A stretch of 26,137 nt of DNA from Catajapyx aquilonaris (lineage: Eukaryota), in NCBI GenBank assembly GCA_000934665.2, contig KZ538284.1, positions 62,001-88,137 on the forward strand. Direction: 5' to 3'. Numbering within the stretch: position 1 is the first letter of the stretch; each line of letters starts with the position of its first letter. Below, one piece after another: positions 1 through 26,137 of this stretch. Under the pieces are notes generated by a model that saw only the letters and a program-made list of their open reading frames with translations, was not told the origin of the DNA and ran no database searches. The position numbers and the translations under genes were made by a program.

Positions 1-310
1 TCTGTCATCATGGGACGGCAGTACAAATTTAGGAGAAATATTTGAACATAATGAAGTTAATTGGTCGTTAAGAGTTGATGAATAAATAAAAGCCAGGCAA
101 TGACAAGATGATCCCATAAGAGGCATGTCATGGGTATCTAATTATTGTCAGTATAAATTACTAATTGCTCGTTAACAACTTAAAGGAGCTCATAATCTTA
201 ATTAATTTTACCTTGGGATATCAGAATGTACTGTATTTGACAGCATATAACTTAAAGGAGCTCATAATATCTATTTTATTTAACCCTTAGTTCATATTGT
301 TCAAGATGTA

Positions 311-429
311 CCGTATTTGACGGCATATAATTTAATAGATCATATTCAGGAAAAAAGTGTATATTCGCACATAAGACGCAGCACGTTTTTTGGAGCAATT
401 TTTTGGAGGGAAAAGTGTGTCAAATACGG
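311..429. mobile_element. Small Tc1/mariner-pogo-type MITE
   Basis: TA|CCGTATTTGAC ... GTCAAATACGG|TA: 11-bp terminal inverted repeats with TA duplication. A degenerate copy of the left end lies at about 228-250. Confidence 0.6.
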
Positions 430-545
430 TAGGTAATTTTTCTGTAACAATTTGTCTGTCGTAATGTGCACAATGACACTTATTTTCATCGAAACTGCGT
501 TTGTTTTCTGAAATAAGCTCTAACAAGTAATCTTCCTTCGTACAG

Positions 546-3500
546 GCCAGCATTTCGCAACCCTGGTTCAGAAGTGCGAGGATGAGGACATGGTCAATCG
601 TGCCCTTTTGCACTGCTTCCCGGCCTGGGCCAAGTTATTTCCTGCGTTAGTGGATGCGACGCTTGGGAAGATTGTCAACAAAGCTTTAGAAAAAGATGCG
701 GCTCATGTCCTGTGCGCACTGGCCGAGTACCTCTTTCCAGCCGCCAAACCGTCTCAGGTGACACGCCAGCTTTTGGAGTCTGAATCCTTCTGGAAGCTAG
801 TGCAGGAAGGGTGCTGCAGCCAAGATTCGTGTCAGAGGAAGAGAGCACAGTTCCTTCTGAAGCGAGCAGTGGACAGCTGCAAATCCGGAAAGATTCGTGT
901 CACGTGCACGGCTTTCCGGTGGGACCCATCAGCTGCAGCTATTGAAGAGTGGACAAATATACTGGGTATTCTACAGGTAATCACCGCAATTAAAGTACTG
1001 ACTGCCGTAGTGTAATTATTAAGGAAATTGTCAGTTACGGTTGACTCAATCCTATACAAATTACTCTGTGTAATTGGTAGGATCAATTAAAAATTCCTCA
1101 GCACTACAGGAGTATCATTACGTAGCAATTACAGTAATTAAGCATAATGAGACTCTCGTGTGAATATGTCCAATAATTTTGCTTAATTTCGCAGGTTTTG
1201 GAGGAAAAGCAAGTGCACGTGATCAAGCCTGTACTGGGCAAATTAAATGCCGTGCTGGAGGCAGCCACGTCTGAACGACTGGACCTATCCTGGTACTTTC
1301 TACTACTGGGACGTACTTTCATTCACGAGAGTGGATTCATAGTCCGCTGGGGTGTGGTTCAGTTTTTGTCTGGATCGTGGTGTAAATGTGACGCAGTTGA
1401 AAGCTTCATCATGGGTCCGCTGTTGCAAACACTGAGCCAGCCAATGCTGTACAGTGACGATCAGGTCATTGACGCCTTGCTATCCTTTTTCGAGAGGATA
1501 TGGGACGGAAAGCAAGAATGGGCGGCGCAATTTTTGCCTCAGTTTCTGGATGCCGTGAGCGGAACACCTCGTGACCCACTTGCCCTGTTTTATATCGTCA
1601 AAGCATTGAACCGTGTCCCTTCTGTCCAGTGCAGTTCTGGAATTTTGAGGGCATTGAAAGAGACATTGTCGACATCGGTTCAGACTCGAAGCGGACTTCT
1701 GCGACTGGCCCTTCATCGTATTCTGGTGTTGGAGCTGCCTGTCCGGTTCTTGGATATGTCCAGCGTGGATCTGGATGAAATGGCCTCGCTACTCGGATGC
1801 TGCTCCTCCAGTCCCAGAGCCAACGTCAAAGCATGGAACAACATGTCTGGCTGGTTGAAGAATGCTGTCACATCAGATGCCGCTGCGGAATTTGTCTCTC
1901 TTCATTTCAATGGGTATTGTATTATCATAATATTGTGTTACGTATGACTGTTGCTGAATCTACTTCACAGAAATTCCAATCGAGTGGATGTCCATTCAGC
2001 TGTCCACATGTTCCTGCTTCTCTCCGATGCACAGTTGATTGATATGAACTCTTTCGTGTCACCCCTTCTGGACAACTTGGACGTATCTCCAGACCGGCTT
2101 TACGGCTGCATTGATATGGCATGTAAATCTCTGAAATTTCTAATTTGCCTGATGGAAGAAGCGCAGCACATGGACAGTTCTGTCCAAAACGCAATCAATT
2201 CCTTAATCGCTAAGAGAACAGACAGCCTCGTGCAGATGGCGCATCGAATGTGGTCTCCTGGAGTAACCAATTTGGACGACATGGACAATCTGGAAGTGGT
2301 GTTCACTTTTCTGGAGTCTGTCAGACCACTTCTGCCGATGGAGGCTGAACAAAGCATCTCGCGTGTGGCGCTAGAAAAAGCAAGCAACGTAAACTCGCAG
2401 ACTCCGATGGAGTACTACGTGGGAATTAAAGCTATCGGCTGGCTCGTAGCACACCCTCACGGAATTATGGTTTCAGAAATAATCCTAAAGCAGTCCTTGA
2501 AGCCAAAATGGGGGAAATTAAGTTCTCGAATTACATGTAGCTTGTGGAACAGCTGGAGCAATCACTTGAGATATGCTGGCGGCGCCAGTTTTTCCAAGGG
2601 AAAGTTGAAGTCCCTTCTGGACGATGCGCTGGACTCGCTTCTTACTGGCAGCCACGAGAGTCTCCCTCACATAATGGAATGCCTTCAGTTCGTGCTTCCA
2701 AGTCTTGCTCTCGGAAGTGGAAACATGTGGAGCACTTGCGAAGCGGCACTGGACTCATGCTGGAAAGCCTGTCTGCAGCTGAGGAAAAACCGTGCCTTCT
2801 GGACCACCGCCAGCAGCTTTGTCCGCATGGCTTTCCATCCGAAGCTGTTGTCCGAGCCGCATTTTCAGGACATTGCAACGAAGGTATAATTTTTTGCTTC
2901 GTGTGAATTTGCGTTAACTATTTTCCTGCTATTCCAGTACGGCCTGCTGATCTTGAGCCACGGAGAGAACATCCGGGGACTGGCTAACCTTCTCCTGGAC
3001 CATCTAACCACATCAATCCAGGACGGGCTGCTGGACATATCCGGCATATCCCCAGACGTCCTATTGGAAGCCGTTGTGTTTGGTCCGCTTCTGCGCAAAG
3101 ACCATCGTCTTCTGGACAGAACTTGCGAGAGGATTGCGTCAGAAGGAGAAGACTTCAGCGACACAGTCCCGGGAAGTCATCAAGCCAACTCCATGGTGCG
3201 AGTGGCGGCCTCGGAAATACTCTTGCAAATGGATGGTCCTGCAGCGCAGGGCATGTGCATCTTGATTCTCTCCAGAATGAAGCAGGAGAGAGAAAGGAGA
3301 CGGCGGTACTTTGGCGACTCGACCACGCATCGAGTTCTGCACCGTTGCATGCAGGCACTTCTCATCCTCCAGCCGTCCCTCACTGCGGACGCGTCCTGTC
3401 AGCTGATGGAAGCCGTGTCGCAACAACTGACGGAGGAGAACTCGCAGCCTAGCGTGCGGTACATGCAAGAGTGGCTACTAGTGCGTGTAATGGTCCAACA

Positions 3501-4834
3501 TGAGAAATTGAGGGAGAGGCTGTGGTGTTGCTTCGAGAGGTCCACCGAAGAGAAGGTGGGAAGCCTGGTGTCATTTGTGTCCGTGGCTGTTCATCTTGCT
3601 CGATGCTTAGACGATAACAAGTTCCTGGAAAAGTGCATACAAAACATTCTGCCGTGGTGCATGGCTCAAAACTTCAATGTCCGAGTTTATTCGCAGGTTA
3701 GTTGGAAGTTCCGTCTCGAATAGACTGAGAAATTAACATGTTTTTTCCATTCCAGGTGGCTCTCGGCAAGCTGTGGGAAGTTGCTAAAGGCACGACTCGT
3801 ATCCTGGAGAAGTATGATGCGGTGGTCGTCTGCCTCCAGCGACATGAGTCCGTGCAGGGCAATGCAGCTCGGAATCTTCACAAGCTCCAGGAAGACTTCT
3901 ACTTTTCAACGTTCCACCCGATGCATCATTTCTCGGCGCAAACCATCTTCTACGAACTTCCTCGGCTGGCCCGAATATCCTGCGACGAATGGATTCTGCC
4001 TGAACTGTTTTCGGACATGCCCAGACTTCCGAAACTCAACCCAACCCACGATCTTGAAGGGTGTGAGTCGGCCCAATGGGTGGTGAAGGCCGCTGGCGAG
4101 ACCGAGTTGGACGAGTGCGCAGACGCTGACTTCCAGGTGAAGATCTCGCCATGCAAAGGCATGGAGGAGCTTGTTGGGAGCGCCCAGCGTGGAAGGCCAC
4201 CTCCCAGCTCCTCCCAACTGGTGCTGGTGGCATCTCTGATTGAGCGCATGCCCAACTTGGGTGGGCTGTGCCGCACATGCGAGGCATTCGGAGTGAGCAA
4301 GCTGGTGGTGGGAAGCCTTAGGTGCGTCCAAGACCAGCAGTTCCGCAACCTGAGTGTGTCTGCCGAGAGGTGGGTGTCTCTGGAGGAAGTGCCGGTTCAC
4401 TCCCTACCAGACTTCATGAAGAGCATGAAGCAGAAGGGGTATCTCCTGGTGGGTGCCGAGCAGACGGCAAGGAGCACGGAGCTGCACCAGTTCAAGTTTC
4501 CTGCCAAGACGCTGCTTCTACTTGGGTAAATACATTTTCATAATGACATCGTGTATCGGAAAGTTACAGTCAAGTCTACATGGGCCAGTTGCGTTCAAGA
4601 GTAGTTCGCTCAACTTTGTTCACGTCTGGCCCCGCAGGTTATTACACCGTCAGTAAACGTTTGTTTTCTCTAATCCACAGAAATGAAAAGGAAGGAATTC
4701 CAGTTGAGATACTGGGGCTTCTGGATAAGTGCGTCAACATTCCCCAGCATGGATTCATCCGCTCTCTGAACGTCCATGTCGCTGGAGCTCTGTTTGTGTG
4801 GGAACACACTCGGCAGAACCTGTCTTCTAAATAA
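546..4834 (+). CDS. TARBP1: TARBP1/Trm3-like SpoU (SPOUT) tRNA Gm18 2'-O-methyltransferase, 5' part probably outside the window
   Basis: Phase-consistent GT-AG exons 546-976, 1195-1913, 1971-2883, 2938-3696, 3756-4525, 4681-4834. Long helical N-terminal region, then C-terminal SpoU motifs [58 protein letters not shown]. Confidence 0.93.
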
Positions 4835-5192
4835 TCGCTGGCTATTTCGTAAAAATGTACATAATGGAGTATCTTTTGGAATACAATTTTATATAAACAT
4901 GTAGCAGCATTTCTACTGGCGTGTCACCAGTGGTTAAGGTTATGAGGATCAAGACAGCTTTATGCTATTTGCACGGCAATATTTATTATTAAATTGCAAA
5001 ATACGTGGTACGTTATTTACAACTGAATTATCAGCTTCCAGTCACTGCCGATGTCTCGCGCATCTCTTTTCATACTTGAGGGCCTTCCGTCCATTCGATG
5101 ATGATGACGTTGAATCTGCATCAAGAAAAGTGACAATGTAACACGAGCCTACCCAATAAGTGATTGCTCTAAAACGTTGCAAATGAATCGGC

Positions 5193-5275
5193 GCTGCTCA
5201 GTAAAATGCGGTAACAAAACAACTGTACGTTATCACAGTATTCATAGGTGTCCCAAGTTGGTTCATCACAGCAGC
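5193..5275 (-). ncRNA. C/D box snoRNA, SNORD58-like (type A)
   Basis: GCTGCT-GTGATGA (box C)...CTTGGGACACCT-ATGA (D')...GTGATAA (C')...CTGA (D)-GCAGC with a terminal stem. Guide is antisense to conserved 28S AGGUGUCC(C/U)AAG. Box D is 82 nt from the acceptor. Confidence 0.88.
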
Positions 5276-5502
5276 TCATGCATTCAATGGAGGCGAGAAA
5301 CGAGCAGGACACAATGGTAATACCTGAAATGAGTTTTCTCCGTGGTCCCCTTCAGGTTGCTGCAGCAGATATCCTTCAAAAACTTGCACATCGCCCAGGG
5401 GCAATACTTCAGTTCGTAACACGGATGGCACAAACCTGGAAGTAAGATTGCCGAATGTATAAAACTGACTGGTATAACAGCCGACTTTTGCCGAGCTATA
5501 CA

Positions 5503-5590
5503 GAGCTCCTCAGTACAATCGGTAACAAAACAACTGTGTTTTAATCACATTATTCATTGGGTGTCCCAAGTTGGTTCATCACAGCAGCTC
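5503..5590 (-). ncRNA. C/D box snoRNA, SNORD58-like (type A, shifted guide)
   Basis: Box C GTGATGA 5582-5576; guide CTTGGGACACCCA-ATGA; box D CTGA 5513-5510; GAGCT/AGCTC stem; 74 nt from the acceptor. Confidence 0.85.
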
Positions 5591-5787
5591 ATGCATTCAA
5601 TCAACGAGGATGAGAAATTAGCACGAAACAATGTTAATACCTGAAATGAGTTCCCTGTGATGTTGGCGTAGCCGATATCCTTCAAAAACTTGCTGTCCAC
5701 CACTCCTTGGACTCTGCAAAAAATGACCATTTATAAAATCGCAGTTCAAAATGGCCTATTTTTATCATATTTAGACAAGGGAAGGAA

Positions 5788-5876
5788 TGTGCTCAGGACC
5801 ACGTAGGTCAATGTGATCTGTTTCCGTTTGAGATCAGGCGTCAGAGGTGTCCCAAGAAAATACTCGTCACTGCACA
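5788..5876 (-). ncRNA. C/D box snoRNA, SNORD58-like (type B)
   Basis: TGTGC stem, variant box C GTGACGA, guide TTCTTGGGACACCT-CTGA (D'), internal hairpin, box D CTGA 5796-5793; 79 nt from the acceptor. Paralog of 9964-10048. Confidence 0.8.
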
Positions 5877-6205
5877 ACTTCATGCACAATTAATGATCAT
5901 GCCAATTGAATCAAATCTTCATGCGAGGTCCACACTTCGTCAATGGAAATCAAATCCTTCAACATGTTACTAGTCAATTTTTGCTGAACCGCTTGAAGAT
6001 TTGAGTCTTACTAGTTTTAATGAAAATGTGTGGTAAAACAATTATGCAATTTCCAGCTTACCATAATCAGGAGAAGCCAGGGACGATCTTTTCCAGGCCA
6101 TGGACATTTCAGTTCGTAACATGGATGGCATAACCTGGAAGTAAGATTGCCGAGTGAATAAAACTGACTTGTACAACGACCGACTTTAGCAAACGAAACT
6201 GTACA

Positions 6206-6292
6206 GAGCTCCTCAGTAAATGCGGTAACAAAACAACTGTGTTTAATCACATTAATCATTGGGTGTCCCAAGTTGGTTCATCATAGCAGCTC
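6206..6292 (-). ncRNA. C/D box snoRNA, SNORD58-like (type A, shifted guide)
   Basis: Box C ATGATGA 6284-6278; guide CTTGGGACACCCA-ATGA; box D 6216-6213; GAGCT stem; 78 nt from the acceptor. Confidence 0.85.
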
Positions 6293-6543
6293 ATTTGTGA
6301 GTAACAATCACACAATGTCACAAACTCGAAGCATCTAAGGTTTATTTTTTAAAAAAAGGCACCGAAGGTAAAACAAATTCATCATATCCTTACCTTCATT
6401 AGGAGTCATCAATATCCAGGGATTATCTTTTTCAAGCCTGTACGGGTACTCGTTAAGATGGATGGCACAGACCTGGAATTAAAGTTGCAATGTCAGCAAA
6501 ACTGGCTTGTACAACGGCCGACTTTAGCAAACGGAGCTGTACA

Positions 6544-6630
6544 GAGCTCCTCAGTAATTGCGGTAACAAAACAACTGTGTTTAATCACATTAATCATTGG
6601 GTGTCCCAAGTTGGTTCATCATAGCAGCTC
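6544..6630 (-). ncRNA. C/D box snoRNA, SNORD58-like (type A, shifted guide)
   Basis: Box C ATGATGA 6622-6616; guide CTTGGGACACCCA-ATGA; box D 6554-6551; GAGCT stem; 78 nt from the acceptor. Confidence 0.85.
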
Positions 6631-6807
6631 ATTCGTATGAAAGGGCGAAACAATGTGTTTCAACTAATAAATCAACAAGTACCTGAAAGTGAGGTCCTTC
6701 CACAAGACGATCGTCCAGAGAATTAACCTTCCTGCGAAATGGATTTAAAGTACAAATTATTACACAGCCGCTGGCTTGCACGTTTCGTTACTATGCAGGT
6801 GACACAA

Positions 6808-6894
6808 TGTGCTCAGTATCACATGTGCCCATGTGATGTGATTGTCTCTGATCAGGATTCAGGTTGTCTCAAGGTAAATAATCATCACGGCACA
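6808..6894 (-). ncRNA. C/D box snoRNA, diverged type B paralog
   Basis: TGTGC/GCACA stem, box C GTGATGA 6888-6882, guide CCTTGAGACAAC-CTGA (D'), hairpin ATCACATG/CATGTGAT, box D 6816-6813; 81 nt from the acceptor. Confidence 0.82.
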
Positions 6895-7335
6895 ACTTCC
6901 GTATACTGATTCATTGGCACGTTGCACCGAAAACCAAGCCAAATTGCTTACCTTCAACATTCCATGCGGTGGCAGGTCACAAGCCTCGTCGTCTGGTATC
7001 CACCAGATGGAGCTGAAATATTTCGCATTACAGTTACTTGGAAGAGTAATATCAATTACTTGCTGTACTTACCAAACTGGTACGATGCAGAGGAAATGTA
7101 TTTCAAGAAACACTGGTTCAATGATATCAACATGTTTTAATTAAATTAGCCCTACCAATCAGATGGAGTCAACCAAATTTGTGAGTAAAAGTACAGAAAA
7201 TTTGTTATTAAACTTTATGTACGAAATGAAACATTCAAGTGACACAGAAGCCAAGCTCTTTGCAACGTTATGCGATTAAATTGTTATGCAGTCATCAAGG
7301 TCCCAATCCTGAGGAACGACGCTGTTGAGATCTCT

Positions 7336-7353
7336 TCAACGCAAAGTGTTCAC
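7336..7353 (-). CDS. CCT4: Second (distal) copy of the CCT4 last coding exon, VNTLR-stop
   Basis: CTTTTCCTTCAG|GTG AAC ACT TTG CGT TGA: strong acceptor, same phase and same peptide as the 7597-7580 exon. Confidence 0.8.
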   Translation of the reverse strand: MNTLR

Positions 7354-7425
7354 CTGAAGGAAAAGATGTAAAATTACTCTCGATTGGAAAAGCAATCGTC
7401 AAGTGCCTTGCTACAATGGACATCA

Positions 7426-7499
7426 ATTTGCTCAGATATCCTAAGCCATAAAATATCACGAATTGTCAAATAAGTTCGTCAGAATTCATCACAGCAAAT
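7426..7499 (-). ncRNA. C/D box snoRNA, target not identified
   Basis: ATTTGC/GCAAAT terminal stem, box C GTGATGA 7492-7486, D'-like TTGA and C'-like GTGATAT, box D CTGA 7435-7432; 78 nt upstream of the 7354 acceptor. Confidence 0.85.
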
Positions 7500-7579
7500 A
7501 AAATGGTTCAACAAAATAATGAAGCAACAACGAAAGATACTCACCATATCACTGGTTATGAAATACTGGTGCGATTCCG

Positions 7580-10500
7580 TCAACGAAGTGTGTTCACCTG
7601 AAGAAAGAATAGCCAATCAAGATCTCGGCAACATGCACATTTTTGCTACTACGAACATCAAGCACTCACAATGTCATCAATCTTAAGGATGCTGCGAACG
7701 GTCTCAGTTGCCAATGTAACGGCGCTAGTTGACACTAGCAGCGGCTGCACCACATGTTCCTCCAGAATATTGGTAATGAAACCCTGAATCAAGAATACAT
7801 CTGTCAGTTGATTGTAGCATGTAATAAGGTCAGCTTCGGCCTGCGTTGGGACAGCGGCATAACTTGCTCCATAAAGAGCTAGTTACCTTGCGAATGTTGA
7901 TCCCGGCTGTAGCCTCCCCCCTGGAGTGCCGGTTTCTGAGCTCCGTCACAGTGGCAATGGGGTTAAGGCCAGCATTCTCTGCAAGTGTGCATGGGATGAC
8001 CTCCAGGGCCTGGGCAAAGGCCTTCCAGCAGTGGCCATCTAAGCCAGTCAGGGTCTGCGCTTTTTCAGCCAGACGGAGGGAAGTCTCGATCTCTGGTGCC
8101 CCGCCACCTGCTATTATGTAGCGCTTCTTCACCAGGCACCGGATGACGCACAGTGCATCATGAAACGACCTCTCTGCCTCCTCCAGGACCAGCTTGTTGC
8201 TACCCCTGAGCATTATGGTCACAGTGCGACCTGCATTCTGGATGCCTGTTACCTATCCAGCCCCAGAAAAATTTAAAAAACGAGCATGTTACACTTGATC
8301 TTAGAGCGTTGGGTGGGGACTATGCCTGTAGCACAAAGGAAGCTCAGCACATGCTTGGAGGTTGCCTTGGTTCTCTTCAGCTTGATTCAGACAAGTCTGG
8401 TGAAATATTCATCCCTGCTTCCTATTTCAAAAAAAATGAAATCGTCTACCCGATATGATTTATGCTTCCTGATAAGACTCGGAGTAACTGAAAAGTCGAT
8501 GTGAAATCTTCAGTGGCAGTAAAACCTGTCATTCTGCCAAACCTGCTCATAACGAACTCATGCTTATCCCAACATTACACATCCAGTCGACTTCATTTTG
8601 ATATGTGGGTACTACCTGCAAGACGAATATTCCTACTTTCCAATAATCCGGACCTTTGCAGCTAACTTCCCAAGCACACTAAAACCTGTTTGAACAAGTC
8701 ATTGCATAGAGCAAAACTTTTGTTTCATCGCAACAGAGGATTTTCAGCGCATTTTTGCCTTACGTAACAGAAACCATGTCTGCAAGTAATTATTTTTGCA
8801 GAATGGAGCAAGCCTCCCGCAGACTTTTGTGTATGCAAATACCCACTGCACGCATCATTGTAATGCACAGTAACAAGCATGATGCAATCCCAAAGGTTTG
8901 ACACTGTCCACATGGACTGTAAGCACATTTTCCCAACAATCAATTATCAGCAACAATGTACGTCACAATGAAAGGAAGCATAAATCCCCAGCAGCAGACA
9001 GTATTTGAAAGAGTGGCATGCGAAACCCATCAATTCACTTACCTTGACCATCTTCGAGGATCCCATGCTGACCTCCTCCACCAGCTCTGCATTGGACAGA
9101 TTCTCAGGAAGGAAGTGGTCGAGACTTGCAATGGGTCTGCATCCCAGAGTCTGAAATGACACGGCAATGCACATTTTAACTGCTTTCCTAATAGTTACGC
9201 TTCCTCTCTACTAACCTTGCACACAAACTCAATGTCTTCCCTCTCAATGTCCTTCACAACCAGAATCTTCATTTTGTGGAGGAAGTGAATGGCCAAGTCG
9301 GACAGTGCATCTCGAAGAATAGACTTCTGAACCAGCAGCACATTGCAGCCAGCCTTCTTGACCTGCTTCACCGCATTCAGAATGTATGCTCGCTCCTCAC
9401 GGAGGATGCGGTCCATGGCAGCATAATCTGATACGATCACATCGCTCTGCATCTGTTTGCAGCAGAAAAGAACCGGCGTGAATCAAACATCACTAGCAGC
9501 ACACTGGAGTAAATGGGCAAGAACTCACATCAGTCTTGGGTGGGGAAATGCAGAACTGAATGAGGCCGATCTTAGCCTTCTCAATCTTCTTGGGTCCTTC
9601 CGACCCAGCACTCTTATGGCTGAACAAGAGGCCGTCAATGAGCTGGGCATCCTCAAGGGTGCCGCCCAACGACTTCATAACCTTCACATCCCTCAAATCG
9701 ACGTTGGTCTCCTGCACAGCTGAAGCACCCTCACCAGTGCCTCCAGAAGCACCACAAAGGCGGAGGACTGCATCCACTGCCAGCGGAGCCAGCTGTGACG
9801 ACTGCTGAGACACAACCTGTAGCAAGAATAGTCAACAAACTTCGTTACTGACAGTACTTCAAGCATGTCAAAACCTAGCTGTGCGTGATTTTTATATTGC
9901 AAAATTTTCCCAGCAAGCGCAAGACATGAATATTTTTCATCAAATTATTTCTGGTCTCCTGCATGCTCAGGGCCAGGTTGGTCAACCTGGCCTGTTTCCG
10001 TTTGAGATCAGGGTTCAGAGGTGTCCCAAGAAAATATTCATCATCGCACACAGGTATTCATTAAAATGACCGTTACTAATTTCATTGCAATTATATTGTG
10101 CGCGTTACATCCCCCCCCCAGCGGACCACTCCCTACCTTTGAGTTGAGGGAGGTGCTGGCACTCCTCAGGAGGCTGTCTCGATCCGAGAGCTCCACAGGG
10201 AGAGCCATCTCCTGCAAGATCTTTGTGGCTTCAATAGACGCCTTTCCATACGCTTCAGAGATGCTCGTTGGGTGTATCCCACGCTGGAGAAGCCTCTCTG
10301 AGGCTTCAAGGAGACTGCCGGCTAAGACCACGACGCTGGTGGTTCCATCCCCAGCCTCCGTGTCTTGTGCCTTGGAGAGTTCCACCAGCATCTTGGCTGC
10401 TGGATGCATCACATTCATCTGCTTCAGGATGGTGGCTCCGTCGTTTGTGATCGTCACTTCCCCATTGGCAGCCTGGATCTGGAATTATTGTTATAGGTCT

Positions 10501-13425
10501 TCTTAATCAGAAGGGCCTCAATAGTCATTCTCAACTAAAGTAAATGCTGACGACTGGATAGTATGTGCTCAGATTAATAGCTTCGGTTTTGACATCATAT
10601 TGTCAGAAGATCCCACGATAGTTCATCATTGCACGTTTCTTTTCCTCACCCTCCAGTGCTACGAATTAGTTGTAGCTGATAGCAATAAATTCGCAATAAT
10701 TCATATTGGAAGTTGTTCCGCAAAATATTATATGAAAACATGAAAGGCAGTTTTTAAATATCTGTCCCCTGAATAGTGAAAATCATGGCTCAAAAGAATG
10801 TGTTTTTTTTTTCCGCATTTCAAATGGTCACACCAGGCACTAAAAAAGCTTCCAAATTTTAATATTCAGACTGATTATGGCCAATTACTTCAAATAAAAA
10901 TTATTTCAAAACACTGCAGAATCATTAGTGGAAGGGATCCTTTAAGGTATTCCTGTCACTTCTTGAAAGCAACAACTTGACTTTTCCACCAGTCTATTAT
11001 TAAAGAAAGGGTTTTTAGGTTCTACACACCCCCAAAAAGGGTAGGAATTTAGGCCCTAAAAACAGTCAAACCAGGCTCTTACTCGGCAGTAAAAATCAAG
11101 CAGGTCCAAATTAATTTTCATTACTATGCACTCTTACTCCTGGCCATTGAATTTTGCAGCACAGTAATCAACCAGCAGTTATTCCACATTTTCATTGGTT
11201 AGACGGCAACGCCTGTCTAACAATGCATCTGAACACATTGAAAATGACATTTTGACGTCACACCCAGTGACTGGATCACACTTGGAAAATGAAATTTCTT
11301 CTACTACCAGTTTGTCCTTATTGCCTACATACTTTTCACAGTTCGCAGGTTGATGCCTTGAACGGAAAACCCGCAAAACCTCTCGAAATTCTTCCAGAAT
11401 GGCATGAAAACGGTGGATATAGGTGAAAATAGGTGCTAAAGGCAACGGATTTCTTAGAGTGAACTGCTGGGCCCATGGCCCCGCCCCCAAACAAACTTCT
11501 CTCCTCCCTCCTCCCCAACTTCTCCCCCCCACCACTTTGGCACCATGACATGTATCCCTGCGCCGGAGCGGGAAACCTTATTCCGATGGTGCTTTTATGC
11601 GCGCCGAAAAGAAGTGCCTGGATTTCTCCTAATAAGTCGTTTAATACATGATTGATTTTAATTTATTGCTCGATGATGGGATTGTTGGGATTGTTGGGAT
11701 GGAGTAGCATAGGTCGCGGGCAAGACATGGCGACAAAACAAGAGCGAGAAGGGCATGAAACATGTTATAAAAAGTTTATTAGCGTAATTATTCCAACCTA
11801 CTGCAAAAGTATGCGGCTGCCGCGTGACCGAAGTCAGAAGCGTTTGTCTGGGTCCCACTTGGACCGGCATGTCAGGTACAGCATGACAGACACAGGCGGC
11901 AGACGAGACATGGTGGAACCACGGGTGGAACAAGAGATTCGAACGATGCTTCGAAATTACGCTGACACGGATCCCGATGCTCTTTTGTCTCTCGCCTTGA
12001 AAGTAGTCCCCATGTGGCCATATCGAACGACTTTTGCTGATTTTAATTTTTCTATTACGCTATTCTAAATAATGCTTTAGTGTTCATAAATTATGTCAGA
12101 ACCAAATAATTGATATCGGTCGAATTCCTTTTTAAAATACACCGTCAATTACATTGATGTATTTTCACCTGGCAATGGTCATACAAGCGACCCCATTGGT
12201 TCGCCCGGGGGGGCGTGTCTGTTCACTCTAAGAAATCCGTTGCCTTTAATAGGCAATTCAGGTTCCAATACCCGAAATAAGCTATTTTATGGTTTACCAA
12301 ACCACGATTTTTGAGGTCCTTGTGTTATGAAAGAGATCGATATTTTGGCTCCGATGTTCCTCCTACATAATAAACAAGATTGGCAAATCACATGGCGTGA
12401 TTTTGTGTGGATAGAGTGAACCCAGTACACCAGGGCGGGTCCCAGGAAGTTGACCACGACATGTTAGGGTCACGATTAATCCGAATATATTAACAGTTTG
12501 CCTCAATCTTTTATGGTTTAGGTCCTGATACCTGTCCACAGACGGACAACCGTTCTATGACTTTTTCCCAGAACCGAAGCAGTTTGGTGGAGTGGATAAG
12601 GTGTTCGACTGCTAATCGGGAAGTCCTGGGTTCGAGTCCCAGGGCCGGCAATCCTAACCGTGGTTATCTGTGGTTTCCCAGTCCCCCCCAGGAGAATTCC
12701 AGGATTGCTTCCGTAATTAATAGGCCACAGCCGCTTCCTTCCGTCCCTATCATATCCCAAAAAGCAAAGAGTTCCAGTCAAAACAAAATTGGGATGAACT
12801 CCCCTGCCTAAAGAGCCGCCGGCTGATAACAGGGTACGCATTATTATTATTAGTACTTTTTCCCAGATGATGAATAAGTCTAAAAAGTAGGTAAAAACCT
12901 CCATTCTCTACACTGTAAACCTGTAAAAGAGCATCACTGGTGAGTCTCGCATGGAACATCAATTTTTTAATGCTCTTCTTGTGATGCTTTTTAGCAACAA
13001 AAACGTATCACAAGGAACTATAAAAATTGATGTTCCATGAGAGACTCACCAGTGATGCTCTTTTAATGTTATCAGGTTTACAGTGTACCTAATTATATTT
13101 TAATTCCTTCCATCACCCTCCACCCAATAGGAGTAAACCAAAGGTGTCACCTTACCATCTTATCCATGCCCCTGGGACCCAGGCTGGTTCGAATCGCATC
13201 GGCCACAGCTGGAAATTTAAAACAAAAAATAAATGTAATGCATTGTTAGAAAGAATTCCCTTTGGAACAAAGGGGGGGCCATGTAAGGCCATGTTCGTCC
13301 CACGCCTTTTTCATCCTTCCCCTGACCACACCTTTTGCGGCGACGATGTTGCTGCTCCTGATCTCCGCCGCCTTGTTCTTGTCCTTGAAGGCCCCTGGGC
13401 CCTTCATGTTCGTGTTGGGGGTCAT
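7580..13425 (-). CDS. CCT4: T-complex protein 1 subunit delta (CCT4), about 539 aa
   Basis: Exons 13425-13332, 13208-13156, 10478-10137, 9816-9529, 9452-9216, 9150-9043, 8252-7887, 7783-7670, 7597-7580 (or 7353-7336) join in frame. Motifs: [78 protein letters not shown]. Confidence 0.97.
8338..8422 (-). ncRNA. C/D box snoRNA in CCT4 intron 6, predicted 18S guide
   Basis: GGAAGC/GCTTCC stem, variant box C GGGATGA, guide CACCAGACTTGT-CTGA (D') antisense to conserved 18S GCAAGUCUGGUG, box D 8347-8344; 91 nt from the acceptor. Confidence 0.85.
9964..10048 (-). ncRNA. C/D box snoRNA, SNORD58-like (type B), CCT4 intron 3
   Basis: Box C ATGATGA 10044-10038, guide TTCTTGGGACACCT-CTGA, hairpin GGCCAGGTT/AACCTGGCC, box D 9970-9967. 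Confidence 0.88.
10565..10634 (-). ncRNA. C/D box snoRNA in CCT4 intron 2
   Basis: GTGC-A-ATGATGA (C)...CTGA (D')...ATGATGT (C')...GAAGCTATTAAT-CTGA (D)-GCAC. All four boxes plus a stem; 90 nt from the acceptor. Confidence 0.88.
12573..12854 (+). mobile_element. tRNA-derived SINE in CCT4 intron 2
   Basis: A box TGGTGGAGTGG, anticodon-like arm CGACTGCTAATCG (Ser-GCT-like), B box GGTTCGAGTCC. Body GTGGTTTCCC...TAGGCCACAGCCGCTTCCTTCC resembles insect Talua/Lm1-type SINE cores (from memory). (TTA)n tail and 13-bp TSD ACTTTTTCCCAGA at 12560-12572 and 12855-12867. Confidence 0.88.
12911..13085. mobile_element. Foldback MITE with CACTG termini
   Basis: TA|CACTGTAAACCTG...CAGGTTTACAGTG|TA. Near-perfect internal inverted arms AAAAGAGCATCACTGGTGAGTCTC-CATGGAACATCAATTTTT. 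Confidence 0.85.
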
Positions 13426-13489
13426 CTAGGGTCGGGTGGACTAGGGACACCGGGAGGATGCGATCCGATTTCGTTCGAGAGGGTCCAAC

Positions 13490-14336
13490 GAGAAGGAGGG
13501 GAAGAGGAAAAGAAGAACGTTCCAGAAGAACACAAGGGGAAAGGCAAAGGCTGCGTCTCCGTGTCGCAGACCGGCTGTGACGTCATCACGGCGCTACGGA
13601 GACGCAGCCAGTTCGGATGTAGCTGCAAGAGGGCGACTAGCAGTTATATTAGTGTGTGTAAACTTTGGTGTGAACCAACTATCGAGCTAAACATACGGTT
13701 AACCACATTGACAGCACAAATGTTAACACCTAATTGCCTGTTCGTTACTGCAACAACTGTAGTTAAATACGCATTTAATGCGCATCACACGGCCAATCGC
13801 ATCCTACTAATATAACGGTTGACTGATCATATTAGCTACATATTGTATCCCTGGTGGTGACTATCTCCATATTTTAATGCATTAACTAATTATCCAATTT
13901 ATTCTGCGCTAATTAATTAGTAGAGGCAATTTCGGTGCAATGCATTTTGATTAACTGTGCTGAATACAATCCTGCACTGAAAACAAACCGGAAGTACAAC
14001 CGGTAGCCAATCAGAACTCTTCCCGCTACATGTACTTCCGATCTAAGCCCAATCCTAGCCACTTAAACTTGCAAATTTAATTATTTTACATTCAACTCCC
14101 ATCGGTATTACTCCATATATTTTAACAACTAACAGACACCCCTGTAAACCTCGCTTGAATCTACAAACTCCACATTTAACTGGAAAAGGGGAGACCCAAC
14201 CCGTGCCTACTCCTATGCTGAAAAGGGACTCAAACTGGGCGCGGGCACGTGAAGGAAAAAAAAACGGGAAGAAAGGGAAGAGCCGGAGAGTCCTGAAGGA
14301 AGAAGAGGTTCGCACTTCGCAGACAGGAGACAGGAC
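13490..14336. promoter_or_regulatory. Divergent promoter region shared by CCT4 and DTL
   Basis: Head-to-head ATGs about 910 bp apart. Pyrimidine-rich TOP/TCT-like CCT4 leader (13550-13490, minus strand), CRE TGACGTCA 13578-13585, ETS CCGGAAGT 13988-13995, CCAAT 14007-14011, E2F-like TTCCCGC 14020-14026. Confidence 0.6.
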
Positions 14337-16358
14337 ATGGCTGTACTAAACAGGCTGCTCCGCAGGGAGAGACGCGGTGGTGAGTAGTCAGATCTACGCT
14401 GGACACATGCCATTTTAGTAGCAGCATTAGTTAGTAGTAGCACTAGTGGTAGTACCACTACTAGTCAGTAGTCACACTACTAGTTAGTAGTAGCACTAGT
14501 CAGTAGTCACACTACTAGTTAGTAGTAGCACTACTAGTTAGTAGTAGCACTACTAGTTAGTAGTAGCACTACTAGTTAGTAGTAGCACTACTAGTTAGTA
14601 GTAGCACTACTAGATAGTGGTACCACTAGTTAGTGGTAGTACCACTACTAGATAGTGGTACCACTAGTTAGTAGTACCCGGTAGTACCACTACTAGTTAG
14701 TAGTCGCACTAGTTAGTAGTACCACTACTAATTAGTAGTAGCACTAGTGGTAGTACCACTAGTAAGTCTAATGATGATGATGATCTACAGACTTGCTGAG
14801 CTTCAGGGACATGGAGCACCTCCTGTATTCACTGCGATGCAGGCGTGAAAATGTGTACTATGGGTTCAGTGGGGAGGAAGAAGGGTTGGAGGACATACCG
14901 CCTATGTATGCGTGTAAATTCAATCCGACTCCGGGCCGGCAGCATTGGCTGGCTATGGCGGATGAGGACGGGTGTTTTGGCCTTTTGGATACCACCAGGG
15001 AAGCGGCGGAGTCAGGGTGCATGCGGGGTGGCTTCCATGCACACAACAACTGCATTTTTGACCTCAGCTGGCTTCCGGGGGAGCAGAAAATTGTGACGGT
15101 GTCTGGAGATCAGAGTGCTGTTGTTTGGGACGTACAGACTTTTCCGTATCGTGCTGTCAACTGGTTCTATGGGCACACCAGGAGCGTGAAGTGTGTTGCA
15201 ACTGCTCCGTGTGGAAATGGTTGGTAGTTACTCACTGAAGACGTAGCAGGCATGTTACTGATTCGCAACATTTCATTAACAGGTGTTCTGGCGACTGGTG
15301 GTCGGGATGCAGCTGTGTTTGTATGGGACTCGCGCAAGAAATCCCCTACACCGGAGAATCACATCAAGGCCCATACCAGCCAAGACCAAAAGATGGGCCA
15401 TGGCAGTGTGACGGATATTGCTTTCTGGGATGACTTTCGCCTCATTAGCAGTGGTGCCACTGATGGTGAGAGTCGTGTTTGGGATCTTCGCAAGAGCTAC
15501 TCTGTATATACCCGTGCTCCTATGCCCCTGACTCGCTTGACCCCTCATGGCAAGCCTATAGCCATCACCTCTCTTGCCTTGGATCAATCCCAATCCCTGC
15601 TCTACACATCATGCATGGACAATCATATTTACAGGTACAACCTGGCATCACCGAGCATCCATCCTGATGTGGCCTATCATGGGCACAGGGTAGAAAGCTT
15701 TTATATCAAGATCTGTCTTAGCCCATGTAGTGGGTACCTTTTGAGTGGGTCCAGCAATGGGAAGCCCTACGTGTGGTCTGTAAATAGTCGAGACCCTCTT
15801 GTGGAATTGGATAGACATTTTCAGGAGGTGTCGTGCGTGGCGTGGTGCCCTGCTCCAGGACTACCTCGTATGATCACCTGTGGAGATGACTTGAGGACCC
15901 GAAAGTGGGAAGTGCTGCCTGAAGATTATGATAATGTTGAGAGAGCCCAAGTTCCAGAAAAACTTGACTTTTGTCACTGCGACAGGTGGTTCAAGCCTGA
16001 TGAGCCAGTCAAGAGAGTAGCACTGGTTAGTCGAGTGGTGCCACAGGACACTGTGTCACCAATCCGTTCCATGGTAGCAGACCTGCCCAATCTAGTCTTG
16101 GACAGCCCTCCCGACAGAGGACTCCGACACAGGGCAATGCACAAGCAGGGACCAATGGATTGGCTTACGAGGATGGGGAGGCAGAGGAAGCTCAAGTTTG
16201 CTTCTACGCTTAAGCCTCAGGAAGTCTCACCACGTCAGTCATCACCATCACCAGGGCGAACCCCCAAGTCCGGAAGGAAGCGCAGGGTCAACAACACTCC
16301 AAAACGTGGAAAGATAAGCCTGCACCAGTTCTTTACTACTCCGGACAAAGGTAAATGA
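14337..16358 (+). CDS. DTL: Denticleless / Cdt2 WD40 substrate receptor of CRL4, about 515 aa
   Basis: Exons 14337-14379, 14791-15219, 15283-16358 join in frame. Motifs LAMADEDG, AHNNCIFDLSW, SGDQSAVVWD, GHTRSVK, SGATDGESRVWDLRK, SFYIKICLSP; basic, SP/TP-rich tail with PIP-like ISLHQFF. Confidence 0.93.
14417..14764. repeat. TAGT/ACTA-based self-complementary minisatellite in DTL intron 1
   Basis: About five tandem 19-nt units TAGTTAGTAGTAGCACTAC (about 14515-14610) plus variants; many ACTAGT and GTGGTACCAC palindromes. Confidence 0.9.
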
Positions 16359-17249
16359 ATTGGTGTTGCCAAAGATCCGCCATCATTTCATCGTTACATT
16401 TTTTAAAAATTCATAACCATTGCTGTTCAATACACTACATATAATTATTGTATCGTGTTTACTACTGCTGCATATTAGATGAAAATTATTGCATTTATCA
16501 TTAGTTGTGTTCACTGCAGCTAGGTTCATGTACGAATGCAACTGAGTGTCCAACCAAAAAGCGCACACATGGAAATACCACTTGTTATCCCATGGACTAG
16601 TAAGTGAAAGTTTCATTCCAACCATGATTCTAGTGCAATACCATTTGGCAATGGTCTGCCTATGTAGTGTTGTGACAAAATGGGTGCTTGCACACTCGGT
16701 TGCTTCTGTAATGAATCTAGCTACTCAACTGCCTTTGTATAAACGGATGAGTTTTTTTTTACATTTGCCATTAGTGTTTACCCACTGTACAATAAACAAC
16801 TACTGGCTGCAACTACTAGCATAATTCAACCTTTTCCAAGAACCTAACTGATCGCAATATTTCAGGAGTTCCCCACACTGTTTGTGGATTCCTCTCATGA
16901 CCGAGCTTAATTTAATGTGCCAGACCTTTCGTACCGGTACCGGTACGGAGAACGATCTGACCTCATCGTTCCTTCCATTGTTGCTGGCCGTGGAAACATT
17001 TATGACGTCAGATCGTACTCTCATTATCCGTACGTTATGTAAGCTTAACCAGTGCTTGTATTTCTGCTCATCAAGGTGTTTAAAAACTGCTTGTTATTTT
17101 GTGCCATGAAACTGATTTACTGTGTCCAGAAGCACTGACCTTTGAAGGAATGTGAAATAAAGCATTTTTAAAAAAAGCGCGCCAAGCAGGATTGTTCGAA
17201 AGCACGCTGAGCAGTGCGATCTGAATAAATACTGCTTTAATTTTATTAT

Positions 17250-17382
17250 TATCGATATAATGTTGCTGCAGCGTAAAATTACATTCTATAATCATATTTA
17301 CCGTTTCGCTGTTTGGAACTCATTTCCAGTCAGTTTAATTTTTTTTAAAGCGGCGACAGGAATGCGGCTAGAAGATGGCGGC
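17250..17382 (+). promoter_or_regulatory. Putative BBS8 promoter motifs
   Basis: DRE-like TATCGATA 17250-17257 and consensus YY1 site AAGATGGCGGC 17372-17382 upstream of the ATG at 17543. Confidence 0.45.
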
Positions 17383-17542
17383 TTTTGAAACGTCATTTTG
17401 TATCGATCGAACAGGTGTGATTTGATGTCCATTGCGTTCGATCCGCTGGCCTTCCACACTGTCTGACAGGATTGTTTGATCACTTAACAGTTCATGTAGT
17501 ACTAGAGGTTTGGTAGTCTAGAGCTGATAGCTGGAGCCAGCC

Positions 17543-19411
17543 ATGGCGTCGGTGATGGACTGGAGCGATGCATTCCGTTTGGATCCTCTGTACGTGGCTC
17601 TGTACTGCTTCAGAAGGAGGAAGTACGACGAGTGTGCAGAAATATGCACTGGTCTGCTGCAGAAGAATCCGTACGATCAGGTGATGCACCCAACTAATTG
17701 ATTGATTGATAACTCATCTTAATGGTCGCATTCGATAATTAAAGGCTGTCTGGACTCTGAAGATGCAAACGTTGACTGCGGCGGTGTATGTGGATGATGT
17801 GGAGGCAGATGAGGAGGGAATAGCGGAGGCCTTCATGGGCGATGAGACCACCATGGCCACAGCAGCACGTCCTGGCACGTCACTCCGAGTGCCCTCTGCG
17901 GAGTCGTCGTCAGTCCAGTCACAACAACAGCTGGGCACAACTCAGGCTTACCGCCCCATGTCAAGTAGTGGACGCCCCTTGTCTGGTGTGGTGCGGCCGT
18001 CTTCCGCTGCCAACTCTTCCTCCATCCAACAAGCCTTGTCTGTTCCCCGATCAGCATACACAGCACGTCCAGCCTCCTCTGCCTCAGGACGGTTTGTTCG
18101 TCTTGGCACTGCCTCCATGCTGGCTCAACCAGACGGTCCCCTAGTCAATGTGTCTCGCATGGACCTCAAGTCATATGCACAGAAACTGGGCATAGCTAAT
18201 GTCCTATTTCGGTACTACAGCCACCTTTATTCAATTCTAATCTAGTTCAACAACTGAGTCTTTGTAAACACAGGTACCTGCTCTACCATGAAGGTGATGT
18301 CCAACATGCTCTGGAACTGGCTGCAGAAGCAACCCAGGCAGCTAAATTTAAGGATTGGTGGTGGAAGGTGCAGCTGGCCAAGTGCTACTACCGACTGGGT
18401 CTGCTGCGAGAGGCTGAGCAGCAGCTCAAATCAGCCATTCGCCAGCAGCCAACAATAGAGGCGGCACTGCACCTGGCCAGCGTGTACCTGCGTCTTGACC
18501 GCCCGCTGGCTGCACTTGAGACATACCGCACGGCCAGTGAAACCTTTCCAGGTGAAGCCAGTCTGCTAACTGGAGAAGCCAGGGTGCAGGAGGCATTAGG
18601 GGAAGTCAACATCTCTGTTCGCCTCTACCGAGAAGTGTTGCAACAGGATGCGATGCATGTTGAGGCAGTTGCTTGCACAGCAGCACACTTCTTCTACGCT
18701 GACCAGCCCGAGGTGGCACTCAGGTTTGTTTATTTGCATCAGTATTTGGCAGCAAAACAGATTATACCTTGCTGTAATTTATAATGTTCATTAAAATTTT
18801 ATTATACATTGCATGGTTGATCCTGAGAATTTGGAATTACAGTTACATTGTTGTTCAGTTGCAAATGACTATGCTTTCTCAGATTTTATCGTCGACTCTT
18901 ACACATGGGAGTGCACACAGCACGTGTGTTCTGTAATACTGGACTCTGCTGCTTCTACGCTCAGCAGTATGACCTGGCGATACGCTGCTTGGAACGGGCA
19001 TTGGCATTGGCCCTGGAGGAAGAGGCTGCTGATGGCCTGGCTGATGTGTGGTACGGCATAGGCCACGTGGCTGTGGCCCTGGGAGACTCACCGTTGGCCT
19101 CACAAGCCTTCTTACTGGCCCTCTCGGTGCAGCATGACCATGCGGAGGCTTTGAATGACCTGGGTGTGCTGGAGGCTCGAAGGGGAAGGCTGGACTCGGC
19201 TAGGGCTCTGTTCCAAGCCAGTGCTGGGTCCCAGCCAGGACCAAAACCCCACTTATACCAGCCTCACTTCAACCTGTCACTGCTTGCAGACAAGACTGGA
19301 GAGTTGTCTGCTGCATACTTGTCCATCCAAAACTCATTGGTGGCTTTCCCACAGCACTCACATTCAGTCCAGCTGCATTCTCGACTCAAGAAACACTTTT
19401 CTTCGCTGTAA
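17543..19411 (+). CDS. TTC8: BBSome TPR subunit BBS8/TTC8, about 527 aa
   Basis: Exons 17543-17680, 17745-18211, 18274-18723, 18883-19411 join in frame. Motifs NPYDQAVW, ARPGTSL, RPMSSSGRPLSGVVRP, SGRFVRLGTASML, DWWWKVQLAKCYYRLGL, QPEVALRFYRRLL, GLCCFYAQQYD. Confidence 0.96.
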
Positions 19412-19560
19412 CCAGTTAAGTTGGAGTTGGCATTTTTTCAAGTCATGTTGAATATTAACGTGTATAATCAGCCTTGGAAAGTGCCTAATGTTGTTACCAC
19501 ACATAATTCTTATATTTAAAGTGTGTGTATATTAAAATATTAAATGAATATGAAGACATA

Positions 19561-19895
19561 CTCTGTACTCCTGATTATCCGAGTGCAGATTATCCGAGTA
19601 CAGATTATCCGAGTGCAGATTATCCGTGCATCTCCAAAAAATAAAATCAGAAATATAAGTCCGAAAAATGTCAATATTTCTCGCAAACAACGACATAACA
19701 GACTTTTTTAAAGGAGAAACTAAAAATCTATGGTGAGGTATTTTTTTTTTTTAAATCTTTATTTAAAGCAGCATACACTATGGTAGTACATTAAAGACCT
19801 GTGAATAACTCATTTTTTACGGTGTCTAGGACCCTTTTCCTGATTGTCCAGCGACAGCCATGTAGTCATTAGCCCGGATAATCGGGAGTGCAGTG
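19561..19895. mobile_element. pogo/Tigger-like MITE
   Basis: TA|CTCTGTACTCCTGATTATCCG ... CGGATAATCGGGAGTGCAGTG|TA: imperfect 21-bp TIRs, with four 15-bp subterminal repeats GATTATCCGAGTGCA. Confidence 0.75.
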
Positions 19896-22036
19896 TATCC
19901 TGATGCTTTTCAATAGTGTGCTGAATTCCACCCATAGTTTTCTGGTATGCCTAGTCACATATGATTGACTTTGGTCGGTAATATATTTTTTGGCTGAAAG
20001 ATTACATAAAGTTGCCAACTGATCACAGACACTCATGGCTGCTGTGCCAGTAAGAAAATGTTCCATTTACATGATTGGATACCTAACTTTTTTTGTTGCT
20101 TTCAATCTGGTTTATACGCAGGTAGTACTGTACAGTACTTGAGTATGAGCACACCCTTGCTGTAATGGCGGGGGAAATCAGCAATTTTACTCACACTGAC
20201 TGCCCACATGAGAGTTGCAGTACCATCACTACGCATCAATGCTGAGGATGTCACTGCAAACTAATCTCCTTCTAATCCAGCCATTGCAGGTATTATCCGC
20301 ACACAGATAGCTCAAGGCCCATCATTACAATCCCCAGCATTTTGGAAGATGGGTTGGGAACATCCTGGAAAATGAAACCAACTGTATTCCGTCCACTGCA
20401 TGTACAGATTTGGCGACATTAATAAATTGATTCATCATCACTTATGTGATTAGGTGCTTTCATCCAACCTGACGCAGGGTTTAAATCCTCCAATATCATA
20501 AATCCATCCTGAGGCGTCTAGAGAGGCATATATCCAGGCGTGGAAAGAAGCCATGAGGATTTAACCTCCCCACCACCACCACCACCACCGACTTATGTCA
20601 GGCACCGCATAATCATTTCCTTTTGCTCGAATTGTTTACCCAGCAGTGGCTGTGCTGGGGAAGGAATAAAAATGTTTTGCGGGCTCAAAGTATACACCGG
20701 AAGCCTTTTAACGACTTTTAAGTGGGCGCCGCCTTTCTCCGACCAAATATTTTCGTCCGCCCCTTATATTCCTTTAATCCTCCGAGATTGCCAAAAACCC
20801 TGTATAAATAGCCCCAGATGGCCGACTCGTGTCGCTTAGCCGTTTTCGGCAGCCTTCCTCTTCAGTCATGCCATCAGAAGCTCCCCCCCCCCCCNCCCCC
20901 CATAAAAGTCAACAAATGGACGGAAATCAATCCGCACTTATGTCATACATTGCCCTCAAAAAAAACGAGCGTGATTCGAGTATACTTTTTGCTAAGAAAA
21001 TTCTACAATTTATGAATTGCAGTGTAACATTAAAACTAGGCACCAACTTGCCAATATTAGAAAGTGGAGGGAAAGAGAGACCAGGTAGCGACATCCGACG
21101 GCGAATTGCCGAAGTCAGACGGTGCGGAGGTGACGCCCGCAGCCGGAACGGCGTGTATGGGAACTCCGTGGTAGGCTGTCGGCGTTTTTTGAGTTTTATA
21201 TATTCACTGGACACTATTTTCAAAAAAACAAATGTTTATTGCAAATATAGGACACGCTGGCTAAATTTTGGCATCACTTCCAATATTGTAGGCCGTACAC
21301 AGCGGGAGGAATCGCCATCACAGTAGGCCTATCTATGGTTAATTTGGGGGGGATTTCACCCAGATTATTCTGCGATGTCCGCTATACTTGGGGACATCTG
21401 TTCAAAGCCAACATGGAGCAAAATAGATCCTGATCTCATAGAAAGGATGTACGTTGAGGCTCTATTCTCGGCTAGAAAATATGAATAAGCGTGAAAAGCT
21501 GACACCCCCGGATGCTGCAATAATCCAAATCCGGGAGGATGCAGGGCAGAAAAGAGATGATGGATTGAAGTGGGGTTGGAAACTATGGGGGGGGGGGGGG
21601 NCTTTTACCTGATATTAATGCCCGGGGCAAGACGCCCCACAGGCTGCCATAGGTCAGCTCAAAAAAAAATATATAGCCCACAAAAGAGTACATGTGCATG
21701 TCAAAAAAAAAAGTGTTTTGGGCGGCTTTTAGGTAATGACTAGAGCTGTCACGCGTTATAAACCCTCATTCGGATGGTAGAACCCAACCAGCTCTTCCCG
21801 ATTTAATATCTTCAAGAGCTGCCGGTGCCGGTACCGTACATCCCAGGATCAAAGACAAATCCGGGGTGTTCTTCAGGTGGCCTCAGAAACCACTCTGGTA
21901 TATTAGGACAGCTGGATTTTAGGTTATCCTGAAGGGTATGCAACCCTTCCCACACAGTTATGCCAGGGATAATAACTGTACTCTTAATAACATTGGATGA
22001 TTTTAGTCTTTTTATCATCCGGAAAAAACTGGCTCT

Positions 22037-22070
22037 GTCCGTCTGTCTGTGGACAGGTATCAGTGCCTAA
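22037..22070. repeat. Dispersed repeat fragment
   Basis: GTCCGTCTGTCTGTGGACAGGTATCAGTGCCTAA matches the reverse complement of 12518-12547. Also 22458-22482 matches the reverse complement of about 12376-12402. Confidence 0.65.
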
Positions 22071-22265
22071 CCCGAAAGAGATAGCGACAAACGGTTTTCG
22101 GATTCGGATTCAGCGGACCCTAAATAGGTTTCATGGTCAACTTCCGGTGACCCCCCACCACTTCCGGTTTTCTGTGTTACTCTATCCGCCATGGTCAATT
22201 TACAGGCAGGTTATACCGTTTAAATTAGGTTCATTGGCAACAATCGATGTCATTGTTGTCCTATA

Positions 22266-22407
22266 CAGTTTAATCGGGATATGACAGACTTCAAAGTACG
22301 CGGAAATCAGTCTGTTATAGCCGAATATACATGCCATATATGGAAATATGCAGGAACCGCCCTTTCGAGTCTGCTATAGCGAGGCTGTTATATCCGAATT
22401 AGAATTG
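22266..22407. mobile_element. Short Tc1/mariner-type MITE, same family as 24562-25050
   Basis: TA|CAGTT...GGATATGACAGACT...GCGGAAATCAGTCTG...GTCTGCTATAGC-GAGGCTGTTATATCCG...AATTG|TA. Confidence 0.7.
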
Positions 22408-22539
22408 TATCGTGTCATCCTCATTTCCCACTGCTCAATGAGAAAAAGTCTACTCGAATCACGCCATGATTTGCCAATCTTGGGGGTGCATTCATCAAAA
22501 TGTCGTAAGACTTTTCCTCGTAACCGGCTGTCACCATAG

Positions 22540-23213
22540 CAGGGGCGGATCCACGGGGTGGGAGGGGGGGGGGATAGGGGACATTCCTCCCCCGCCCCCC
22601 AATCAGCCTAAGACTCTTTAAAATTATAACAGTCACCTCAGATTTCATTCGAACCGCGATTTTTTCGAACGCCATTCATTCGCGAGACCCACAGGTGAAA
22701 ATTAGACGAAAACCAGGCGAAAACCACGGGAAAATAAAGCTATAACTCGCCGAAAACTAGGGGAAATCCAGCGGAAATCCAGGGGATATCCAAGCGAAAA
22801 CCAGGAGAAAACCTGGCGAAAATTAGACAAAAACCAGGAAAAATTAACCGAAAACTAAGCGAAATCCAGGCGACAATTACACAACAACCAGGGAAAAACC
22901 AAGCGAAAACCAAGGGAAATCCAGGCGAAATCCAAACGAAATGCAGGCGAAAACTAGGCGGCGAAATCTAGGGGAAATCCAGGCGAAATCTAGGGGAAAT
23001 CCAGGCGAAATCCAGGTGAAATCCAAGCGAAATGCAGGCGAAAACTAGGCGGCGAAATCTAGGGGAAATCCAGGCGAAAATTACACAACAATCAGGGGAA
23101 ATAAAGCTATAACTAGGCGAAAACCTCCCACATTCACCTAAGCTCGTGTGACCTTGAACCCCCCCCCATTGGAATAGTTCCTCTCCTCAAATTCCTATAT
23201 GGATCCGCCCCTG
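22540..23213. mobile_element. Non-autonomous DNA transposon with internal minisatellite
   Basis: 14-bp TIRs CAGGGGCGGATCCA / TGGATCCGCCCCTG, 6-bp TSD CCATAG. Internal array of 11-12-nt units (AAATCCAGGCG-like) at about 22690-23125. Confidence 0.85.
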
Positions 23214-24072
23214 CCATAGTTACTTAATATAATTAACTTAACTATGGTCATTTTGACTTACGACATTTGATGAATCCGCATGGCTGTTTTTTTTCCCCCC
23301 AGCATATCTTTATAATAGTTACATCATCGGATTTAGCTGAAACAAACGGATTAACTGACAGTAAAGTTGGCCGGTCACCGGTAACATGTCAGTTGCTGGG
23401 GGTATGCTGACAACTTTAATCCAGAGATTAACGACTGATCCGGACATAATGTGGCATCAGTACGTGCAAATCTGCCAATCATGTGTATCTGAAATACCTT
23501 TCCCATATATACTTAACTTACTGAAAAAAAAGTGTGTAAAAAGGGTTTTAAGTTGTGAGGAACGGATATGATCGAAAAGGAACGAAATCCAATCGGAGAA
23601 GCGGAAACTCGCTTCCCATTTGGGGAGAAACGGGGGGGGGTCCTTTGTGAAGCGGATTGCAGGCGCCCATAGAGCGGATTATCATATTTCCCATAGAGGG
23701 GCAGGAGGGGAGGGGGGATGGGGAGGAGGGAGGGAGGGGGGGAAAAAAAGAGCGAGAGGAATAAAGCCTCGCTTACCTGACATGGATCAATGTCAGCTTA
23801 AGTCCCCGCTCCATTTGCATCTCGCCCGCCCCATTTTTACCCCTGGTTCTAATCTGGCCTTTCGCCACCGGTCCCGCCCCTATGTTGCCGGATCTTGAGG
23901 TCCAAGCAGCTGGCGAATCCAATCCGCGAATAACGCGCTCCTATTAGCGGTGACATATACGAGTTAATCATGTGGAGCCCGAAAGAAAGTTGAGAAGGAA
24001 ATCAGTAGATGGCGCATTTGGAGCACTTTTTCATCCTTACATGATGCAACCCGTAGCGGCACGACATGTCTA

Positions 24073-25150
24073 CAGTTGACTCCGGATATAACAGACTCGA
24101 AGGGCCGGTCCCACCCCATACTTCCTGATATAACAGACTTATTTTCACTCCACCTCGGGTATTGTGACATTGCGCGAGTGCACGTTGAAGATCCCCAGAG
24201 TGGCCAGATTTCCAGGAAGGACCACCCCCTGGCGACGGCAGCAGAAATAGCACTGATAAGTCACCTCGGGTATAACAGATCATTTCTTGGCCCCTCCTCG
24301 GTAGGAAAATGTGCTGTTTTTGATTACTCTAATACCTTTCCCATGCGCAGGAAGGCAGAGAGTACTGGTGGGGCGTGATTTTCGCATCTGTCACCGATCT
24401 AAGCTGCTCAAAATCTCACTTTTTCTGATATATTTGGCAACAAGGAGACGTCAAAATTGCTGATTTTGATGGGGTCCTGCCTAATTCACGGGTGGGCTAT
24501 AATTTTGACATTTTTGTGAATAGTTTCATTAATAAATGCAGTAGTTCGCATTATAAGCGTACAGTTAAATCCGGATATAACAGACTGGGGACCGCGGAAA
24601 TCAGTCTGGTTTGTCAAGGATTGTTATAGCCAAATACACAAGCCATGGAAGCAAGGAGGTAACCACTTCGGTCCTATGGGGCTCACAAATTGTAGTACAC
24701 CTGCGAGTGGTACTCCCAGGTACTTCTTAGGTACCGGTACCTTACTCTTTGGTACTCCTCCTCCTTATAGGTACTATCGGGTTCAAACACTTTTGGCCAC
24801 TTTATCATGGTCTTGAAGCAACTCTTCGCACAGACCCCACGTTAAGGAGGTGAATGTGTGTGAAGGGTTGCTTCAAGACCAGGATAAAGTGGCCAAAAGT
24901 ATTTGAACCCTTGGTTGCCTACTCCTAGGCAACTTACCTTACTCTTTTACATACTCCTTGGTACTCTGGAAGAATGGTCGGAACTGCTTTTCAAGTCTGT
25001 TATACCCGAAAGTCTGCTATAGCCGAGGCTGTTATATCCGGATTCAATTGTATAGAAAGCAGTGTATTCGTTGCAAAAGTATGGCAATTTGGCTCTTGGT
25101 TATAATAGACTCTTCGATCCCTTGAAGTTTGTTATATCCGGAGTCAACTG
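24073..25150. mobile_element. Tc1/mariner-type non-autonomous element with nested insertions
   Basis: Perfect 21-bp TIRs CAGTTGACTCCGGATATAACA / TGTTATATCCGGAGTCAACTG. Contains a related TA-flanked element at 24562-25050, which contains a foldback at 24779-24910. Confidence 0.8.
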
Positions 25151-25577
25151 GTTCTGTAGAGTGCGAAACTTTTTTGGGAGGGAGAGCATTTAAACCACCG
25201 TTAGAACCTGAACGTGGGTCTGAACCGGTGAGGGAAGAGTTTCAATTACATGTGCGACAAATCGAATTAGCGGTAGGTGGGGAGACACAATGGGTCTGAG
25301 GAGGTCATCCGGAAAAGTGGATGTCGGCGGAACCCTAAGAACCGAAGCCGGACCCCCTGGTCAGGAAAGTAATCCGCGGGATGGATCCGCTAGATTACAC
25401 AGATAGGTACAAACGAGGAGGCGGGGAACCCTCCTTTTGACATTATATCTATGGGGAGGAGCTTCAACTTCAAGATTATTTTTGATGGTTAATACCGGGT
25501 GTAGTACATGATATGTAAGAAATATTTTTCCCTCTATTTGGGAACCTTTTTGCCACCAATGCCCCCCCCCCCCCCCC

Positions 25578-25705
25578 NNNNNNNNNNNNNNNNNNNNNNN
25601 NNNNNNNNNNNNNNNNNNNNNNNNNNNNNNNNNNNNNNNNNNNNNNNNNNNNNNNNNNNNNNNNNNNNNNNNNNNNNNNNNNNNNNNNNNNNNNNNNNNN
25701 NNNNN
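25578..25705. other. Assembly gap
   Basis: Run of N bases flanked by poly-C. Confidence 0.99.
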
Positions 25706-26137
25706 CCCCCCCCTCCTCTGGCTATTTATTCCATCCCTCTCGCCCAATTGCTCACTTCGGTCATATATAAAGCCCACCCAATCGGGTTGCTTCGAAACTG
25801 AAACCAAAAATAGGCTGGGGTGTAGGCCTAGTGGGGGGGGGGGGGGATCAAAAGACGGCCATTTTGGATTTTGAGAATAATAAAATGGGGGATGGAAACA
25901 TGTGTTGTTTGGGGTGCGTGGGTGAGGACGGGTCTCTTTCAGTTAGGAATTATGTGGTTGAGGATTTAGGATTAGGTGGACCTGGAAAAGCACAGTTTTA
26001 GAAACGACATGGATATATGGTTGTCAATCAAAATGGGGGGGGAGATATAGGGATTTGGGTAGCCGTTTCAGTAGGGGTTTCGCAGGAGCACACGTGACTT
26101 CAGGACATTTGGTTGAATTTGGCAGCTGCACGGCTGT

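Follow-up and report, generated by a model that had tools for sequence, protein, structure and literature searches.

In Catajapyx aquilonaris, the chaperonin subunit gene CCT4 is followed on the same strand by six consecutive introns that each hold a single box C/D snoRNA, and an assembled contig from a public sequencing run, in which all six introns have been spliced out, joins their exons to those of CCT4. This array is probably not a separate gene, but an extended, multi-intron 3′ UTR of CCT4 itself. The window analysed is a stretch of 26,137 nt (assembly GCA_000934665.2, contig KZ538284.1, positions 62,001-88,137, forward strand). All positions below are those of the window, and since the feature lies on the minus strand, ranges are generally given in descending order.

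Six consecutive introns downstream of CCT4 each hold one C/D snoRNA

The array occupies positions 6951-5116 of the minus strand and is made up of six GT-AG introns with one box C/D snoRNA apiece. The first (6951-6732, 220 nt; exon joint 6731/6952) holds snoRNA A, which extends from a C box at 6888 to a D box at 6813 and leaves 81 nt between box D and the 3′ splice site, a distance counted here and throughout from the end of box D. The second (6682-6473, 210 nt; joint 6472/6683) carries the SNORD58-like snoRNA B (6622-6551; 78 nt), the third (6393-6135, 259 nt; joint 6134/6394) snoRNA C (6284-6213; 78 nt) and the fourth (6061-5714, 348 nt; joint 5713/6062) snoRNA D (5870-5793; 79 nt). The SNORD58-like snoRNAs E (5582-5510; 74 nt) and F (5269-5198; 82 nt) lie in the fifth (5640-5436, 205 nt; joint 5435/5641) and sixth (5323-5116, 208 nt; joint 5115/5324) introns. 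Between the introns lie five internal exons, all short and non-coding (6731-6683, 6472-6394, 6134-6062, 5713-5641 and 5435-5324, together spanning 6731-5324), and a last exon, 5115-4971, follows. The contig stops at 4971, 11 nt past an AATAAA at 4987-4982, which marks the polyadenylation site.

Members of the C/D class carry two boxes 60-100 nt apart, C (RUGAUGA) towards the 5′ end and D (CUGA) towards the 3′ end, together with a terminal stem of at least 4 bp and an antisense element of at least 10 nt to rRNA or snRNA that ends beside box D or D′; they accumulate at about 70-100 nt, bound by fibrillarin, Nop56, Nop58 and Snu13. Each array intron has one C box, RTGATGA in form (GTGACGA in snoRNA D), and one terminal CTGA, with a C-to-D span of 72-78 nt across the six snoRNAs and a terminal stem of 5 bp in every copy. 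A simple C/D detector, applied to the entire 26-kb window in both orientations, gave eight hits, all of them minus-strand and within the CCT4 unit, against a background mean of 0.175 and a maximum of 2 hits per window in 200 first-order Markov surrogates. Stable snoRNAs are predicted to accumulate from the array introns.

Much of this anatomy had been described in a first-pass annotation of the same DNA. Its six consecutive introns with one C/D snoRNA each were confirmed, with regard to both boundaries and boxes, and are the same six that are spliced in the contig, while its list of box D spacings is ours in reverse order (81, 78, 78, 79, 74 and 82 nt). The terminal AATAAA that it had placed after the array is present, and its statement that no long open reading frame is to be seen agrees with our finding that the longest ATG-initiated frame of the spliced tail encodes 77 amino acids. 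The indels it had noted between homologous exons are likewise real: paralogous array exons differ by insertions or deletions of 1 and 2 nt, lengths not divisible by three. Given these frame-breaking indels and the shortness of the longest frame, we rejected the possibility that the array exons are coding.

Five of the six array snoRNAs share a guide element

Among paralogues, the snoRNA bodies are 87-99% identical, as compared with 35-70% for the intron flanks and 36-72% for the exons. The SNORD58-like paralogues within the array are B, C, E and F, with B and C sharing 86 of 87 positions, while D is paralogous to a candidate that resides in the CCT4 coding intron 10136-9817. An antisense element, CTTGGGACACC, situated upstream of a D′-like box, is common to B, C, E, F, D and the coding-intron paralogue of D, and equals the guide of both SNORD58 and the snoMe28S-Gm3113 consensus in the Rfam alignments. 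As these RNAs carry the SNORD58/Me28S-Gm3113 guide, their predicted target is most likely one conserved segment of 28S rRNA, which they would direct for 2′-O-methylation. In snoRNA A the antisense element has diverged (TTACCTTGAGACAAC, as against TTTCTTGGGACACCT in D and its intronic paralogue), and the sequence adjoining box D varies among B, C, E and F. We also observed that these four copies share an invariant 17-nt element, CAGTTGTTTTGTTACCG, whose distance to box D varies, and that a one-base difference in the spacer sets B, C and E apart from D and F.

A search against Rfam, which the first-pass annotation had suggested, gave no match in the window at gathering thresholds, and yielded sub-threshold matches to SNORD58, SNORD29 and snoMe28S-Gm3113. 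For SNORD58 (RF00151), whose gathering threshold of 42 bits is reached by none of the copies, sub-threshold scores were 29.1 bits for F (E 0.0021), 17.0 for B (E 5), 16.8 for D (E 6) and 16.6 for E (E 6.7), with A and C absent from the sub-threshold matches; snoRNA F also matches snoMe28S-Gm3113 at 23.3 bits. Because these scores lie below the RF00151 gathering threshold, the copies are named SNORD58-like by their guide element only. A 22-nt pattern combining C box and guide had no matches in a metagenome scan.

Homology between the downstream flanks is confined to B, C and E (z 13-16), all other pairs having z values of 3.4 or less. The 74-82 nt spacing has thus been kept over five unrelated downstream flanks, which argues that it is constrained, rather than merely inherited along with the snoRNAs. 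A box D at this distance from the 3′ splice site is in the position that couples snoRNP assembly to splicing.

CCT4 is a multi-snoRNA host with a duplicated stop-codon micro-exon

The coding exons of CCT4 (CCT delta) extend from an ATG at 13425 to 7670 on the minus strand. Those that follow the ATG are 13208-13156 (exon 2), 10479-10137, 9816-9529, 9452-9216, 9150-9043, 8252-7887 and 7783-7670. TIGR02342, the CCT delta family, was the top family for all four exons tested (205, 178, 95 and 134 bits), scores to which the full-length cut-off is not applicable, since the exons were scored singly. The best identity for the CCT4 exons was 80% among the at least 120 matches listed, in which arthropods, molluscs, cnidarians and others are intermixed. 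The leader is pyrimidine-rich, as expected for the promoters of snoRNA hosts. In total the locus has ten C/D candidates, seven of which lie beyond the stop codon. The four outside the six-intron array comprise three within introns upstream of the tail (10629-10569, 10044-9967 and 8426-8331) and one between the two copies of a duplicated stop-codon micro-exon. No account of CCT4 as a snoRNA host was found among the titles and abstracts listed by the one literature search on this point.

The proximal copy of this terminal micro-exon (7597-7545; contig joints 7597/7670 and 7353/7545) translates as VNTLR followed by a stop, a TGA at 7582-7580 that lies 35 nt ahead of the micro-exon's 5′ splice site. 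It and the beginning of the following exon are duplicates (repeat D8, 78% over 41 nt), separated by the first 3′ UTR intron (7544-7354, 191 nt), which is removed in the contig. This intron contains a C/D candidate running from a C box at 7492 to a D box at 7432; its terminal stem is 6 bp long, and 78 nt separate its box D from the 3′ splice site. A SNORD29 match at 7427-7497 is sub-threshold (27.5 bits, E 0.015, versus a gathering score of 48). The exon that follows is a composite of 402 nt (7353-6952), which has the second VNTLR-stop copy at its start and a strong donor, AAG/GTAAGC, at its end.

The first-pass annotation had stated that no canonical AATAAA follows the distal CCT4 stop. In the interval between the stop and the array this hexamer is indeed absent, but an ATTAAA at 7141-7136 had been overlooked. 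Judged by its sequence, the ATTAAA, which has a CA about 20 nt downstream and then a GT-rich run, is a candidate for the proximal poly(A) signal that would yield a short CCT4 mRNA, although it could equally be a TATA-like element. Upstream of it lie the poly(A) variants CATAAA (7219-7214) and AATAAC (7209-7204).

A spliced contig joins CCT4 to the array

The RNA evidence consists of one assembled contig of 2718 nt, from one public run (X1) of unrecorded library type (0.37 of words). The contig has 13 GT-AG joints, with the six array introns removed at exactly the predicted borders, and contains CCT4 exons 10479-7670, both copies of the VNTLR-stop exon, the stretch 7353-6952 and the array exons; its loose 5′ end aligns to 13157-13186 within CCT4 exon 2. 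Exon 7353-6952 is unbroken (the piece 6951-7349 corresponds to record positions 531-929, with no other letters). Because the contig is without 13 GT-AG introns, we treated run X1 as cDNA-derived, and consider it unlikely that the contig is a processed retrocopy in DNA. Stretches without contig cover, such as those inside the array introns, were counted neither way. The contig depth of 106.8 is a single figure for the whole contig, by which short and long CCT4 forms are not rankable.

These data refine the earlier gene model in several respects. Where eight exons with good splice sites had been drawn, the six array introns proved exact, while a seventh of 60 nt (7072-7013), which has good GT..AG ends, is left unspliced inside exon 7353-6952; as 7353-6952 is one exon in the contig, there are seven exon pieces rather than eight. 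The idea that CCT4 transcripts run into the array and serve as its host receives support at the level of the contig, which joins the two but may be a chimera. As an alternative, a lncRNA had been envisaged with a first exon of its own at about 7097-7073, spliced from 7073 to 7012; neither this exon nor this splice is used in the contig.

The idea of a separate gene can be put more generally. The array might be an independent non-coding snoRNA host of the UHG, GAS5 or dUhg type, driven by its own promoter within 7353-6952, with the contig joining two RNAs by virtue of overlap or rare read-through. Contigs may merge overlapping or bridged transcripts and RNA starts or ends are not readable from them, so that an internal promoter may have gone unseen; indeed, an identical contig would result from a few read-through reads, or from an overlap of at least 31 nt between the 3′ end of CCT4 and a host RNA with its start in 7353-6952. 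Three motifs in this interval resemble promoter elements: around 7160 there is an ATTGG, 7145-7135 is AT-rich and TATA-like, and pyrimidines form a short run near 7095. The CATAAA/AATAAC pair at 7219-7204 lies ahead of them and could terminate CCT4. In addition, the anatomy of the array, with its one snoRNA per intron, its short, diverging exons and its lack of an open reading frame, is that of the classic non-coding hosts, and most described multi-snoRNA arrays of such form are separate genes. Nevertheless, we regard an independent host as rather unlikely, given that the contig crosses the whole interval unbroken and without the predicted 7073/7012 splice, that CCT4 already hosts multiple snoRNAs, among them a 3′ UTR-intron snoRNA and a paralogue of array snoRNA D, and that, as reported in PMC1821038, a Drosophila cluster first annotated as dUhg6 turned out to be the 3′ UTR of mfl. 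Finally, it is very improbable that the array is a recently duplicated and largely non-functional relic, spliced but with decaying copies that give no stable guide RNAs, because, even though the antisense element of copy A has diverged, B, C, E and F are unlike one another next to box D, and no copy attains an Rfam gathering score, five of six copies have kept their boxes, terminal stems and 5′ antisense element amid strongly diverged exons and intron flanks, and the spacing to the 3′ splice site has been held across unrelated flanks.

The array as a probable CCT4 3′ UTR

Since the contig is continuous from the CCT4 exons into the array, the array reads as a 968-nt, seven-intron 3′ UTR. If it is indeed the tail of CCT4, Pol II would start at the CCT4 promoter with its pyrimidine-rich leader, pass through the coding exons and continue for about 2.4 kb past the stop as far as the distal AATAAA. 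The transcript would then have seven post-stop introns, each with one C/D snoRNA: the six of the array and, before them, the one that separates the VNTLR-stop micro-exons. As 74-82 nt separate box D from the 3′ splice site, each splicing event would be expected to release one snoRNA, freed by debranching and trimming, and the spliced by-product would be a CCT4 mRNA with the 968-nt 3′ UTR. As six exon junctions lie more than 400 nt past the stop, this long form is predicted to be unstable via NMD. Cleavage at a proximal signal (the ATTAAA or the variants near 7210) would instead produce a short mRNA and none of the six array snoRNAs; here the single junction 35 nt after the stop should confer immunity to NMD by the 50-nt rule. 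A regulated choice between these two 3′ ends may exist, in which a putatively weak proximal poly(A) site, as the first-pass annotation had proposed, would allow chaperonin mRNA to be traded for guide RNAs. The snoRNAs in coding introns, including the paralogue of D, together with the 3′ UTR-intron snoRNA that came about via terminal-exon duplication, suggest that growth of the 3′ end by snoRNA-bearing introns had occurred earlier too.

A stronger version, which we put forward with considerable doubt, is that CCT4 is a dual-output gene in which exon 7353-6952 makes the decision: cleavage at the ATTAAA would yield a stable mRNA, while use of the exon's donor would yield six guides and an NMD-doomed mRNA, so that chaperonin supply would be traded against ribosome modification through competition of the strong splice donor with the poly(A) site. 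In the extreme form of this dual-output scheme, every CCT4 mRNA may carry the seven-intron tail and thus be constitutively coupled to NMD.

If the linkage is true, CCT4 would provide a second and larger example, after Drosophila mfl, of a protein-coding gene that has grown a snoRNA array as its 3′ UTR. The history of such a tail appears to be recorded in the locus, with duplication of the stop-codon micro-exon giving rise to the first 3′ UTR intron, followed by tandem duplication of exon-intron units. For annotation this serves as a warning that a 'non-coding snoRNA host gene' which immediately follows another gene in the same orientation may be the tail of that gene. The locus would also make a simple system in which to study the balance between mRNA and intron-encoded RNA, as set by poly(A) choice versus splicing and by NMD. 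As the general principles have already been published, its value is that of a clean natural example, with no new mechanism.

Comparison with known systems

Hosts such as UHG, GAS5 and dUhg have one snoRNA per intron, tandem paralogues, short and poorly conserved exons, and a spliced, polyadenylated by-product; they are stand-alone genes with their own promoter, typically of the 5′TOP type. The CCT4 array resembles them in that each intron has a single snoRNA and the exons are short, non-conserved and devoid of any long open reading frame, but differs in that the contig links these exons without a break to a complete CCT4 coding sequence. Thus, while the GAS5/UHG-like label of the first-pass annotation fits the anatomy, a closer precedent is the protein-coding gene mfl/Nop60B.

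In Drosophila melanogaster, mfl/Nop60B has an alternative 3′ UTR snoRNA cluster that was earlier taken for a non-coding host and named dUhg6 (Riccardo et al. 2007, PMC1821038). According to that report, mfl transcripts pass a first poly(A) site into extra 3′ UTR exons, with one small RNA in each 3′ UTR intron. The cluster comprises four isoforms of one C/D snoRNA and two related copies, the C/D RNAs being positioned some 70 nt ahead of the 3′ splice site, and the choice of 3′ end sets which small RNAs a pre-mRNA releases (PMC1821038). The same report describes how the question of host versus tail was resolved in favour of a tail, linkage having been established by RACE, RT-PCR and Northern blots. 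On these published features, mfl/Nop60B is a direct precedent for the CCT4 architecture. Like mfl, CCT4 has same-strand snoRNA introns after its stop (7582-7580), seven in number with one snoRNA each, at 74-82 nt, and a cDNA-type link between its coding exons and the 3′ exon cluster, which here is one contig from one run and possibly a chimera. In contrast to mfl, the host is a chaperonin subunit rather than a snoRNP protein, the snoRNAs are SNORD58-like rather than DmSnR60, there are seven 3′ UTR introns, the first of them made by duplication of the stop-codon micro-exon, and the proximal poly(A) site is represented by candidate hexamers only (ATTAAA, CATAAA and AATAAC).

Cis-duplicates of SNORD58 in vertebrates occupy introns of RPL17, where they arose by duplication within the gene, as described by Hoeppner et al. 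2009 (PMC2817437). In CCT4, too, several copies are distributed over different introns of one host, with a matching antisense element, CUUGGGACACCU as against CUUAGGACACCU in the Rfam consensus. However, this host is not a ribosomal protein gene, the copies lie after the stop, the best of them scores 29.1 bits against a gathering threshold of 42, and the 3′ half of the CCT4-array RNA is unrelated to the SNORD58 model.

It has been proposed, in two reports, that nonsense isoforms generated by alternative splicing, initiation or termination uncouple snoRNA output from the level of the spliced host RNA (2014, PMC4233243; Colombo et al. 2017, PMC5238794), and a 3′ UTR intron more than 50 nt past the stop is described there as the strongest predictor of NMD. 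The predicted NMD-prone form of CCT4 differs from the cases presented there in that it would come about through 3′ extension, rather than through exon skipping in the coding region.

An intronic C/D snoRNA array follows the CCT4 stop codon

On the minus strand, 3' of the CCT4 stop codon, the window sequence holds six consecutive GT-AG introns (6951-6732, 6682-6473, 6393-6135, 6061-5714, 5640-5436 and 5323-5116). As the first-pass annotation had proposed, there is a single box C/D unit in every intron, with boxes and stems found in all six. These candidate snoRNAs, lettered A to F by intron, combine a C box (RTGATGA, or GTGACGA in D) with a terminal CTGA, are closed by a stem of 5 bp, and run from C box start to D box end over 6888-6813, 6622-6551, 6284-6213, 5870-5793, 5582-5510 and 5269-5198. 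The 3' splice site lies 81, 78, 78, 79, 74 and 82 nt beyond the end of box D, the same numbers as annotated earlier, in reverse order. An AATAAA lies at 4987-4982 (-). A detector was run over all 26 kb of the window, on either strand; it demanded a C box followed 58-100 nt later by a D box, with a terminal stem of no fewer than 4 bp. It returned eight matches, every one of them on the minus strand in the interval 10629-5198; 200 first-order Markov surrogates gave a mean of 0.175 matches and a maximum of 2.

A spliced contig joins the array to CCT4

X1, a public sequencing run of unrecorded kind available as Logan contigs, was the one run listed as containing the sequence (0.37 of sampled words present), and none recorded as RNA was listed; the X1 contigs were aligned to positions 4700-10550. 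One contig of 2718 nt has 13 joints there, all GT..AG and on the minus strand, and because it lacks these 13 introns we took X1 to be cDNA-derived. It comprises CCT4 exons 10479-10137, 9816-9529, 9452-9216, 9150-9043, 8252-7887 and 7783-7670, followed by a micro-exon (7597-7545); the six array introns are absent exactly at their predicted borders, and the contig ends at 4971, 11 nt beyond the AATAAA. The six array splice junctions and final poly(A) signal of the first-pass annotation were recovered, and its first exon and 60-nt intron (7072-7013) are unused in the contig. The loose 5' end of the contig matches CCT4 exon 2 (13157-13186); should its remaining sequence follow exons 2 and 1 in line, its start would fall near 13554, at a pyrimidine-rich leader.

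The CCT4 stop codon (TGA, 7582-7580) lies within the micro-exon, 35 nt upstream of its donor, just inside the distance usually held to be safe from NMD. The micro-exon and the first part of the following exon are duplicates (repeat D8; 7322-7606, -). In the X1 contig this following exon is 402 nt long (7353-6952, -), opening as the last exon of CCT4 and closing with the donor AAG/GTAAGC. In translation, the C-terminus (...KIDDIVNTLR, then stop) is unchanged with or without the first micro-exon copy. Between the two VNTLR-stop copies, intron 7544-7354 carries a further C/D candidate (7492-7432, -), 78 nt from the 3' splice site, with a sub-threshold SNORD29 match (27.5 bits, E 0.015). From the contig joints and the stop position, the 3'UTR of the CCT4 message in X1 is 968 nt long and crosses seven exon junctions; its longest ATG ORF is 77 aa, in agreement with the earlier report of no long ORF. 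Inside the 402-nt exon, CATAAA and AATAAC lie upstream of an ATTAAA (7141-7136) that precedes CA and a GT-rich run; the exon's strong donor lies 165 nt downstream of this ATTAAA.

Taken together, we think it probable that the array extends the CCT4 transcription unit at its 3' end. The read-through proposed earlier is partly supported: the array is linked to CCT4 exons, at contig level only. De Bruijn assembly would merge into one contig two RNAs sharing a 31-nt overlap, or connected by a handful of read-through reads, and a contig spanning two genes is no proof of a single transcript. Such a fusion could also account for the contig if a separate non-coding host gene started inside 7353-6952, where a possible promoter is formed by ATTGG near 7160, an AT-rich TATA-like box (the same element as the ATTAAA) and a pyrimidine run near 7095; the contig is unbroken across 7353 to 6952, and we consider a separate gene possible but less likely.

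Conservation of snoRNA bodies and spacing

In a paralog alignment, the bodies of B, C, E and F are identical at 75-86 of 86-87 positions, while identity is 35-70% across their intron flanks and 36-72% across adjacent exons, where indels are numerous, as had been noted between homologous exons. This pattern indicates that selection targets the intronic RNAs rather than the exons, and a decaying, non-productive array seems highly improbable. The flanks downstream of B, C and E are homologous (z 13-16); those of the 7492-7432 candidate, A, D and F show no kinship to one another or to the B/C/E flank (z <= 3.4). All nonetheless measure 74-82 nt from D box to 3' splice site, and similar length in unrelated flanks indicates that the spacing is constrained, beyond plain copying.

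Guide identity

No Rfam family reached its gathering score in the window, and C/D families matched beneath it. In the E-value scan, copy F matched SNORD58 (29.1 bits, E 0.0021, gathering score 42) and Drosophila snoMe28S-Gm3113 (23.3 bits), B, D and E matched SNORD58 weakly (16.6-17.0 bits), and A and C had no listed SNORD58 match. The SNORD58 match rests on the antisense element CUUGGGACACCU, compared with CUUAGGACACCU in the family consensus. CTTGGGACACC is present in six of the ten candidates at the CCT4 locus (B, C, D, E, F and the copy at 10044), and the antisense element of A has diverged. The spacer from this element to the D'-like ATGA is one base longer in B, C and E than in F; as the 'fifth nucleotide' rule sets the methylation target position, their predicted target would lie one position from that of F. 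B, C, E and F also share an invariant 17-nt stretch, CAGTTGTTTTGTTACCG, in their 3' half (approximately 6559-6575, 6221-6237, 5519-5535 and 5207-5223, -), at a varying distance from box D, with 5-6 differing bases before that box. The stretch appears unlike a canonical methylation guide and could be an accessory pairing or structural element.

CCT4 as host gene and its surroundings

CCT delta (TIGR02342) was the top family for all four exons tested, and the best exon identity to a database protein was 80%, with arthropods, molluscs, cnidarians and others mixed among the matches listed, which points to an invertebrate-like metazoan. CCT4 hosts snoRNA candidates throughout, with three on the minus strand in coding introns: 10629-10569 (89 nt between box D and the 3' splice site), 10044-9967 (150 nt) and 8426-8331 (SNORD91-like, 30 bits, E 0.035, non-canonical C box). 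The second is a clear paralog of snoRNA D, with the same antisense stretch TATTTTCTTGGGACACCT, then CTGA; the third lies within the only intron piece under a separate low-depth contig (8311-8888).

Pyrimidines strongly dominate the 5' leader of CCT4 (13425-13560, -; CCTTTGCCTTTCCCCTT...), and a TGACGTCA element immediately precedes it; the leader is TOP-like, as expected of a snoRNA host gene. Intron 2 holds a nearly perfect long hairpin (12925-13069), most likely an inverted repeat resembling a MITE, that matched several plant microRNA precursor models far under threshold (for example MIR6425, 60.6 bits, gathering score 142). At 12585-12642 (+) there is a tRNA-like fragment. The strand opposite to CCT4 carries, upstream of it, a WD40-repeat gene (14784-16358, +) and a TPR-repeat gene (17500-19411, +), and beyond ~20.5 kb the window is repeat-rich with isolated N and an N run near 25.55-25.7 kb. 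At the other end, a plus-strand gene (524-4834) whose product ends with an RNA methyltransferase domain of the SpoU type (PF00588, E 8e-16) converges on the array poly(A) site. The stop codon of this gene is at 4834 and the array finishes at 4971, which leaves at most ~140 nt between their 3' ends; these may overlap.

A model for the CCT4 tail

As a 3' extension of CCT4, the tail would contain seven post-stop introns, each yielding one C/D snoRNA by snoRNP assembly coupled to splicing; the optimal place for such assembly is cited as ~70-80 nt ahead of the 3' splice site (in PMC1821038). The spliced by-product would carry six junctions more than 400 nt past the stop; in human cells NMD is described as being best predicted by a 3'UTR intron located over 50 nt past the stop codon (PMC5238794), and NMD targets as enriched in snoRNA host genes (PMC4233243). 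The long CCT4 form may likewise be an NMD target. Cleavage at the proximal hexamers would instead give a short mRNA with a single junction 35 nt past the stop and without the array snoRNAs. Nearby poly(A) sites are subject to U1-dependent inhibition, and the strong donor of the 402-nt exon could suppress the ATTAAA. Since proximal cleavage is possible but could be suppressed in this way, CCT4 may be subject to a regulated 3'-end choice, or else have a constitutive long form.

Comparison with known systems

The titles and abstracts listed contained nothing relevant on CCT4 as a snoRNA host gene. The SNORD58-like copies at CCT4 are cis-duplicated, like vertebrate SNORD58, reported as four cis-duplicated copies in different RPL17 introns (PMC2817437). 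The closest precedent for the tail is Drosophila mfl/Nop60B, as described in PMC1821038: four DmSnR60 C/D isoforms and two snm60 occupy introns of alternative 3'UTRs, one per intron, with the DmSnR60 genes ~70 nt away from the 3' splice site; which small RNAs the pre-mRNA can release depends on its choice of poly(A) site. That cluster was originally annotated as a non-coding host, dUhg6 (PMC1821038). With one snoRNA per 3'UTR intron and similar spacing, the layout of the CCT4 tail would, by analogy, belong to a kind already known from mfl/Nop60B.

Follow-up and report, generated by a model that had tools for sequence, protein, structure and literature searches.

The window, i.e., the whole stretch of 26,137 nt of Catajapyx aquilonaris DNA that was analysed, carries on its minus strand a gene which, judged by its sequence, is CCT4 (TCP-1 delta). 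Matches to the Pfam domain Cpn60_TCP1 (PF00118) were obtained with E values of 1.4e-38 and 7.2e-43, tblastn with the query protein P0005 gave eight collinear blocks that together span its residues 7-527, and almost all of the named matches among the best 120 proteins listed are designated "T-complex protein 1 subunit delta". The highest identity in the protein search was 80%, and no protein above this value was found there.

All of the features described below lie on the minus strand. The coding exon 7 (7887..8254) corresponds to residues 366-487 of P0005 at 79.5% identity and carries the Cpn60_TCP1 match with the E value of 1.4e-38, while the coding exon 8 (7670..7783), which was also recovered by tblastn, ends in ...SILKIDDI and has its 3' border at 7670 (...GACATT|GTGAGT). 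It is followed by intron 8 (7598..7669), which is 72 nt long, has GT..AG ends, closes with CAG, and contains no snoRNA.

The sole RNA evidence is one spliced contig of 2,718 nt from one run, which was treated as RNA-derived because the contig is spliced. This contig joins 7887-8254, 7670-7783, 7545-7597, and 6951-7349 with no other letters and with CT..AC ends (GT..AG on the minus strand), which includes the joint 7783|7887 between exons 7 and 8 and the skipping of intron 8, and its loose end maps to 6701-6730, across the GT..AG intron 6951-6732. The junctions 7670>7597, 7545>7353, and 6952>6731 all occur within this one contig, together with CCT4 exons. Contig cover is blind to isoform ratios, to the use of poly(A) sites, and to the accumulation of snoRNAs, and a de Bruijn contig may merge two overlapping transcripts, i.e., it is not equivalent to a single molecule.

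The duplicated end of the coding region

Downstream of exon 8, two units of 18 nt that read VNTLR-stop are found, each behind an acceptor, at 7597-7580 (A) and 7353-7336 (B), and both acceptors have a good pyrimidine tract and an AG. Exon A (7545..7597, 53 nt), which is defined by its sequence, its translation, and the RNA contig with both joints, opens with the coding unit GTGAACACACTTCGTTGA (V N T L R stop, with the stop codon at 7582-7580), continues with 35 nt of UTR, and ends at the donor G|GTGAGT, so that exon 8 read into A gives ...IDDIVNTLR-stop. Exon B (6952..7353, 402 nt), a continuous piece of the RNA contig with no other letters, opens at 7353 with GTGAACACTTTGCGTTGA, which likewise encodes VNTLR-stop, and contains an ATTAAA at 7141-7136, which was located in the scan for poly(A) signals. 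In the observed RNA, this second copy of VNTLR-stop would be left untranslated.

Among the best 120 proteins listed, none has a CCT4 C-terminus that reads VNTLR. The protein ends in this set include VNTR, VNTIR, VNALR, and VNTLQ.

The exon borders proposed in an earlier note on this DNA were borne out, given that 7670>7597 and 7545>7353 are both present in the one contig, and the note was also right that the coding differences are all synonymous, as the comparison of A with B yields three silent changes. Its description of two tandem CCT4 last exons around a snoRNA holds in so far as the two VNTLR-stop copies flank a predicted C/D snoRNA, but B is spliced onward at 6952 and is not a last exon. 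In a similar manner, the UTRs, which it had called unrelated, do differ over most of their length, but within the 14 nt that follow the stop, 9 still match, and approximately 75 nt of the upstream intron are similar as well.

As the alignment defines it, the A/B repeat is a segmental duplication of approximately 105 nt, which takes in the tail of the intron, the 3' splice site, the 18 coding nt, and approximately 14 nt of UTR. Copy 1 lies at 7566..7662 and copy 2, which starts right after the snoRNA, at 7322..7427, both being recovered by local alignment and as repeat family D10, for which the repeat search gave 41 nt at 78% identity with a spacing of 244. From its ninth base onward, intron 8 is the first copy of the duplicated intron tail, aligned to the post-snoRNA part of the intron between A and B. 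The local alignment of A and B scored 60.5, against 26.9 +/- 5.1 with a maximum of 46 in 300 shuffles, and is thus beyond chance, with the intron-only part being marginal when taken alone (19 of the 300 shuffles score equally high).

A clean tandem unit of 244 nt was considered and rejected, given that the remainder of the UTR of A, the 5' part of the intron, and the snoRNA are unlike the downstream exon B (233 of 300 shuffles score equally). Two weak matches were also recorded and not relied on, one of them non-collinear, between the last UTR bases of A and 7127-7111 in B (13/300 shuffles), and the other in a donor region (11/300 shuffles). Five CCT4 loci from metagenomes (50-70% identity) gave no information on a second copy of the end peptide, with one of these loci having only 12 nt past the stop, two of them breaking frame before the true end, and the others showing no credible recurrence.

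Box C/D units beyond the stop codon

The first intron past the stop codon, between A and B (7354..7544, 191 nt, GTGAGT..CAG), has borders that were read in the sequence and is skipped in the RNA contig. It contains a predicted box C/D snoRNA, here called snoRNA X (7427..7498), the prediction being based on its C box (GTGATGA, 7492-7486), its D box (CTGA, 7435-7432, with 61 nt from C to D), its terminal stem, and its position in the intron, in which 78 nt separate the end of the D box from the last base. The stem has 6 bp by script and 7 bp in the MFE fold (z -1.9), and it also appears as the inverted repeat I2, of 12 nt at 83%.

At gathering score, no Rfam family was matched in the whole window, i.e., neither a snoRNA nor an rRNA, and snoRNA X, which has both boxes and the stem, is likewise below this score. 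Of its 12 sub-threshold matches, 11 are to C/D families, and the best one, to SNORD29, reaches 27.5 bits where 48 are required for gathering, in an alignment in which the boxes and the stem match and the guide does not. The RNA contigs of the one run give no cover over 7359-7511.

The seven post-stop introns, observed or predicted, all have GT..AG ends and contain one C box/D box unit each, and the distance from the end of the D box to the end of the intron is, in order, 78, 81, 78, 78, 79, 74, and 82 nt. Six of these units are SNORD58-like copies, which, together with one further unit in a CCT4 coding intron, can be aligned (alignment A1) and have a common guide, CTTGGGACACC, that snoRNA X does not have. 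This guide, followed by a D' box, matches the consensus of SNORD58 (RF00151) and that of snoMe28S-Gm3113 (RF00531), with all of the SNORD58-like units being below the gathering threshold (best 29.1 bits vs 42).

The intron between B and T1 (6732..6951, 220 nt, GTAAGC..CAG), the borders of which were read and across which the loose end of the contig maps, carries a SNORD58-like unit with a diverged guide at ~6893-6808 (6803-6900 in its wider delimitation), the C box of which lies at 6888-6882 and the D box of which ends at 6813, leaving 81 nt of intron. This intron leads to the tail exon T1 (6683..6731, 49 nt), of which the start was observed through the loose end and the end is predicted at the donor GTACTT. 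Further copies would follow in the predicted introns T1>T2 (6682-6473; copy at 6544..6630, with its C box at 6622-6616 and its D box ending at 6551, 78 nt before the acceptor) and T2>T3 (6393-6135; copy at 6206..6292, with its C box at 6284-6278 and its D box ending at 6213, again at 78 nt), and the predicted intron T3>T4 (6061-5714) would contain a copy of a second subfamily at 5788..5875 (C box GTGACGA, D-box end 5793, 79 nt), which pairs with 9964-10050 in repeat family D5. The last two copies lie in the predicted introns T4>T5 (5640-5436; copy at 5503..5590, with its C box at 5582-5576 and its D box ending at 5510, at 74 nt) and T5>T6 (5323-5116; copy at 5193..5277, 82 nt from the intron end), the latter giving the best Rfam score for SNORD58 (E 0.0016), with a guide that matches the consensus.

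The exons T2 (6394..6472, 79 nt), T3 (6062..6134, 73 nt), T4 (5641..5713, 73 nt), and T5 (5324..5435, 112 nt) are predicted from their GT..AG borders and the sum of their lengths, and the predicted last exon, T6 (4972..5115), contains an AATAAA at 4987-4982 and has its end placed by the length of the contig. The introns A>B and B>T1 are spliced in the same contig as the CCT4 exons, and the remaining five tail junctions are predicted, their fit being one of length only: T1-T5 sum to 386 nt, and the 530 nt of the contig beyond 6951 would finish at ~4972, 10 nt past the AATAAA. This match is a consistency check rather than an observation, and T2-T6 and the poly(A) site stand as predictions.

In the post-stop RNA of 967 nt, the longest ATG ORF has 77 aa. 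An assignment of the repeats at 5100-6650 to SINE-like elements was rejected, as these are C/D snoRNA units with their exons. For the purposes of annotation, the CCT4 stop would be placed in exon A and the "repeats" at 5100-6950 would be recorded as snoRNA genes.

Interpretation of the locus

The reading that we prefer, to which a probability of about 0.6 is given, is that A is the real terminal coding exon, that the VNTLR-stop of B is an untranslated duplicate, and that the 3'UTR of this coding gene serves as a host for snoRNAs, in the manner of Drosophila minifly/Nop60B. In the one contig, exon 8 is spliced to A, which supplies VNTLR and the stop, and the donor of A is joined to the acceptor of B, with the removal of the 191-nt intron that carries one C/D snoRNA. 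Past T1 (6731), five further short exons would follow before the transcript ends at a poly(A) site around 4972, and seven post-stop introns would be removed in total, each with one C/D snoRNA at the distance favourable to splicing-coupled snoRNP assembly.

The second VNTLR-stop would then be a hitch-hiker of the duplication, which would have copied a 3' splice-site module (intron tail, pyrimidine tract, and AG) along with the 32 nt at the start of the terminal exon, and through which the snoRNA may have come to lie in a separate post-stop intron, with the protein unchanged. As a side effect, any skipping of A would be protein-neutral, and a regulated switch would not be needed to explain the sequence. 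The proximal ATTAAA in B may yield a short mRNA with just the stop-proximal junction, and the long form, in which the junctions extend to 823 nt past the stop, would be snoRNA-producing and possibly NMD-prone. The earlier note had placed the stop under the EJC-NMD threshold, which stands for the first junction, 35 nt after the stop, but the next observed junction lies at 437 nt and the five predicted ones at 486-823 nt. By the 50-55-nt rule, the long isoform would not be immune to NMD, and immunity would be confined to a short isoform with its 3' end at the ATTAAA of B, which was not observed.

The tandem position of the A and B units, at a spacing of 244 nt, might suggest that the double exon is an artefact of the assembly, such as a collapsed or duplicated haplotype, but this is extremely improbable, given that the RNA contig carries A and B in order, each spliced at its own sites, with no other letters over 938 aligned bases, and that the copies differ at 3 of the 18 coding positions and over most of their flanks. 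It is conceivable, though unlikely, that CCT4 is polyadenylated inside B, at 7141-7136, and that a second, non-coding host gene of the same orientation accounts for the tail from ~7100 to 4972, with a first exon that overlaps the CCT4 3'UTR and with the two genes merged by the assembler, while A, B, and snoRNA X would still belong to CCT4. The poly(A) signal in B is present, B is far longer, at 402 nt, than T1-T5 (49-112 nt), and a contig across two genes does not prove a single transcript, but one unbranched contig with a single mean depth spans the whole region. The fly cluster bears on both sides of this question, as it was initially annotated as a host gene in its own right, dUhg6, and later turned out to be part of the coding gene (PMC1821038).

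On the other hand, the earlier note had taken A and B for alternative terminal coding exons, both under selection, with a regulated inclusion or skipping of A that alters the 3'UTR and the snoRNA context while CCT4 is held constant. The quality of both acceptors agrees with this, and exon 8 joined to B does translate into the same protein end, so that skipping A would indeed leave CCT4 unaltered; three random changes would all be silent with P 0.014, and two neutral copies would both keep VNTLR-stop with P 0.014-0.09. However, the sole RNA over the site includes A, and of the relevant junctions, 7670>7597 and 7545>7353 are seen and 7670>7353 is in no contig, although contigs drop rare variants, and the skipping of A is thus unproven rather than excluded. 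The sizes of the two introns (72 and 191 nt) and their consensus GTGAGT donors would also fit the constitutive removal of each. The proposed change in the context that releases the snoRNA was not supported, as snoRNA X is removed with the intron RNA in either splicing pattern and its distance of 78 nt to the acceptor of B is unaltered, and the inclusion of A need not change its release. The fold around A has a z of -0.15, with 47 of 100 shuffles folding as well, and no selector-type complementarity was found around A, where just the snoRNA stem and a small palindrome were detected; an RNA structure that loops out exon A was rejected on these grounds. Nor does selection on both copies follow, given that a single neutral copy beside a constrained one retains VNTLR-stop with P 0.12-0.32, but the three silent differences leave room for it, and hence for some coding use of the acceptor of B. 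A regulated switch of this kind is rather improbable, and the earlier interpretation as a whole is partly supported. Equally doubtful is a broader proposal, in which the duplicate would be the footprint of the annexation of a snoRNA host by a housekeeping coding gene, with a new post-stop intron arising around a snoRNA while the protein was spared, B would be selected as a fail-safe coding acceptor, and the cell would shift, through the inclusion or skipping of A and the choice of poly(A) site, between a short, NMD-immune mRNA and a long, snoRNA-yielding, NMD-prone transcript, with CCT4 constant.

Under the preferred reading, i.e., a coding gene with a snoRNA-host 3'UTR and an untranslated duplicate in B, the CCT4 locus would add a clear case to the coding genes with snoRNA clusters in spliced 3'UTRs, which are known and rarely described, in an animal for which the protein search gave no close relative (80% identity at best). 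It is easy to annotate loci of this type wrongly, whether as a gene accompanied by "repeats" or as a distinct non-coding gene. The unusual detail is that a stop-bearing micro-exon and a 3' splice-site module are duplicated, with both copies in the mature RNA. If related genomes were to reveal the older copy, this could be a concrete example of the creation of a post-stop intron through the duplication of a splice-site module, and the locus could show how protein-neutral redundancy tolerates such rearrangements.

Comparison with known systems

No locus with CCT4 as a snoRNA host gene was found by title or abstract among the papers listed in the literature search, which is not proof that such a locus is unpublished. 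Tandem exon duplication with mutually exclusive use is a known arrangement, which A and B resemble in being neighbouring homologous exon starts that have their own acceptors and encode the same residues. Unlike mutually exclusive exons, A and B are found in the same mature RNA, in one contig (from which rare variants could escape), they are of 53 and 402 nt, the second copy lies past the stop, and no alternative use was seen.

Non-coding genes that host multiple snoRNAs are exemplified by the UHG/GAS5 type. As in these genes and in NMD-sensitive host transcripts (Lykke-Andersen et al. 2014, PMC4233243), short, poorly coding exons lie between introns with one snoRNA each, and a stop far upstream of many junctions predicts the NMD of the spliced by-product. 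Unlike these hosts, the tail is joined here to the full CCT4 reading frame in the assembled RNA, and NMD is a prediction. Some stop-proximal 3'UTR introns are still NMD-sensitive in vertebrates, according to Gangras et al. 2020 (PMC7310861), and the CCT4 locus is similar to these in that its first junction is 35 nt past the stop, under the 50-nt rule, and dissimilar in that the long isoform has further junctions 437-823 nt downstream.

The closest parallels were found in Drosophila mfl/Nop60B, for which the source (PMC1821038) describes a tandem C/D snoRNA cluster in 3'UTR introns, approximately 70 nt from the 3' splice sites, that is included through the use of downstream poly(A) sites. Both are housekeeping coding genes with a spliced 3'UTR, variable in the fly, that hosts tandem C/D snoRNA isoforms, with one snoRNA per intron at ~70 nt (fly) or 74-82 nt (here) ahead of the 3' splice site, and both regions may easily be taken for an independent non-coding host gene. 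In the fly, alternative poly(A) use was shown, as was the accumulation of the small RNAs, and here we infer them. Unlike in the fly locus as it is described there, the host is CCT4, and the first intron past the stop codon is delimited by a duplicate of the micro-exon that bears the stop.

The CCT4 gene and its assembled RNA

On its protein matches, the minus-strand gene is identified as CCT4: two exon translations match Pfam Cpn60_TCP1 (E 1.4e-38 and 7.2e-43), the 122-aa translation of exon 7 (7887-8254) had matches in 4,570 of 4,913 candidate proteins (E <= 0.001), and one CCT4 match, used as a tblastn query, aligned in eight collinear blocks between about 13410 and 7664. Among the best 120 of the 4,570 matches, nearly every named protein is 'T-complex protein 1 subunit delta', identity to the query is at most 80%, and the orthologues have comparable short ends (VNTR, VNTIR, VNALR, VNTLQ), VNTLR itself being the end of none of the 120.

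As read on the minus strand, exon 8 (7783-7670), which ends in ...SILKIDDI, is followed by the 72-nt GT..AG intron 8 (7669-7598), by exon A (7597-7545), which consists of GTGAACACACTTCGTTGA (VNTLR-stop) plus 35 nt and has the donor G|GTGAGT, by the 191-nt intron A>B (7544-7354), and by exon B, which starts at 7353 and opens with GTGAACACTTTGCGTTGA, translated again as VNTLR-stop. The earlier note had this structure around A and B right; apart from two corrections, what it observed is confirmed, and its interpretation is borne out in part.

The RNA evidence is one public run (share of words 0.58; kind not on record), examined over 6900-8400. A single contig of 2,718 nt (mean depth 106.8, no differing letters) joins 7887-8254, 7670-7783, 7545-7597 and 6951-7349, and all of the pieces that it skips have GT..AG ends on the minus strand; the assembled RNA therefore contains exon A, with the donor of A joined to B. 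No contig of this run covers 7359-7511 or carries the 7670-7353 joint and, given that contigs drop rare variants, the run neither shows nor excludes that A is sometimes skipped. The 341-nt region around A is no more stably folded than its shuffles (z -0.15), and its only inverted repeats are a snoRNA stem and a small palindrome. A second contig (578 nt, depth 5 vs 107), found at 8311-8400 and beyond on the minus strand, covers part of a 790-nt CCT4 intron in which a SNORD91-like unit lies, and represents unspliced precursor or a retained intron.

The duplicated segment at exons A and B

A repeat search paired 7322-7362 with 7566-7606 (41 nt, 78% identity, spacing 244 nt). By local alignment, the copy at A (7662-7566) runs from 8 nt past the exon-8 donor to 14 nt past the stop, and the copy at B (7427-7322) from the first base after the snoRNA of intron A>B to 14 nt past the stop. 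The A/B alignment scores 60.5, against 26.9 +/- 5.1 (maximum 46) in 300 shuffles; the intron part, marginal on its own (28.5 vs 21.4 +/- 3.7; 19/300 shuffles as high), is collinear with the exon match and adjoins it. The first 14 post-stop nt agree at 9/14, and past these no in-register alignment of the two copies was found. Taken together, the alignment extents and this agreement indicate a duplicated unit of about 105 nt, composed of the intron tail, a pyrimidine tract with its AG, the 18-nt coding stretch and some 14 nt of UTR. The A/B repeat first described is thus real but larger, reaching into the intron tail and UTR, and a clean 244-nt tandem repeat was rejected, the remainder being matched equally well by 233/300 shuffles.

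The UTR end of exon A (7565-7550) also weakly resembles 7127-7111 of exon B (minus), just past the ATTAAA of B (15/17 aligned positions, a 2-nt gap; 13/300 shuffles as high); if this likeness is real, the copy at A may formerly have had a longer UTR that was later deleted.

Within the 18-nt coding unit, 14/54 single changes are silent, and three random changes would all be silent with P 0.014. At divergences of 0.17, 0.25 and 0.30, two neutral copies would both retain VNTLR-stop with P 0.09, 0.03 and 0.014; where only one copy is neutral and the other constrained, the neutral one would retain it with P 0.32, 0.17 and 0.12. These probabilities support constraint on at least one copy, leaving selection on both, as the earlier note had it, unsupported.

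Post-stop introns and their box C/D units

The unit in intron A>B (7498-7427, minus) carries the C box GTGATGA and, 78 nt from the intron end, the D box CTGA, and has a 6-7-bp terminal stem. It reaches no Rfam gathering score; in a 131-base scan, 11/12 sub-threshold matches are C/D families, the best being SNORD29 (27.5 bits vs 48), where boxes and stem match but the guide does not. This snoRNA sits in excised RNA at the same distance from the acceptor of B with or without A, so inclusion of A need not change its release.

Nor is B the last exon, given that the loose end of the contig, below 6951, aligns with 6701-6730, on the far side of a 220-nt intron (6951-6732; GTAAGC..CAG, minus strand). 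The region 5100-6950 was rejected as dispersed repeats: on the minus strand, six box C/D units resembling SNORD58/snoMe28S-Gm3113 follow one another here in tandem, spaced by 313, 702 and 338 nt in the first subfamily, with short exons between them. A seventh SNORD58-like copy (9957-10056, minus; 85% identity to 5790-5876 over 87 nt) belongs to a CCT4 coding intron; by a rough exon border, its distance to the acceptor is about 150 nt. In the alignment of the seven sequences, the C and D boxes are invariant and a common guide, CTTGGGACACC, precedes the D' box, the guide having diverged in one copy (6803-6900); the common guide fits the SNORD58 consensus (29.1 bits) as well as that of Drosophila snoMe28S-Gm3113 (23.3 bits), with both scores under the gathering threshold.

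With GT..AG introns around each tail unit drawn by reading the sequence, each of the seven post-stop introns, A>B among them, contains one unit, whose D box precedes the intron end by 74-82 nt. The predicted tail exons T1 to T5 (minus, GT..AG borders) measure 49, 79, 73, 73 and 112 nt, 386 nt in sum; as 530 nt of the contig extend past 6951, 144 nt are left, which would put its end near 4972, 10 nt past AATAAA (4987-4982), as a length consistency check only. The post-stop RNA (967 nt by predicted splicing) has one 77-aa ATG ORF over the repeated exons T2-T5 (about 6472-5324, minus). A convergent multi-exon plus-strand gene (500-4834), ending in a SpoU methylase domain (PF00588, E 8e-16, ORF 3729-4529), faces with its 3' end the predicted poly(A) site at about 4972.

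Further C/D-like units of the CCT4 coding introns (9957-10056, 10557-10642 and 8325-8432, minus strand) include a 61-nt C-to-D unit with weak SNORD36/SNORD107 matches and a SNORD91-like one (30 bits vs 51, stem GGAAGC/GCTTCC). A large CCT4 intron holds a near-perfect hairpin of about 140 nt (12925-13069), which on either strand gives sub-gathering matches to several plant miRNA-precursor models (MIR6425, for example, 60.6 vs 142 bits) and which appears to be a MITE-type inverted repeat rather than a miRNA gene; a weak tRNA-model match in the same intron (12585-12642, plus; 24.5 bits vs 29) is possibly a tRNA-derived repeat.

In the assembled RNA the A|B junction follows the stop in A after 35 nt, as the argument for NMD escape had stated, but the observed B|T1 junction comes at 437 nt past this stop and the predicted ones at 486-823 nt, so immunity would apply at most to a short isoform ending at the ATTAAA of B (7141-7136), which was not observed in the contigs of the one run. 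PMC7310861 reports that vertebrate stop-proximal 3'UTR introns can still be NMD-sensitive, and passages of PMC4233243 that host-gene transcripts in human cells are NMD-sensitive by-products.

A proposed origin and its comparison with known systems

The reading favored here, at a probability of about 0.6, is that exon A would be the working terminal coding exon and intron A>B the first of seven post-stop introns releasing C/D snoRNAs through splicing-coupled processing, the VNTLR-stop of B being an untranslated by-product of a segmental duplication that would have supplied a second 3' splice-site module. The spacing between snoRNA and acceptor fits the known optimum, placed at about 50 nt before the branch point in passages of a review (PMC8162545), and in the fly cluster at about 70 nt from the 3' splice site (PMC1821038). 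It is rather unlikely that the tail is a separate overlapping host gene, a possibility which would leave A, B and the snoRNA between them unaffected. The protein-neutral switch of the earlier note, in which A is included or skipped, appears improbable, there being no 7670-7353 contig and no sign of an RNA switch, and an assembly artefact is hardly credible, being contradicted by a contig that carries A and B spliced in order.

The favored reading, of a working exon A followed by snoRNA-releasing introns, bears on the correct annotation of the CCT4 locus, which is also a possible example of intron creation via a duplicated splice-site module. A narrow literature search, by title or abstract, found no CCT4 locus as a snoRNA host gene. 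The nearest described case is Drosophila minifly/Nop60B, for which passages of PMC1821038 describe a variable 3'UTR with four C/D snoRNA isoforms and two related small RNAs, one per intron and each some 70 nt upstream of its 3' splice site, in a cluster that is reached via downstream poly(A) sites and was initially taken as a separate non-coding host gene. What sets the CCT4 locus apart from the descriptions in these passages, and in those of PMC4233243, is the duplicated stop-bearing micro-exon that bounds its first post-stop intron.
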